Positions 1 through 64,000 are shown, counted from the first letter of the stretch. The stretch is DNA of 64,000 nucleotides from Acidiferrobacterales bacterium (GCA_028820695.1 JAPPIB010000055.1:64015-128014), one strand, 5' to 3'. Numbers and translations: made by a program. The notes: generated by a model not told the origin, from the letters alone.

Positions 1-1589
1 TCAGCGTAGGATTGGGTGGTATCGCGATCAATTCGCATTACGCGCGCGCCGAGAATCTCACTTCGCAGCAGTTGTTCAATACGCTGCGTCCCCTCTCCCA
101 GCTGACTGATTCGTTCTGACATGCAGTCAGGACATCGGCTTGGCGGCGTGTATCTCGCGAAACAGTGGTGGCAATGCAATTTCTGATCGACAATGTGATA
201 AATGACGTTGGCGTCGCAATTGGCACAAGTTGCTGTCCATTTGCAGTCAAAACAAATGAACACCGGCGCAAATCCACGACGATTGATGAATATCAGGCTC
301 TGTTCCTGACGATGCAGTCGCTTTTCGATTTCGCTCAATAGCGGTACCGCCACGCCGTCTTTGAGAATCGATCTGTTGAGATCGATGAGGTTCATGGACG
401 GCATCCGGATGTTTGTCGCGCGCTCAGGCAAATCAATCGTTTCAAGTCGACCGACCTGCGCGGCGTAGACAGTCTCAATCGACGGCGTCGCAGTCCCGAA
501 AACCAGCGGAATCCTCAACGTCGCGGCTCGGTGGATTGCAACTGACCGTGCGTGATAGCGCACCCGCTCCTGTTGCTTGTACGATGTGTCGTGCTCTTCG
601 TCGATGACGATCATCGCGAGTTTGCGAAATGGAAGAAAGACCGCAGACCGCGTTCCGATCACGACTTTGGCTTCTCCGGTACGAGCGGCCCACCAGGTCT
701 TGTGTCGCTGAAAGTCTGTCATTCCGGAATGAAAGCAGCAAGCAGTGATTCCAAGTGCATGATTGACTCGCTGTTCGAGTTGTGGAGTCAGTCCGATTTC
801 CGGAACCAGCAACAGGGCCTGCCCACCGTCGCGCAAAATCCTGTCTATGGCGTGGAGATACACTTCGGTCTTGCCGCTGCCGGTGACTCCATGGGTCAGG
901 AAACACTGATAGACATCCAGCGTGCTGACAATCGTTTCGACCGCACTGACTTGCGCCGGCGTAAGATCCTGCAACAGGTTCGCGGCGCCGGCGTATTGGG
1001 CACTGTGCAGTGGCTGCGCCTCGACCAGCTGCTTGGACATCAACTGGCGCAGTGCGCTTTGCCAACTTTTTCCAGCGCGACTGATTTGTGTCCGATCGAC
1101 GGGCTCGCCCGCGGACTTCAGTATCTCAACGATGCCACTTTGCACCCTTGCTCTCGACAGTTCGCCGATGTCAAGATTGCATCCGGTCTCGGTCAGAACA
1201 TAACCCATTTCGACGTTTGGCTGTAGTGACTTTCCGTTTCGGATCGCGCTTGGCAACGCCGCCCAGATAAGCTCACTGATCGGTTGGTGGTAGTATTGAG
1301 ATGACCATTGCAAAGTGCGAAGCAGGTCCTCGTCGATGACCGGTTCAGTCTCAATTACTGAAATGATAGACTTGATCTTGCTGGACTCGAATTTCGACTC
1401 GCGCGGGTGTTCGACGATAATCCCCAGACGCGTTCCGCGTCGGAACGGAACAACAACCCGGCACCCCACTTTCGCTGACTCATGAGATTCGCACTGGTAA
1501 TCAAACAGGTCCATGTGACGTATCGGTATCGCGACCCGAACAATGCGCAGTGTTTCGGCATCTGAACTTTGCGATAAAATGCTACTCAA
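1..1589 (-). CDS. priA: Primosomal replication protein N' (PriA helicase); the C-terminal end runs off the window
   Basis: The minus-strand frame is open from TTG at 1589 to position 1. It is absent from the ORF track only because no stop lies in the window. The translation shows Walker A THGVTGSGKTEVY (~860-900), DEAH box MIVIDEEHDTSYKQQ (~570-614) and the Cys-rich zinc region CFDCKWTATCANCD (~200-260). Confidence 0.88.
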   Translation of the reverse strand, partial: MSSILSQSSDAETLRIVRVAIPIRHMDLFDYQCESHESAKVGCRVVVPFRRGTRLGIIVEHPRESKFESSKIKSIISVIETEPVIDEDLLRTLQWSSQYYHQPISELIWAALPSAIRNGKSLQPNVEMGYVLTETGCNLDIGELSRARVQSGIVEILKSAGEPVDRTQISRAGKSWQSALRQLMSKQLVEAQPLHSAQYAGAANLLQDLTPAQVSAVETIVSTLDVYQCFLTHGVTGSGKTEVYLHAIDRILRDGGQALLLVPEIGLTPQLEQRVNHALGITACCFHSGMTDFQRHKTWWAARTGEAKVVIGTRSAVFLPFRKLAMIVIDEEHDTSYKQQERVRYHARSVAIHRAATLRIPLVFGTATPSIETVYAAQVGRLETIDLPERATNIRMPSMNLIDLNRSILKDGVAVPLLSEIEKRLHRQEQSLIFINRRGFAPVFICFDCKWTATCANCDANVIYHIVDQKLHCHHCFARYTPPSRCPDCMSERISQLGEGTQRIEQLLRSEILGARVMRIDRDTTQSYA

Positions 1590-1658
1590 TTTGTGCCTTC
1601 TCCCAATCTCAGCCGGCGGACAGTCTGAATCAATTTTAGACCATCACGCTCGGTCTGT

Positions 1659-2555
1659 ATGACTACAGGTAGCCTGATGGATGCGGTCAATCCGAAAGCA
1701 CCCTTGTGGGACGATGTCAGTGCGTGCCTTCAGGATGAAGTCCGGACTGTCACCGCCCTGTCAAACAGCAGTTTTTCCTGGAATTACGCCATCGAATGCG
1801 AATCCAATCAGTATTTCCTCAAGTTAAGTGCCGACCATGACTATACGGAAGCGGAAGCCGACGGACTGAAAGCGTTGTCGGCCGCGGATTCGATACGGGT
1901 TCCGCGACTCGTGGCTTGCAGCCGGACGCAAGCGTTTGGATTTCTCATCGTCGAATATCTTGCGCTCAATCATAGCCATCCGGACTTCGATCGTCTGGGA
2001 CATGATCTCGCCAGGCTCCACCGTTTGCCCGCTGACGGGTCCTTTGGGTGGCATCGCAAAAACTACCTGGGCGCAACCGTTCAGATCAACTTGAGGCGGC
2101 AAAGCTGGGCGGCGTTCTTCCGCGACATGCGTCTGGATTGTCAGTTCGAACGGGCTTGCAACAACGGGTTCAGCACAAGTGTGGGAGCATTGCGGGATCA
2201 GGTTCTAGACCGTGTCACAGCAATACTTGACTCACACAAGCCCGAACCATCGCTTCTTCATGGCGATCTATGGCGGGGCAACTGTGGATTTATAGATGGT
2301 GGGGTACCGGTTGTATTCGACCCTGCCGTCTATGTCGGGGACCGGGAAACCGATCTTGCCATGACCCGGCTCTTTGGTGGGTTTCCGGAGTCTTTCTACG
2401 AAAGCTATCACAGGGAGTGGCCGCTGCCGTCGGGTTGGGCGCAACGGCAGGTCATCTACAACCTATACCATATCCTCAACCACCTGAATCTGTTTGGCAG
2501 CGGTTACCTGCAACAAGCGCTGTCGATGTGCAGGCAATTGCTGGCTGAGGATTAG
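1659..2555 (+). CDS. Fructosamine/ketosamine kinase family protein
   Basis: 298-aa ORF. It has kinase-like motifs LLHGDLWRGN and VFDPAVYVGDRETDLAM, typical of the fructosamine-3-kinase/YniA family. Confidence 0.75.
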   Translation: MTTGSLMDAVNPKAPLWDDVSACLQDEVRTVTALSNSSFSWNYAIECESNQYFLKLSADHDYTEAEADGLKALSAADSIRVPRLVACSRTQAFGFLIVEYLALNHSHPDFDRLGHDLARLHRLPADGSFGWHRKNYLGATVQINLRRQSWAAFFRDMRLDCQFERACNNGFSTSVGALRDQVLDRVTAILDSHKPEPSLLHGDLWRGNCGFIDGGVPVVFDPAVYVGDRETDLAMTRLFGGFPESFYESYHREWPLPSGWAQRQVIYNLYHILNHLNLFGSGYLQQALSMCRQLLAED

Positions 2556-3091
2556 CGACGCTTCCTGATGATGTCGTCCACGTATGGCCTGTTATCGTTT
2601 GTTTTCAGGCTTTCAAAATAGCGGATGAGACTCTCCCGGACGACCTGGAATGCCAATAGTTCCCAAGGAATCTCATCTTCAGAAAACAGTTCGACCTCGA
2701 GGCTTTCCTCACCTGGCGAATACTCCGGCGATTCGAGATGTGCACGATAGATGCAATAAACCTGGCTGACATGTGGGATGTTATAGACCGCGAACAATTC
2801 ATCGATCTGCGCCACCGCCCTCGCTTCTTCATAGGTTTCTCGTGCGGCCGCTTCGTGAATCGTCTCACCTAGCTCCATAAACCCTGCGGGAATGGTCCAT
2901 AATCCGTATCGCGGGTCAATCGCTCTTCGACACAATAGAATCTTTTCTTCCCATTGCACGATGCAGCCCGTGACGATCTTGGGGTTCTGATAATGTACCG
3001 CGTCACAGCTGTCACAGACATATCGCGGAAGATTATCGCCTCTGGGCACTTTCCTTGATACCGTCTCGCCACAAAAACTGCAATAGTTCAT
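2552..3091 (-). CDS. NUDIX hydrolase with N-terminal Cys4 zinc ribbon
   Basis: It has CSFCG...CDSCD followed by the Nudix box GFMELGETIHEAAARETYEEA. I chose the internal start MNYCSFCG at 3091 because the longer ORF (to 3184) would overlap the divergent transporter gene. Confidence 0.75.
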   Translation of the reverse strand: MNYCSFCGETVSRKVPRGDNLPRYVCDSCDAVHYQNPKIVTGCIVQWEEKILLCRRAIDPRYGLWTIPAGFMELGETIHEAAARETYEEARAVAQIDELFAVYNIPHVSQVYCIYRAHLESPEYSPGEESLEVELFSEDEIPWELLAFQVVRESLIRYFESLKTNDNRPYVDDIIRKRR

Positions 3092-3177
3092 CTTTTTCGA
3101 ATTCCAACTATTTGGCCGACCTGGTCGTGCGATACAGTATAAACCGTGATTCGCAATTTCATCGGATGTCGTAGCGC

Positions 3178-4110
3178 ATGACAACTTTTCTGATCATTAT
3201 TCCCTTCTTCGCTGTGATCGCGTGCGGATTTATTGCGTCGCGGCGGAAAATTATTGATTCCGCGGGACGCACAGGGCTCAATCGATTTGTCTATTATTTC
3301 GCGCTGCCGGTACTGACATTTTCGCTGATGGCTCAGTCTGACCTTGAGGATCAGTTTCAGCTGACATTCGTGGTCGCCTATCTCTGTGTGGCATTCACAC
3401 TGTTCTTTCTGTCTTTTTTGGTTGCCCGACTGGTATTTCAATTGGGACGGAGCCTGTCTGTGGTGTTCGCAACCGCGTGCATATACGGCAATACCGGCTA
3501 TTTCGGCCTGCCCTTTGTGATTATCGCTTTCGGACAGGATGCCAGCGTGCCGGTGATTGTGTGCACGACAATTGATCTTGCCGTCATGCTTCCGCTGGCC
3601 TCGATGATGCTTGAAAAGTCTGAGACCGGCCGCAAAGAATCAAGCAGTAACGTTTACACTGCATCGATCCTGTCGGTGATCAAGAACCCCTTGATTGTTG
3701 CGGCAGTTTTGGGAGCGATGCTCTCATTGTCAGGATTACAGGTTCCGGAAGCAGCTGATCGATTTGTAGTACTGCTTGGATCCGCGGCGGCTCCTTGCGC
3801 GCTGTTCGCACTTGGCTCAAGCATCGATGAGGACCGTGCTGAATTCCTGCAGCTGCAGATTTTTGTCATCAGCCTGATCAAGCTTGTAATCCATCCTCTG
3901 CTGATCTGGTTTGCCATGAGTCATCTGTTTTCCGTTGACGAAGGCTGGGCAAGAAGCGCCGTAATCGCAGCGGCCATGCCGGTTGCCGTCACCGCCTATA
4001 TACTCGCTCAGCAATACAACATCTACGTCGCTCGCACTTCTGCTTCCATACTTCTGTCGACCTTGGTTTCCGTCGCCACCCTGACATTCATTGTGACGCG
4101 TGTCGGCTGA
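3178..4110 (+). CDS. AEC (auxin efflux carrier) family membrane transporter
   Basis: 310-aa polytopic membrane protein of about 10 hydrophobic segments. The N-terminus IIIPFFAVIACGFIASRRKII and the overall layout are typical of the AEC/Mem_trans family. Confidence 0.7.
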   Translation: MTTFLIIIPFFAVIACGFIASRRKIIDSAGRTGLNRFVYYFALPVLTFSLMAQSDLEDQFQLTFVVAYLCVAFTLFFLSFLVARLVFQLGRSLSVVFATACIYGNTGYFGLPFVIIAFGQDASVPVIVCTTIDLAVMLPLASMMLEKSETGRKESSSNVYTASILSVIKNPLIVAAVLGAMLSLSGLQVPEAADRFVVLLGSAAAPCALFALGSSIDEDRAEFLQLQIFVISLIKLVIHPLLIWFAMSHLFSVDEGWARSAVIAAAMPVAVTAYILAQQYNIYVARTSASILLSTLVSVATLTFIVTRVG

Positions 4111-4260
4111 CCTGACAGGTCCGCCCGCGCAGTGCCGGCGAAGCAGTTATCATATTGTCGACTGAGAGCAAGCGACCGCAGTCCGTCCAACTTCAATTCT
4201 CCCAGCTTTTTCATCTTTCATTATTGAGCCAGGCACCTTTGCGCCACAGGAATCGAGATC

Positions 4261-4986
4261 ATGAATCTTCTGGTTGATATCGGTAACCAATACGTCAAGT
4301 GGCTATTTGGAGATCGGCACGGATCGTTTGATTCATCGTCGCTTGAATCTTGCATTACAGAATATTTGCGTCCGCTGGGCGGAGTAACAGGAATTTACTT
4401 CGTCAATGTCGCAGGAACGGATGTATCCGAAAGGTTTCGGAACTGTGTACGTCCGATATGGGGTCTGGATCCGGTTGAGATCTTCTCCCAGCCAGAACAA
4501 TGCGGCGTCAAGAACTGTTACCGGCAAGTCCATCAGCTTGGCGCTGATCGATGGGTGGCCGCCATCGCTGCTTGGCACACAACTCGAACCGCGACGATTA
4601 TTGTCGATTGCGGTACAGCCGTGACTGTCGATGCGCTGTCCGACTCGGCGGAGTTTATCGGCGGATCAATCATGCCAGGAATTGGACTGGCCATGGACTC
4701 TCTTTATCGACGGGCACCGGGCGTCCGTGAATCTTCCGATCAGATGCCTGCCGTGATACCAGCCACAGCAACCACAGAGGCTGTTGCCACCGGTGTGATC
4801 TTCTCATCTGTGGGTGGAATTGAGTTGCTGGTTGACAAGTATCGTGAAGTTGCCGGCGAGTCCTCAAGGCTGTTGATCACTGGCGGAGACGCACCGATCA
4901 TTCAACAACACACCTCAAAGAAGTTCGAATACATGCCGAATCTTGTGCTTGAGGGGATTTCAATCATTGCTGACTCGACGAGTTGA
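4261..4986 (+). CDS. coaX: Type III pantothenate kinase
   Basis: It shows LLVDIGNQYVKW, LGADRWVAAIAAW, IVDCGTAVTVD and GGSIMPG, which are the CoaX/Baf signature blocks. Confidence 0.85.
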   Translation: MNLLVDIGNQYVKWLFGDRHGSFDSSSLESCITEYLRPLGGVTGIYFVNVAGTDVSERFRNCVRPIWGLDPVEIFSQPEQCGVKNCYRQVHQLGADRWVAAIAAWHTTRTATIIVDCGTAVTVDALSDSAEFIGGSIMPGIGLAMDSLYRRAPGVRESSDQMPAVIPATATTEAVATGVIFSSVGGIELLVDKYREVAGESSRLLITGGDAPIIQQHTSKKFEYMPNLVLEGISIIADSTS

Positions 4987-5051
4987 TGGGTGCCTCACAT
5001 CCACCGACAAACAATCCGCCACTCGCAGTCGCCTGCGTGTGACATCGGCAT

Positions 5052-5744
5052 TCAGCTGGATGGCGCAGGTCGAATTTCTGCCAGCGCGTTTGCCACAATC
5101 GACTCATCCACTTCGGAACAGTCGTTCAGATCGACGAAGTGACTGCTGTCCTCAAAGTCGCACTCCGTATATCCGAAGTTGATTGCACAGAATTTCCTCA
5201 GGGCCGAAATTTCAGTCAGCTGGTCAGCGTCCTGTGCACGCAACTTGTCTCGAACCCGCGCATCCAGCACCAGCATGCGGGGTACCAACTCGCCTTCCAT
5301 GGAAAGGCAGCCGCGCATCCTGAATGCCGTAACACCCTTGCAATGATGCAATACAGTCGCCAGTCTCGAAGAAAGCCCCCGCCCTTCGCAATACAGCCCT
5401 GCGTCGGCAATCATGAGACTTGACCGTGATGCGAATTCACTGGCTGACAGCAGACCGCGGGACACTCCTGCGTCCTCATCCAACACCAGGTAGGATAGTT
5501 CGGCCTTGAGGTCCGCGTATTGACGAACGGCCTCCCGGTGACGGATCAGATTTTCGGGCGTTGCTCCGATCAGGATTTTTCTGATACCGGCCGATGCCAT
5601 CACTTCAATGGTAAAACACACGCGGGGAATGTCATCGGCTGATTCTGTACGGTTTCCGGTTACCGTTATGGGCAAAGAAGCCTGCGACTGTCGTCCCAAT
5701 GCAAAGATCAGACCCTTACAGTCCATACCGGGAAGGGGTATCAA
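5052..5744 (-). CDS. RmlA-like nucleotidyltransferase-fold protein with a degenerate active-site loop
   Basis: KGLIFALGRQSQASLP and MASAGIRKILIGATPE align by eye to RmlA KGIILAGGSGTRLYP and LMLAGIRDILIISTPQ. The GxGTR motif is lost. Confidence 0.4.
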   Translation of the reverse strand: MIPLPGMDCKGLIFALGRQSQASLPITVTGNRTESADDIPRVCFTIEVMASAGIRKILIGATPENLIRHREAVRQYADLKAELSYLVLDEDAGVSRGLLSASEFASRSSLMIADAGLYCEGRGLSSRLATVLHHCKGVTAFRMRGCLSMEGELVPRMLVLDARVRDKLRAQDADQLTEISALRKFCAINFGYTECDFEDSSHFVDLNDCSEVDESIVANALAEIRPAPSS

Positions 5745-5849
5745 AAAGTAAATGGAAACTTGGCCCGGATCCCAAACCGCCTTGTATCCGATTGATGAAT
5801 GCGAACGGAATGGTCAAGTCGGTGTGTTTCGAGCCCAACTTGCGGCAGT

Positions 5850-6698
5850 TCACCGAAAGCCCATATAGATCACAAGCGGTTGGTCGTCCGACAGACCGTG
5901 AAAGACTGCCCGCAAGCGGCTCAACTCCTCTACGGATACGCCGTCCGTGAGTGGGCCCAACGCAATCAGGTCATCCCGCTGCACCTGTATGCCTCGATGT
6001 GCCAGCGCGTCGCGCACCTCCAGTACAAGATCCAGAGGATGCTTCGCCGCCGAATGGCGGTAATCGGTAATGGTTGTCTTGTTCTGGTCGTACATTACAA
6101 CCGAGTAGTCGGCAAGCTGATCAATCCAATCTGTGCTGCCAGCAAGTTTCAATTCGCCACCAAGCACGCACATTCGCACTTCCAGGTTTGCTGCAGAGGT
6201 TACCGCATGGTGGTGTTGCGTACCGTCGGCCAAAAGGGCATCGGACAACCGAACCCCTGGAATTACAGATTGCAGTGATGCCAGCGCTTCTGTTCTGTCG
6301 ATCGCATCATTCAGTTCGGCAGAACCGACACGAAACAGCAGTTCCGGCGCAGCTCGCATGTCAATTCCATACGAGCGATCGATGACCGAGCGAGTGCCGG
6401 TGAACATGTTTTCCAGCAGGATTCCGGTCAGCGGGCTTTCGCTGCCACCGACGCTGACCGCCGAGAATCCGACATCCATCCCCCAGGTCGGTCGCAGCAA
6501 GGCAATGTAGTAATCCTGAACCGCGACGCCCGCGACAGGACTGACATCCAGACCAGTTTCGAGTTGATTGGTCTTGGTGAAGGCCTTGAATAGTCTGTTC
6601 GCGGTTTCCTCAATCGAGGACGCGCCGGCCAGGTTGCAGAATACAACCGTCAGTGACAGCCAGGTGATCAGACAAGCTGCGGAGAATCGGGTGCTCAT
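5850..6698 (-). CDS. Secreted protein resembling the 2-keto-4-pentenoate hydratase / FAH superfamily
   Basis: It has an N-terminal signal-like segment (FSAACLITWLSLTVVFCNLAGA). The spacing of its blocks (PLTGILLENMF, APELLFRVG, HPLDLVLEVRDALAHRGIQVQRDDLIALGPLT) recalls MhpD-type hydratases. The similarity is weak and judged by eye only. Confidence 0.35.
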   Translation of the reverse strand: MSTRFSAACLITWLSLTVVFCNLAGASSIEETANRLFKAFTKTNQLETGLDVSPVAGVAVQDYYIALLRPTWGMDVGFSAVSVGGSESPLTGILLENMFTGTRSVIDRSYGIDMRAAPELLFRVGSAELNDAIDRTEALASLQSVIPGVRLSDALLADGTQHHHAVTSAANLEVRMCVLGGELKLAGSTDWIDQLADYSVVMYDQNKTTITDYRHSAAKHPLDLVLEVRDALAHRGIQVQRDDLIALGPLTDGVSVEELSRLRAVFHGLSDDQPLVIYMGFR

Positions 6699-6801
6699 GA
6701 AGGAGCCATTTCTGATATCAATCGCGGTAACCCAATGCGATGAATTTGAATAAAATAAGCGTGATGTCGCAATTTTTTCTTCGTTTTTTCAAGGTCATAA
6801 A

Positions 6802-7428
6802 ATGATACTATCTAGCACAGATTTTGACAATGGAGAGCAAATTCCGGAATTGCTGGCTTTCTGCAAGCCAGACTCCAATTCCCATGCCGGGCTTTCTTCC
6901 AATCGCAATCCGCACCTCAAATGGGCTGACGTACCGAGCGGAGTCAAGTCTTTCGCGCTGCTTTGCTGTGACCCGGACGTTCCGAGTCGCCCTGACGATG
7001 TCAACCAGGCCGGAAAAACAGTACCTGCGGATTTGCCAAGAATTGATTTCTATCATTGGGTACTGGCTGATATCCCGGCATCAGAGTCCGAAATTGCTTC
7101 GGGGTCCCATAGCAACGAGGTCACGCCTTGCGGAAAATCGGCGGATGCTGTGCCGTCAGGCATGCGTCATGGCGTCAATGATTACACACTTTGGTTTGCT
7201 GGTGATGAAGCCATGGGTGGTGAGTATTTTGGCTACGACGGTCCCTGCACGCCATGGAACGACAGCATCATTCACCACTACCATTTCACAATCTATGCAT
7301 TGGATGTTCAATGCCTGTCGGTCAGTGGCTCATTTACAGGACAGGAAGTTGTTGAGGCCATGCAGGGCCACATCCTCGATCAAGCTTCGCTGGTCGGCAC
7401 CTACACGCTCAACCCGGCATTGTCGTAA
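6802..7428 (+). CDS. YbhB/YbcL family Raf-kinase-inhibitor-like (PEBP) protein
   Basis: It carries the PEBP signature motifs CCDPDVPS, FYHWVLADIP, GVNDY and YDGPCTPWNDSIIHHYHFTIYALD. Confidence 0.8.
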   Translation: MILSSTDFDNGEQIPELLAFCKPDSNSHAGLSSNRNPHLKWADVPSGVKSFALLCCDPDVPSRPDDVNQAGKTVPADLPRIDFYHWVLADIPASESEIASGSHSNEVTPCGKSADAVPSGMRHGVNDYTLWFAGDEAMGGEYFGYDGPCTPWNDSIIHHYHFTIYALDVQCLSVSGSFTGQEVVEAMQGHILDQASLVGTYTLNPALS

Positions 7429-7431
7429 CCA

Positions 7432-8157
7432 GTGAAAGTTTGCACACGTCACATCTTGTGCGTCCTCGCCGTCTCATCGTTTTGGGCGCTCACCGGCTGT
7501 GCGACACTTCAAACGCCGGTCGCCTGCAACGCACTGGATCCGGAAGAATACCAAGAGACGCATGATCCGCTCGAATCATTCAATCGCGACATGTTTGAGT
7601 TTAACGAGAGTACGGACAAAGCGATCTATCAACCTGTCGCCAGAACATACAAAGCAATAACACCCGATCCGGTGGAAACCAGTGTTTCCAGTTTTTACAG
7701 AAACCTCAAGGAACCGAGAAATATAGTCTCGTCCCTGTTGGCGGGAAGGACGGATATAACGGCCGAATCCAGCATACGATTCACAATGAATTCGACTCTG
7801 GGTTTGCTTGGCCTGATTGATCTGGCAGGTCATGCTGGAATTCCGTACAACGACTACGATTTTGGCCATATGCTAGGGGCCTGGGGAGTCGGTGAGGGTC
7901 CGTACGTTGTCTGGCCATTTACAGGTCCGAGCAATATGAGAGATACTGCCGGCTCTGCGATCCATCTGCAAGTGACCTATGTGGAAAAACGTATCAAGAA
8001 GTCAGAACATCAACTCTTTGTCCAAGTCGGTTCTGCGGTTGATAGCCGGGCCCGTCTGTTGCCATTCACCGAGCTGCTTGACCAGCAACCAGACCCGTAT
8101 CTGTTTGCCCGGGAAAGCTATCGGCAAGCCCGCCTGAACACGATCTGTAATCCTTAG
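7432..8157 (+). CDS. mlaA: Phospholipid-transport lipoprotein MlaA (VacJ)
   Basis: GTG start and lipobox ALTGC. DPLESFNRDMFEFNESTDKAIYQPVARTYKAITP and NLKEPRNIVSSLL match the conserved MlaA N-terminal blocks. Confidence 0.8.
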   Translation: MKVCTRHILCVLAVSSFWALTGCATLQTPVACNALDPEEYQETHDPLESFNRDMFEFNESTDKAIYQPVARTYKAITPDPVETSVSSFYRNLKEPRNIVSSLLAGRTDITAESSIRFTMNSTLGLLGLIDLAGHAGIPYNDYDFGHMLGAWGVGEGPYVVWPFTGPSNMRDTAGSAIHLQVTYVEKRIKKSEHQLFVQVGSAVDSRARLLPFTELLDQQPDPYLFARESYRQARLNTICNP

Positions 8158-8189
8158 GATTCCTCACTCTCCTTCGAACACCTTTGTGC

Positions 8190-9002
8190 ATGGCAACTTA
8201 TGCTGTCGGCGACATTCAGGGTCGCTACAACGATCTATTGCGTCTACTTGACCGCATCCGGTTTTCGCCTGAAAGCGATCGTCTGATCCTGCTTGGGGAC
8301 CTGGTCAATCGCGGCCCGAATTCCTTGGATGTGGTACGTTTTGCCATGTCCCATGCGTCCTCGGTCAGGACTGTGCTCGGCAACCACGACCTTTATCTGC
8401 TTGGCGTGCTGGAAAACATTGTCGAGGCGCGCGAACGCGATACCTTTACCGATGTACTTTCCGCACCTGACCGCGAGGAAATTCTTGCGTGGGTCTGCCG
8501 ACAGCCGTTGGTGATTGACGAACCGGAACTGAACATTCTTGCGGTACATGCCGGTGTTCATCCTTTCTGGACCCATGACGATATTCTGATGCACGCAAAA
8601 CAGGCCGAGCAGGTGATCGCCGGTTCCGGGCGCGCGGAATTTCTGATGCATATGCTTGGAAACAAGCCCCGTCGCTGGTCGGATACCCTGGCTGGCTGGG
8701 ACCGCATGCGTATCCTGGTCAACGTCTTCACCCGCATGCGATATGTGAAGCGAAACGGAAAACTTGACTTCAAGGAAGTTCGGACCCGAGGCAAGCAACA
8801 GAAAAACCTCGTACCGTGGTTTGAGTTTCCAGGACGAGTGAAAATCAGACCGACGATCGTATTTGGTCACTGGTCGACGCTTGGCGTCTATCAGCAGCCT
8901 GGAATCCTTGCCATGGATTCAGGTTGTTGCTGGGGACGTTGCCTGAGCGCGGCACGTCTGGATGGCGAGTCGTTTGCCATCACCCAGGTCGCCTGCAAGT
9001 AA
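8190..9002 (+). CDS. apaH: Bis(5'-nucleosyl)-tetraphosphatase, symmetrical
   Basis: MATYAVGDIQGRYNDL, LLGDLVNRGPNSLDV, GNHDLYLL, FTRMRY and FGHWSTL are collinear with E. coli ApaH. I chose the ATG at 8190 inside the TTG-initiated ORF. Confidence 0.9.
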   Translation: MATYAVGDIQGRYNDLLRLLDRIRFSPESDRLILLGDLVNRGPNSLDVVRFAMSHASSVRTVLGNHDLYLLGVLENIVEARERDTFTDVLSAPDREEILAWVCRQPLVIDEPELNILAVHAGVHPFWTHDDILMHAKQAEQVIAGSGRAEFLMHMLGNKPRRWSDTLAGWDRMRILVNVFTRMRYVKRNGKLDFKEVRTRGKQQKNLVPWFEFPGRVKIRPTIVFGHWSTLGVYQQPGILAMDSGCCWGRCLSAARLDGESFAITQVACK

Positions 9003-9107
9003 CCGGCTTGCCCTTGACCGGAACACGGAATACTCTGAAACTTGATCAACTGATCGAAAATTTACATCTTACAATTAATGGTTGAACAGCACCGAGTCAC
9101 GAATACC

Positions 9108-9485
9108 ATGACCGACGTCCACAAGATCGACATACAAGTCGAAACGCACTACATAGCCGAAAATTCCAAACCGGCAGAACATAACTTCTTGTTTGCCTAT
9201 GTCATTACAATCACCAACGCGGGAACCGTTGGCGTGCAGTTGATGACGCGACATTGGATCATTACCGACGGCAACGGTGAAGTGGAGCACGTTCGCGGAG
9301 ATGGAGTAGTCGGTGAGCAGCCTCATCTGTTGCCGGGACATGCCTTCGAATACACGAGTGGTGCCGTGCTGCAGACGCCGGTGGGGACGATGAAAGGAAG
9401 TTATCACATGGTCACCGATAAGGGCGAGAGCTTCGACGCGGAAATTCCGCAATTCGTGCTGTCCGCGCACAGCACCCTGCACTGA
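9108..9485 (+). CDS. apaG: ApaG (DUF525) protein
   Basis: FLFAYVITITNAGTVGVQLMTRHWIITDGNG..VRGDGVVGEQPHLLPG..YTSG matches ApaG throughout. Starting at MTDVHKIDI gives the usual ~125 aa. Confidence 0.85.
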   Translation: MTDVHKIDIQVETHYIAENSKPAEHNFLFAYVITITNAGTVGVQLMTRHWIITDGNGEVEHVRGDGVVGEQPHLLPGHAFEYTSGAVLQTPVGTMKGSYHMVTDKGESFDAEIPQFVLSAHSTLH

Positions 9486-9497
9486 CAGCGGGAAGGT

Positions 9498-11954
9498 TTA
9501 GATATCCAGATTCTGGACTGACAGTGCCTCGGTCTCGATGAACTCGCGTCTTGGAAGCACATCGTCGCCCATCAGCACCTCAAATGCCCTGTCTGTTCGC
9601 ATGGCGTCTTCGATCCTGACTTTCCGTAGCATACGCTCGCTGGTATCCATCGTAGTCTCTCGCAACTGATCTGCGTTCATTTCGCCGAGTCCCTTGTAGC
9701 GCTGGATGGAAATGCCGTCGCGTGCGTCATCAAGCAGCCAGTCGAGCGCTTTGGAAAAGCTCAAGTTACTGACAGACTTGCCGCCCTTGATGACTTCGAC
9801 CGTGCCTTGCGCATACTTGCTCAACTCTTGCTCGAGTCTGACAATCGACTTGAAGGCTTGTGATCGGATGAATTTGTCGTCAACCCTGAACTCAACTTTG
9901 TCGCCGAGATTCTCCTTGACGATTCGCAACCGGTAACGCTCATGCCCGTTCTTCCCGCCGTCCGACTCGACTTCAACTTCGTAGTGCGCATTGCCATTGA
10001 GTTCCTGCGCCAGATTTTCCCTTAATTCCCGCGCAACCGTATTCACGTAGGATTCATCTTCGAATCTTGCTGCGTCCAGCACTGATGTCTTGCTGATCAC
10101 ACTGAGAACATCGCTGTCAAGCGTTCGTTTCAGTGAATTGAAGGCGTTCCTGGCGGTGACATGAAGCTGACACAGCCGTTCCAGCGCATCGCCGGTCAGG
10201 GACTGTTGGTTCACGTCGTCTGCGCCGCTGAATCGGATTTCGCTGTCGTTGACCGCGACTTCCAGGATGTACCCGTTCAATTCCTGATCGTCGTTAAGGT
10301 ACTTTTCCGTCTTGCGGTATTTCGCCTTGTAAAGCGGTGGTTGGGCGATATACAGATGACCACCCTCGATCAGGGCGGGCATCTTGTTGTAAAAGAACGT
10401 GAGAAGCAAGGTGCGTATATGTGACCCGTCCACATCGGCATCCGTCATGATGATGATTCGGTGATAGCGCAATTTATCGATCTCAAAATCAGGCTGTACA
10501 CCTGTGCCCAATGCGGCAATCAGGGTCTGAATCTCATCGGAGCGCACAATCTTGTCAATCGAGGCTTTCTGGACATTCAGGATTTTCCCCTTCAATGGCA
10601 GAATCGCCTGGAACTTACGATCCCTGGCCTGTTTGGCCGAGCCGCCGGCGGATTCGCCCTCGACAAGGAACAGTTCGCTTTCAGCCGGATCCTTCTCCTG
10701 ACAGTCAGCCAGCTTTCCGGGCAGACTGGTCGACTCAAAGGCGCTCTTGCGGGCCATCGCCTTTTCCTTTTGCGATTTCTCCCGAATGGCTGCCGCGTTG
10801 TTGACCTTCTCGCCGATCAGTTTGGCGATTTTCGGATTCTCTTCCAGGTATTCGGCCAGTTTTTCCGATACGACTGACTGCACTGCACCCTCGACGTTCG
10901 AAGAAACCAGCTTGTCCTTGGTCTGGGAAGAGAACTTCGGATCGTGAAACTTGATCGACAGGATCGCGGTCAGGCCTTCCCGGGTATCTTCCCCGGTCAC
11001 CTTGACCTTCTTGCTGAGCCCGTGATTGTCCATGTATCCCCTGATGGTCCTGGTAACCGCGGTGCGGAATCCGGTGTTGTGGGTACCGCCGTCGCGCTGA
11101 TACACATTGTTGGTGTAGCAACGGATGTTCTCGTTGTAATATTGCTGACACCATTGCAGGGCAGCGCTGACCTGGACTCCATCCTTGTCATCGCTTACCG
11201 AAATCACCGTCTCGTTCAGCGGATGTCGCAAACGATTCATTTCCGAGACAAACTCAACGATACCGCCTTCGTGACACATGACCTGATGCTGGCCGTCACG
11301 TTCATCAATCAGTTCAATCTGTACGCCGGGATTCAGATACGACAGCTCCCTCAGCCGCTCGCGCAGAATATCGAATCGGAATTCGATATCTGAAAACACT
11401 TCGACAGAGGGCAGGAATCGGATTGTGGTGCCTGCAAGTTCGGTTTCACCGATCACTTTCAGCGGCTCCACCGGTACGCCGTCACGAAATTCCTGGAAGT
11501 GAATCTCGCCCTCGCGATGAATGGTCATGGACAGATACTCTGACAGTGCATTGACAACCGACACGCCGACACCGTGCAACCCGCCCGATGTATCGTAGGA
11601 GAGATCGTCAAATTTCGCACCGGCATGCAGGATCGTCATGATGATCGTGGCACCTGGCAAGTCTTCGCCATTCTCGCCCTCGCCCTCCATGATTCCGGTC
11701 GGAATTCCGCGGCCGTTATCAGATACTGAGACTGAGCCGTCGGCGTGCACGGTCGTAATGATCTGATCACAAAATCCCTGTGAGGCCTCGTCGATCGAAT
11801 TATCGACCACTTCCGTTACCATGTGGTGCAGGCCGGTACCGTCATCGGTATCCCCGATATACATGCCCGGCCGGGTGCGCACCGGTTCGAGCCCGCGCAG
11901 TACCTGGATCTTAGTGTGATCGTAGCTGTCGTTCAAAGGTTTGTCTGAAGTCAT
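9498..11954 (-). CDS. gyrB: DNA gyrase subunit B
   Basis: 818-aa ORF with YDHTKIQVLRGLEPVRTRPGMYIGDT, GLHHMV.EVVDNSIDE, the Toprim blocks ELFLVEGESAGGSAKQARDR and IMTDADVDGSHIRTLLLTFF, and the long gamma-type insertion. Confidence 0.97.
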   Translation of the reverse strand: MTSDKPLNDSYDHTKIQVLRGLEPVRTRPGMYIGDTDDGTGLHHMVTEVVDNSIDEASQGFCDQIITTVHADGSVSVSDNGRGIPTGIMEGEGENGEDLPGATIIMTILHAGAKFDDLSYDTSGGLHGVGVSVVNALSEYLSMTIHREGEIHFQEFRDGVPVEPLKVIGETELAGTTIRFLPSVEVFSDIEFRFDILRERLRELSYLNPGVQIELIDERDGQHQVMCHEGGIVEFVSEMNRLRHPLNETVISVSDDKDGVQVSAALQWCQQYYNENIRCYTNNVYQRDGGTHNTGFRTAVTRTIRGYMDNHGLSKKVKVTGEDTREGLTAILSIKFHDPKFSSQTKDKLVSSNVEGAVQSVVSEKLAEYLEENPKIAKLIGEKVNNAAAIREKSQKEKAMARKSAFESTSLPGKLADCQEKDPAESELFLVEGESAGGSAKQARDRKFQAILPLKGKILNVQKASIDKIVRSDEIQTLIAALGTGVQPDFEIDKLRYHRIIIMTDADVDGSHIRTLLLTFFYNKMPALIEGGHLYIAQPPLYKAKYRKTEKYLNDDQELNGYILEVAVNDSEIRFSGADDVNQQSLTGDALERLCQLHVTARNAFNSLKRTLDSDVLSVISKTSVLDAARFEDESYVNTVARELRENLAQELNGNAHYEVEVESDGGKNGHERYRLRIVKENLGDKVEFRVDDKFIRSQAFKSIVRLEQELSKYAQGTVEVIKGGKSVSNLSFSKALDWLLDDARDGISIQRYKGLGEMNADQLRETTMDTSERMLRKVRIEDAMRTDRAFEVLMGDDVLPRREFIETEALSVQNLDI

Positions 11955-12042
11955 CTGGACAGAAACTGATATATTCTAAATATGCATCGGCCTTCGGCTG
12001 GATCGTCGGCCGGATGGGCTGGCCAAAACCAAGCTCTCGGTC

Positions 12043-13233
12043 TTAGCGATCCTTCAACAGCATCACAAGAAAACTTGAGGACTCATTTCCCGGAAATTTG
12101 AGCAGGCATGCTGACTGGGCGTTTTTCAGGTTGAACTCGACTTTGTCGTATTCTTTCATGACCTCGAAAATGTCCAGCAGATACTTGCCGTTGACCTGAA
12201 ACAACAGGGCTTCCCCGTGCTGTTCAATGCCCAGCAGTTCATCGATCTCAGCTTGTGAATTTCGGGATGACTGGGCATGAAGTCTCAAGGTGCCGTCCTC
12301 AACTTTCATGGTTGCCGGCACCTCCGGTCCCAGAATCCCGACAACTCTGCGAAGCGACGCAGTTATGCTTTCCCGGGTGACCTGGAACACACGCGATAGA
12401 TTCGCCGGAATCACACCCCGCCAGTCCGGATAGGTTCCTTCCAGAAGTTTCGAGGTGAACGTGATGTTCGGTGTGCCCGCCCGGACGTGGTTTTCGTTGA
12501 ACTGCAATGTAATCGGCGAGGAAAAGTCGCCGAGCAGCTTGCTCAGGTCCAACACGGTTTTTCGAGGCACAATGGCGCGGTGTGTGCTTTCGTTCAGTCC
12601 GGTCACCACTTCAGTGTGGCACACGGCCATTCTATGGCCATCTGTAGCCACCGTCCGCAACTCGGAATCGGTCATCTCGAAAAGCATTGCGTTGAGGTAG
12701 TAACGCAAATCCTGCGATCCCATCGCGTGCTGGGCGCGCTGTACAATGGTCATCAGGTCGGACCGACTGATCTGAAAGCTGATGTCCCAATTGCCTGTGT
12801 CCAGGATCGGAAACGGGCCGACTGATGAATCCTGCATCATAGTCTGCAGGCTCAGATGGCTGCGACGGCTCTCCACGTCGGAACTTTCAGCGGCTTCGGA
12901 TTCAGAACCGGTAGCGTCGTCCAGCTTGTTGATGTTCACCATCCCGTCTGAAAACTCAAACTTCAATCTGCAGCCTTTCGGTTGCTGCCGACAGAATTCC
13001 TGCACGGTCAGTCCGAGAAAAGCGACTTTTCCGGACTCGGTCACCTCTACATCGCGTACGTGCTCACTGATCTCGATCTCAATATTGGAACCCGTCAGCT
13101 GGAACCCGTTTTTATCTTCATCAACAGTCAGTAGAATATTGGCAATAATCGGAATGGTGGGGTTGCGATCAACAACGGTGTTGACTCGGGTCAGCGGATT
13201 GAGAATCTGATCTCGTTCAACAATAAAGTGCAT
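12043..13233 (-). CDS. dnaN: DNA polymerase III beta sliding clamp
   Basis: MHFIVERDQILNPL...PIIANILL, RYYLNAMLFE, ATDGHRMA and LLEGTYPDW are collinear with DnaN. At 396 aa it carries an acidic loop insertion (see findings). Confidence 0.93.
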   Translation of the reverse strand: MHFIVERDQILNPLTRVNTVVDRNPTIPIIANILLTVDEDKNGFQLTGSNIEIEISEHVRDVEVTESGKVAFLGLTVQEFCRQQPKGCRLKFEFSDGMVNINKLDDATGSESEAAESSDVESRRSHLSLQTMMQDSSVGPFPILDTGNWDISFQISRSDLMTIVQRAQHAMGSQDLRYYLNAMLFEMTDSELRTVATDGHRMAVCHTEVVTGLNESTHRAIVPRKTVLDLSKLLGDFSSPITLQFNENHVRAGTPNITFTSKLLEGTYPDWRGVIPANLSRVFQVTRESITASLRRVVGILGPEVPATMKVEDGTLRLHAQSSRNSQAEIDELLGIEQHGEALLFQVNGKYLLDIFEVMKEYDKVEFNLKNAQSACLLKFPGNESSSFLVMLLKDR

Positions 13234-13271
13234 AAAACTTCTAAAGGAATTAATTATGTTTTTGTTAGGCT

Positions 13272-13434
13272 TGTGTATAAGCGGAACAAGTGAAACTCAG
13301 CCAACACAATCATACAGTTAGGTCGACTGATGCCTGTTCAGAACTTTCTGAAAAAAGGTTGGGAAAATGTGTATCGACAAACCTGTTTTTCGGTTTTTGA
13401 AGAACCTCGAAAACTTATGCACACATTATACACT
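13272..13434. promoter_or_regulatory. Cluster of DnaA-box-like 9-mers in the dnaA-dnaN intergenic region (candidate oriC part or dnaN control region)
   Basis: Against the consensus TTATCCACA I see four 9-mers. TGTGTATAA at 13272-13280 (reverse complement TTATACACA) scores 8/9. TGTGTATCG at 13368-13376 scores 6/9. TTATGCACA at 13415-13423 scores 8/9. TTATACACT at 13426-13434 scores 7/9. The surrounding 252-bp spacer is AT-rich. Confidence 0.45.
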
Positions 13435-13485
13435 GAAATACGTACAGACCGCTGTCAAAAAAATCGTCGATGGTGGCTGAACAGG

Positions 13486-14856
13486 TCAGGACGACAGGAT
13501 GTCTTTCAGGGTGTTGAACTCGGTCTTGAATTCGCTGTCTTTCTCCAGCAGGGTGTCGATTTTCTTGCTTGCGTGAACCACTGTTGTGTGGTTCTTGCCG
13601 CCGATCTCCCTGGCAATTCGGGGAAGGCTGTGGGTTGTCAGGTTTCTCGACAGGACCATGGCGACATGCCGGGCCCGCGCAATGTTCGCCTTGCGGCTGT
13701 TTGAAAGAATGTCGTCCACCCGGATTCGGTAAAACCGGGCAACTTCCCGCACGATCGTCGGGATGTCGATGGGGCGAGCATTGAACTCGAGCATGTCATA
13801 AAGGACTTGCTTGACGACGGTGATGGTGATTCCCTTGTTGGTGAATCGGTGACTGGCGATCAGCTGGTTGAGTGCGCCTTCAAGTTCGCGCACACTGCCG
13901 TAAATCTTCTCGGCGACAAACCTTGACACTTCCGGATCCAGTTCCACGCCGCGTCTTTCGGCCTTGGATTCCAGGATGGCGATGCGGGTCTCGAGCTCCG
14001 GCGGCTTGACCCGGATCGCGATACCCTGTCCAAGCCTGGACTTGAGCCGGTCCTCCACACTCTGGATCTCCTTGAAAAACCGGTCGCTCGTGATGATGAT
14101 CTGCTTGTTTCCTTCCAGCAATGCGTTGAAGGTATGCAGGAATTCCTGCTGCGAGACATCCGCGCCGGCAAAGTGATGAATATCGTCAATCAGCAGGACA
14201 TCAAGATCGTGGTAGAAATTCTTGAACCGCTCAATGCTCTCGCTGTCCTTTCTTTTCATCAGTGTGACCAGATGACGCACAAAGTTGTTGGCCCGAACGT
14301 AGCGTGTCTGCTTGTCCGGGAATCGCCGCATCAGTTCGTGTCCGGCGGCCTGCATCAGATGTGTTTTTCCGTTCCCGACATCCCCATAGATGAAAAGCGG
14401 GTTGTGGTCACGCAGCCCCGGTTCCTCAGCTGCTCTTTGTGCCATGTATCGCGCCAGCTGATTGGACTCTCCCACCACGTGCTGGTCGAAGGTGTATTCT
14501 GCGGTAAGTTTTTCGAATCCAAACGGTTGTCTGTGGCTCGTTGCCGCCGTATGGCGGCTGCTTGAATTGGATTTACGACTGAACGAGTCTTTTTCGGCAA
14601 TGACCGCGGAATTTGACGCCATGCCGATCTTGACTGAAATATCGTACTTCTGGCCGGTGAGAAACTCAGCGATTTCGGCAATTTTCGGAAGGTAGTTTGA
14701 TTCGATTTTCCGTTTGGTAAAGCGGTTCGGTGCGTTCAGTACAAGGGAAGTGCCCGACTCTACCGCGCTCAGGGAGCGCAGCCAAGCCGTCACTTCGGCC
14801 TCATTGTGATCCTGCTCTAAACGAGAAAGAGTTTGTTTCCATAGAGTAGAAGGCAT
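13486..14856 (-). CDS. dnaA: Chromosomal replication initiator protein DnaA
   Basis: It has the N-terminus LWKQTLSRLE, AAA+ Walker A NPLFIYGDVGNGKTHL, Walker B LLIDDIHHF, sensor SVRELEGAL and the C-terminal DNA-binding block RHVAMVLSRNLT..SLPRIAREIGGKNHTTVVHA. Confidence 0.97.
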   Translation of the reverse strand: MPSTLWKQTLSRLEQDHNEAEVTAWLRSLSAVESGTSLVLNAPNRFTKRKIESNYLPKIAEIAEFLTGQKYDISVKIGMASNSAVIAEKDSFSRKSNSSSRHTAATSHRQPFGFEKLTAEYTFDQHVVGESNQLARYMAQRAAEEPGLRDHNPLFIYGDVGNGKTHLMQAAGHELMRRFPDKQTRYVRANNFVRHLVTLMKRKDSESIERFKNFYHDLDVLLIDDIHHFAGADVSQQEFLHTFNALLEGNKQIIITSDRFFKEIQSVEDRLKSRLGQGIAIRVKPPELETRIAILESKAERRGVELDPEVSRFVAEKIYGSVRELEGALNQLIASHRFTNKGITITVVKQVLYDMLEFNARPIDIPTIVREVARFYRIRVDDILSNSRKANIARARHVAMVLSRNLTTHSLPRIAREIGGKNHTTVVHASKKIDTLLEKDSEFKTEFNTLKDILSS

Positions 14857-15389
14857 AACTTTCAGACCATTTCTAATTCTTTAATTCGGTTCGAAAGGCA
14901 ACTTTTGTTGCACGAAAATCCGGTGCTTTGGCACTCGGGTCGAGTGTGATGCTCGTTAGTCGATTGTAACGCACAGTTCGGGCAGTCTGTCAACATTTTT
15001 GAGTGCGATTTTTCATGCTGTTGCTAACAGATTGATTTTATAAGCCGTTCGAATTTTCGATCCCCGATCCCCGGCGTGATTCCATGAATGTGATGGACGA
15101 AAAGTTTGATTGAAAGTCAATCCGAGGGTAGTTTTCAGGTAGTTTGACAGCAATTCTATGCGAGCTTAAGTGATTGATTCGGAACACGAAAACACAAGAT
15201 AATTGGACGATTCTGATTCATCCATGCCGGTTTGATCACAAACAATCCTCACCGCCGGGACCAGAAGCGGACCGCATGAGCAATCAGGCAACCTGTTATG
15301 TTGGTATACTGTCTGAATTCAATGCGGGTCGGGTTCAGTTCAATATAATCGACCGAAAAGCCATCAGACTGAATAACGGAGGGTGAATT

Positions 15390-16499
15390 TTGCAGACGAA
15401 CGCTGCGGTAGCCTATGAAGCAGGCAAACCACTTGAAATTGAGACGATAAATCTTGACGGCCCCAAGGCCGGAGAGGTCATGGTGGAGATCAAGGCCACC
15501 GGCATTTGCCATACCGATGAATTCACACTGTCCGGTGCAGATCCCGAAGGACTGTTTCCGGCGGTACTGGGTCATGAAGGCGCAGGTGTGGTGGTTGAGG
15601 TGGGTGAAGGAGTGACCAGCGTAAAGGTTGGTGATCATGTCATTCCCCTATACACGCCCGAGTGCCGGCAATGTGAGTACTGTACCAGCGGGAAGACCAA
15701 CCTGTGCCAGGCGATTCGGGAAACACAGGGTCAGGGCCTCATGCCTGATGGATCCAGCCGATTTTCACTGGGCGGCAAGCCTCTGTTTCACTATATGGGA
15801 ACATCAACATTTTCGAATTACACGGTCGTACCTGAAATCGCGGTTGCGAAAATTCGCGAGGATGCACCGTTCGACAAGGTGTGTTACATCGGTTGCGGCG
15901 TGACCACCGGAATCGGTGCGGTCATGAATACCGCCAAGGTACAACCGGGCGATAATGTGGTCGTGTTTGGTCTTGGCGGAATCGGTCTTAACGTTGTCCA
16001 GGGCGCGCGGATTGCCGGTGCTGACATGATTATCGGGGTGGACATCAATCCGGCACGCGAAGTCCTTGCGGAAAGTTTCGGGATGACCCATTTCGTCAAT
16101 CCGAATGAGGTTGAAGGCGACATTGTGCCGTATCTGGTGTCACTGACAGGCGGCGGCGCTGACTTCAGTTTTGAGTGTGTCGGGAGCGTTGAGCTGATGC
16201 GGCAAGCGCTCGAATGCTGTCATAAAGGCTGGGGTGAGAGTATCATCATCGGTGTTGCCGGCGCGGGTCAGGAAATCAGCACGCGACCATTTCAGCTTGT
16301 CACCGGCCGGGTCTGGCGCGGCACTGCGTTTGGTGGTGCCAAGGGTCGGACCGATGTTCCCAGGATAGTCGATTGGTATATGGATGGAAAGATCAACATT
16401 GATGATCTGATCACCCACAAGATGCCCTTGAACAAGATCAATGATGCGTTTGATCTGATGCATGCGGGCAAGTCCATCCGCAGCGTCGTCGAGTTCTAG
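15390..16499 (+). CDS. frmA: S-(hydroxymethyl)glutathione dehydrogenase / class III alcohol dehydrogenase
   Basis: TTG start 6 nt after GGAGGG (15378-15383). It shows [56 protein letters not shown] and the GLGGIGL Rossmann motif. Confidence 0.92.
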
Positions 16500-16509
16500 C
16501 AGTTTCGTC

Positions 16510-17337
16510 ATGGAAGTTGTCAGCGAGCACCGCTGTTTCGGCGGTGTGCAGGGCATTTATCGCCACCAGTCCCGGCATACCCGGACCCCGATGCAATTTT
16601 CGGTGTTTGTATCCTCATCAGCCGGGCGGGGGAAACTTCCTGTTTTGTGGTTCCTGTCCGGACTGACATGTACCGAAGAGAATTTTACGGTCAAGTCAGG
16701 TGCACAGAAATTTGCCGAGGAGCATGGAATGATTATTGTGGCCCCTGACACCAGTCCGAGAGGTGCCGGTATTGAGAGCGAGGATGACGACTTCGGCTCG
16801 GGAGCCGGTTTTTACGTGGATGCCACCCAGGCGCCCTGGAGTGATCACTACCGGATGTATTCGTATATCACCGAGGAACTCCAATATACAGTTTGCGAAC
16901 GATTTCCTGTCGATTCGTCAAGACAGGGAATTACCGGGCATTCGATGGGCGGGCATGGTGCATTGACCATCGGTTTGAGAAATCCGCAGCTTTTCCGATC
17001 GATTTCCGCCTTCTCACCGATCTGTTCGCCGACTCGATGTCCGTGGGGCCAAAAAGCGCTGAGCGGGTATCTTGGTGATGACAGCAGCGCCTGGGCTCAA
17101 TACGATGCAGTGGAATTGATCGGCAACGGTCACCGAAGCGGTAAGATTCTTGTTGATCAGGGAGATGCTGACAATTTTCTCACCGATCAGCTCAAACCGG
17201 AACTGCTGTCGTCCATTTGCAATGATAATGGCCAACCTCTCGAATTGCGCATGCAGCCGGGCTATGATCACAGCTATTATTTCATCTCCAGTTTCATTGC
17301 CGACCACATTGCGTTCCACGCTTCGAATCTGAAGTAG
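16510..17337 (+). CDS. fghA: S-formylglutathione hydrolase (esterase D)
   Basis: It shows HRCFGG.QG.YRH.S, LPVLWFLSGLTCTEENF and the catalytic GHSMGGHGAL, ending in QPGYDHSYYFI. It sits directly downstream of frmA. I chose the internal ATG at 16510. Confidence 0.9.
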   Translation: MEVVSEHRCFGGVQGIYRHQSRHTRTPMQFSVFVSSSAGRGKLPVLWFLSGLTCTEENFTVKSGAQKFAEEHGMIIVAPDTSPRGAGIESEDDDFGSGAGFYVDATQAPWSDHYRMYSYITEELQYTVCERFPVDSSRQGITGHSMGGHGALTIGLRNPQLFRSISAFSPICSPTRCPWGQKALSGYLGDDSSAWAQYDAVELIGNGHRSGKILVDQGDADNFLTDQLKPELLSSICNDNGQPLELRMQPGYDHSYYFISSFIADHIAFHASNLK

Positions 17338-17494
17338 ACTGACCTGCCCCTGCCGTCGGCGGCTGGAAATTTTAAGTCCGTTTGGTACTGGATTGCTATA
17401 ATTTGGCAGTTGCAATCCATTCCAGGGAACACGGATTGCGTTGTCGAAACATCCGGACAGCACAATTGAAAACAGAATATCGTGGTTTGAAATT

Positions 17495-17629
17495 ATGAAA
17501 CGTACCTTTCAACCGAGCAATTTGAAGAGAAAACGCAAACACGGGTTTCGTGCCCGCATGCGAACCCGTGGCGGTCGGGCCGTGATCAATGCACGACGAG
17601 CGAAAGGCCGCTCAAGGCTCAGTGCATGA
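17495..17629 (+). CDS. rpmH: 50S ribosomal protein L34
   Basis: [44 protein letters not shown] is a canonical 44-aa L34. Confidence 0.96.
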
Positions 17630-17990
17630 AAAACACCCGACACCGAGAGAACATTGCTTTCCAGGAAGCCTCCGAATAAAGCGGCGTGCTGATTATCGGA
17701 CGGTTTTCGACAACAACAGGCAGTATTCAAACCGGTATTTTCGGGTTCTGGTGCACGGCGGAACCAACCGAACAGGCCCACGTCTGGGGGTTGTTGTTTC
17801 GCGCCGGGTATCGAAAAAGTCAGTTGAGCGAAATCGAATCAAGCGTCAGATCCGTGAGTGTTTCCGAACCCATCGGCACAATCTGATCGATCGCGACATG
17901 GTGATCATTGCGCACCGTGCCTGTGAATCAGCTCCGAATTCTGAATTGCGAAACAGACTGATCAAACTATTCAAACAGTTGGAAAATTGA
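17622..17990 (+). CDS. rnpA: RNase P protein component
   Basis: It lies immediately after rpm[14 protein letters not shown] and [21 protein letters not shown] form the RnpA RNR motif. The start is ambiguous: GTG at 17622 (overlapping the rpmH stop) or ATG at 17589. Confidence 0.85.
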
Positions 17991-18214
17991 GAAGAATCTT
18001 TATTCTGGCCATCCGTGGCTACCAATATCTAATCAGCCCGCTGTTCGGTCCGTGCTGCCGATTTCACCCGACATGCTCCAGCTATGCGGTCGAGGCGATC
18101 AGTCAACACGGCGCGATGAAAGGTTCGTTCCTCGCGATCTGTCGGATCGGCCGATGCCATCCCTGGCATCCAGGCGGATTTGACCCGGTACCGCAAGCCG
18201 GCAAGGAGCAGTGA
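17987..18214 (+). CDS. yidD: Membrane protein insertion efficiency factor YidD
   Basis: [36 protein letters not shown] and [14 protein letters not shown] match YidD. The start is a TTGA overlap with the rnpA stop. Confidence 0.9.
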
Positions 18215-19932
18215 TGGACTTTCGGCGTGCACTTTTGGCCATTTCGCTCGGGCTGATCCTGATGCTGATCTGGCAGGCGTGGCTGAATTTTCAGGACGAA
18301 AAGGCGCGGGTTGCGCAGGTTACCCAAACCGACGCGGCTCCGGGTGTTCCGACATCACCCTCCTCGACAGACCAGCCCCAGAGTGCCGCAACCGGTGAGG
18401 TTTCCGATGCGCCTGCCGTTCCATCCGCACCTTCGGCACCTGTACCGGCGGTTGGAGGTTCAGCCGAGAGTTCTGCGCTGGAATCAACACAACGGATCAA
18501 GATTCTGACTGATCTCCTGAAAGTTGAGATTGATACCTATGGCGGTGAGATACGGGAAGCGAAGCTGCCCGAATACCCAGTTGAGGTTGATATGCCGGAT
18601 GTGCCGTTCAGGTTGCTGACGGATACCGGTCCCGGAATCCTGGTTGCGCAGTCAGGCCTGGTCGGAACGGGTGGTGCATTTCCAAATCACAAGACAGAAT
18701 TTACCGCCGAGGCGCAGTCCTATGTACTGTCTGATTCGGACAGTTCGCTTGAGGTGCCATTGCGCTGGACATCTCCTGAAGGCGTCAACTATTTGAAAAC
18801 CTTCACATTCTATCGGGACAGCTATCTCATTGATGTTGAATTCACCGTCGACAACCAAAGCGGAAGTCGATTGGAAGCCTATCAATATGGACAATATCTG
18901 AGCACCGAGTATGTCGAGGAGTCCGAGGGATTCCTGTTTTTCAAGGCTTTGCCAAGCTACAAGGGAGCGGCGCTTTATACGCCTGAGAACAAATACGATA
19001 AGATCGACTACAAGGAAATTCGAAATGACAGTCCGGCGTTTGAGACGGAATCCGGATGGGTGGCAATGCTGCAGCATTACTTCATGACCGCGTGGCTGCC
19101 TTACGAAAACGCACCATATGAGTTCTATACCAGGCCGCTTCGTGATGCCAGCGGAGAGACACGCTATCTCGCCGGCTACGTCGCCCGAACCCCGACTGTA
19201 GTCGAGAACAACTCGGTCGCATCACTGCGAACCCAGATTTATGTGGGGCCAAAGGAGCAGGACCGGATCAAGGATCCCTCAGAAGGTCTGATCCTGACGG
19301 TAGATTATGGCTGGCTGACGCCAGTATCCTCGCCTCTATTCTGGGTGTTGCAGAAAATCAATGATGTCGTGAAAAACTGGGGATGGTCAATCATTCTTCT
19401 GACACTGTTGGTGAAAATTGTGTTCTATCCGCTGTCGGCTGCCAGTTACAAGTCGATGGCCAAAATGAAAAAACTTCAGCCGAGGCTCAAGACCCTGAAG
19501 GAGCGATATGGTGATGACAAGCAGAAACTGAATCAGGAGATGATGCAGATCTATAAGAAAGATAAGATCAATCCGCTCGGTGGCTGTCTTCCAATATTGA
19601 TTCAAATACCTGTTTTCATTGCGCTTTACTGGGTCTTGCTTGAGAGTGTCGAGTTGCGCCAGGCGCCGTTCATCTTCTGGCTTAACGACCTGTCTCGAGC
19701 CGATCCGTTCTACGTGTTGCCGGTATTGATGGGCGCATCAATGTTTGCACAGCAATTTCTGAATCCAACTCCATTGGACTCGCTGCAGAAAAACATCATG
19801 ATGAGCCTGCCGATCGTGTTTACATTTTTCTTCTTGTGGTTCCCGTCCGGCCTTGTGCTCTACTGGCTCGTCAATAATGTACTCTCAATTGCGCAGCAGT
19901 GGTACATCACCAAAAAGTTGGCGGCGATCTGA
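18211..19932 (+). CDS. yidC: Membrane protein insertase YidC
   Basis: 573 aa with an N-terminal TM, a large periplasmic domain and the conserved C-terminal core [52 protein letters not shown]. Confidence 0.95.
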
Positions 19933-21278
19933 TTGCTGAAGCCGATACCATAGCGGCGATATCAACCCCTGCCGGGATCGGTGGCATTGGAATCATCCGG
20001 GTTTCGGGGCCGAAGGCATCCGATCTGGCGCGTGCCGTAACACGCCGGGACGTGGTTGCGCGACAGGCGATATTCAGTGGATTCTTTAGCGACAATGGCA
20101 GCCTGATCGACGAGGGCGTTTTACTTTTCTTTCCTGCGCCTGGCTCCTACACCGGCGAAGACGTATGTGAATTCCAATGCCACGGAAGTCCGGTTGTGCT
20201 CAATGTGCTTGTGTCGAGGCTGCAGGAACTGGGCGCAAGACTGGCGGACCCGGGAGAATATACCCGCCGGGCATTTCTGAATGGCAAGCTGGATCTGGCT
20301 CAGGCCGAAGCGGTGGTTGATCTGATCAATAGCTCGACCGCGGTCGCTGCGCAATCTGCCATGCGCTCCCTGAGCGGGGAGTTTTCCGAACGGGCACACC
20401 GGATTGTGGAGAAAATCGTCAATCTGAGGATGTTCATCGAGGCGGCAATCGATTTCCCGGAAGAGGAGATTGATTTCCTGGCGAATTCCGATATTGCCGC
20501 GTCAATCAGTCAGATCCACCAGGACCTGACCGACCTGATCGACCGGTCAACCGCGGGCAATCTGTTGCGCGAGGGGATTACGGTTGTGATAGCAGGCCGC
20601 CCTAATGCTGGAAAATCAAGTCTTTTCAACCGGTTGGCACTGCAGGAACGGGCTATTGTAACGCCACAGCCCGGAACTACCCGCGATACGGTCGATGTGA
20701 CTGTCGATGTGAGCGGACTGGCGGTACGGCTGGTTGATACAGCGGGTTTGCGTGATGTTTCCGACGCGATTGAAAAGGAGGGGATCTCGCGTGCCAGGCA
20801 GGCGATGCAGTCGGCGGACATCGTGCTTTACGTGATCGACAGCGAGCAGGGGGCGAATGATGAGGACTTGAAGGAGATCGGGAAATTGGACCGCGCGCAT
20901 TGCGCCGTTGTATGGAACAAGACAGACCTGATCGGGGATGTTCGCCCGGCGATCGAGTCGGAATCGTGCCTACAGGTCCATGTTTCCGCGTTAACTGGCT
21001 TGGGTATGAAAAAAGTTTATAAAATAATAAAGCGGATTGCGGGCTATGAAGTGAATGAAGAAGGGCTTTTCCTCGCACGGCGACGACATCTTTCCGCAAT
21101 GAGACGTGCCAGTGAATTCGTTGCGCAGGCGCACGAAGCGCTCGCGCAACGGTCGGCAGGCGAGCTTGCAGCCCAGGATTTGTGGGATGCGATGAAGTCG
21201 CTCGACGAGATTACGCAAACACCTTCCTCGGATCAGTTGCTTGGCGAGATATTCGCAAATTTCTGCATCGGAAAGTAA
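19899..21278 (+). CDS. mnmE: tRNA modification GTPase MnmE (TrmE)
   Basis: It shows DTIAAISTPAG.GGIGIIRVSG, G1 GRPNAGKSSLFN, DTAGLR and the terminal FCIGK motif. GTG start with a 34-nt overlap with yidC. Confidence 0.93.
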   Translation: MVHHQKVGGDLIAEADTIAAISTPAGIGGIGIIRVSGPKASDLARAVTRRDVVARQAIFSGFFSDNGSLIDEGVLLFFPAPGSYTGEDVCEFQCHGSPVVLNVLVSRLQELGARLADPGEYTRRAFLNGKLDLAQAEAVVDLINSSTAVAAQSAMRSLSGEFSERAHRIVEKIVNLRMFIEAAIDFPEEEIDFLANSDIAASISQIHQDLTDLIDRSTAGNLLREGITVVIAGRPNAGKSSLFNRLALQERAIVTPQPGTTRDTVDVTVDVSGLAVRLVDTAGLRDVSDAIEKEGISRARQAMQSADIVLYVIDSEQGANDEDLKEIGKLDRAHCAVVWNKTDLIGDVRPAIESESCLQVHVSALTGLGMKKVYKIIKRIAGYEVNEEGLFLARRRHLSAMRRASEFVAQAHEALAQRSAGELAAQDLWDAMKSLDEITQTPSSDQLLGEIFANFCIGK

Positions 21279-21351
21279 ACGAGGCAGTTGACACCCTGTC
21301 CGGCCTGATCCGCATTGATGGTCCCGCGACCGAACTGGCGTTGAATACAAA

Positions 21352-22281
21352 ATGACGAATCTGAACAAATCCCAAGCGGTTCTTTTGCAGATGCTGATCG
21401 TGCTGGCGGCAGTCGCTTCGGTGATTATCTGGCAGTATGACTATCTGGCGGACCTTTATATTCGAAACCAGGTGACCCGAGTCGGTCTGATCGTCAATAT
21501 TTCGATCATGGCCCTTTTTGTTGCGGGTCTTTCGCAGTTGGTACGGCTGTTTCTTCTCTATGGTCGCGAGGAGAAAGCGCTCAAGCAGTTCAGCGACGCA
21601 GTTTCGTCGGAAGATGTGGAGCACCAACTCGATCAAATCCCTGAAGGCACCATCATCGGGCAACGCTACCGGATTGTGAGTGATTTTTTCAGTACCCGCA
21701 CGGAGTTCAATCACAACGCGCTGGCCGCAACATTGCTTGCTCAGGAGGCCAGCCGCACCAGTTTCGCCAAGTTTGTCAACAACATACTGATCCTGACAGG
21801 GGTTTTCGGCACGATCATATCGCTGACCGTGGCGCTTTTGGGTGCATCAACTGCGATTTCCGATGCCAACAGCCTGCGAGGTATCGATATTGTCATTCAC
21901 GGCATGTCGACAGCGCTGTCCACTACGATGACCGCAATCCTGGCCTATTTTCTGTTCGGCTACTTCTACCTGAAACTGCTTGACACCCAATCCTACGTGC
22001 TGGGGAAAATTGAACACATTACCGCTACAGTGCTGGTGCCGCGGTACCAGGCCGCGACTCGGTCACCCGAGCAGAATCTGAGTGCGATGCTCGCAGGCAC
22101 CGTTGAGACGATCAACAAGTTTGACACCTTCATTCGTCAAATTCAGGAAATCAGTGCCAAACAAGACGAGGTTTTTGCCAACTTTGAGAAGTTAACCGAC
22201 CAGAATATGCATCTGCTGACGGATATTCGCGGCATACTGCGTGCGGGATTCAGGTTGCGCGACGAGTCCGACAAGAACTGA
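21352..22281 (+). CDS. MotA/TolQ/ExbB-family proton-channel-like protein (4-TM MotA-type layout) with a ~100-aa helical C-terminal tail
   Basis: There are two N-terminal TMs, a ~75-aa loop, then LILTGVFGTIISLTVALLG ... GMSTALSTTMTAILAYFLFGYFY. This matches the family signature (GLLGT..G ... AL.TT..GL..AIP) by eye. Confidence 0.62.
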   Translation: MTNLNKSQAVLLQMLIVLAAVASVIIWQYDYLADLYIRNQVTRVGLIVNISIMALFVAGLSQLVRLFLLYGREEKALKQFSDAVSSEDVEHQLDQIPEGTIIGQRYRIVSDFFSTRTEFNHNALAATLLAQEASRTSFAKFVNNILILTGVFGTIISLTVALLGASTAISDANSLRGIDIVIHGMSTALSTTMTAILAYFLFGYFYLKLLDTQSYVLGKIEHITATVLVPRYQAATRSPEQNLSAMLAGTVETINKFDTFIRQIQEISAKQDEVFANFEKLTDQNMHLLTDIRGILRAGFRLRDESDKN

Positions 22282-22293
22282 CCCCGGAGGGGG

Positions 22294-24342
22294 ATGGACA
22301 TGACCTGGAACACTGGCGGATTCGTTGACCTTCGCGTTCATCGGGCATCCGAGGCCAGTCACTCAGACGATAGCATCTGGCCGTCATTCACCGACATCAT
22401 GATGGTGATCGTGATGATCTTTCTGATGGCTTCAGTCATATTCATGCTGCGCAATGTTCAATTGGGCAAAGATCTGCAGTCATCTCTCTCGTCCGAGGGC
22501 GAAGCGCTCCAAGAGATCAGCTCTCTACGGGATAGAGCCGCCTATCTATCGGAAATCATTAGACAAACTGAGCAACGAGCGGTCGATTCAGAGCGTCTTC
22601 AGAAAGAAGCGAGCCTGCTGGCGGAACAGCGCGGTACCCGAATTGCCGAGCTTGAGTATGAGACAGCCGATCTTTACCGTACGCAGGCGCAGTTGAACCT
22701 GGAACTGGAAGATCTTGGCGCCGAGCTCACCGAATCCCGTGCATTGCGGACGCAGCTGACCGAACGAATCGCATCGATGAATTTGACTATCGCGGACCTG
22801 GAATCCGTGAGCGAGAGCAAGTCGCAGGCGCTGGCTGCTGTGCAGCAGGAGCTTGACGACAAGTTGGGCGAACTTCGGACCGTTCAGATGACCCTTGAGG
22901 AGACACTGATTGAGGTCACCAGTCTGAACGAATCACTGGAAAATCTGCGGATGGTTGAACTTGAGCAGCAACAGAGCATTGCCGAGCTGATTGAGACCCG
23001 GGTCTCACTGGAGTCACTGACCGGTTTGCAGGAATCACAAATAACACAACTGATTCAATTACATAATGAACTCGAACAACAGTCAGGACAGCAACAGACA
23101 CAGATTGCACAACTGACGCAGGAGCGAGACGAGCTGGGATTGCTGAGCGACGATCAGGCGGAACGCATCGCGACCCTGATTGATGACCGAAGCGCGCTTG
23201 AGGCGACGACACAGGAGCAATTGGTACAGATTACCGAGCAGGAGCGCAAGCGTATCGAGCTTGAGAAGCTTGTCGCAGTACAGAATGAGCACATTGAGCA
23301 GCTGAGCCGCACACAGGACGAGCTGGAAAGTCGCAGCACGGAACTTACATCGAATGTTGCGCGGCTGAATGCGACCATTGAGAATCTGGAATCTCTGCGC
23401 AGCGAACAGTTGCAACAGGTCGCACAATTGATCGCGACGCGAAAGCAGCTTGAGGAAGCGGGTCAGGAGCAAACGTCGCAGATTATTCAACTGACGCAAC
23501 AACGTACCGAACTGGAAAGACAGATTGACGATCTGAATACGAGAAATTCTGAGTACCAGCGCCAGCTTTCGGAGCTTAATCAAACACTTGGGAGCATTCG
23601 CACAGCGGAACGTGAATTGCGGGAGCAGTCAACTGCTCACGAGGAACAAATCGATACACAGCAAACCCAGATCGCGAGTCTGGAGCGTGACCTTTCGACC
23701 ATGTTTCAGGAAAGAACTGATCTTCAGAACCTGAGTCAGGCCCTGGAAACAGAGTTGTCATTTCTAAGACGCCGTCAATCCGACCAGGAAGCGCAGCTTG
23801 ACACATTGCGCTCCATAACCGATCGGCTGGGCACGGACATTGAGGGCAGACAGCGGCAGATCGATACATTGACAAGTCAGAGGGACGCCTTGCAATCTGA
23901 CCGACAGAAGTCGCAGGACGAACTTGAGGAACTGAAGCAAGCCTATCAGGAACGACTGAGCGAATTGGCCGAACTGGAGGTTGCATTTGCCGAAAGCAGC
24001 CAGGAAGCACGAAGTCTGAGATCGGACCTGGTCGAGCTTAAGGAAGAGGCGCAGCTGATGCTGCGTCCGGCGAGAAGCCCCGCGAACCGTTATATTGTCG
24101 ATGTGCGTTACACAAAAGATGATTCCGGCAATCAGATTCTTTCTTACAAGTTGCCGGACCAGACTGTGGCGACGTTTGTTGATCGGCAGCAATTGGATGA
24201 GATTCTGACCCGATTGAAGTCCGAGCGGCCGGAAGGGTTGTATACTCGCATTGTGTTTCCCCAGCAGGAACTCCTGACATTCGAAGAGGCCTGGGGATTT
24301 ACCCAGCAAATCCTTTCACAATATGACTATTATCACCAATAA
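22294..24342 (+). CDS. ExbD/TolR/MotB-like single-pass protein with a ~530-aa coiled coil inserted between the TM and the C-terminal ExbD-like domain
   Basis: The start lies 12 nt after the MotA-like ORF, behind GGAGGGGG. The TM IWPSFTDIMMVIVMIFLMASVIF carries Asp34 (22393-22395), as in ExbD/TolR. Residues ~60-590 are heptad-rich and Q/E/L-rich. The last ~85 aa (YIVDVRY...LYTRIVFPQQELLTFEEAWGFTQQIL) fit the ExbD/TolR periplasmic-domain pattern. Confidence 0.55.
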   Translation: MDMTWNTGGFVDLRVHRASEASHSDDSIWPSFTDIMMVIVMIFLMASVIFMLRNVQLGKDLQSSLSSEGEALQEISSLRDRAAYLSEIIRQTEQRAVDSERLQKEASLLAEQRGTRIAELEYETADLYRTQAQLNLELEDLGAELTESRALRTQLTERIASMNLTIADLESVSESKSQALAAVQQELDDKLGELRTVQMTLEETLIEVTSLNESLENLRMVELEQQQSIAELIETRVSLESLTGLQESQITQLIQLHNELEQQSGQQQTQIAQLTQERDELGLLSDDQAERIATLIDDRSALEATTQEQLVQITEQERKRIELEKLVAVQNEHIEQLSRTQDELESRSTELTSNVARLNATIENLESLRSEQLQQVAQLIATRKQLEEAGQEQTSQIIQLTQQRTELERQIDDLNTRNSEYQRQLSELNQTLGSIRTAERELREQSTAHEEQIDTQQTQIASLERDLSTMFQERTDLQNLSQALETELSFLRRRQSDQEAQLDTLRSITDRLGTDIEGRQRQIDTLTSQRDALQSDRQKSQDELEELKQAYQERLSELAELEVAFAESSQEARSLRSDLVELKEEAQLMLRPARSPANRYIVDVRYTKDDSGNQILSYKLPDQTVATFVDRQQLDEILTRLKSERPEGLYTRIVFPQQELLTFEEAWGFTQQILSQYDYYHQ

Positions 24343-24360
24343 TGCAACGGTAGCTGACGG

Positions 24361-26247
24361 ATGAGACATCCACAGGAATATGACGTTGTGGTGGTCGGCG
24401 GCGGTCATGCCGGGGTCGAGGCTGCAATGGCGGCCGCGCGCACCGGCAGTGAGACATTGTTGCTCACCCAGAGCATTGAGACCATCGGACAGATGTCGTG
24501 CAATCCCGCAATCGGCGGGATCGGCAAAGGACATATCGTACGCGAGATAGATGCTTTGGGCGGCGTCATGGCGAGAGCGATCGACAAAAGCGGCATACAG
24601 TTCAGGCGTCTGAATGTCAGAAAAGGCCCCGCGGTTCGGGCCACCCGCGCCCAAGCTGATCGCACACTGTACAAATCCGCGGTTCGGACCTTGCTGGAAC
24701 GACAAGACCGTCTCACCATCTTTCAACAAGAAGTGGAGGACCTTCTGGTTGAAGATGGCATGGTCCGGGGCGTATTGACGCGATTCGGCATCCGGATCAA
24801 GGCAAGTGCCGTCATACTGGCAACCGGCACTTTTCTCGGCGGTACCATTCATATCGGTCTTGAGAATCATAGTGGCGGACGCGCGGGCGATGCCGCTTCA
24901 AACCGGCTCTCGAAGCGGCTCAGACGGATGATGTTCCACGTGGAACGTCTCAAAACCGGCACACCGCCCCGAATTGACAGCAGGACCATTGACTACTCCA
25001 GGCTTGAGGTGCAAACCGGCGATGATCCATCATTGGTATTTTCGTTCATGGGCAGTTCCGATGAGCATCCTCGGCAGATCTCCTGCCACATCGCACGCAC
25101 CAATGAGCGTACTCACGACATCATTCGAGGCGCACTTGACCAGTCCGCCATGTACGGCGGAGCAATTGACTCGATTGGTCCAAGATATTGTCCGTCGGTG
25201 GAGGACAAGATTGTTCGATTTGCGGATCGTGCGTCACATCAGATATTTGTTGAGCCGGAAGGGCTGGACTCAATCGAGATCTATCCGAATGGCATATCCA
25301 CGAGTTTGCCGTTTGATGTTCAGTGCAGGTTCGTAAGGTCGATTGAGGGATTTGAAAATGCGACGCTGACACGTCCCGGCTATGCGATTGAGTACGATTT
25401 TCTTGACCCGACTGATCTCAAGCCGACTCTGGAGTCGAAGCTGATGCCCGGATTGTTTCTGGCCGGACAGATCAACGGAACCACCGGATACGAGGAGGCC
25501 GCTTGTCAGGGACTGATCGCGGGGCTGAATGCGTCGAGGACGGCGCAGTCCATGTTGCCCTGGTGGCCGGGTCGAGACGAGGCGTATATCGGTGTCCTGA
25601 TTGATGATCTGGTGACCAAGGGGGCCGATGAGCCTTATCGAATGTTCACGTCCAGGGCCGAACATCGACTGATTCTGCGCGAGGACAATGCGGATCTGCG
25701 ACTGACCGGAAAAGGCCGTGAGCTCGGACTCGTATGTGATGAGCGCTGGGCGAGGTTTACTGAAAAACGCAATGCACTGTCACGTGAGCGCGACCGCTTG
25801 CAGCAACATACGGTCACACCATCCAAGACCAATCAGAAAGCGATCTATGAGGCATTGGGGCGGAACCTGACGGCCGATTCGACTTTGTTCGATTTGCTGC
25901 GCGATAACAATGTCAGCTATGAATCTGTGATGAGAATTCCAGGCACCGGTACGCCTGTCGAAGATCAGACGATCACTGAACAACTTGAAATCGAGGCACG
26001 TTACGAAGGATACATCGATCGACAGCGATCCGCGATTAACAGGGCCTCGCATGCACAAGGCATACGACTGCCCGATTCGATGGACTACACTCAGGTGCAC
26101 GGATTATCCAATGAGGTCCGACAGAAACTGCAGTCAAAAAGACCCGACAATCTCGGTATGGCTTCGCGGATACCCGGTGTGACACCGGCCGCAATCGCCG
26201 CTCTTTCCGTACATCTGAAAAAGCAGGCGATGTTGAAGTCTGCCTGA
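24361..26247 (+). CDS. mnmG: tRNA uridine 5-carboxymethylaminomethyl modification enzyme MnmG (GidA)
   Basis: [45 protein letters not shown] and RPGYAIEYD match full-length GidA (628 aa). Confidence 0.96.
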
Positions 26248-26274
26248 AGTCCGATTGTGGCCTCTTGCGACCCG

Positions 26275-26967
26275 ATGGAAAATCTGATTGACAGGCCAGT
26301 CTTGGAACAGGACAGCGCCACTTTGGCAATCAATCGGCGCCAGGCGGATGTAATATTACGTAAGGGGTTGATAACATTAAATATAACCCTTCAGGAGAGT
26401 GCCATCGACCGCTGCCTTGATCATGCCGAGATGTTGCTGCGTTGGAATCGTGTCCATAATCTTTCGGCGATCAGAAATCTGGGCGATGTTGTGGTCAGGC
26501 ATCTGCTGGACAGTTTTTCGATTGTCGAGCACGTCAAGGGGAAGGAAGTCATTGACATCGGAAGCGGCGCGGGATATCCCGGTATTCCGATTGCCCTGGC
26601 CAGACCGGATTCGCATGTTGTTCTATTGGATTCGAGCATGAAGAAGTCCGAGTTTCTCAGGCATTGTGTTGCGCAGATGGGGTTGTGCAATGTGACTGTG
26701 CTGTGCGAACGGGTACAGGAACTGTCGAAGGACTGTCGAAGTTTTGATACGGTCTTGGTACGGGCATTGGGTTCACTGGCTACAGTCGCCGAGTGTGAGT
26801 TGCCGATCCTGACGTCGAATGGACGGATTCTCGCAATGAAGGGCAAGTATCCGAAACGAGAGCTTGAGACGATTCGATCAATCTGTGACTGTGCCGTTCA
26901 TCAGTTGTCGGTACCAGGCTTGAGTGAGAGCAGGCATCTTGTTGTTATAAAAAGAAAAACGAATTGA
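26275..26967 (+). CDS. rsmG: 16S rRNA (guanine527-N7)-methyltransferase RsmG (GidB)
   Basis: It follows mnmG and shows LLRWNRVHNLSAIR, HLLDS and the SAM motif VIDIGSGAGYPGIPIA. I chose the start at MENL (26275); the GTG-extended ORF begins at 26257. Confidence 0.9.
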   Translation: MENLIDRPVLEQDSATLAINRRQADVILRKGLITLNITLQESAIDRCLDHAEMLLRWNRVHNLSAIRNLGDVVVRHLLDSFSIVEHVKGKEVIDIGSGAGYPGIPIALARPDSHVVLLDSSMKKSEFLRHCVAQMGLCNVTVLCERVQELSKDCRSFDTVLVRALGSLATVAECELPILTSNGRILAMKGKYPKRELETIRSICDCAVHQLSVPGLSESRHLVVIKRKTN

Positions 26968-26982
26968 GTGCAGATGAATATC

Positions 26983-27753
26983 ATGAGCCGTGTACTAGCC
27001 ATAGCAAATCAGAAGGGCGGGGTTGGCAAAACAACGACCGGCATCAATCTCGCAGCCTCGCTGGCGCGTGCGAAACGCAAGGTCTTGTTGATTGACCTGG
27101 ACTCACAGGCAAACGCTTCTGCCGGAATGGGGCATGCGACAACAGATGCGGACGCGAAGGGCATCTATGATGTGCTCATTGGCGCGGCAACCATTGCGGA
27201 GGTCGTCGGCCGGACAGACTTTGGCGTAGATGCAGTGTACGCGAGCAGGGACCTTGCCGGCGCACAGGTGGAACTGCTCAATCTGGAAAATCGAGAATAC
27301 CAGCTCAGACGCGCGCTGAGCTCACTTAAAAACACCTATGGTTACATCCTGATCGACTGCCCGCCATCGCTGAACATACTGACGATCAACGCTCTGACGG
27401 CAGCCGACGGAGTTATCGTTCCCACTCAATGCGAATTTTTTTCCTTGCAGGGATTGGTTGACTTGCTTGATACAATTGCATCTGTTCGTCAGTCGTTCAA
27501 CCCGAATCTGCAACTGGAAGGAATTCTGCGAACCATGCACGACCGCAGAAACAAGCTGCACCAAGAAGTATCTGAAGAATTGAACAACCATTTCAATGAT
27601 CAGGTCTATCGTACCTTCATTCCGCGAAACGTCAAGCTCGCTGAAGCGCCAAGCCATGGCAAGTGTGTGCTTGATTACGATAAAAAATGTGCCGGATCAT
27701 TGGCTTACCTGGCATTAGCGGGTGAAGTGCTGAGTAGGGAAGAGCGAAGATGA
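26983..27753 (+). CDS. parA: Chromosome partitioning ATPase ParA (Soj)
   Basis: It shows the deviant Walker [20 protein letters not shown], then [12 protein letters not shown] and ILIDCPPSL. The start was chosen at MSRVLAI. Confidence 0.92.
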
Positions 27754-28619
27754 GCAGTCAGGAAAGATTAGGCCAGGGCTTGAGTGCGTTGCTTGGGTCG
27801 GCCGCGACGAAAGCGACGACAGCTCCGATTGATCATGTGAGCATGATCGCGATTGAAAAGCTGCACTCAGGTGCCTATCAGCCGCGTATGGAAATAGAAG
27901 ACGAGCCGTTGCGACAGCTGGCCGACTCAATCAGGGCCCATGGCATCATTCAGCCAATTCTCGCGCGCGAGTCGGACAGCGGCACTGGATTTGAGATCAT
28001 TGCCGGAGAACGAAGATGGCGGGCGGCGCAGATGGCGGGTCTGCACGAAGTGCCGGTCATTGTCCGTACGCTGAACGATCAGTCGAGTATGGCGATGGCA
28101 CTGATTGAAAACATTCAGAGGGAGGACCTGAACCCGGTTGAAGAGGCGAACATGATCAGAAGACTGGTTGAGGAGTTCAATCTCTCGCACGCTCAGGTCG
28201 GTGAGAATGTCGGCAAGTCGCGAGCCACCATCACCAATATACTGAGACTATTGTCATTGGCTGAACCTGTGTTGGAAATGCTTCAAAACCGTCAGATTGA
28301 GACGGGTCACGCCAAAGTCCTGCTTGCGCTTGCCAAGACCGATCAGATTGAGGCGGCACGGGTTGTCGTGCAAAATGCCCTGAATGTGCGAAAAACAGAG
28401 GATTTGGTCAAACGCTGGGGCGAACGCGGGCGCAAGTCGGGTAAAATAGCGAAACCCAAGGATTCCGACATTTCCAGGCTTGAGCGAGAATTGTCAGAAA
28501 AAGTTGGAGCGAAAGCCGATATTCATGATCGGAATGGAAAAGGATACATCAGGATTCACTACGGAAATCTTGATGAGCTTGACGGGATACTTGAACGAAT
28601 GAATCTGAACATCGAGTGA
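27750..28619 (+). CDS. parB: Chromosome partitioning protein ParB (Spo0J)
   Basis: [43 protein letters not shown] and [17 protein letters not shown] are the ParB boxes. It has an ATGA overlap with parA. Confidence 0.93.
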
Positions 28620-28657
28620 AGGCACAAACAGTTATGGAAACCGTCACAAAGTCACAG

Positions 28658-29767
28658 ATGAACCACGTTGCCAAACTGACTGTGGTCATTTTCTCAGCAC
28701 TGGTCATCACCGGTTGCGCGGAATTTGGTGGTAAACAACTGTCGTTGCTGCAGTCGTCCCGAGTGTTGGACCCGCTGGAAGTTCCACCGGGCCTGTCCCC
28801 CCTCCCGGAAGCTGAGCAGTTCCAGATTCCCGGTGAGTACAATCCGGCTGAACTTGCTCCCGAGGATCTTTCTCCAGAACAGTTCAGAAACTATGGGACG
28901 TGGGTTGAATTCGAGAAATTCCAGGAGTTTCAAAGAGCGGACAAGGGTATTGGTGTTGACGCGGATCAGTATCGCGAGGCCGTCGAACGCGGCGAGGACT
29001 TCTTCAAGGTAACGGTGATTGATACCGGAGAGAACGCGATACGATTGCGGGTGGTCGATTCAGCACAGGCCGTGTTTGAGCGGATGAAGGTTGCGCTCCA
29101 CAACATGGATGTCAAGGTGAACAGTGCCGATGAGGAAATCGGTAAATTCGTTGTTTCCGGGGTTGATATCAAGAAGTTGCCCACCCTGCTGCAGCGAATA
29201 GGATTCAAGGAATACAAAGGAAGAATCGATGAGTTGCACGTAGTAACGACGAGTGCCACCGAGACGCAGGTGGTCGCCAAGACTGAGTTCAACGTCGAGG
29301 TGAATGCCGAGGGCAGCAAGGAATTCCTGACCCGACTCAGGTACTATCTGCTTACGAGCTATCAGCAGGATGAGTCCGGCACAGCACTGGCGAGCGCGGT
29401 TTCCAATAAATCGATTACAGTGATCGAAGGACGGCAGACCATTGTAATTTCAGAGAATTTTGATTCGGCTTGGGTACGGGTTGGACGAACGCTGGAAGCT
29501 TCAGGTGTAAACATCGATGATCTGGATCGAAGCCAGGGTCTATATCTCGTCAGCTTCAGCCATCTGGAAAAAGACAAAAAGAAAAGATGGCGACTCGCAT
29601 TTTGGAGAAAAGACAAAAAAGAAGTAGCACAGAAGCATTTCAGGGTACTGGTCACCGACCATGGATCCCAGACAAGAATTCATGTTGAGGGCTCCGGGGA
29701 CGACGAGTCGGATGATCAATACGGCGAACAGTTGTTGGGGATCATTTACGAACGCTTGCTAACCTGA
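28658..29767 (+). CDS. BamC (NlpB)-like outer-membrane lipoprotein
   Basis: It has the lipobox VITGC, LDPLEVPPGLSPL, and FDSAWVRVGRTLEASGVNIDDLDRSQGLYLVSF resembling the BamC helix-grip domains. The start (28616, 28634 or 28658) is uncertain, and the family call is by eye. Confidence 0.45.
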   Translation: MNHVAKLTVVIFSALVITGCAEFGGKQLSLLQSSRVLDPLEVPPGLSPLPEAEQFQIPGEYNPAELAPEDLSPEQFRNYGTWVEFEKFQEFQRADKGIGVDADQYREAVERGEDFFKVTVIDTGENAIRLRVVDSAQAVFERMKVALHNMDVKVNSADEEIGKFVVSGVDIKKLPTLLQRIGFKEYKGRIDELHVVTTSATETQVVAKTEFNVEVNAEGSKEFLTRLRYYLLTSYQQDESGTALASAVSNKSITVIEGRQTIVISENFDSAWVRVGRTLEASGVNIDDLDRSQGLYLVSFSHLEKDKKKRWRLAFWRKDKKEVAQKHFRVLVTDHGSQTRIHVEGSGDDESDDQYGEQLLGIIYERLLT

Positions 29768-30063
29768 TCGGCCGGGGGTCATTTCCAGACTGAGCCTGGC
29801 ATCATCCATCCTTGTCAGCCCGCAGATCTGACCTTTGGAAAATCATCCAGCGCGCCCGACGGCGGAATAATTCACAATACGGTGCGCTTCATATCGCCGA
29901 TCGCAGCTGGACGTCAACGGCGGCCGATGGTGACAGTTCCTGCGCAAGACCAGCCAGACGGTGCTGTCCTTGCAATTGATTACTGCGACATTCCAGATAT
30001 TCGTTACCCGTTCGTGGCTTGCATCTTGCGCCCCAGAGCCATCTTGAGCGAACTCAGTCTGTG

Positions 30064-30105
30064 CTCCAGCCGCCTCAATCAAATGAATGCAGAGAAACGA
30101 ACATG
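30064..30105. repeat. Left copy of a 42-bp imperfect direct repeat flanking the AAA ATPase gene
   Basis: CTCCAGCCGCCTCAATCAAATGAATGCAGAGAAACGAACATG matches 31975-32016 at 37 of 42 positions in the same orientation. Confidence 0.8.
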
Positions 30106-30107
30106 TT

Positions 30108-30144
30108 ATGCACAAAATGCAAATACTATATGCATATTGTGCAT
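30108..30144. promoter_or_regulatory. AT-rich 14-bp-arm palindrome 20 bp upstream of the ATPase start (candidate operator)
   Basis: The arms ATGCACAAAATGCA (30108-30121) and TGCATATTGTGCAT (30131-30144) are reverse complements with one mismatch, separated by 9 nt. Confidence 0.4.
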
Positions 30145-30164
30145 GACAATGTACAATTGAAGTT

Positions 30165-31901
30165 ATGATTGATCGAGCTATCGCTTCGCGTCTTGTCAGG
30201 CTCTTTGAGCAGTATCCTTTCGTAACCGTGACCGGTCCGCGTCAATCCGGCAAGACAACACTGTGCCGCGCTGTGTTCCCTCATCTGAGGTACGTTAATC
30301 TAGAGTCACCGGATGTGCGGGAATTTGCTCAAAGCGATCCTCGCGGATTCTTGTCTGAAATTGACGATGGCGCAATTATTGATGAAGTTCAGCGTGTCCC
30401 GGAACTTCTTTCATACCTGCAGGTTCTGTCAGACGATAAAGGGCGTAGTAGCCTGTTTGTTCTGACAGGCAGCGAACACTTCAAACTCTCAAACACAATC
30501 AGTCAGTCCCTGGCAGGCCGAACCGGTTTACTTTACCTGCTTCCCTTAACCATTGCTGAACGCGACAGCACGGGTGCCGGCCAATCAATCGAAGACATTC
30601 TCTATTCGGGATTTTATCCACGCATATATGACCAGCAGCTTGATGCAAACCAAGCCTACTCTGACTACTTTGAGACTTACGTTGAACGGGACATACTGCG
30701 GATAGGCCAAATTCGCAATCGGCAGGAATTTCGGCGTTTCGTTCGTCTGTGTGCCGGCAGAATCGGACAGATCGCGAACTTGAGCACAATTGGAGCAGAT
30801 GCAGGTATATCGCACACAACAGCACAACAGTGGCTCAATCTTCTGGAAACCAGTTTCATTGCTTTCAGATTGCCTCCATTTCGTGCCAATCTTCGCAAGC
30901 GTCTCGTCAAGTCACCAAAAATCTATTTTTACGATGTAGGGCTCGCGGCCTATCTGATCGGTATCAACCAGCCGGAACAGATCAGCACCCACCCGATGCG
31001 AGGAGCGTTATTTGAGAACATGGTCGTCGTAGAAACCATGAAGTATTGTTTCAATAACGGGAAACGAGAAATTCTTTCTTTTTTTCGTGACAGTCGAGGT
31101 TTGGAGTGCGACTTGCTGTTCGAGACAGGCGATGAAATATTCGCGATCGAGATCAAATCGGGAGCAACGATCGCAACCGACTATTTCAAGCCGTTTGACA
31201 GAATTGGAGATCTGATTCCGAAAATATCAAGAAAAATCATTGTCTATGGCGGTTCGGCTCGCCAAACCCAAAGTTCAGTTGAGGTGGTGCCTTTCGGTGA
31301 CCTGTCTGATGTGCTTGATCGTTTTCAAGCTGAAAAAGAAATGTCATCCATTGCACGAACTGGTCTGTCCGATTTGCCCGATTCGTCTGACCGCGGCACA
31401 CTGGACGCAGTGTTTTACGCATACATCAGACCCACGCTTGATCATCTTGAGCAACTGCTGAGCGAGCATGTGAAACCGCTATTTCAAAGATATCACGCCG
31501 GCTCGAAACTTAGTGTCAGGGATCGAACAATCAACTCGGCTACCCTCTTCGAGCCCTCGCGCTGGGAGTCAATCAAAGAGCAAGAATTCGCATTTGTGGG
31601 ATTTAGAATCGAAAAATTGCAGCCACTGATATTCGTTCACAGTCTGGAGTTGAAGAATTTAGTTACCAACCTCAACCTTAACTTGACCGTTTCGTTGAAA
31701 TGGACTTTCGACACTGAAGCGTTGACACTTACGATTGATGTCGATGGAAATCAATGTACTGGGCTGTCGGGCCTGCGATGGCCTCATTCCCAAATCGGAA
31801 TCCAAAGTGCAAAAATTGACTTCATCTGTTCGACAGTCCTGAAATCAATCAAACTCGCGATTCAGCAAAATGCTTTGAGCGATTCTGACAGCCGCAAGTA
31901 A
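30165..31901 (+). CDS. AAA+ ATPase of the COG1373 type (AAA_14 + DUF4143-like) with a ~180-aa uncharacterised C-terminal extension
   Basis: It has Walker A VTGPRQSGKTTL, Walker B AIIDEVQRVPEL, then LTGSEHFKLS, GR...L.LLPL and FENMVV.E. This is the usual order in this ATPase family, but at 578 aa it is longer than the roughly 400 aa I recall as typical. Confidence 0.7.
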   Translation: MIDRAIASRLVRLFEQYPFVTVTGPRQSGKTTLCRAVFPHLRYVNLESPDVREFAQSDPRGFLSEIDDGAIIDEVQRVPELLSYLQVLSDDKGRSSLFVLTGSEHFKLSNTISQSLAGRTGLLYLLPLTIAERDSTGAGQSIEDILYSGFYPRIYDQQLDANQAYSDYFETYVERDILRIGQIRNRQEFRRFVRLCAGRIGQIANLSTIGADAGISHTTAQQWLNLLETSFIAFRLPPFRANLRKRLVKSPKIYFYDVGLAAYLIGINQPEQISTHPMRGALFENMVVVETMKYCFNNGKREILSFFRDSRGLECDLLFETGDEIFAIEIKSGATIATDYFKPFDRIGDLIPKISRKIIVYGGSARQTQSSVEVVPFGDLSDVLDRFQAEKEMSSIARTGLSDLPDSSDRGTLDAVFYAYIRPTLDHLEQLLSEHVKPLFQRYHAGSKLSVRDRTINSATLFEPSRWESIKEQEFAFVGFRIEKLQPLIFVHSLELKNLVTNLNLNLTVSLKWTFDTEALTLTIDVDGNQCTGLSGLRWPHSQIGIQSAKIDFICSTVLKSIKLAIQQNALSDSDSRK

Positions 31902-31974
31902 GTCATGCGGCACCGGCTGATCGGGCAGTCAGTTCGATCGGTTCCAACACTCAATGGATACCGCGTCGCCGCAA

Positions 31975-32016
31975 CTCCAGCCGCCTCAATTGACTGGATG
32001 CAGAGAAACGAAAATG
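31975..32016. repeat. Right copy of the 42-bp imperfect direct repeat flanking the AAA ATPase gene
   Basis: CTCCAGCCGCCTCAATTGACTGGATGCAGAGAAACGAAAATG matches 30064-30105 at 37 of 42 positions. Confidence 0.8.
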
Positions 32017-32160
32017 CCTGTATCTCAAGCGTAACTGAGGAATCTTTGCCCGGGCGAGTTTGGAACGCCAGGCAACATCATGTAGCGAAAGCATTGAGAC
32101 TGTTGGAATGATGGCTGAATCCTGCCTGGTCACAGACAGTATCCATTGTCCGGGACTGTG

Positions 32161-32475
32161 TTATTCGCCGGTTTGATTGACGGGCTGGGCATCCGGGTTG
32201 TTTCGAAGCCATTCCTGATATTTCTGGTACTCTTGCCACTCTTTCCAGAGCAAGTATTCCTGATAAGCTGGATCGTCTTCACCGGGGCCGAGCCGCCCAC
32301 CGCCTTGATTGAACAAAAACAGCGGCGAACCTTGGATATCTCCCCCTCCTTTCGGGTTATCTGGAACAGGAGGGTGACTTGACTTCCGGTCTGACTGCCT
32401 GTCTCCACATCCCAACAGGGCACCTAGTGTAAATACCACCGTAGCGAATAGAATCAAGGAAGACTTTTTTGACAT
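32161..32475 (-). CDS. Small lipoprotein, W/Y/Q/E-rich C-terminus
   Basis: The internal start MSKKSSLILFATVVFTLGALLGCGD gives a signal peptide plus lipobox. I see no recognisable family. Confidence 0.5.
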   Translation of the reverse strand: MSKKSSLILFATVVFTLGALLGCGDRQSDRKSSHPPVPDNPKGGGDIQGSPLFLFNQGGGRLGPGEDDPAYQEYLLWKEWQEYQKYQEWLRNNPDAQPVNQTGE

Positions 32476-32530
32476 TTCAATGACTGCCTGCTCAGAATTT
32501 TCAGCACATGACCTTACAAACCGGTGGTTA

Positions 32531-33232
32531 TTATATTGAACAATTTGACAACTGGGGCAGTTCGTCAGAAGTTTGCGACGACGCAATCTGTTGAATCAGC
32601 TGCCCGACATACGGAGCGATTCGGCCGACAATCAAGTCAACACCCGCCTCATTCGGATGAATGCCATCGTTTTGATTCAATGACGGTTCGGTTGCGACGC
32701 CGTCAAGAAAAAAAGGATAGAACAGCAAACCAAACTCCTCGGCGAGGTCCGGGTAGATGCTGTCGAACCTTTCGTAGTAGTCTGCTCCAAGATTGCGGGG
32801 CGCCTTCGCACCGAAAAACAATATGGGCAACCCTCTGGACTGGATTTTCCTGATTATTTCGGTCAGGTTGTGACGAACGGACTCAACCGGTACAGCTCGA
32901 AACGCGTCGTTGTAGCCCAGGAACACAATCACGCCCGAGTATGGATCGGACAGCACCCAGTCGACCCGCGCGAGTCCGCCGCCAGTGGTATCACCGGACA
33001 CGCCGGAGTTGACGATGCTGACCGGGCAGCCTCTCTCCTTCAGTGTGTTCTGCAGTTTTGACGTAAACCCGTGTTCGGACGCGAGTCCGTAACCTGCGAT
33101 CAGACTGTCGCCGATTGCGACAATCCTTATTGATTCCGGGGAGGCAGCGTCAGTTTCGGCCGGCAGCAAACCTGCAACAACAAAAATGACTGCTGCCAGG
33201 CCCGGAAACGAACCGAAGAACGTGTTATTCAT
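32531..33232 (-). CDS. SGNH/GDSL hydrolase, TesA-like (acyl-CoA thioesterase I / lysophospholipase L1 family)
   Basis: A signal peptide is followed by IVAIGDSLIAGYG (block I), NSGVSGDTT (block II), GYNDA (block III) and DGIHPN (block V). Confidence 0.78.
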   Translation of the reverse strand: MNNTFFGSFPGLAAVIFVVAGLLPAETDAASPESIRIVAIGDSLIAGYGLASEHGFTSKLQNTLKERGCPVSIVNSGVSGDTTGGGLARVDWVLSDPYSGVIVFLGYNDAFRAVPVESVRHNLTEIIRKIQSRGLPILFFGAKAPRNLGADYYERFDSIYPDLAEEFGLLFYPFFLDGVATEPSLNQNDGIHPNEAGVDLIVGRIAPYVGQLIQQIASSQTSDELPQLSNCSI

Positions 33233-33296
33233 AATCGCTGCTGATTGAAGTGAGTCGGGTTTTTTAATGACCTGGAATCCATCCGGCAAGACGTTT

Positions 33297-34001
33297 TCAA
33301 CGCTGCGTCCTGGAAGGCCGAGGCCCGAACAGTGCGGTGCCGATGCGGACGTGGGTTGAGCCTTGACTGATCGCAACCTCCATGTCTGCCGTCATGCCCA
33401 TGGACAGAGTATCCAGCGGATGCCCCTGCTTGATCGCCAGTTCCAGCCACTGTCTCAATCGGGCAAAAACCGCGCGTTGCCGCTCAACCGTGTCGACAGG
33501 TTCCGGTATGATCATCAAACCCCGAATACGAACGCGGGGGAGACTCGCGATCTCGTCCAGCAACGGCAACAACTGCTCACCAGCCACGCCCGACTTTGTC
33601 GCCTCGCCTTGCAGATTGGTCTGGACACACAGATTCAATGGCGGCAGATCATCAGGGCGCTGATCGTTCAGCCTCCTGGCAATCTTGTATCGGTCGACAC
33701 TGTGTACCCAGGAAAAGTGATTGGCAATATCCTTGGTCTTGTTGCTCTGTATGCTTCCGATGAAATGCCATTCAAGTTGCAGATCAGACAGCATCCGCTG
33801 CTTGCCGATCGCTTCCTGGACAAAATTCTCCGCGAAAATGCGCTGGCCACATTCAGCCAGGGTCCTGACGGCTTGTGCCGGGTGCAGTTTTCCGACCGCC
33901 ACCAGACTTACAGAGCCGGCTTGCCTGCCCGCCTGCCTTTCGGCCGCGTGAATCCGGTCCACTACGGTTCGATAATTTTCGGCGAGATTCGAATTGTTCA
34001 T
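33297..34001 (-). CDS. yggS: YggS-family pyridoxal-phosphate homeostasis protein
   Basis: It shows LVAVGKLHP, FAENFVQE, EWHFIGSIQSNKTK, LSMGMT.D...AI..GST.VRIGTALFG. The start was chosen at MNNSNL. Confidence 0.88.
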   Translation of the reverse strand: MNNSNLAENYRTVVDRIHAAERQAGRQAGSVSLVAVGKLHPAQAVRTLAECGQRIFAENFVQEAIGKQRMLSDLQLEWHFIGSIQSNKTKDIANHFSWVHSVDRYKIARRLNDQRPDDLPPLNLCVQTNLQGEATKSGVAGEQLLPLLDEIASLPRVRIRGLMIIPEPVDTVERQRAVFARLRQWLELAIKQGHPLDTLSMGMTADMEVAISQGSTHVRIGTALFGPRPSRTQR

Positions 34002-34200
34002 GAATGGCTGTTGACAATTACGGGCGCACGCGATACCGGATGCCTCGCATACACCTATTATTATCGCCAATCAGGTTACGCGAGTGTGATGTTAGATGCA
34101 TAATTGTCCATTGACCACTACAATAGTCTGCGCCAGTTGCCGCGCTGGCATATAGAGTAATCAGCCTGAAAGAATCGACAGTTTCGGAGATCTCCAACCA

Positions 34201-35277
34201 GTGAGGGAATCTGCCTTGCAAGTTTTGACCGACCCGTTTTTTGTGCTTGGATTTGTGCTGATTTTGGCGTGGGTCTCATTTGTGTTGCTCAGACGTTCAT
34301 CGGCCCGCAACAGCCACGACGATAGATTCGACCTGCTTGAGCAAATCACCGAAAAACTCGCCGCCCAGGAACGAGTGTTGACAGGATTGCTGGATCAGCG
34401 TCTGGAAAGAACCGGAATTGATGTTCGACAGACTCTTGAGAAAACGTCCCAAGAGACGTCGGTAACGCTAGGTGACCTCAGACAAAGGCTTGGGGAGATT
34501 ACGGTATATCAGGGCAAAATCACGGATTTGTCGACGAGGGTCAACCGATTGCATGAGGTGCTCGCAAGTACCAAGCACAAAGGTATATTCGGAGAACAGC
34601 AACTTGCAGACATCATCCGCAACGTGTTGCCGGCACAGAGCTATGAGTTTCAGTCTTCGCTTTCGAACGCCAGACGGGCTGACCTGATACTGAAGTTGCC
34701 GAATCCACCCGGCTCGATCTGCGTCGACTCAAAATTTCCGCTTCAATCCTTTCAGGACATTCAGGACGCACGCGAGACCAAGGACGTAGACGGAGCACGC
34801 CGAAAGTTCAAGACTGCAGTCCGGAAGCACATCGTGGACATTGCGAACAAGTACATCGTAGCCGGTGAAACCAGTGAATTCGCGCTGATGTTTGTACCGT
34901 CCGAAGCAATTTTCGCGGAAATTCAGGACGCTCACCAGGATCTTGTGAAGGAGTCACACGATGCCCGGGTATATATTGTGTCGCCGACAACCATGATGGC
35001 GACCGTAACCGCGATTCGCGGTATTGTCAGAGATGCCGAACTGAGCCATCAGGCGCAACAGGTCAGGGAAGTCTTGCTGAAAGTCGCCGTTGAGGTCGAA
35101 AAACTGGACGAACTGGCAAAAAAACTCCAAAAGAACTTCGACCGGCTGCAGGGCGATGTATCCCGGATCACCCGCAGAACACACAGTGTGAGGGAAAGGA
35201 TCGATGTGATCGGTGACGCTCACCGCGAAGAAGAGACGGGTCAGGACGGATCGCGGGAACCGAGTGTACAGCCATGA
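34201..35277 (+). CDS. rmuC: DNA recombination protein RmuC
   Basis: An N-terminal TM and coiled coil are followed by RADLILKLPN....CVDSKFPL, ALMFVPSEAIFAEI and YIVSPTTMMA, the RmuC nuclease-like core. Confidence 0.85.
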   Translation: MRESALQVLTDPFFVLGFVLILAWVSFVLLRRSSARNSHDDRFDLLEQITEKLAAQERVLTGLLDQRLERTGIDVRQTLEKTSQETSVTLGDLRQRLGEITVYQGKITDLSTRVNRLHEVLASTKHKGIFGEQQLADIIRNVLPAQSYEFQSSLSNARRADLILKLPNPPGSICVDSKFPLQSFQDIQDARETKDVDGARRKFKTAVRKHIVDIANKYIVAGETSEFALMFVPSEAIFAEIQDAHQDLVKESHDARVYIVSPTTMMATVTAIRGIVRDAELSHQAQQVREVLLKVAVEVEKLDELAKKLQKNFDRLQGDVSRITRRTHSVRERIDVIGDAHREEETGQDGSREPSVQP

Positions 35278-35387
35278 TTCTTGAGCCCTATCAAGCCGGA
35301 CCCGCCTGACTGTACCCGATGAACCCCGATGCAATGCCGTATCGCTGACGCCGAGTCTCCCACAATAGTTCTGACATCCGCATCGTC

Positions 35388-35885
35388 ATGGCTGACGTAT
35401 TTGACAAAGCGAAACGAAGCCGGATCATGGCGTCCATTACCGCGAAGGATACCAAGCCGGAAATGACAATCCGCAAGGCGCTGCATCGCAACGGTTACCG
35501 GTACCGACTTCATGACCGGACCCTTCCCGGCACACCGGATCTGACATTTCGGAAGTTCAAGGCAGTGATTATGGTTCACGGATGCTTCTGGCATGGACAT
35601 GATTGCACCTTGTTCAGGATGCCGGCAACGAATCAGAAGTACTGGAGCGACAAGATCAGCAACAACCAAAAACGTGATCAGAAAGTCCGGCAAGAATTGC
35701 TTGACTTGGGATGGCGCGTGCTCATCATCTGGGAGTGCAGCATGAAGGGTAGACATCGAACGGTATTGGATGACCTGATCCCGGCAATAGAAAACTGGTT
35801 GCTGAGCGACCATCGTGAGCTTGAGATCAGCGGCGGATCATCGATCTCGGGAGCCGAGCCGCCAAACTTGCATTGCAACAGTTGA
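35388..35885 (+). CDS. vsr: Very short patch repair endonuclease
   Basis: MADVFDKAKRSRIMASI..KDTKPE, LPGTPDL, HGCFWHGH.C..F..P and LGWRVLIIWEC are collinear with E. coli Vsr. Confidence 0.88.
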   Translation: MADVFDKAKRSRIMASITAKDTKPEMTIRKALHRNGYRYRLHDRTLPGTPDLTFRKFKAVIMVHGCFWHGHDCTLFRMPATNQKYWSDKISNNQKRDQKVRQELLDLGWRVLIIWECSMKGRHRTVLDDLIPAIENWLLSDHRELEISGGSSISGAEPPNLHCNS

Positions 35886-35993
35886 AAATAACCCGAATAA
35901 CCACATCTATCCGTGTGCTGGTGATTCACATCCGCGGCCGTCCTCACCAGTTTTCCGATCAGGATGGTTTGATTTGTCCGTGCCAATCCGGGA

Positions 35994-36695
35994 ATGAAGA
36001 TGGTTAACAAAGAAAATGAGCCTATCGTTGCGCTCAACGATCTGTGGTTGGTACTCAAAAGCCAGGCAGGGAGTGTTGAGATACTTCGAGGGGTCAATCT
36101 CAACGTAAGGTACGGCGAGAGTGTCAGTATTTCGGGACCGTCAGGTGCCGGCAAAACCAGTTTGATGATGATTATCGGCGGCATGGAAAAAGCCACCCGT
36201 GGACAGGCCGTTGTTGCAGGAGTGCGAATTAACGACTCGACTGAAGATGAGCTTGCCAGGTTCCGCAGACAGCATGTCGGGATTGTCTTTCAGTCCTTTC
36301 ATCTGATTCCAACCATGACGGCCTTGGAGAACGTCGCAATTCCACTCGAATTGTCCGGAGACAAGGATGCATTCGATCGGGCGAGAAGCGAGCTCGCCGA
36401 GGTCGGCCTTCTGTCCAGACTCGGTCACTATCCGAGCCAACTGTCAGGTGGCGAGCAACAACGCGTCGCCATCGCCCGTGCGTTGATTGCGCAACCTGAC
36501 CTGATTCTTGCGGACGAGCCCACCGGCAACCTGGACATGACGAACAGCGAACGAATCATGGATCTTCTGATTCAACGTTGTGCTGACAAGAACGCGACGC
36601 TGCTTCTCATTACCCATCAAAGGGAACTCGCGCAACGTTGCACCCGACATGTGGAAATTTCCGACGGCCGAATCATCGCCAATACGGACGGATAG
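35994..36695 (+). CDS. ABC transporter ATP-binding protein (YbbA/LolD-like)
   Basis: It has Walker [11 protein letters not shown], the Q-loop, signature [15 protein letters not shown], Walker [12 protein letters not shown] and the H-loop ITH. Confidence 0.88.
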
Positions 36696-36701
36696 AGTCT
36701 G

Positions 36702-39227
36702 ATGAACCTCACCGTCCTCAAAGTTGCATACCGCGATCTGCGACGCGGACATCGCGGCTTTTGGATTTTTCTGAGTTGCCTCGCACTCGGTGTGGCTGCA
36801 ATCACTGCGGTCATGACCATGTCAGCCAGTCTGGTCAATGGAATCGAGAGAGATGGCAGGATACTGCTCGGTGGCGAGATCGCGATCGGACAGCAGTTTC
36901 ATGACCTGACCGACGAACAGCTTCTGGAAATTCAGCAATACTCGGAATCCAGCACCAGATTTTTGGAAATGCGGACCCTGTTGCGTAGCGACGATGTTCG
37001 CAGAAGTGGACTCATTTCGTTAAAGGCGATCGACGACAACTATCCCGTTTACGGAGAGTTTGTTGTTCGCGACGGCGGAAATATCAGCGAATTGATCGCC
37101 TGGAACGGGGAAACATGGGGCGCGATTGTCGATCCAGTCCTGATTGAGTCAGGCCGGGTGTCGGTCGGTGAGCAGGTTTTCCTGGGAAACGCCATCTTCA
37201 CGGTTACCGCAGTGATCGAAAATGAACCGGACCGCATCGGCAGTACAGGAAGCTTCGGTTTCTGGCCGCGGGTGATTGTCAGTGACGAGGCGGTCAAGGC
37301 GGCCGGATTGGTGGTGGAAGGCAGTCGCACGTACTTCGACTACCGGATCAAGCTGAAACAGGGAGTCGACCCCCGCGAGCTCAAGACGCGCTGGTCGGAG
37401 CAGTATCCGAATCTGGACGTTCGAGACTATTCCAACGCGTCGCCGAACCTGGCCGAGGTGATCGAGCGGATCGGTGTGCTGCTGGCACTTGCCGGACTGA
37501 CAACACTGCTGATCGGCGGAGTAGGCGTAAGCAATGCGATTCGCGCCTATATGGACACCCGACTTTCGACGATTGCCATACTCAAGTGTGTCGGCGCGTC
37601 GCAGCGCCTCGTCTTTAGGATCTATCTGACTCAGATTCTGTTGCTTTCCGGTGTCGGTATCGCACTGGGTATGACGTTCGGGACCGCCCTGTCATTGGTG
37701 AGCGGGACGATCATTGCGAACCTGTATTCAGTTCCCATTGCGTACTCGTTCAGTCTTTACATCGCGATGATCATCATCACGTATGGCATGCTTACAGCCA
37801 TATTGTTCACATTATGGCCGCTTGCCTGCGCCCTCAACACGATGCCCTCGGCTCTTTTCAGAAATGCGGCGACCGCAGAAAGACGCACCGCCTCGTGGAT
37901 CTATGGTGTGATTTCCGCGCTGTTGGCTGTCGTGCTGGCCGGGATTGTAATCACGACCGCATACGAAACCCGATTTGCGGTTTGGTTTGTCATCTGCGTC
38001 AGTGTCGCCTGGGCCGCATTCAGGCTGGTAGGGCTGATCATCACCGTGATGTCAAGAAAATTCGGATTCCGGCATCTGCCCGCGCTTCGTCTGGCCATCG
38101 CCAACCTCCACCGTCCCGGGGCAGCCACCTCCGATATCGTGCTGGCAATCGGTCTGGGACTGTCGGTCCTGGTGGCGACCGCCATGGTATCGGCCAACAT
38201 GGACGAGCAGATCAACAATCTGATTCCGGACAACGCACCGACTTTCTTTTTCCTGGGCATTCAGTCAGAGCAGCTCAATGAATTCGAAAATCTGATTGAA
38301 GCGGCCGATGGCACCTCCGACTTGAATATTCTGCCCTATATTCCAGGCCGGATCACGCAGATCAAGGGAATGAACCCACTTGATGCCCTGGTGGACGAAG
38401 ACAGCCGCTGGCTGGTCGATGACGACGGTGAGCGCATATTCTCCTACACCGCGGTTCCGCTTGAGGGTGGCGAGATGATCAAGGGTGACTGGTGGAGCCC
38501 TGAATACTCAGGACCGCCTCTTCTTTCCATTCATAAGGATGTTGCGGAAGGTTTTGATGTCGACATCGGTGATACGATCACCATGAACATCCTGGGTCGG
38601 GAAATAACCGGTACCGTTCACAATATCCGCGATCTGGAATGGCGGTCAATGCGTCTGAATTTTGCCATTATGCTGTCACCGCATCCTCTGAATACGATCC
38701 CGCACTCGAATGTCGGTACGGTTCGCGCGCCCCCTGAAGTCGACTTTGTGCTGCAGGAGCACGTTGCGAGCAGTTACGCCAACATAACCGTGATTCGAAT
38801 CAAGGATGCCTTGGACCGTGTTGCCAACCTTATGGCACAGGCAAGAACTGTAGCCGGCAGCATCAGTACGGTTACAGTCCTGGCGGGAATCTTGGTGCTG
38901 GCGGGCATTGTCATCTCGGAGAATCGTCGACGGGCGTACGAGAGCGTACTGCTGAAGACAATCGGAGCCTCGAGAAAATACGTACTGGCAGCATTTTCGT
39001 TCGAATATCTGCTGCAGGGCGTAATCACCGCAGTGGTTGCGATCATATTTGGAACGGCCGCATCATGGGCAGTTGTTTCCGGGCTGATGGGTTGGGACTG
39101 GCAGCTGATACCGCTTCCCGCTTTGAATACAGCGATTCTGGGTTTGGCCATTTCTTTGGTTCTGGGCATGTTCGGCATCCTGAGAGCGTTGAGACAACGT
39201 CCGCTGACGTATCTGAGAAACGGATGA
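36702..39227 (+). CDS. FtsX-family ABC transporter permease with duplicated 4-TM modules (YbbP-like)
   Basis: 841 aa. It has two FtsX-like TM bundles, each preceded by a large extracytoplasmic domain, and sits immediately after the LolD-like ATPase. Confidence 0.8.
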   Translation: MNLTVLKVAYRDLRRGHRGFWIFLSCLALGVAAITAVMTMSASLVNGIERDGRILLGGEIAIGQQFHDLTDEQLLEIQQYSESSTRFLEMRTLLRSDDVRRSGLISLKAIDDNYPVYGEFVVRDGGNISELIAWNGETWGAIVDPVLIESGRVSVGEQVFLGNAIFTVTAVIENEPDRIGSTGSFGFWPRVIVSDEAVKAAGLVVEGSRTYFDYRIKLKQGVDPRELKTRWSEQYPNLDVRDYSNASPNLAEVIERIGVLLALAGLTTLLIGGVGVSNAIRAYMDTRLSTIAILKCVGASQRLVFRIYLTQILLLSGVGIALGMTFGTALSLVSGTIIANLYSVPIAYSFSLYIAMIIITYGMLTAILFTLWPLACALNTMPSALFRNAATAERRTASWIYGVISALLAVVLAGIVITTAYETRFAVWFVICVSVAWAAFRLVGLIITVMSRKFGFRHLPALRLAIANLHRPGAATSDIVLAIGLGLSVLVATAMVSANMDEQINNLIPDNAPTFFFLGIQSEQLNEFENLIEAADGTSDLNILPYIPGRITQIKGMNPLDALVDEDSRWLVDDDGERIFSYTAVPLEGGEMIKGDWWSPEYSGPPLLSIHKDVAEGFDVDIGDTITMNILGREITGTVHNIRDLEWRSMRLNFAIMLSPHPLNTIPHSNVGTVRAPPEVDFVLQEHVASSYANITVIRIKDALDRVANLMAQARTVAGSISTVTVLAGILVLAGIVISENRRRAYESVLLKTIGASRKYVLAAFSFEYLLQGVITAVVAIIFGTAASWAVVSGLMGWDWQLIPLPALNTAILGLAISLVLGMFGILRALRQRPLTYLRNG

Positions 39228-39382
39228 TTGTTGAGTTTAATCAATGTTGAGGAGCACGGCCGATGTCGACAATCGCAGGGCCTGATCACAGCTGTTGCGG
39301 AATTTGGGTGCCAATCGGCGAGTCCAATCATTTAAAATTTGCAAGGCACTTCATTTTTTGACCGCAGACGGAGCATTCTAAA

Positions 39383-40594
39383 CTGACTTATTCTTTTGAG
39401 GAATCGCTTGATCTCATCCGTCGCGGAACCGATGAGATTCTGCTGGATTCAGAACTGAACGATCGAATTCGTAAAGGGCGTCCGCTTTGTGTCAAGGCAG
39501 GATTTGATCCCACAGCACCCGACTTGCACTTGGGTCACGTCGTTCTGCTGGAAAAAATGCGGCAGTTTCAGGATCTGGGACACCGAGTCGTCTTCCTGAT
39601 CGGCGACTTCACCGGACGCATCGGAGATCCGTCCGGAAAGAACGCTACGCGCCCGCCAATGTCCACCGAACAGATTGAAGCCAATGCGGCAACCTACCGA
39701 AAGCAGGTGTCCATGGTGCTCGATCCGGACAAGACTGTTGTTCGGTTCAACTCGGAGTGGTATTCAGAGGAAAATTCCGCCATGATGATTCAGCTGGCGT
39801 CCCAATACACGGTTGCCAGAATGCTCGAACGCGATGACTTCAAAAAACGGTTCGCGGATCAGCAGTCAATCGCCATTCATGAATTTCTCTATCCTCTGGT
39901 TCAGGGTTACGATTCTGTGGTACTCAAGGCCGATGTCGAACTGGGCGGCACAGATCAGAAGTTCAATCTCCTGGTCGGAAGAGACTTGCAGCGACAGTAT
40001 GGCCAGCCGCAGCAGGTCGTAATCACCGTTCCGATTCTGGAAGGGCTGGATGGCGTTCAGAAAATGTCAAAATCCCTCGGTAACTACATCGGAATCGATG
40101 AGCCGCCGGACGAAATATTCGGCAAGTTGATGTCGGTCTCCGACGAGCTGATGTGGAGATACTTCGAATTGCTGAGTAAGCGGCCGATGAAGGAGATCCA
40201 ACAGTTCCGACAGCAGGCGTCTGAAGGAGCCAATCCTCGCGATTTCAAGGTTCTGCTGGCGATGGAAATGGTTGAACGGTTCCACTCTGGAAGTGCCGCG
40301 CAAAGCGCGCATGCACAGTTTATCGCCAGATTTCAGCAGGGCATGGACCCAGACGATATCGAGCACAAGGACATTTTCATTGAGCGGTCGGGCATAGCGC
40401 TCGCGAATCTGCTCAAGGACGCAGGGCTGGTCGCGTCAACTTCGGATGCCCATCGCATGGTTGATCAGGGTGCTGTTCGAATCGATGGTGAGCGTGTCAG
40501 TGACTCAAGGCAGGAAATTGCTGCAGGAACCTCACATGTCATTCGGGTGGGCAAGCGGCGGATCGCCCGGGTTTCAGTGCAGGCAAGCCAATAA
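39383..40594 (+). CDS. tyrS: Tyrosine--tRNA ligase (type 2)
   Basis: It has the HIGH motif [11 protein letters not shown], the KMSKS motif and a C-terminal S4 domain. The conserved N-terminus [22 protein letters not shown] lies upstream of the listed TTG (39524). The only plausible initiator is CTG at 39383, 9 nt after GGAG. Confidence 0.88.
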
Positions 40595-40612
40595 TCGGCA
40601 GCGGCATCCGCC

Positions 40613-41341
40613 TCAAGCCCTGCACTGGTCCATCCAGTTCCGATAAAGTATCTGTGCTGTAGACGACAGATTTTCCTGGTACTGCTGTGCTTCGACTCTG
40701 AGACTGTCAGCACCATCGACTCCAAAAGTTGCGGTCAGCGCCTGTTCATATTCCGGAACCGCGTTCCACTCGTCGATTGTCTGAGGTCCGGTCTCGACGT
40801 GGAACTGAATGCCCAGCGAAGCGTCCCCGATGGCAAATGACTGTACAGCACACACCGGCGACGACATCAGCACACTGGCATCATCAGGAAGAGACTTCAC
40901 TTCCGCACCATGCCATTGCAGGGTCTTGAAACACTGAGGCAGATCCTTTCCGAGCACATGAGCCTGGCCTGCATCGGTCAAGTTGACGTCGAGCATGCCG
41001 ACTTCCGGTGTCTGCGCCTTCCCGACCGATCCGCCGGCGGCCTCAGCGAGCAGCTGGTGCCCCAGACATACTCCGAGAAATGGCATGCGGCGTACCCGGA
41101 CCGCTTCATGAATCGCCTCTTTTTCCGCAGCCAGCCAGGGAAACTGGTCTTCTTGCCAGACATCCATCGGGCCGCCCATTGATATCATCGCGTCGTAGCG
41201 TGAGATGTCGGGCACCTTCTCGCCTTCGTCCAGCTCAACAGCGTCCCACCTGATACCGTCGTGGCGCATGAAGTCCCGGAAAATCCCCGGGTGCTCGCAG
41301 GCGATGTGCTGGAAAACAACAATTCGGAAATCACTTGCCAT
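40613..41341 (-). CDS. Class I glutamine amidotransferase-like protein
   Basis: It has the catalytic-Cys context FLGVCLGHQLLA and the C-terminal GIQFHVE (His-Glu). I chose the ATG at 41341 inside the TTG-initiated ORF. Confidence 0.75.
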   Translation of the reverse strand: MASDFRIVVFQHIACEHPGIFRDFMRHDGIRWDAVELDEGEKVPDISRYDAMISMGGPMDVWQEDQFPWLAAEKEAIHEAVRVRRMPFLGVCLGHQLLAEAAGGSVGKAQTPEVGMLDVNLTDAGQAHVLGKDLPQCFKTLQWHGAEVKSLPDDASVLMSSPVCAVQSFAIGDASLGIQFHVETGPQTIDEWNAVPEYEQALTATFGVDGADSLRVEAQQYQENLSSTAQILYRNWMDQCRA

Positions 41342-41683
41342 GTTACATACCTTCAATCGAAGACTCGATGCGTTGATTATGTCCTATTTTCTCAAACCTG
41401 TCATCTTCTCGAAAACTGCATACCGATCCGGCTCGACTGATTGTCAGTACAGTCGGGTTTGTGAGCAATCCGACTTCGATGGGCCGCGACCGCGAAAGCA
41501 TTGTGCACACATATCCACATCCGACTGCACTGGTTCCTCACTGCGTCTGAATGAGATCTGCCGTTGTCTGCCAATGCTGGAATTCGCCAGTCGATGTTAC
41601 ATCAAATATAATGCAAGGTTACTGTGACGCCTGATCAAAATATACCGAAGTGCAGTCAATGGCTGAGGAAGGGTTGAACCACT

Positions 41684-42139
41684 GTGAGCGTATTGAGACT
41701 TCATTCCGAGCCCCTTCAGGATTCCTGGCTGGATGCCTACGGACACCTCAACGAAGCCTATTACCTTGTCCCATTCACCAACACAACGTGGATCATGCAG
41801 GATCATTTCGGGATTGGTGTTGACTACTTTGAGAGAACTGGCTGTGCGCTTTACACCGTTGAAACGCATCTGCGATACCTTAAGGAAGTCAGGAAACCCG
41901 CCAATATTGAGGTGGAAACAATAATACTGGGGTCAGACGCCAAGAAAATATGGTTTGCCCACTTGATGCGGGTGGCGGAGAAGTTATGTGCGACAGCAGA
42001 ATTCATGATTCTCCACTACAGTACTCGAGAAAATAAGACAATACCCTTGCCGCAGGAGGTTCAGGCGATGCTGTCTGCGGCGGAAATTGACTCACGGCCA
42101 GATTGGGTGGGCAGACGCATATCCATGGCAAGGCAATGA
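41684..42139 (+). CDS. Hotdog-fold acyl-CoA thioesterase (4HBT/YbgC-like)
   Basis: At 151 aa, D.YGHLNEAYYL..F and the overall length and pattern are typical of 4HBT-type thioesterases. Confidence 0.65.
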   Translation: MSVLRLHSEPLQDSWLDAYGHLNEAYYLVPFTNTTWIMQDHFGIGVDYFERTGCALYTVETHLRYLKEVRKPANIEVETIILGSDAKKIWFAHLMRVAEKLCATAEFMILHYSTRENKTIPLPQEVQAMLSAAEIDSRPDWVGRRISMARQ

Positions 42140-42314
42140 AGCGCAGTTCGAGGACCGGTTGGCCAAAGGACGTACAGCTTCACGGTCTGAACATCACTTG
42201 CTGTTTTGGCAGCTTGTCTCAACTGGCATTTTGATGTGCTTTGGTGTGGAGACTATCTGATTGGAAACGCGGTCACGTCCGAGCAGAAAATTAAGAAAAA
42301 TCAGTATTGAAGAC

Positions 42315-42881
42315 ATGTTGAGAGTTTTGTATGCCGTCGTATTCGGGCTCGTTCTGGTGCCAGTGCCATCAATCGGGCAGGATAGGTCTGCTGACTGCAA
42401 TCCTTCCATAAACATTGACATTGACGAGACGTCGTTTACCCGTGAAGAAGTGATTGCGCTGATAGACGAACTTTTCTATGAGTCACTGGCCGAGTATCAG
42501 GAATGTCTCGGAGGCGGCGCAAGCGGTGGTGCTGTCGCAAGCGGCGCAACCAGCGGCGGACAGACTTCAGGATCTATTGAGTCTGTAGCGGCATCGGGCG
42601 TTCAGGGTACAGATTCGCCGTCGCTCGAGCCTATTGAAGAAGAAAGTGTCAGCACTTTCCAATCTGACTTGCCGCCCGCAGACAATGGCAAGATTCCTGA
42701 AGACTTGCCGCTCGCAGACAATGGCAAGATTCCTGAAGACATTCCGCCCGCAGACAACGACAGCGTCCTCGCGGCACAGATCCGTCTCGCGGCGGAAAAT
42801 GAGACCGATCCGGCGGCACAGGCAGCCCTGTGGAACGAATATCGAAAGGTCAAGGGCATTAAAGTAAGGGAAGTCAAATAG
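42315..42881 (+). CDS. Secreted protein with tandem DLPxADNGKIPE repeats (first gene of the stator/vWA cluster)
   Basis: The signal-like N-terminus MLRVLYAVVFGLVLVPVPSIG is followed by a G/S/A-rich segment, the repeats and an acidic tail. I recognise no family. Confidence 0.45.
   Translation: MLRVLYAVVFGLVLVPVPSIGQDRSADCNPSINIDIDETSFTREEVIALIDELFYESLAEYQECLGGGASGGAVASGATSGGQTSGSIESVAASGVQGTDSPSLEPIEEESVSTFQSDLPPADNGKIPEDLPLADNGKIPEDIPPADNDSVLAAQIRLAAENETDPAAQAALWNEYRKVKGIKVREVK
42666..42762 (+). repeat. 36-bp in-frame tandem repeat, 2.7 copies
   Basis: Units at 42666-42701 and 42702-42737 differ at 2 positions. A partial third unit runs to about 42762. They encode DLPPADNGKIPE / DLPLADNGKIPE / DIPPADND. 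Confidence 0.85.
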
Positions 42882-42912
42882 CGAGAAACCGAATGTATTG
42901 GAGAATGGTCAA

Positions 42913-44136
42913 ATGAAAAAGATCTTTTTTATGCTGTGCTTGAGTCTGAGCGCATTGTCACTGGTCAGTTGTGTTGGCGGTGGGTCCGGCGGGCAGGTTT
43001 CTTCTTTGAGCAAGACGCCGTTCGGCGTCAGTCTTGAGGACTCACCAGGTAGCAAGACCGCAAGTCATTACGCGGGTGTCAAGCTCGACGTCATTGTTCC
43101 TGTATTCGACCCCAACATTCCTGAGGACCCCGACGAATACGAAAAACTTGGCGTGTGGCCAGAACTTCGAAGAACTGAATCGGTTCGGTTCGCTCAGGCG
43201 ATGAAATTGGCCCTGCAGGATACCATGGCTTTTGGCGATGTCCGCATCGCACCCGATGTGGCCGTCGCCGGCGACTTGTACGTAATCGGCAGAGTCGACA
43301 AGTCCAATGGTGAGGACATCGAAATCTACATCCAGGTCTACGATGCGAGCGGAAAAAGGTGGTCGAAAAAGACCTTCAAGCACCGCGTCAAGGAGTATCA
43401 CTGGAGGGATGTGCGTCAGAAAGATAAAGATCCGTATCAACCAGTTTTCTCGAAGGCTGCCGAACATATTGTCAGTCTGCTCAAGAAGGTTCCGCAACAA
43501 AGACTCGGAGATGTGAGAGCGATTACAGAAATCAAGTTTGCCAGTGCCTTTGTTCCGGGCGTGTACTCGGATCACGTAACAGTTGAGAATAACAAGATCC
43601 AACTCGTTTCCCTGCCGCCGGAAAACGACCCCATGCTTGAGCGTACCAGGGCGATCAGAGTGGTTGATGGGCTGTTCATGGATAAGATGCAGACTCACTA
43701 CAACAGTCTGGTACGGGACACGAACGACAGTTATGTCTCATGGCAGGAGCACAGCCTGACTTCTGCAAAACAGGCTCGAGAAGCAAAATCCAAGGCCGCA
43801 GGGCAAGCGATTCTAGGTGGGTTGCTGTTGCTGGGCGCTGCGTATGCGGCGTCCGAAAGTGACTCAACGGGCGATCAACTGGTAACCGCCGGTTTGGCTA
43901 CCGGAGGTGTATTGATGTTGCAGGACAGTTTCAGTGCCAACGCTGAAGGCAAATTCCACCAGGAAAATCTGATGGAGTTGGGACAGACGCTGAACTTTGA
44001 AGTGGCTCCACAAATTGTGGAGTTCGAAAATACGACTCTTGAGCTTCGAGGAGGAGTCAAGTCCCAGTATCGTCAATGGCTGACTGTGCTCGGAGACCTT
44101 TACGAGCGTGAAAGGATTCCTGATATTCAGCTTTGA
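42913..44136 (+). CDS. Lipoprotein with a C-terminal Gly/Ala-rich hydrophobic hairpin
   Basis: It has the lipobox LSLVSC and a large soluble domain, then AILGGLLLLGAAYAA...LVTAGLATGGVLML. I recognise no family. Confidence 0.5.
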   Translation: MKKIFFMLCLSLSALSLVSCVGGGSGGQVSSLSKTPFGVSLEDSPGSKTASHYAGVKLDVIVPVFDPNIPEDPDEYEKLGVWPELRRTESVRFAQAMKLALQDTMAFGDVRIAPDVAVAGDLYVIGRVDKSNGEDIEIYIQVYDASGKRWSKKTFKHRVKEYHWRDVRQKDKDPYQPVFSKAAEHIVSLLKKVPQQRLGDVRAITEIKFASAFVPGVYSDHVTVENNKIQLVSLPPENDPMLERTRAIRVVDGLFMDKMQTHYNSLVRDTNDSYVSWQEHSLTSAKQAREAKSKAAGQAILGGLLLLGAAYAASESDSTGDQLVTAGLATGGVLMLQDSFSANAEGKFHQENLMELGQTLNFEVAPQIVEFENTTLELRGGVKSQYRQWLTVLGDLYERERIPDIQL

Positions 44137-44206
44137 TGCCGAAGCCGACGTAGGAAGTTATTGCAGCGAGCCATGATTCAGTGGGTGTTGATGGTACTGA
44201 ACGAGC

Positions 44207-46294
44207 ATGCCCGCGACAGATGACATCACAACCCCAAAACAGAATCGTATTTCAACACGAACTCTGTTATTGACCGCCATCTTGCTCGTCGTTGTGTTGG
44301 CCGGCGGTGTCTGGCTTGCGCGAATGTATACGATCGATGACCTCGCGGGCATGGTGACTGATTCTTCGACCTGGCTTGACGACCCGCTTGATTCTCGAGA
44401 TGATTCAGCTGATCCAGTTCAGCTGAACCAGCGTTACCAGCAGCTGCATGCAGACCTGCAGGCTGCACTGAATTCAGATCAAAGTGAGAAACTTCGCAAT
44501 TTCGGGAGAGCAAAATTCCGCGAGCAGGTCGCTTTGGGGTTGATTCGTGCACAAGACGCTTTCAATGCCGGCGACGTCGACGATGCGCTGCGGCATTTGG
44601 AATTATCTGCAGAGCACTGGCGCCAGGCAGTCTCAGAAATCGATGCAATGTCCTCTGGTTCAGGAACTGTGCAACAGATTCAGGCGGGTCTTTCTGACAG
44701 ACAGACAGACGGCGTGTCTGATGATTCATCGAAGTCAGCATCAGAACAGAATCGAATGGATGAGGGAGGAGACTTATCACTTGATCACGATCAGCCCGGT
44801 GAGGTATCGATAGCGAATGTAATCCTTTCAATACCCATAGGTGAGCAAAGATCAGACGGTGATCTGGCGCAGGGCAACCGGCAATCGGTGGAGTTGCCGA
44901 TTTCGGACGCGGAACCAGAATTTACTGACGGCAGCAACATAGCGGATTCCGCTGAGGTGTCCGACCGGGAAGTTTCCGCATTGAGTCCACAAACGAACTT
45001 CGAAACCGAGGGCTCACAGCCAAGCGAAACAGAACATCAACGCGACACCGCGCCAGACAACGAAAATCTGGCCAGACTGGAGTACGAATTTTTGATGTCG
45101 GAACTGAATCGCGTTTTACCAACCGTTCAGGAAAACCAGAATCTTGTACCGCAAAACAAAAGCATCATTGAAACGGCGCAGCAAAATTTCACCAAGGCAA
45201 AAGATGCTTATCGAGTGCAGAGGTTCAGCGATGCAAAGCGATTCGCTGTTATCGCACTCGCTGACGCAAACAAGGCAGTCGAGCACGAAGAGCGGCATTA
45301 TCATCTGAGTCTGGCAGCTGCCAAGGATGCGTATGCAGACCGCAATGTCGAAATTGCCGCGCAGGCAATTGATCGGGCTGTTGCGTTGCGACCGAACAGT
45401 CATGAAGCGGCTCACTGGCACGATCAGATTGAATCATTGCCAAATCTGATCGAAGCGCAGCAAGACGCAGACTCTGCCCGCGACTCGGGCCAGTTGCACA
45501 AGGAAGTTGAAGCCCTCGAACGAGTCGTACTGTATTCGAACGACACCGATTGGACCGAACAACGCATCGCAGAACTTAAGCAATTGATCAGTGACAGGCA
45601 GTTCTTCAGCACCATTAGTCGGGGGCTTACGGCTTTATCGGATGGCAATATTGAACAGGCAAGAACCGAACTCTCGAACGCCAGGAATCAACGGCCATCT
45701 TCATCGGAAACCGCAAGATTGCAAAGTGGCATTGAACACGCAGAGCGACAACACAGGATCTCTGAACTCCTCGAAGCTGCCACACGCGCTTGGGAACAGG
45801 ATAACTGGAACAATGCACTTGTTCACTATCAGAAAGTCTTGTCCATCGATCCGGATCGTGATGAGGCCGTCCAAGGTCGTGAATTTGCAACCAGGATTAT
45901 CGCACTGCAAAGTGCAATGGATGATTTTCTCAACAGACCCCATCGACTGAGCTCGCCCAATATAGCCGCTTCTGCCAATTCAGCCGTTGAGAGTGCCGCG
46001 CCGTTGGGCGTTTTCAGCCGCAGACTCGAGTTGACTGCCAACTCGCTGGCAGATGCAATTCTCGAGTGGCAGACACCTGTGCTGGTAAGGGTGCTGTCAG
46101 ACGGAAAGACGGAAATCGGGATCCGGGGGGTCGGTCGCATCGGAAGGACGAAAGAAAAGTCAATCACATTGCGTCCTGGCACCTACGTTTTTGAAGGACG
46201 AAGAGAAGGATATCGCTCGACCCTGATAGAAATCGTCGTGGCAAGCAGCGAAATTGCACAGGAAATAACCGTGATCTGCAGTGAGCGAAGTTGA
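44207..46294 (+). CDS. N-terminally membrane-anchored protein: acidic disordered region, TPR-like helical repeats, C-terminal PEGA-like beta domain (TolA-like layout)
   Basis: The TM is TLLLTAILLVVVLAGGVWLA and residues ~150-290 are D/E/S-rich. TPR-like units include AKDAYRVQRFSDAKRFA and NWNNALVHYQKVLSIDPDRDEA. The C-terminus reads VLVRVLSDGKTEIGIRG...LRPGTYVFEGRREGYRS. Confidence 0.5.
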   Translation: MPATDDITTPKQNRISTRTLLLTAILLVVVLAGGVWLARMYTIDDLAGMVTDSSTWLDDPLDSRDDSADPVQLNQRYQQLHADLQAALNSDQSEKLRNFGRAKFREQVALGLIRAQDAFNAGDVDDALRHLELSAEHWRQAVSEIDAMSSGSGTVQQIQAGLSDRQTDGVSDDSSKSASEQNRMDEGGDLSLDHDQPGEVSIANVILSIPIGEQRSDGDLAQGNRQSVELPISDAEPEFTDGSNIADSAEVSDREVSALSPQTNFETEGSQPSETEHQRDTAPDNENLARLEYEFLMSELNRVLPTVQENQNLVPQNKSIIETAQQNFTKAKDAYRVQRFSDAKRFAVIALADANKAVEHEERHYHLSLAAAKDAYADRNVEIAAQAIDRAVALRPNSHEAAHWHDQIESLPNLIEAQQDADSARDSGQLHKEVEALERVVLYSNDTDWTEQRIAELKQLISDRQFFSTISRGLTALSDGNIEQARTELSNARNQRPSSSETARLQSGIEHAERQHRISELLEAATRAWEQDNWNNALVHYQKVLSIDPDRDEAVQGREFATRIIALQSAMDDFLNRPHRLSSPNIAASANSAVESAAPLGVFSRRLELTANSLADAILEWQTPVLVRVLSDGKTEIGIRGVGRIGRTKEKSITLRPGTYVFEGRREGYRSTLIEIVVASSEIAQEITVICSERS

Positions 46295-48296
46295 ACGAAT
46301 TCTGAACCTAGCACAGCGCAGCCACCGAAAACGGGCGGTCATCGCTACGGCAGTTGTAGTGTCGATCTGTGCGCTGGCAGGGGTGTTGTACTTCGCAACT
46401 GTGGTAATCGGGAAAGTATCTGTTGTCATAACACCGACGGAGGCATCCAATTCGGCCCAAATTGCAGTCACGCAGGGCAAGGGCTATGTGACGGGCTCCA
46501 GAATCTGGGGACTGAAAGGCGATATGATCATCCGGATATCAGCCGACGGGTATGAAACCGAGGAATTCTCGATCACACACGCGACATGGGAGCGGGAGAA
46601 GGTGGATGTGATCATGCGAGAAGTTCTCGCCACTCTGAAAGCAGTCGCCACACCCCGACTTCCTGACATCCGATGGCATCTGAATGATAACCTTGTCGGA
46701 CAAGGCGATTCGCTGGACATGAAACTGAACTCCGGAGATTACCGTATCAGTGCTGTACACCCCTATTATGTTCCGCAGACATCGGTATTTTCTGTGAACA
46801 GGGGCGAACGATACAATCTTGATCTGACACTGAAGCCGATGAAGGGAGAAATTTTCATCACATCGGCACCAGGCGGCGCTGAAGTGGCATCGGATCAAGA
46901 GGTGTTAGGCAGGACTCCGTTGAATCTGCAAGTCGAAGGCGGCGTTCATCACCTGACCGTTTCCGCTGACAGATACGACACCAAGACAGATTCGATATCA
47001 GTCAGCAATTCCTCTCCGACGGTCAAACGGCACTACGAGCTGAAAAGAACGTTGCGGCCGGTGTCGTTGATCCTTTCTCCAAAAGGAGGCGTCATCTCAT
47101 TGGACGATGAAGTCATATCGGTACCAACCGGCAAATTGCTCCTGCCCGTTGGAAGCCAGCACAGCCTGCGCTATTCCAAGCAAGGATTCAGCACGAAGGG
47201 CGAGAAGTTCACAGTCAATGAAAGCGGGAATTCGGTCGCGCTTGAGCTAAAGCCCATATACGGAGTGGTGAGAATCGATTCGCACCCGCGTGCGAAAATC
47301 GAGATTGGCGGTACGGACTATGGACAAACCCCCCAACTGCTGAAAATTCACGCCGTTGAACAGACTGTTGCGCTGAGCGCGCCCGGCTACCAGACACAGT
47401 TCAGAAAGTTTGTCCCGGACGAAAATGTCCCATTGGAGATGTTTGTCACACTGGAGACGAAAAGTGCCTACAGATTGAGAAATTCACCGGCGCAGTACTC
47501 GAACAGTGCGGGCATGGAGATGAAGCTGTTCAAAACCGCAGATACGATCACAGTGGGTTCACCGCGAGGTGAGATCGATCGACGGGCGAACGAGTTTCTC
47601 AGGGAGGTCAGGCTTTCAAGGCCGTTCTATGCCGGTGTTCATGAAGTATCGGTCGAGCAATACAACAAGTTCAAGTCGCCCGACGCGGCCGGCTCGGGAA
47701 ACCGTCATCCCATTGTCGGCATAGACTGGATTTCGGCCGCAAAGTTCTGTAATTGGCTTAGCAGGCAAGAAGGGCTTGAACCGGTTTATCTGTTCCCGGA
47801 CGGGCAATTTACCGGGAGCGATCCGTCCGCCGACGGTTATCGAATGCTGACCGAGGCTGAATGGGAGTGGCTGGCAAGAAAGGCAGGACGCGTTGAGCAG
47901 TCCATTTTTACGTGGGGTAACAGCAGGACAATACCCAAGAATTCCGGTAATCTCGCAGATGAATCAGCAACGGGAAAGGTGGAGTCATACATTCCCAACT
48001 ACAGCGATGGTGCACCGTCACTTTCCGAAACGGGACGTTTTTCGTCCAACCCGTCCGGACTGCATGATCTGACCGGGAATGCAAGGGAATGGGTACATGA
48101 TGCCTACAGCTTGCGGCCGCCGAGGGAGGGCGAGGTGAAAGATGACGTCCTGGACAGCGACGATTCGTTGCGGCGAACCTTCAAGGGATCAAGTTTCAGG
48201 TCGGCAGACCCTGCTGAGTTACGTGCTTCGTGGCGGGACGGCAGCGACTCGTCGGCCGATGACATTGGATTTCGAGTTGCCCGCTACCTTTACTGA
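46281..48296 (+). CDS. Membrane-anchored protein with several PEGA domains and a C-terminal FGE-sulfatase (SUMF1-like) domain
   Basis: GTG start overlapping the previous ORF by 14 nt; the TM is VIATAVVVSICALAGVLYFATVVI. PEGA units include GEIFITSAPGGAEVASDQEVLGRTPL and VVRIDSHPRAKIEIGGTDYGQTP. The FGE-type blocks are PFYAGVHEVSVEQYNKF, HPIVGIDWISAAKFCNWLS, YRMLTEAEWEW, NAREWVHD and GSSFRS...DIGFRVAR. Confidence 0.62.
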   Translation: MSEVERILNLAQRSHRKRAVIATAVVVSICALAGVLYFATVVIGKVSVVITPTEASNSAQIAVTQGKGYVTGSRIWGLKGDMIIRISADGYETEEFSITHATWEREKVDVIMREVLATLKAVATPRLPDIRWHLNDNLVGQGDSLDMKLNSGDYRISAVHPYYVPQTSVFSVNRGERYNLDLTLKPMKGEIFITSAPGGAEVASDQEVLGRTPLNLQVEGGVHHLTVSADRYDTKTDSISVSNSSPTVKRHYELKRTLRPVSLILSPKGGVISLDDEVISVPTGKLLLPVGSQHSLRYSKQGFSTKGEKFTVNESGNSVALELKPIYGVVRIDSHPRAKIEIGGTDYGQTPQLLKIHAVEQTVALSAPGYQTQFRKFVPDENVPLEMFVTLETKSAYRLRNSPAQYSNSAGMEMKLFKTADTITVGSPRGEIDRRANEFLREVRLSRPFYAGVHEVSVEQYNKFKSPDAAGSGNRHPIVGIDWISAAKFCNWLSRQEGLEPVYLFPDGQFTGSDPSADGYRMLTEAEWEWLARKAGRVEQSIFTWGNSRTIPKNSGNLADESATGKVESYIPNYSDGAPSLSETGRFSSNPSGLHDLTGNAREWVHDAYSLRPPREGEVKDDVLDSDDSLRRTFKGSSFRSADPAELRASWRDGSDSSADDIGFRVARYLY

Positions 48297-48407
48297 CTTC
48301 AGGCTGTCTATGAAAATTCACGATAGTTCCCAGGTAGTATAATCGACATGAACAGTAGTGAGATGTTGGCAAAAAGACAACTGCCTGTTCCAACAGGAGT
48401 CTGAGAT

Positions 48408-48569
48408 TTGTTTGGAATTCGTTCGAAATCGCGTATGTACGCGCTGATTCTTCTCACATCGCTGGCTATTGCTGTACTGGGAGTAAGCTACTACCTCTCT
48501 GAGCCCGCGCGTAGCCAGAATAGTCAAATCAGCCTGAATTCTCCGGTCAGCTTCCCGGTGGACATATGA
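48408..48569 (+). CDS. Small (53-aa) single-pass membrane protein, not in the ORF track
   Basis: TTG at 48408 lies 8 nt after AGGAG (48395-48399). The TM is MYALILLTSLAIAVLGVSYYL, and the stop TGA at 48567-48569 is 1 nt before the ATG of the MotA-like gene. An alternative ATG start is at 48435. Confidence 0.4.
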   Translation: MFGIRSKSRMYALILLTSLAIAVLGVSYYLSEPARSQNSQISLNSPVSFPVDI

Positions 48570-48570
48570 T

Positions 48571-49326
48571 ATGAAGCACACGGTTCGCAGTTTTGCGATA
48601 CTGGCAACTTCTGCGCTTGGTGTCCATCTTTTTTACATTGAGTTCATCAGACCGAAGGCTGAGATCGTTATCGAAGCCGCCCGCCGGGCCGGGCAGTCCG
48701 CCCCCCGGGAATGGGTTGTCATTCTTAAGGATTGGGAACAGGAAATCTGCATCATCCTGATGCTGTTCTGCATAGTGCAGATTGTTCTGAAACTCAGGGA
48801 GGTCGCCAAAGAACAATATCTGTTCAAAGTCGATCTCTTTGCGGCCGCGGATCAGGAGGAAACCCCGCTTGCTGACACCCTGGAAGAGCTGGAATCACTT
48901 CCCGATCACATTGGACGCACCCAGCTCTTGGAGACGCTGAAGGCCAGTCTGCGCCGCTACCGCATAACAGAAGATGTTCAGAACACCTCTGATGCCATAC
49001 AGACAAGTGTAGAGGCATTGTCTATGCGTCTGGAGGCGGACAATACGATGATCAGATATGTTATTTGGGCCATACCTTCCATCGGGTTCATCGGTACTGT
49101 TCGCGGTATCGGTACCGCGCTGTCGCAGGCTGACAAAGCATTGGCAGGCGATATTTCAGATATGACCGCCAGCCTTGGAATTGCGTTCAACTCAACTTTC
49201 GTCGCGCTGGTAATCAGTATAGTGCTCATGCTGCTGTTGCATTCCTTACAGCGGGCACAGGACAAAAGACTGGTTGACATTCAGAACTATTGCGAAGAAT
49301 TCCTGCTCAAACGCATCAGTCGTTGA
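48571..49326 (+). CDS. MotA/TolQ/ExbB-family proton-channel-like protein
   Basis: It has a 4-TM layout with a ~85-aa loop. IPSIGFIGTVRGIGTAL ... ASLGIAFNSTFVALVISIVLMLL matches the family signature by eye. Confidence 0.65.
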   Translation: MKHTVRSFAILATSALGVHLFYIEFIRPKAEIVIEAARRAGQSAPREWVVILKDWEQEICIILMLFCIVQIVLKLREVAKEQYLFKVDLFAAADQEETPLADTLEELESLPDHIGRTQLLETLKASLRRYRITEDVQNTSDAIQTSVEALSMRLEADNTMIRYVIWAIPSIGFIGTVRGIGTALSQADKALAGDISDMTASLGIAFNSTFVALVISIVLMLLLHSLQRAQDKRLVDIQNYCEEFLLKRISR

Positions 49327-49339
49327 CTTGTGATTCGCC

Positions 49340-50404
49340 ATGAGGAAAACTCGGCGCAGTCAAGGCAGCACACTCGCATTTCTTGACGTAATGGCGTGTG
49401 GCCTGGGCGTGGCCATCCTGCTATTCCTGATCGTCAAGCACAACACCGGTGCAGTCGAGGATCAGTCAAGTCAGGTGGAATCAGATGCGAATCAAGTCGA
49501 GTTGCTAAGCCAGTTGGAAGAGCACGAGTCGCAGCTTTCCCGCGAGCTTGAACTCGCACGGCAAGCCGAATCAGCGGCGCGCAACGAATCCCGGCGACTC
49601 GACGAACTTGAGAAGAAACAAAATCAACTGGCAATACTCCAGAGCCAGTTGGAATCCGAACGTGTGCGAAAGACCCGACTGCAAGATGAAATAGTTTCGA
49701 TACAGCCTCGACAGGCAGCCGATGTACTAGAAAATTCCCAGGTTGGCGAAGAGAAATATCTCTTGGGACTGGAAGTCAAAGGGCGCAACATCGCAATATT
49801 GATCGATCGCAGTGCGTCCATGACAGACAACTTGCTGGTCGATATCATCAGTCGAAAAGTTCGATCCGACACCATAAAAAAACAGGGCCCCAAGTGGAAA
49901 CGTACAGTACGGACTGCGAAGTGGCTGTTGAATCGAGTCCCCGAAGACTCGAATGTGATCGTGGTCGCATTCAACGATCAGGCGCAGATATTGAATGAAG
50001 GTCGCTGGGCCAAGGGACGGGACAGCGAATCGCTTCAGGGGATCGTCGACGAGTTGGCTCAGCTGGTCCCCACAGGCGCAACGAATCTGGAGTCTGCATT
50101 ACGGGAATTGAAATCCGCATCGCCATTTGCAAGCGACCTGTATGTCATTACCGATGGTTTGCCGACCCAAAGCTTGTCTCGACCGGTGTTGTTCTCCAGT
50201 TGCAGGAACAGGTCGAATACGGTCAGCGGCAGTTGTCGCAAGGCATACTTTCACAGCAGCCTGGTTGTGGTGCCGGAATCAGGAACAGTCGTTAACGTGA
50301 TATTGTTGCCTCTGGAGGGAGATCCCGAAGCCGCGCCCGAATACTGGTCGTGGGCCGCGGTGACTGGAGGCACAATGCTGGTTCCGGCGGAAAATTGGCC
50401 ATGA
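49340..50404 (+). CDS. ExbD/TolR-like TM(Asp) - coiled coil - vWA (MIDAS) protein
   Basis: The basic N-terminus is followed by the TM STLAFLDVMACGLGVAILLFLIV with Asp16 (49385-49387) and a ~100-aa heptad region. The vWA domain has DRSAS (49805-49819), GATN and ITDG. Confidence 0.65.
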   Translation: MRKTRRSQGSTLAFLDVMACGLGVAILLFLIVKHNTGAVEDQSSQVESDANQVELLSQLEEHESQLSRELELARQAESAARNESRRLDELEKKQNQLAILQSQLESERVRKTRLQDEIVSIQPRQAADVLENSQVGEEKYLLGLEVKGRNIAILIDRSASMTDNLLVDIISRKVRSDTIKKQGPKWKRTVRTAKWLLNRVPEDSNVIVVAFNDQAQILNEGRWAKGRDSESLQGIVDELAQLVPTGATNLESALRELKSASPFASDLYVITDGLPTQSLSRPVLFSSCRNRSNTVSGSCRKAYFHSSLVVVPESGTVVNVILLPLEGDPEAAPEYWSWAAVTGGTMLVPAENWP

Positions 50405-51339
50405 AAAAGAAAAGACAAGGTACAGAAGTCTTCAGCCTGGCGTTTTTGGACATTGTAACTTGCGGATTTGGTGCAATCATTCTGCTGTTGCTGATTACAA
50501 GACCGATCCCGGTCGAAGTTGATGCTGTTCAGGAATCTGTTGACCTGACGTCCTCCATACAACTCGTGTTGACGACCATTGCCAGGTTGGAAACCGAGTT
50601 GGCATCAATGAGCATGACCAAGCTGGAAGTTCCCAAGACCCGGCCCGGTGACACGGAGACGCTTGACCAATCCATTGCACAAGCCGGCGCTGAGCTTTCC
50701 GATTTGAAAGCTGACAATCTGGGCCTTGAACAAGTCGTCGAGTCATTGAAGCGGATAACAATCCGAGCAACCACAGAACCAGAGCAGCGAGCCCCGGAAG
50801 TCGGCGGAATTCCGGTTGACAGCGATCACGTCATATTCATTGTTGACACGTCGGGGAGCATGATGGCAATCTGGGACCAGGTCATCGATGTCATATATAA
50901 AGTGATCGACATCCATCCAAAAGTGAACGGATTTCAAATATTGAATGACAACGGAAGTTATCTGATTCAGGGCACTCGACGCAAGTGGATTCCGGATACG
51001 CCAATCACGCGAAAAAACGTCAAGGGCGTATTGTCTTCGTGGGCCAGTTTTTCCAACAGCAGTCCCGTCGAGGGTTTGGAAGTTGCGTTGAGGACCTACG
51101 CCAAACGCAAGGAGAACATATCAGTCTATATTTTCGGAGATGAGTTTACCGGCTCATCCTATGACGCGGTGATTGACACCGTAGATCGTTTGAATATCGA
51201 CAACTCGACCGAAAAAGCGATCGCACGTATACACGCAGTCGGATTCATTTCGGGGTACAGCGGTGACCGCTATGCGACATTAATGAGATATGTGACTGAA
51301 AGAAATCGCGGGTCATTTATTGGGTTGCCTTTGAGGTGA
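50401..51339 (+). CDS. Second ExbD/TolR-like TM(Asp) - coiled coil - vWA protein (paralogue of the preceding gene)
   Basis: It has an ATGA overlap with the previous ORF. The TM is FSLAFLDIVTCGFGAIILLLLIT with Asp17 (50449-50451), followed by a helical linker. The vWA-like domain has DTSGS (50845-50859) and IFGDE. Confidence 0.6.
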   Translation: MKKKRQGTEVFSLAFLDIVTCGFGAIILLLLITRPIPVEVDAVQESVDLTSSIQLVLTTIARLETELASMSMTKLEVPKTRPGDTETLDQSIAQAGAELSDLKADNLGLEQVVESLKRITIRATTEPEQRAPEVGGIPVDSDHVIFIVDTSGSMMAIWDQVIDVIYKVIDIHPKVNGFQILNDNGSYLIQGTRRKWIPDTPITRKNVKGVLSSWASFSNSSPVEGLEVALRTYAKRKENISVYIFGDEFTGSSYDAVIDTVDRLNIDNSTEKAIARIHAVGFISGYSGDRYATLMRYVTERNRGSFIGLPLR

Positions 51340-51567
51340 GCCAATGAACTTCGGCTTGTTGCGATGCGGTTGTTTTCGCCGCGGATCAGGCTTGTTCCGA
51401 TACTTCTTTTTCACAATCTCAATATAGATGTAAATATCGAAGCTGTGGAAGTGCTGATAATGGAATATGACAGGAACAAGTCAAGAGCAGACCAAGAAGA
51501 TCACGGGTTGACTTATAGTTGGAGAGACAATCCTCATCTTGAACGCGCCTGCGCTTCATAAATCAGC

Positions 51568-51769
51568 ATGGCGTCGCATGACAGGAAATTGTCAAAATTG
51601 TTGAAAGACAATGGATGGGTAATCGATAGACAGCCACGTGGCAGTCACTAAACGGTCATGATTGGTGTCATTCTTCCCGCACAATGAAAACAATTTTCAA
51701 GGCAAATGTGGCGCTCATCTGCATAATTCCCTTCAGAAAGCGATGTGTGGATTCAGTCAGAGAATCTGA
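51568..51769 (+). pseudogene. Degraded hicA-type toxin gene remnant
   Basis: ATG 51568 to TAA 51649-51651 encodes MASHDRKLSKLLKDNGWVIDRQPRGSH, matching the HicA N-terminal half up to the GSH motif before a premature stop. A shifted frame (51662-51769) reads LVSFFPHNENNFQGK...SLQKA, weakly like the HicA C-terminal half. No hicB partner is present. Confidence 0.4.
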
Positions 51770-52509
51770 CTGAGAAATTCCTTGGTTCGAGGATCCTTTG
51801 CCTCGGAAAAGAATGTTGATGGCGGTCCATACTCAACGATTACTCCGCGATCGGTAAAGTAGATACAGTCCGCAACCTCACGCGCGAAACCCATCTCGTG
51901 AGTGACCAATATGCATGTCATTCCATCTTCTGCCAGATCCTTGATCGTGACGAGGACTTCCTTGACTGTTTCCGGATCAAGAGCTGCTGTTACCTCATCG
52001 AACAGCATAACCCGCGGATTCATTGCCAGCGACCGGGCGATCGCGACTCGCTGTTGCTGCCCTCCCGACAGTTCTCCCGGAAAACTGTCCTCCTTGCCAG
52101 TCAGGTTGACCCGTTTCATAAGGTGGACTGCGCGTTCCCTGACTTGTTCAGGATCTTGCTTGAGCACTTTCACCGGTGCCATCATGATGTTCTGCAATGC
52201 GGTACGGTGCGGAAACAGATTGTATTGCTGAAACACCATGCCGACCTTCTTGCGCAGCTCAAGCTTGTCGAGCTTCGGATCGTGCACCTCCTGCCCTTCC
52301 ACCCTGATCGAACCGGAATTGATGTCATTCAGTGCATTGATGCAGCGAATCAGGGTTGACTTGCCCGAACCGGAAGGACCGATCACGCAGACCACCTCGC
52401 CTGCCATGACATCCATTGAGATTCCTTTGAGAACCTCAAGTGAACCGAATGACTTGTACAAGTCCCGGATCGAAACGATAGGTTCGGATTCTGTCCAGTT
52501 CATAACCAT
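51757..52509 (-). CDS. Polar amino acid ABC transporter ATP-binding protein (GlnQ/ArtP type)
   Basis: It has Walker [11 protein letters not shown], signature [16 protein letters not shown], Walker [14 protein letters not shown] and TKEFLSQIL at the C-terminus. Confidence 0.9.
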
Positions 52510-52563
52510 TCGTTTCCATTTGCAGCCGGTAGTCCGGCGGCGGTTGGCAGCGTCGCGACCATG

Positions 52564-53460
52564 TCAAAGCTTGACGGCATAACGTTTCTCCAGTCGAATC
52601 GTCAGTCGTGCGATAGGATAACAATATACGAAGAATATCATTAACGCGAAACTGTAAAACGGCACAAGCAGTTCCGGATGGTTGTTTTCCGACTCGATTG
52701 CCTGCCTGCTCAAGGTGATCAGTTCTTCCACGCCCAGCAGCGAGCACAACGGCGTGGCCATCGTCAGGATCGCATACCAGTTCATCCATGGTGGAATCAT
52801 CCGCTTGAAACATTGAGGCAGAATGATCTGCCAAAGAATCTGCCTTCTGCTGAAAGCCAACGACTCGGCCGCTTCCCACTGGCCTGTCGGTACCGACTGG
52901 ATTGCGCCGCGAACCACTTCAGATATGTTCGCCATGATGGGCAATGACAATCCGAACACCGCTTTGAACCAGTCGGGTACAGAAATGATCATTCCGCCTA
53001 TCGTAATCTCGAACGGTAACGCCAGCAGCACGATGAACAGAAGCACCAACCATGGAGAATTGCGAAATAACTGGGTCGTGAACTTGGCCGCAAACCGGAT
53101 TGCCCAAATCGGTGAAATCTGGGCGATTCCCAATAGAACGCCGGCCATGGTGCCGATCATCATGGTCAGAACCGAGATCAGCAGATTGAACAGAAAACCA
53201 CTCAAGAATAGAAAAGGAAGCCACTTGAACAGCGCCTTGATCGCATCGTCATATCCATAACCTGCGGCCAGCGCGGTGAGCGGCCAGATCAGGCACAGCG
53301 CAAAGGCGACTGGAACAATCCAGGGAGCGGCGCTGACCAGCCAGCTGCTGAATCCAACCAGTCCATTTTCGTCAGTTCCCCGATATCGGTAAGGCAACAG
53401 TACCGGCAAGTCGGTGCTCGCGCGCGCCTGAAGCCCGGGTATGGGCCGTGAACCCCTCAT
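52564..53460 (-). CDS. Amino acid ABC transporter permease (HisM/GlnP type)
   Basis: It shows FRNSPWLVLLFIV and the EAA-loop EAAESLAFSRRQILWQIILPQ. I chose the start MRGSRP at 53460, which forms an ATGA overlap with the upstream permease; the listed ORF extends to 53607. Confidence 0.85.
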   Translation of the reverse strand: MRGSRPIPGLQARASTDLPVLLPYRYRGTDENGLVGFSSWLVSAAPWIVPVAFALCLIWPLTALAAGYGYDDAIKALFKWLPFLFLSGFLFNLLISVLTMMIGTMAGVLLGIAQISPIWAIRFAAKFTTQLFRNSPWLVLLFIVLLALPFEITIGGMIISVPDWFKAVFGLSLPIMANISEVVRGAIQSVPTGQWEAAESLAFSRRQILWQIILPQCFKRMIPPWMNWYAILTMATPLCSLLGVEELITLSRQAIESENNHPELLVPFYSFALMIFFVYCYPIARLTIRLEKRYAVKL

Positions 53461-54218
53461 GATGATCCGTAGCCTGGAATCTTCATGGAATGCTCCCACT
53501 TGTGCATGCCAGCGACAAGAATCCCCACCAGTATGATGAAAACAACGAACAGCACCGTCATCGTCGGATAAAGTGCGCTTGGATAGTCGTTCCAGATGCC
53601 CACGCATTCGTAGAGCAGTTCGGGTACCGCAATTCCGATCGCCTGGGTAGTGGTCTTGATCAGGTTCACCAGATTGTTGTTCAGTGCCGGCAGGGAGACC
53701 CGAAATGCCAGCGGCAGAATCAGTTCCACGTAAGACTGGAATCTGGAAAACCCCAGTGAATCAGCAGCCTCCCGGGTGGACTCCGGAACTGCCTCAATGC
53801 CGGCCCTGAAAATCTCAACGTTGAACGATCCGGCAAAAAACGACAGTGAGATGATCGCCCAGCCGACATTCGAGATCAAAGGCACTTCGGTCCAGCCATC
53901 GGGACCGGTGATCGTGGGTGTGATCTGCCCCAGCGCGAAGTAAAAGAACAGCAACTGGACAAATGGCGGTGTGTTGCGGAAGAACTGGATGTATCCCTGT
54001 ACCAGCAACCGCACCCAGCGCTTGGGTGAGCCTTGCAGCCAGGCACCGACGATGCCGATGACGACCGACAGCAGCACACAGGCGACGGACAACAGGACCG
54101 TCATTTTCAATCCGCCTACAAGTCGCCACCATTGAAACGAATCGTAAAAGAAAATGAAGTTCCAGCGAGGATAGTCGTCCGCCAGCTGGAGAAAAAATGA
54201 CGTGATCGTCTCAATCAT
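53457..54218 (-). CDS. Amino acid ABC transporter permease
   Basis: It shows FFRNTPPFVQLLFFYF and the EAA-loop EAADSLGFSRFQSYVELILP. Confidence 0.85.
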   Translation of the reverse strand: MIETITSFFLQLADDYPRWNFIFFYDSFQWWRLVGGLKMTVLLSVACVLLSVVIGIVGAWLQGSPKRWVRLLVQGYIQFFRNTPPFVQLLFFYFALGQITPTITGPDGWTEVPLISNVGWAIISLSFFAGSFNVEIFRAGIEAVPESTREAADSLGFSRFQSYVELILPLAFRVSLPALNNNLVNLIKTTTQAIGIAVPELLYECVGIWNDYPSALYPTMTVLFVVFIILVGILVAGMHKWEHSMKIPGYGSS

Positions 54219-54252
54219 TCAAACAGCCTGTCGATTCTGCCTGTACAGACTG

Positions 54253-54287
54253 ATACCGGCGTTGAGGCGATGCCTCACCGCCGGTAT
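54253..54287 (-). other. Strong intercistronic stem-loop between the binding-protein gene and the first permease gene
   Basis: ATACCGGCG-T-TGAGGC / GAT / GCCTCA-C-CGCCGGTAT forms 9 + 6 bp with one mismatch and a 3-nt loop. No U-tract follows. Confidence 0.5.
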
Positions 54288-54300
54288 GAAACACTTTGGG

Positions 54301-55136
54301 CTATTTGCTCAGCCAGTCCGTGAACTTCTCGTTGTGGTCGACTAGAAATGCGGTGGGCTTGATGCCCCACTTCTTCTCCCATTCGATCAGCTGGCCACTC
54401 TGATGCCAACTGAAGACCATACCGGACATGAAGCGGCCGAATATGCAATCATTCTCGGCAAGCGGCACAGCCAGCCCCCATGGATTGTCATCTTCAGACA
54501 TGAGCGGCATTTCGAACGCATCGAATCTCCTGATGCCAGATCGGAGCCGATCGAGGAATCGTCATACACCCAGGCGACGCACTTTTTGTCGCGCAAAGCC
54601 TGTTTGGCTTCCGCATTGCCTGTGAATGCGACGATATTCACGCCGTACCGTTCGGTGACAATCTTGTTATAGAAAGCCCCCTGTTTTCCGCATACCGACT
54701 TGCCGCGCAATTCCTCCCATTCCTTGAAACCAAGTGCTTTGGGCGACATGATGTTGGTGCCTGATGTGTAGTAGTTCGGCTGAGGAATGCCGACAATTTT
54801 CCGCCGGTCCTCGCGATCTGACATCGTCGCGATGAACATGTCAGTCTTTCCCTGTTCAAGAAACTGCATGCGGTTGGATGACTGGACTGGGACCAATTCC
54901 ACTTCCACGCCCAAGGTGGAGCCGACATCCATCGCCATGTCAATTTCCATACCGACCAGACTCCCATCGGAATCACGGTATCCCCAAGGCTTGTAGTCCG
55001 CCTTGACACCGATCACAATCTTGCCGCGATTCATGATCTTGTTCCAGACGTCATTCGTACACTCGGCAACAACTATGCCGGCCCATCCAAATGTCAATGC
55101 AATCAGTGTCGTCAGTGTTATAGCTTTCTTCTTCAT
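54301..55136 (-). pseudogene. Amino acid ABC transporter substrate-binding protein, reading frame broken near 54515-54540
   Basis: ORF 54387-55136 reads a signal peptide plus the SBP body up to VYDDSSIGSDLAS, then turns into Cys/Arg-rich out-of-frame sequence. The conserved C-terminus (RRFDAFEMPLMSEDDNPWGLAVPLAEND...KWGI) continues in a different frame as ORF 54301-54510. Confidence 0.65.
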
Positions 55137-55591
55137 GATGTCCTCCTTAAATTATTCTCAAAGATAAATTCAGATGCGGGTGTCCTTGCCTGCCTCAGGC
55201 CTGTGGACTTGATCGGATATACAGTCAGTGCCATACCCACACAGAATCAACGCAACAGTACCGAAACCGATACGCCCTTGATGAATTAAGTATAGCCACT
55301 CGCGACTTCTATTTCAGCAGTGTCTATCCGTTCTAATCCGCAGATAGAGAGTGTAGGCGGTACCTGCGGCGTAGAGTTCAGTTCTCAGACGGTTTGTCGC
55401 ACCAAACCCTGATCAGCTGACAATCCTCACCCTCAACCGCGGTTGATTTGCCTCTTGCAAGACACAGGTTCAGAATCATCAGGAGGTGATTCAATCTTTT
55501 CTGTCCCATCTGCGATCTCTCTTGATTAAGTCCGTTAGTTGCTACAGTTATATACTAGTGACACAGCTGTCAACCTTCCTGCCGGTTATCT

Positions 55592-56977
55592 GTGGACTAC
55601 ATCAGCACACGAGGGAATTCCCCTGTCATTGACTTTGAGCATGCCGCGACCTGTGGACTCGCAGCCGACGGCGGCTTGTACGTGCCGGCATCGTGGCCGA
55701 AGTTCAGCCGCGACGAAATCGCCACACTGAAAGGGTTGTCCTATACACAGATCGCCGAAAGGGTAATCGCCCGCTTTGTGGGCGACACCATCTCCCCCCA
55801 ACAGTTGGGACTGCTGATTGAATCCGCTTACGAGGACTTCGATGACCCGCAGATTGCACCTGTCCGCGAGCTTCGGGAAGGGCTGTACCTGCTGGAACTG
55901 TTCCACGGACCGACACTGTCGTTCAAGGACTACGCATTGCAGTTTCTGGGACGTTTCATGGACTGGAGCCTTCGGCGAAACAGTCAGCGGCTCACAGTAG
56001 TTGGAGCGACATCCGGTGATACCGGGTCTGCTGCAATCAGTGCGGTTGGCGGATGTCCGGTGATCGAACTTTATATGCTGCACCCGTTTCAAAAGGTGTC
56101 AGACATGCAACGACGTCAAATGACAACCAATCAGGACCACAACATATTCAACTACGCGGTCGACGGCACTTTCGATGACTGTCAGGCAATGGTCAAGGAA
56201 ATTTTCAACGACAACGAAATGCGCATGCACCGATCACTCGGTGCCGTAAACTCCATCAATTGGGGAAGAATAACCGCGCAGGTTGTCTACTACTTTCACG
56301 CGGCCGTTCAGTTAGGTGCGCCACAAACAGCGGTTTCCTTTGCCGTGCCCACCGGGAACTTCGGCAATGTTTTCGCAGGGTATACCGCATCCTGTATGGG
56401 GCTGCCGATCGAGAGGATGATTGTGTGCTCCAACGAGAACGATATTCTGACCCGATTCTTTGAGACCGGTGTGATGAAAAAACAGGGCGTGAGACAAACC
56501 GTGACTCCGAGCATGGATATTGAGGTGTCGAGCAACTTTGAAAGGTTTCTGTTTGACTTGCTCGATCGCGACGGTCACGAGGTGACAGAACTGATGCGCC
56601 AGTTGCGGGAAAATGGACAATTTGAGGTTGATCCGGATACGCTGCACAGAGCTCGCAGCCACTTCGATGCTATTCGTGCGGACCAACGGGAGACCTGTGA
56701 TGCGATTGCCAGGCTGTATTCGGAAACCGGCATGATTATCGATCCGCATAGTGCTGTCGCCCTTTCAGCCGTTGATCATTTTGACTCCGATTCCGACAGT
56801 CCGTTGGTCGTGATATCAACCGCCCATCCGGCCAAGTTTCCAGATACCATCGAACGATCAGTCAGTGCCGGTGTGCAGGTTCCGTCACGGTTGGCGGGCC
56901 TGCTGGACATGCCGGAGCGTTACAGGCGAATTTCCAGCAATCCGGACGAACTGAAAAAACTGATGCTTGCTGCCTGA
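55592..56977 (+). CDS. thrC: Threonine synthase
   Basis: It has YISTRG, DGGLYVP and the PLP-lysine context FHGPTLSFKDYALQ, then SGDTGSAA. At 461 aa it is the long ThrC type. Confidence 0.93.
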   Translation: MDYISTRGNSPVIDFEHAATCGLAADGGLYVPASWPKFSRDEIATLKGLSYTQIAERVIARFVGDTISPQQLGLLIESAYEDFDDPQIAPVRELREGLYLLELFHGPTLSFKDYALQFLGRFMDWSLRRNSQRLTVVGATSGDTGSAAISAVGGCPVIELYMLHPFQKVSDMQRRQMTTNQDHNIFNYAVDGTFDDCQAMVKEIFNDNEMRMHRSLGAVNSINWGRITAQVVYYFHAAVQLGAPQTAVSFAVPTGNFGNVFAGYTASCMGLPIERMIVCSNENDILTRFFETGVMKKQGVRQTVTPSMDIEVSSNFERFLFDLLDRDGHEVTELMRQLRENGQFEVDPDTLHRARSHFDAIRADQRETCDAIARLYSETGMIIDPHSAVALSAVDHFDSDSDSPLVVISTAHPAKFPDTIERSVSAGVQVPSRLAGLLDMPERYRRISSNPDELKKLMLAA

Positions 56978-56980
56978 ACG

Positions 56981-57862
56981 ATGCGCCGGACAGGAAACAT
57001 CACCGTGTCTGGAATTTCGAGTGCTGTCGTTGCGCTTTTTGCACTTTGGCTGCCACTCGCTTTCAGTCCGGCCGGTGCTGAGATCAGGTCGGATGCGTCA
57101 ACCGGGGCCTCGCTCGACGGAAGTTTTACCCAGGGCGGGCTGATTATCGGTACCACCAGGCCCGGCGCGAAAGTCGTGTTCAACGGGAATCCGGTACGTG
57201 TCTCCGGACAGGGCAAGTTTCTGATCGGATTCGGACGCGATGCAAAGCCCTTGTGGCCACTGGTCATCGAGTACCCTGATGGCCAACTTTTCACGAGTGA
57301 AGTTGAGATATCGAAACGTGAATATGACATCCAGCGCATTGATGGCCTTGCGCCGAGCATGGTTACCCCCTCGGAAGAGGACCTTGAAAGAATTGTTCAG
57401 GAAACCGCACTCATAAATAAAGCACGGAAGATTGATGATGAAAGAACGGATTTTCTCGAACCGTTTGACTGGCCGGTCCATGGAATCATCACCGGTGTAT
57501 ACGGCAGCCAGCGAATCCTGAATGGTGAGCCGCGAAGACCACATTATGGCATTGACATCGCGGTGCCTGCCGATACGCCTGTGCGCGCACCGGCATCCGG
57601 CATTGTTACCGTTGCACACCCTGATATGTACTTTTCAGGCGGCACAGTGATCATTGATCACGGACATGGATTGTCCTCAGCCTTCTTGCATCTTGGAGGA
57701 ATTCTTGTCACAGAGGGGGAGCATGTGAAGAAAGGACAGCCGTTTGCGACCGTCGGGTCATCGGGCAGAAGTACCGGCGCACACCTCGATTGGCGAATCA
57801 ATCTTTTTTCGAGTCGGCTTGATGTCGGACTGCTTGTCGGCGAGATGCCGCCGCTCGACTGA
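56981..57862 (+). CDS. M23 family metallopeptidase
   Basis: A signal peptide is followed by HYGIDIAVP..TPVRAPASGIV and HLDWR (the HxxxD and HxH zinc motifs of LytM-type peptidases). Confidence 0.85.
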   Translation: MRRTGNITVSGISSAVVALFALWLPLAFSPAGAEIRSDASTGASLDGSFTQGGLIIGTTRPGAKVVFNGNPVRVSGQGKFLIGFGRDAKPLWPLVIEYPDGQLFTSEVEISKREYDIQRIDGLAPSMVTPSEEDLERIVQETALINKARKIDDERTDFLEPFDWPVHGIITGVYGSQRILNGEPRRPHYGIDIAVPADTPVRAPASGIVTVAHPDMYFSGGTVIIDHGHGLSSAFLHLGGILVTEGEHVKKGQPFATVGSSGRSTGAHLDWRINLFSSRLDVGLLVGEMPPLD

Positions 57863-57886
57863 TCCGCTTCAATCACAAGACTTGCC

Positions 57887-58438
57887 ATGCAATCGGTCCG
57901 GAACTATCGCGGCATCGCTATTGGCATCGTGGCGATGGGTACCGTCATCACCATCTCCAATGTGCTGGTCCAATACCCGATCAATGACTGGCTGACATGG
58001 GGCCATTTCAGTTTTCCCATCACCTTCCTGATCGCCGATCTGCTGAACCGCAAATTGGGCCCCTCCCACGCCCGTATCGTTGCATATGCCGGATTTGTTG
58101 CTGCTGTGATGCTGTCAATCTGGCTGGCGACACCGCGCATCGCACTGGCATCAGGGCTCGCCTTCATCTCAGGACAGCTGACAGACATTGCGGTCTTCCA
58201 CCGCCTGCGAAAACTCAAATGGTGGCGAGCGCCGCTGATCTCCTCAAGTATTGCTTCGACTGTCGACACGATCATCTTCTACTCGATTGCGTTCGCCGCC
58301 ACCGGAATGCCCTGGATCACGTGGGCGATCGGTGATTATGCAGTCAAACTCCTCACCGCTGTGTTTCTCCTCCTGCCGTTTTTTGTCATCACAAACAGAA
58401 TCTGGTCCGGCCAAGGTACATCGGCAGACCAGGCGTGA
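57887..58438 (+). CDS. yhhQ: Queuosine precursor transporter (YhhQ/VUT family)
   Basis: This polytopic protein shows ISNVLVQYPIN, FPITFLIADLLN, SGQLTDIAVFHRLR and DTIIFYSIAF, typical of YhhQ/DUF165. Confidence 0.72.
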   Translation: MQSVRNYRGIAIGIVAMGTVITISNVLVQYPINDWLTWGHFSFPITFLIADLLNRKLGPSHARIVAYAGFVAAVMLSIWLATPRIALASGLAFISGQLTDIAVFHRLRKLKWWRAPLISSSIASTVDTIIFYSIAFAATGMPWITWAIGDYAVKLLTAVFLLLPFFVITNRIWSGQGTSADQA

Positions 58439-58493
58439 CAGGCTGTTTTCGGGAGGTTTGGACGGGTAGCCGATCGAGTCGTTCGGACCTGGA

Positions 58494-59300
58494 TCAGCTG
58501 CCCATACCGACACAGAATCGGCACCGATAGCCAGATGGCCGGGAGCGTACGAGCTCCTCGGCCTGCTCTTCGGACTTGACCGCCGCAAACACCGCTCCGC
58601 CTGAACCGGTCATCTTGGCCTCCCCGTGTTGTCCAAGCCACTCCAGGGCCAGCCTGACTTCGGGGTAAAGTCGACAGGCAGTCTGCTCCAGGTCGTTGCA
58701 GACGGCACCGTCGTAGAAATCCTGCATCGAAATTCGGTCGCGATAAGGCGACAGATCGCACTGCGAGAAAACTCGTCGGGTAGAGACCTCGACCGGCGGT
58801 ACAACTACCAGGTAAAGCTGCTCAGACAGGGAAATCCCTGATAGGTGTTCCCCGATGCCTTGCGCCCACGCGTTTGTTCCGTGGATGAACACTGGAACGT
58901 CCGCACCGACGTCCGCACCGACTTCAGCGAGTTCAGCGGCTGAAAGATCGAGTTTCCACAGGCTGTTCAATGCGATCAGGGTTGTCGCGGCATCCGAACT
59001 GCCGCCACCCAGTCCGCTCCCGGCAGGGATATTCTTCTTCAGTCGGATATCCACCCCTTCAGTGCCCGGAAACCGGTCTCTCAGCGCGCAGGCCGCTTTC
59101 ACGGTCAGGCATTGTTCTTCCGCAATGCCTGGCACCTCGGATGGCCGCCTTATCCGTCCATCCGGACTGACCTCGAATTCCAGCTCGTCCTTCCAGTCAA
59201 TGAGCTGATAGACGGTTTGCAGTTGGTGATATCCGTTCTCCAGACGGCCTACGACATGAAGAAAGAGGTTCAGCTTGGCCGGGGCGTGCCAGATCTTCAT
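58494..59300 (-). CDS. ispE: 4-diphosphocytidyl-2-C-methyl-D-erythritol kinase
   Basis: It shows APAKLNLFLHVVGR..GYH.L and the GHMP kinase motif KNIPAGSGLGGGSSDAAT. Confidence 0.92.
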   Translation of the reverse strand: MKIWHAPAKLNLFLHVVGRLENGYHQLQTVYQLIDWKDELEFEVSPDGRIRRPSEVPGIAEEQCLTVKAACALRDRFPGTEGVDIRLKKNIPAGSGLGGGSSDAATTLIALNSLWKLDLSAAELAEVGADVGADVPVFIHGTNAWAQGIGEHLSGISLSEQLYLVVVPPVEVSTRRVFSQCDLSPYRDRISMQDFYDGAVCNDLEQTACRLYPEVRLALEWLGQHGEAKMTGSGGAVFAAVKSEEQAEELVRSRPSGYRCRFCVGMGS

Positions 59301-59340
59301 TGAATTCGCCGTTCAGACACCGGTAACGGCTATGGTGGAA

Positions 59341-59970
59341 TTATTCGATTCCCCAATCGGAGATGACAATCCGTATCTCTTCGATTTTCTCACCAGACTC
59401 ATCGGATGTTAACGTTTGTGCATCTTGCACAAGATTCAACCTTGTCGGGAGCTGATAGCCGCCTGCATCGCGGTATTTTGAGAAGCTGACTGTCCAGCCG
59501 GCCTGTTGGACCGAGATCAAGCGACCTTCTACATCCCATACGTTTACCGAACCGAATTTCGGATCAATCGCACCGACCAGCCAGTAAATGAGCGCTTCGA
59601 CCGGCAGCGACTGTCCGGTTCGCTGCTCAAGTACAGCCTGCATGTTCGAGCCGATGATCCTGCGCCCCTGTGTGTCCTCAAGCACAACACCATCTGAATC
59701 CTGAATGATGCGAATTCGCCGCGAGCCGAAATTCCCATAAATCTCCAACTGGTGTGCATCCCCGTTACGGACCCAGAGCAATCTGCCGATCTCGCCCTTC
59801 GACCCCGCTCGGATACTGATCCGACCGCGCAGATTCCAGTGATCGATGGTGGATACGGTCGCGGCATGGGATCGATAGACGTCAAGATCGACTGATTCGA
59901 TTGCGGTCTCAACGGTCGCACAGCCCGTCATGAAGACCAAAGCCAGCGATATGATCAGTGCGCGATTCAT
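59341..59970 (-). CDS. lolB: Outer-membrane lipoprotein LolB
   Basis: The internal start MNRALIISLALVFMTGC provides the lipobox. It sits in the conserved TPR-lolB-ispE arrangement, with W.LRGRISIR..., GQSLPVEALIYWLVG and LPTRLNL. Confidence 0.75.
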   Translation of the reverse strand: MNRALIISLALVFMTGCATVETAIESVDLDVYRSHAATVSTIDHWNLRGRISIRAGSKGEIGRLLWVRNGDAHQLEIYGNFGSRRIRIIQDSDGVVLEDTQGRRIIGSNMQAVLEQRTGQSLPVEALIYWLVGAIDPKFGSVNVWDVEGRLISVQQAGWTVSFSKYRDAGGYQLPTRLNLVQDAQTLTSDESGEKIEEIRIVISDWGIE

Positions 59971-61691
59971 CAGTTGACGAATCTTTCGACTGTTTCTTTC
60001 AATATCCTGTCCTGGGGCGACTTCTTCAGGGCCCGGTCCCAAATGACTCTTGCCTTGCTCTGGTTGCCGATCGCCCAGTACACCTCACCTAGATGAGCCG
60101 CGATAACCGGGTCGTCCCGCCTGTCGAGGGCGGTTTCGAGAAAATCGATCGCAGAATCGGGGTTTCCGAGTTTGAACTGAACCCAACCCATGCTATCGAG
60201 AACATAAGGATCGTTCGGTTTCAAGGCCAGTGCCTTCTCGATCAGTTCCAGGGCCTCGGTCAGCCGATCGGTCTGATCCGCCAGCACGTAACCCAACGAG
60301 TTGAGCGCAGCGGGGTTGTCAGGGTCCTGTTCAAGTATCGCTCTGATGTCAGCTTCCGCCGGTTCGACCTGATTGAGTTCGGCCAGAATATGACTTCGAG
60401 CCAACAGCAACGACGCGTTCCCGGGCAAAATCTCCAACGCCTCATCCAGGGTTTGTCTTGCCTGATCATATCTGTGAGCGTCCAGATAAACCTGACTCTC
60501 GGACAAAGACAGGCGGACACGCTCCCGATCGTCGCTGGGTCTGTATTCTTCCAGCAGCGATATCCCTTCTTCCACACTATCGGTTCTTGCGATGTACTGT
60601 GCGGACAGCGAAATTCTCTGAAAGACAAATCTTGGCGATCTGATTTGATTGATCCACTCCCTGGCTTCATCGTATCTCATCTGTTTAAGCGCGATTTCCG
60701 CGAGTCCCAGCAATACCACCTGATCCCGCGGTCTGAGTTCCCGGTAGCCTAGATAGCTCTCGTACGCCAGATCCGGATAGTTTGCCCGCGAGTGCAGGTC
60801 ACCAAGTTCCAGAAGTGACTCTGCGCTTTCGATCTGCTCAAACTGATCGACAGCTTCCCGGTAATATCCATTATCTGACAGATATTGTGCGTAAGCCTCT
60901 CTCAGTTTCGGCGATTCGGAATTGTATCGAAGATGCCTGACTGCGAATGATTCAGCCTCCTGTTCCCGATTGGTGAAACGAAGCAGGTTGAATTTCGCGT
61001 GGGCCTGCAAGTCGGTATCTTCTATGACATCCTCCAAAGCTTCAAGCAGCGCATCAGTCTCCTCATTGCTCTTGCCGGCAGAAATTGCAAAACTGATCTG
61101 GAACAGACGCCCTTCCTGGTTGTCCGGAAACCGAGACAACACAACGCTGAGGAGATCAAATGCCACATCAGGGCTCAGATTGAGTCTGAGAATCCGCCCG
61201 ATCTGCTGAATCATGTCGGACTGGTCGGGTGCCAATTCCATGGCCTGGAAAAAGTCGGTCGATGCGTCATCATGGTTGCCAGTAATGACCTTGACCGTCC
61301 CTCGCCAGTACCACGCATCAGAATCCTCCGGACTGAGCTCCACCCATAAATCCGTTGTATTGGCTGCGACATCCAACCGGGAATTCTCGACTGCCATTAT
61401 TGAAGCTCTCGCTACAATTCTGGGATCGCGCGTTTCAAACCCGACTTCCTCAAAAATCTCAATGGCGGCGTGAGCATCGTTACGGAAGTAGGACATCTCG
61501 GCGAGCATGAGTTTCGACAACAAGTCTGCATTGAGCTGGACGTCCGGCAGGTTTGCGGTGGTGGAACCGTCGCTGACCTCACCCGGGTCGGGCTGCGGCG
61601 ACATCATGGAGGCAGTACAGCCTCCCAAACTGACCGCCGCTAATACAATGACCGCGAGTTTTCGAATTGGTACTGCCTTCGGTTCTGTCAT
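59970..61691 (-). CDS. Tetratricopeptide-repeat lipoprotein upstream of lolB
   Basis: It has the lipobox SLGGC and many TPR units (for example NPAALNSLGYVLADQ and ALKPNDPYVLDSMGWVQFKLGN). Its position matches the TPR gene that precedes lolB in pseudomonads. Confidence 0.7.
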   Translation of the reverse strand: MTEPKAVPIRKLAVIVLAAVSLGGCTASMMSPQPDPGEVSDGSTTANLPDVQLNADLLSKLMLAEMSYFRNDAHAAIEIFEEVGFETRDPRIVARASIMAVENSRLDVAANTTDLWVELSPEDSDAWYWRGTVKVITGNHDDASTDFFQAMELAPDQSDMIQQIGRILRLNLSPDVAFDLLSVVLSRFPDNQEGRLFQISFAISAGKSNEETDALLEALEDVIEDTDLQAHAKFNLLRFTNREQEAESFAVRHLRYNSESPKLREAYAQYLSDNGYYREAVDQFEQIESAESLLELGDLHSRANYPDLAYESYLGYRELRPRDQVVLLGLAEIALKQMRYDEAREWINQIRSPRFVFQRISLSAQYIARTDSVEEGISLLEEYRPSDDRERVRLSLSESQVYLDAHRYDQARQTLDEALEILPGNASLLLARSHILAELNQVEPAEADIRAILEQDPDNPAALNSLGYVLADQTDRLTEALELIEKALALKPNDPYVLDSMGWVQFKLGNPDSAIDFLETALDRRDDPVIAAHLGEVYWAIGNQSKARVIWDRALKKSPQDRILKETVERFVN

Positions 61692-61909
61692 TGCTGAAGC
61701 TGTGTTTCGGTCATCGTGTGGTCGGGACGATACGCTCGGAAACTGATCGACCGGGTGTGAATCATCTCGTAGTGTCTGAAGTCGATTTAATCACTTCATT
61801 ATAATGATAGAAACCTCTGACATTCGGATTCGTGAGACAGAATCACTGTCGAAACTGCCGATACCAAGTGATTGAATAACTATAAATACCACAGCGATAA
61901 GGCCTGCCA

Positions 61910-62998
61910 ATGAAAGATTCGCTGAGAAATAAGCTTGATACGCTGACCGCCCGCCACGATACATTGAACATTCAGTTGTCAGAACCTGAAAATCTGCGCA
62001 ATCCGGAACGTCTGCGACAGCTTTCGATTGAGCTGTCCGAGATTTCGGAAGTCGTGCGGAAGTACCGCGAGCATTGCAGTCTTGAGGAGCAGCTGGAGGA
62101 GGCCAAAGTCCTGTTACAGGACGACGATCAGCAGATTCAGGCAATGGCTCGCACAGAGATACAGGAACTTGAGGAGGGCATTGAGACTACCAGCGGGCAG
62201 CTGCAACGATTGCTCTTGCCAAAAGATCCCAATGACAAGCGCAATATTTTCCTTGAGATCCGTGCGGGAACCGGAGGGGACGAAGCGGCGATGTTCGCCG
62301 GTGACCTTTACCGAATGTACCGAGTCTATGTGCAAAACCGGGGCTGGAAAATTGAGACAGTCAGCGAGCACGAAGGTGAGTACGGCGGTTATAAGGAAGT
62401 GATTCTCAGAGTGATCGGTACCGGTGCCCATTCACGGTTGAAGTTTGAATCTGGCACGCATCGGGTGCAGCGAGTGCCTAAGACTGAAGCCCAGGGCCGA
62501 ATCCATACATCGGCCTGTACGGTTGCTGTGCTGCCAGAAACAGAGCAGGCCAGCGTTGACATCAATACACAAGACTTGCGGGTGGACACGTATCGCGCCT
62601 CCGGAGCGGGTGGACAGCATGTCAATCGAACCGATTCCGCAGTTCGGATAACGCACCTGCCGTCAGGTATCGTGGTCGAGTGCCAGGATGAGCGTTCGCA
62701 GCATCAGAACCGTGCGCGGGCCATGACCATGCTCCGGACGCGACTGCTACAGGCCGAAATCCAGAAACAACACGATGAGCGCAGCGAAACACGCAGGCTC
62801 ATGGTGGGCTCCGGCGATCGTTCGGAAAGAATTCGAACCTACAATTTTCCGCAGAGTCGGGTTACCGACCATCGGATCAATCTGACGCTGTATCGACTTG
62901 AAGAATTTATTGGCGGGGATATGGATCAGGTCATCGACCCGCTGACCGCGGAACACCAGGCCGCACTGATGGCCGATATGGAAATGGAAGGGCGATGA
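61910..62998 (+). CDS. prfA: Peptide chain release factor 1
   Basis: It has the PKT tripeptide in VQRVPKTE, the GGQ motif [12 protein letters not shown] and the overall RF1 length. Confidence 0.96.
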
Positions 62999-63852
62999 AC
63001 ATTCCGTTGTCGGTGACAGTCGGGCAGGCGCGACGGGCCGGAATCAACCGGCTGCAGTCCATCAGCGATTCCGCAAGGCTCGATGTCGATATCATTCTGT
63101 CGCAAGCCATGCCGATACATCGGAATATGCTGAATCTGGTGTCACATGTCGAGTTGGATGTCGCCCAGCAGAACCGGTTTGAGTCGTTGCTTGCCAGACG
63201 CATGAAAGGCGAGCCCATCGCCTACATTACAGGAATGCGGGAATTCTGGTCACTTGATCTTGTCGTCAGCCCGGCGACGCTGGTGCCGCGCCCGGAAACC
63301 GAACTGGTTGTCGAACGCGCGTTGGCCCGCTGCAGGGAGCTGCAATCACCGCGCATCGCAGACCTCGGAACAGGCAGCGGTGCCATTGCCCTGGCGCTGG
63401 CTTTTGAGCTTGGTAACGCGGACATTACCGCGACCGACATATCACAACAAGCCCTTAAGGTCGCGCGCCGCAATCAGCAGAATCTGAACTTGGACAATGT
63501 GACATTCATTCAGGGCGACTGGACCGACACGTTGTCATCGTTGCGATTTGATGCCATTGTCTCGAATCCACCGTATATCCGGGAAGACGATCCGTGCCTG
63601 ATGGATATATTCATGCAACACGAACCGAGGCTCGCTCTGACCGGCGGTAGTGATGGACTCAGTGCGGTACGCCGGATCATCGAATCTTCGGTCAGATATC
63701 TCAATCCGGATGGCTGGCTGATTGTTGAGCACGGCTTCAATCAGGGCGAGGCGGCTCGCGAGGTGATGACGCGTTGCGGTTATGCTCAGATCCGCACTTT
63801 CAAGGATCTCGCCGGCTTGTCTCGGGTTACCGAGGGACAGGTGGCGGGATAA
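62995..63852 (+). CDS. prmC: Release-factor glutamine N5-methyltransferase PrmC (HemK)
   Basis: It has an ATGA overlap with prfA and shows [18 protein letters not shown], the SAM motif [12 protein letters not shown] and the catalytic NPPY. Confidence 0.92.
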
Positions 63853-63859
63853 GGGTTCT

Positions 63860-64000
63860 CTATAGTGCGAACTGTGCGATCACCGGCGTGTGGTCGGATG
63901 GCCGCTCCAGCTTTCTGGGCTCGATATCGATTGTGCAGCTTGAACAGGTCTTCCGCAGCGCTTCACTGACCATGATGAGATCGATTCGAAGGCCGAGATT
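63860..64000 (-). CDS. xthA: Exodeoxyribonuclease III, C-terminal 46 codons only (the N-terminus is beyond the window)
   Basis: The minus-strand translation [46 protein letters not shown]-stop matches the ExoIII C-terminal RIDLIL.S....C.ID...R....PSDHAPV block. Confidence 0.7.

Follow-up and report, generated by a model that had tools for sequence, protein, structure and literature searches.

Ion-driven motors of the 5:2 type turn flagella and drive gliding and type 9 secretion; others serve TonB-dependent uptake, the stabilisation of the outer membrane and defence against phage. The stretch of DNA analysed here (64,000 nucleotides, called the window below) carries a MotA-like gene that is followed by two ORFs, each encoding a transmembrane (TM) segment with an Asp, a stalk and a vWA domain, and the question that it raises is what takes the part of the B subunit at this locus. 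A preliminary description had proposed that the two vWA proteins (vWA1 and vWA2) do so themselves. The ORFs are as it described them, with both TM strings recovered exactly, and the proposal is supported by the invariance of the TM Asp, by the predicted topology, by the vWA fold and by the absence of a canonical B gene nearby; the three findings that it had named as counting against it (on topology, the Asp and the vWA assignment) were all looked for and none was observed. From the sequences, we think it probable that the MotA-like protein, vWA1 and vWA2 make up an ion-driven motor of the MotAB/ExbBD/TolQR type, with vWA1:vWA2 as its central pair.

The core of this idea was already published in 2025 and is not new: a computational study (PMC12204202; Mol Biol Evol, June 2025) reports paired, Asp-bearing "transpore-helix vWA" genes that adjoin tolQ-like genes, and independently gives an equivalent interpretation, via AlphaFold3 complex models in which a TolQ-like pentamer holds two such vWA proteins, with the Asp pair inside a ring of Thr. 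By description, those TPH-vWA motors share with our genes a TM-tethered vWA domain, a conserved Asp, heterologous pairs and linkage to a tolQ-like gene, and further the lack of tolR/exbD nearby, a conserved Thr ring and a distribution mainly in Proteobacteria; judged against that description, the MotA-like gene and the two vWA genes here are of the TPH-vWA/tolQ-like kind. What we add is an eight-gene envelope module, conserved across several phyla, which provides a concrete parts list for experimenters. The five genes upstream, the small protein that ends in PxDI-COOH and the Thr-to-Glu change of the second MIDAS go unmentioned in the text of PMC12204202, and our literature searches for this gene combination returned no other paper.

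An eight-gene envelope module

The three putative motor genes come last in a self-contained module of eight genes (g1 to g8), all of them encoding envelope proteins:

42261-42881, + strand: g1, envelope protein of 206 aa with a single N-terminal hydrophobic segment, opening the module
42898-44136, + strand: g2, predicted lipoprotein, MKKIFFMLCLSLSALSLVSC
44207-46294, + strand: g3, TPR-like, membrane-anchored protein of 695 aa
46281-48296, + strand: g4, membrane-anchored protein of 671 aa that combines PEGA repeats with a GldK/PorK-like domain of FGE-sulfatase fold at its C-terminus
48408-48569, + strand: g5, small ORF whose N-terminus resembles a signal peptide and whose C-terminal tail is conserved, ISLNSPVSFPVDI-COOH
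48571-49326, + strand: g6, MotA/ExbB/TolQ-family channel subunit of 251 aa
49340-50404, + strand: g7 (vWA1), 354 aa, with a basic N-terminus, TM, stalk and vWA domain
50401-51339, + strand: g8 (vWA2), 312 aa, paralogue of g7 with TM, stalk and vWA domain

This eight-gene arrangement is kept in distant representatives, across several phyla, and the genes around it differ; in the window they are housekeeping genes. Scans for promoters and terminators between 41900 and 51900 gave counts not above those for shuffled sequence.

The hydrophobic segment of g1 spans residues 20-38, and the gene carries a 12-aa tandem repeat (DNA 42666-42757); Pfam and NCBIfam scans gave no match for it, and a homologue stands at the equivalent position in 67 of 80 loci. 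The likely start of g2, which is found in 70 of the 80 loci, is ATG 42913, giving 407 aa that comprise an alpha/beta domain, a helix of 74 residues, a hydrophobic stretch rich in Gly and, at the C-terminus, a small domain. It has no family match in Pfam or NCBIfam, its family profile retrieved nothing beyond coiled-coil noise from PDB sequences, and its AF2 model (pLDDT 72.5, pTM 0.71) resembled PelC, the TolB N-domain, LptE and PqiC only weakly in fold (E 2e-3 to 4e-2). The TPR matches of g3 are sub-threshold (Pfam TPR_2, E 1.7e-5); its N-terminal TM is at residues 20-38, and the gene is again present in 70/80 loci. Pfam recognises g4 as PF03781 (E 3e-29) and PF08308 (E 1.4e-24), and its score against the GldK model is 58 bits, below the cut-off of 350; it occurs in 75 of the 80 loci, and L082 and L084, both distant, have it too.

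The small ORF g5, for which a Pfam scan gave no match, is 53 aa long if read from TTG 48408 or 44 aa from ATG 48435, and it ends one base ahead of the start codon of the MotA-like gene. An FPxDI-stop tail lies immediately 5′ of the MotA-like gene in 77 of 79 loci, and the counterparts of g5 in distant loci have clear signal peptides and LPQDI-stop ends. Further downstream, the start ATG of vWA2 overlaps the stop of vWA1 (ATGA), and the two genes are translationally coupled paralogues; a start of vWA2 at GTG 50350 is unlikely, and the database copy of the protein is likewise 312 aa.

The channel subunit and its putative partners

The channel subunit g6 matches PF01618 (MotA_ExbB) with E 1.6e-14 and 54.2 bits (cut-off 22.9) over profile positions 9-125 of 127. 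It fails both the ExbB equivalog TIGR02805 (25.0 bits vs 135.35) and the TolQ equivalog TIGR02796 (23.7 bits vs 221), and is a separate branch of the MotA/ExbB/TolQ superfamily. Its pore-lining Thr residues, T176 (codon 49096-49098) and T209 (codon 49195-49197), are each kept in 80/80 loci, and in a profile alignment they fall on T145/T178 of TolQ and T148/T181 of ExbB in E. coli.

In vWA1 the TM comprises residues 12-32 and its Asp is D16 (codon 49385-49387); the TM Asp of vWA2 is D17 (codon 50449-50451). The preliminary description relied on this Asp being conserved among homologues, and so it is. For D16 we took the conservation from an exhaustive HMMER search, setting aside the 80 genome loci as evidence in their own right because the pattern used for their retrieval contained the Asp: D16 is found in all 132 distant vWA1 representatives that include the N-terminus, at 27-54% identity to the window protein. 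D17 is present in 81 of 81 vWA2 sequences, from loci chosen without reference to vWA2. The mean net charge (81 sequences each) is +3.4 for vWA1 and +2.3 for vWA2 over the 12 residues before the TM, and -1.5 and -2.0, respectively, over the 15 residues after it. This charge bias predicts that both proteins are N-in and that their vWA domains lie in the periplasm, not in the cytoplasm, as the motor proposal needs.

A likeness of the TM helices to those of ExbD/TolR has no statistical support, because 45-residue TM peptides of vWA1 and vWA2 found no match in Pfam at E up to 10; the full proteins likewise gave no ExbD/TolR (PF02472) or MotB match in Pfam. Thus the TM likeness to the known B subunits may reflect convergence, and homology is unproven.

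The assignment of the C-terminal domains as vWA was upheld, for vWA1 by Pfam and for vWA2 by profile-profile and fold matches, such that the fold is supported for both by sequence profiles and models. The domain of vWA1 (about residues 146 to 354) matches VWA_2 (PF13519) with E 1.8e-7 and 32.2 bits vs 27. That of vWA2 (about residues 140 to 310) has no Pfam match; a profile-profile comparison with vWA1 (hhalign) gave 98.6% probability and E 7.8e-16 over an alignment that spans both the TM and the vWA domain, and in its AF2 model the domain has a pLDDT of about 80-89. In Foldseek this model matched solved vWA domains with E 2e-7 to 1e-5, including that of the anthrax-toxin receptor (1t6b_Y, E 2.4e-6, TMt 0.69) and those of ITIH1, alpha2-delta, C2a and Rpn10. 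Searches of PDB sequences with the vWA1 and vWA2 family profiles returned coiled-coil noise or nothing.

Both MIDAS motifs had been described as intact. Their codons are:

49805-49819, + strand: vWA1 D156-S158-S160
50081-50083, + strand: vWA1 T248
50153-50155, + strand: vWA1 D272
50845-50859, + strand: vWA2 D149-S151-S153
51070-51072, + strand: vWA2 E224
51139-51141, + strand: vWA2 D247

This was borne out for vWA1, in which D156, S158, S160, T248 and D272 are present in 81/81 sequences, and the same ligands recur in 150 distant representatives as D, S, S, T (142) or S (7), and D. It was not borne out for vWA2: D149, S151, S153 and D247 are kept in 81/81, but Glu (E224) takes the Thr position, which among the 81 sequences holds 72 E, 6 Q and 2 D. 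The predicted MIDAS of vWA2 is a variant, without the full ligand set.

The stalks also differ. Each had been read as a single helix of about 100 aa, which fits vWA1, with 85 residues (38-122) free of Pro and Gly, but not vWA2, whose stalk is modelled by AF2, at low confidence, as two helices (49-73 and 85-118) flanking a Pro/Gly break. This break, together with the low-confidence model, makes a continuous two-stranded coiled coil doubtful.

Other pairings and other roles

The same architecture could be built from homodimers, in separate populations of g6 with two vWA1 and g6 with two vWA2. The pairs formed by MotB, ExbD and TolR are homodimers, and the unlike helix continuity predicted for the two stalks would suit such an arrangement. 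Stalk lengths show no positive correlation between the paralogues (Pearson -0.11), but their range is too narrow for this to be informative. We nevertheless consider homodimers unlikely, given that the paralogues occur strictly 1:1, both present and adjacent in 80/80 loci and coupled in translation, and that the distance from Asp to MIDAS is nearly equal in the two (median 136 residues in vWA1 and 135 in vWA2). The published AlphaFold3 model, moreover, took one of each vWA protein, and motors with two unlike TolR-like genes are on record (both PMC12204202).

Alternatively, vWA1 and vWA2 might be TolA/TonB-like peripheral transducers that stand outside the ring, with the true B gene elsewhere in the genome. 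Against this, their TM helices have the invariant Asp and lack the SHLS/His motif, and phmmer searches with E. coli ExbD, TolR and MotB found no relative in the window or in the 10-kb flanks of the 80 loci. As our view of the host genome spans 64 kb, a B gene could lie further away, but the module is self-contained and its flanks are variable, and we regard this reading as quite improbable.

We give slightly less credence still to a complex that is not a motor at all, but a static vWA adhesion or scaffold assembly of the kind proposed for BatA/BatB, in which g6 would be a platform or channel and the Asp structural. Bat operons likewise hold paired membrane-anchored vWA paralogues and a TPR protein. 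The TM Asp and both ring Thr residues are, however, invariant down to 27% identity, which is the ion-pathway signature of the superfamily and counts against a non-motor reading, and the module has no MoxR-type ATPase. Membership of the Bat/MoxR-type vWA systems was rejected on the same ground, there being no AAA+ ATPase in the module.

Less probable again is a defence against phage of the Zorya kind, built on a motor of the MotAB type, for although g6 is weakly like ZorA (PADLOC, E 1.2e-4) and the patchy spread of the module suggests horizontal transfer, the six other module proteins scanned had no PADLOC match, nuclease, helicase and other effector are all absent, eight of eight products are envelope proteins in a housekeeping neighbourhood, and the defence reading was rejected with weak ZorA similarity as the sole PADLOC result.

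A proposed motor and its relatives

Returning to the motor with vWA1 and vWA2 as its central pair, we infer a ring-and-pair assembly, a heterodimer, ion use, rotation, partners and a cellular role. The channel subunit g6 would make up the outer ring, within the inner membrane, presumably as a pentamer in a 5:2 stoichiometry, and the N-terminal helices of one vWA1 and one vWA2 would enter this ring as the B-type pair. D16 and D17 would then face the ring Thr residues and, in the manner of known motors, be protonated and deprotonated (or possibly load and unload Na+), and ion flow would make ring and pair rotate relative to each other. The helical stalks would extend into the periplasm (roughly 12-13 nm for the ~85 residues of vWA1, if fully helical) and present at their tips the vWA heads, in which the MIDAS would bind an acidic residue on a partner protein. 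These heads may thus stand in for MotB's peptidoglycan-binding domain or for the small periplasmic domain of ExbD/TolR, and would be either the anchor or the end that delivers force; the likely partners are the g1-g5 products encoded alongside. The whole could be a PMF-powered machine across the periplasm, with a logic comparable to that of Tol-Pal or PorKLMN. If this is true, a central pair ending in integrin-type adhesion domains would be a new kind of output for 5:2 motors.

Comparison with ExbB-ExbD and TolQ-TolR places g6 in the same family (PF01618), with the GTVxGI and xxT motifs aligning, and vWA1 and vWA2 are likewise single-pass, predicted N-in proteins with their Asp in an (F/L)(L/I)D(V/I) context. 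In contrast to those systems, they have vWA heads on long stalks instead of an ExbD-fold periplasmic domain, and the module has two different B-type genes and no TonB or TolA gene. With MotA-MotB and PomA-PomB the module shares the plan of a channel ring and a single-pass Asp partner whose periplasmic end is an attachment module, and B. subtilis MotA (6ysl, E 0.1) was the sole match of the g6 family profile among solved structures, a single-sequence search of the PDB returning nothing; g6 is remote in sequence from all motors of solved structure. Unlike MotB and PomB, vWA1 and vWA2 give no match to an OmpA-like peptidoglycan-binding domain or a plug motif; the cytoplasmic loop of g6 is short, and no flagellar genes lie near the module.

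The AglR-AglQ-AglS machinery of Myxococcus combines a TolQ-like channel with two TolR-like partners that differ from each other, and a vWA protein (CglB) stands in the output of this PMF-driven machine. There, however, the vWA domain belongs to an outer-membrane lipoprotein of its own and is not fused to the B subunit as in vWA1 and vWA2, and the accessory proteins are unrelated to those of the module. The GldKLMN/PorKLMN operons of the T9SS are alike in joining a 5:2-type motor with far-reaching central subunits to an FGE-sulfatase-fold protein, but g4 is GldK-like at the domain level only and is TM-anchored, where GldK is a lipoprotein; no GldL, GldM or GldN homologue was found among the NCBIfam matches, and the module is not classed as a T9SS. 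Zorya, too, is a case of a MotAB-type motor recruited outside flagella. The module nevertheless lacks ZorB, ZorC and ZorD, and g6 lacks the long cytoplasmic tail; a PADLOC scan of the module did not find the Zorya combination of ZorA and ZorB with ZorC/D or ZorE.

Much more tentatively, and with considerable doubt, we suggest that the eight-gene block is an uncharacterised PMF-powered envelope machine in which the MIDAS is fused to the moving B pair and its ligand is encoded in the same operon. Candidate ligands for one vWA head would be the invariant Asp-Ile-COOH end of g5 or the g2 lipoprotein, and the Glu-substituted head of vWA2 would remain self-occupied or regulatory. If true, this would be a motor-driven catch-and-pull device without counterpart among MotAB, ExbBD-TonB, TolQRA, GldLM and ZorAB.

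Relatives are held by at least 504 species-representative genomes, and the branch comprises 297 clusters (50% identity) with E <= 1e-30. Homologues from Gammaproteobacteria, Alphaproteobacteria and Nitrospirales are about 50% identical to one another, and their taxonomic spread is patchy, which together suggest horizontal transfer. Among cultured hosts, Glaciecola punicea (locus L069) carries the module and is an order-level relative of Idiomarina loihiensis, the source of the seed proteins in PMC12204202; the others are Magnetovibrio blakemorei, Aestuariispira insulae, Denitrobaculum tricleocarpae and Sneathiella.

The MotA-like channel protein and the two adjacent vWA proteins

The MotA-like gene (g6) and the two genes behind it, for vWA1 (g7) and vWA2 (g8), are the final genes of eight co-oriented genes at 42261-51339:

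g1, 206 aa, with a single hydrophobic segment and a 12-aa tandem repeat
g2, predicted lipoprotein
g3, TPR-like, TM-anchored protein
g4, TM-anchored protein with PEGA repeats and a C-terminal FGE-sulfatase-fold domain
48408-48569, +, g5, small ORF
48571-49326, +, g6, MotA-like ORF, 251 aa
49340-50404, +, g7, vWA1 ORF, 354 aa
50401-51339, +, g8, vWA2 ORF, 312 aa; its ATG overlaps the vWA1 stop (ATGA)

Identical proteins are found in databases under the Acidiferrobacterales name, the source being a metagenome-assembled genome. Since the database copy of vWA2 also starts at ATG 50401, a longer reading from GTG-50350 is unlikely. The TM strings quoted in the preliminary description are exact, D16 being the 16th codon of vWA1 and D17 the 17th of vWA2.

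The g6 product matches PF01618 (MotA/ExbB/TolQ family) above the Pfam threshold (E 1.6e-14), scores far under the ExbB and TolQ equivalog cut-offs and, as a family profile against solved structures, reaches only B. subtilis MotA (E 0.1), which by sequence makes it a remote branch of the MotA/ExbB/TolQ superfamily. T176 (in GTVRGI) and T209 (in NSTF) do not vary among 80 relatives and align with T145/T178 of TolQ and T148/T181 of ExbB, the reference sequences being those of E. coli. Using phmmer with E. coli queries (E <=1), no relatives of ExbD, TolR or MotB were found in the 64-kb window or in 80 related loci from other genomes with 10-kb flanks; neither did a Pfam scan of the eight-gene module find the ExbD or MotB family.

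The assignment of vWA domains to both downstream proteins, set beforehand as a test, holds. vWA1 is above the Pfam threshold for VWA_2; vWA2, for which a Pfam scan gave no match, is assigned through its profile, which aligns with that of vWA1 from the TM helix to the vWA domain (98.6% probability, E 7.8e-16), and through its AlphaFold2 model, which resembles solved vWA domains of anthrax-toxin receptors, ITIH1, alpha2-delta, C2a and Rpn10 (E 2e-7 to 1e-5). Profile alignment and modelled fold together argue that vWA1 and vWA2 are paralogues with a common layout. Intact MIDAS metal sites had been proposed for both; this is so for vWA1, where D156, S158, S160, T248 and D272 are complete and invariant, but not for vWA2, in which DxSxS and D247 are kept in 81/81 sequences while the Thr position is E224 (72 E, 6 Q and 2 D among the 81), making it a variant, putative metal site. 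Similarly, the single helix of about 100 aa expected after each TM would fit vWA1, whose residues 38-122 contain neither Pro nor Gly and weakly matched coiled-coil proteins, but not vWA2, whose stalk is modelled, at low confidence, as two helices with a Pro/Gly break between them.

Within an insertion of the vWA1 domain, the cysteines C288 and C299 (window 50201-50239) are invariant in the 14 close relatives aligned, consistent with a periplasmic disulfide; of the 150 distant representatives only about half have the pair.

Conservation and topology of the TM Asp residues

When 1.84 billion cluster representatives were searched exhaustively with HMMER, 1,674 clusters related to vWA1 came up at E <=1e-3 (671 at 1e-10; 297 at 1e-30). 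Among the best 150 of the 1,674 (27-54% identity to the window's protein, median 32%), D16 is present in 132/132 that include the N-terminus, the other 19 left out of the count being fragments or called from a Met just past the Asp. The 80 loci were not counted for D16 because the pattern that retrieved them contains the vWA1 Asp; they are unbiased for D17, which is conserved in 81/81 sequences. On the N-terminal side of the TM the net charge is +3.4 (vWA1) and +2.3 (vWA2), against -1.5 and -2.0 on the C-terminal side, a bias which predicts that both proteins are N-in with their vWA domains in the periplasm, not the cytoplasm.

A self-contained envelope module

Each product of the module has an N-terminal hydrophobic segment or is polytopic, and no cytoplasmic enzyme is among them. 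The gene order recurs in Gamma-, Alpha-, Zeta- and Betaproteobacteria, Nitrospirales, Desulfobacterota, Binatia and one spirochaete, and in full in two distant representatives; a relative is found in at least 504 species-representative genomes. Across the 80 loci g1 is present in 67, g2 in 70, g3 in 70, g4 in 75, g6 in 79, and both vWA genes in all 80; absences mostly fall at contig ends. The genes flanking the module in the window (TyrRS, GATase, thioesterase, amino-acid ABC transporter, ThrC) are rare in other loci; the eight-gene block is therefore self-contained.

The AlphaFold2 model of g2 (pLDDT 72.5) shows a 74-residue helix besides an alpha/beta domain and a small domain at the C-terminus, with weak fold matches (E 2e-3 to 4e-2) to PelC, the TolB N-domain, LptE and PqiC, giving a hint only of likeness to outer-membrane-associated periplasmic proteins. 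The g4 product resembles GldK/PorK at the domain level only.

Small ORF g5, between g4 and the MotA-like gene, begins like a signal peptide and closes with a nearly invariant C-terminal tail, ISLNSPVSFPVDI-COOH. In 77/79 loci an FPxDI-stop tail immediately precedes the MotA-like gene; the corresponding ORFs of distant systems start with clear signal peptides and finish in LPQDI-stop (overall form [FL]PxDI-stop). Most relatives have a signal-peptidase-like xxA/Q site at the end of the hydrophobic stretch, a pattern that the window's own g5 matches less closely. The g5 product is probably a short protein that is secreted to the periplasm and has Asp-Ile as its invariant C-terminus; we speculate that this conserved acidic end is a candidate ligand for a MIDAS site or the TPR protein. 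We infer that g5 is unannotated in the source record, because locus tags OXI60_11230 (g2) and OXI60_11255 (g8) leave space for four genes only.

Within g1, a 36-nt tandem unit (window 42666-42757, +; 2.6 copies, 92% match) encodes repeated DLPPADNGKIPE. The vWA1 proteins of Nitrospirales and Alphaproteobacteria MAGs (loci L017, L021-L023, L026, L027, L031) are 47-53% identical to the window's, and same-class Arenicellales show no higher identity, a pattern which suggests that the module as a whole has spread horizontally between bacteria of similar samples. A subset of loci, mostly Rhodospirillales and Sneathiella (L042 9990-10060; also L041, L048, L057-L061, L067 and others), has no ATG, GTG or TTG 5' of the TM helix of the vWA1-type gene, the longest ORF beginning past the TM. 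The only start codon that offers itself is a CTG sharing bases with the MotA stop (CTGA), suggesting a non-canonical start or coupled re-initiation.

Proposed working and published precedent

We propose that g6-g7-g8 most likely form a 5:2-type ion-driven motor, in which the central Asp-bearing helices would come from vWA1 and vWA2, whose stalks would span the periplasm and bring the vWA heads to binding partners from the same module. Either the vWA pair may be a fixed anchor and the ring may pull on g3, g4 or g1, which are TM-anchored; or the pair may itself be the moving part, as proposed in PMC12204202. That the module includes a lipoprotein and encodes envelope proteins throughout suggests an outer-membrane task like that of Tol-Pal or PorKLMN. 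The feature is real and well conserved, and its interpretation as a motor in the preliminary description appears correct: Asp conservation, predicted topology and vWA assignment, any of which could have refuted it, all agree with it.

Full-text searches for this gene arrangement found PMC12204202 only (Mol Biol Evol, June 2025), a computational proposal in which phenotypes are not reported. It describes a family of TM-tethered vWA proteins, encoded mostly as heterologous pairs, which co-occur tightly with tolQ homologues in the absence of tolR/exbD neighbours; their conserved Asp sits in a 'transpore helix', and AlphaFold3 models place the helices within a TolQ-like pentamer with a Thr ring around the Asp pair. 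Set against this description, whose seed proteins are from Idiomarina loihiensis, the window's genes match every stated feature and on these features belong to this kind. The interpretation in the preliminary description, sound as it is, had thus already appeared in print as a computational proposal. Three things appear to be additional to the paper's text: the module of eight genes, the g5 protein, and the replacement of Thr by Glu in vWA2.

Elsewhere in the window, unrelated upstream genes (34201-39227, +) encode an RmuC-family protein, a Vsr mismatch endonuclease and a MacB-type ABC ATPase with an FtsX-like permease. At 52564-54218 (-), two ABC permease ORFs (52564-53607 and 53457-54218) share about 150 nt as listed; the true start of the downstream ORF (52564-53607) probably lies further 3' than the listed one.
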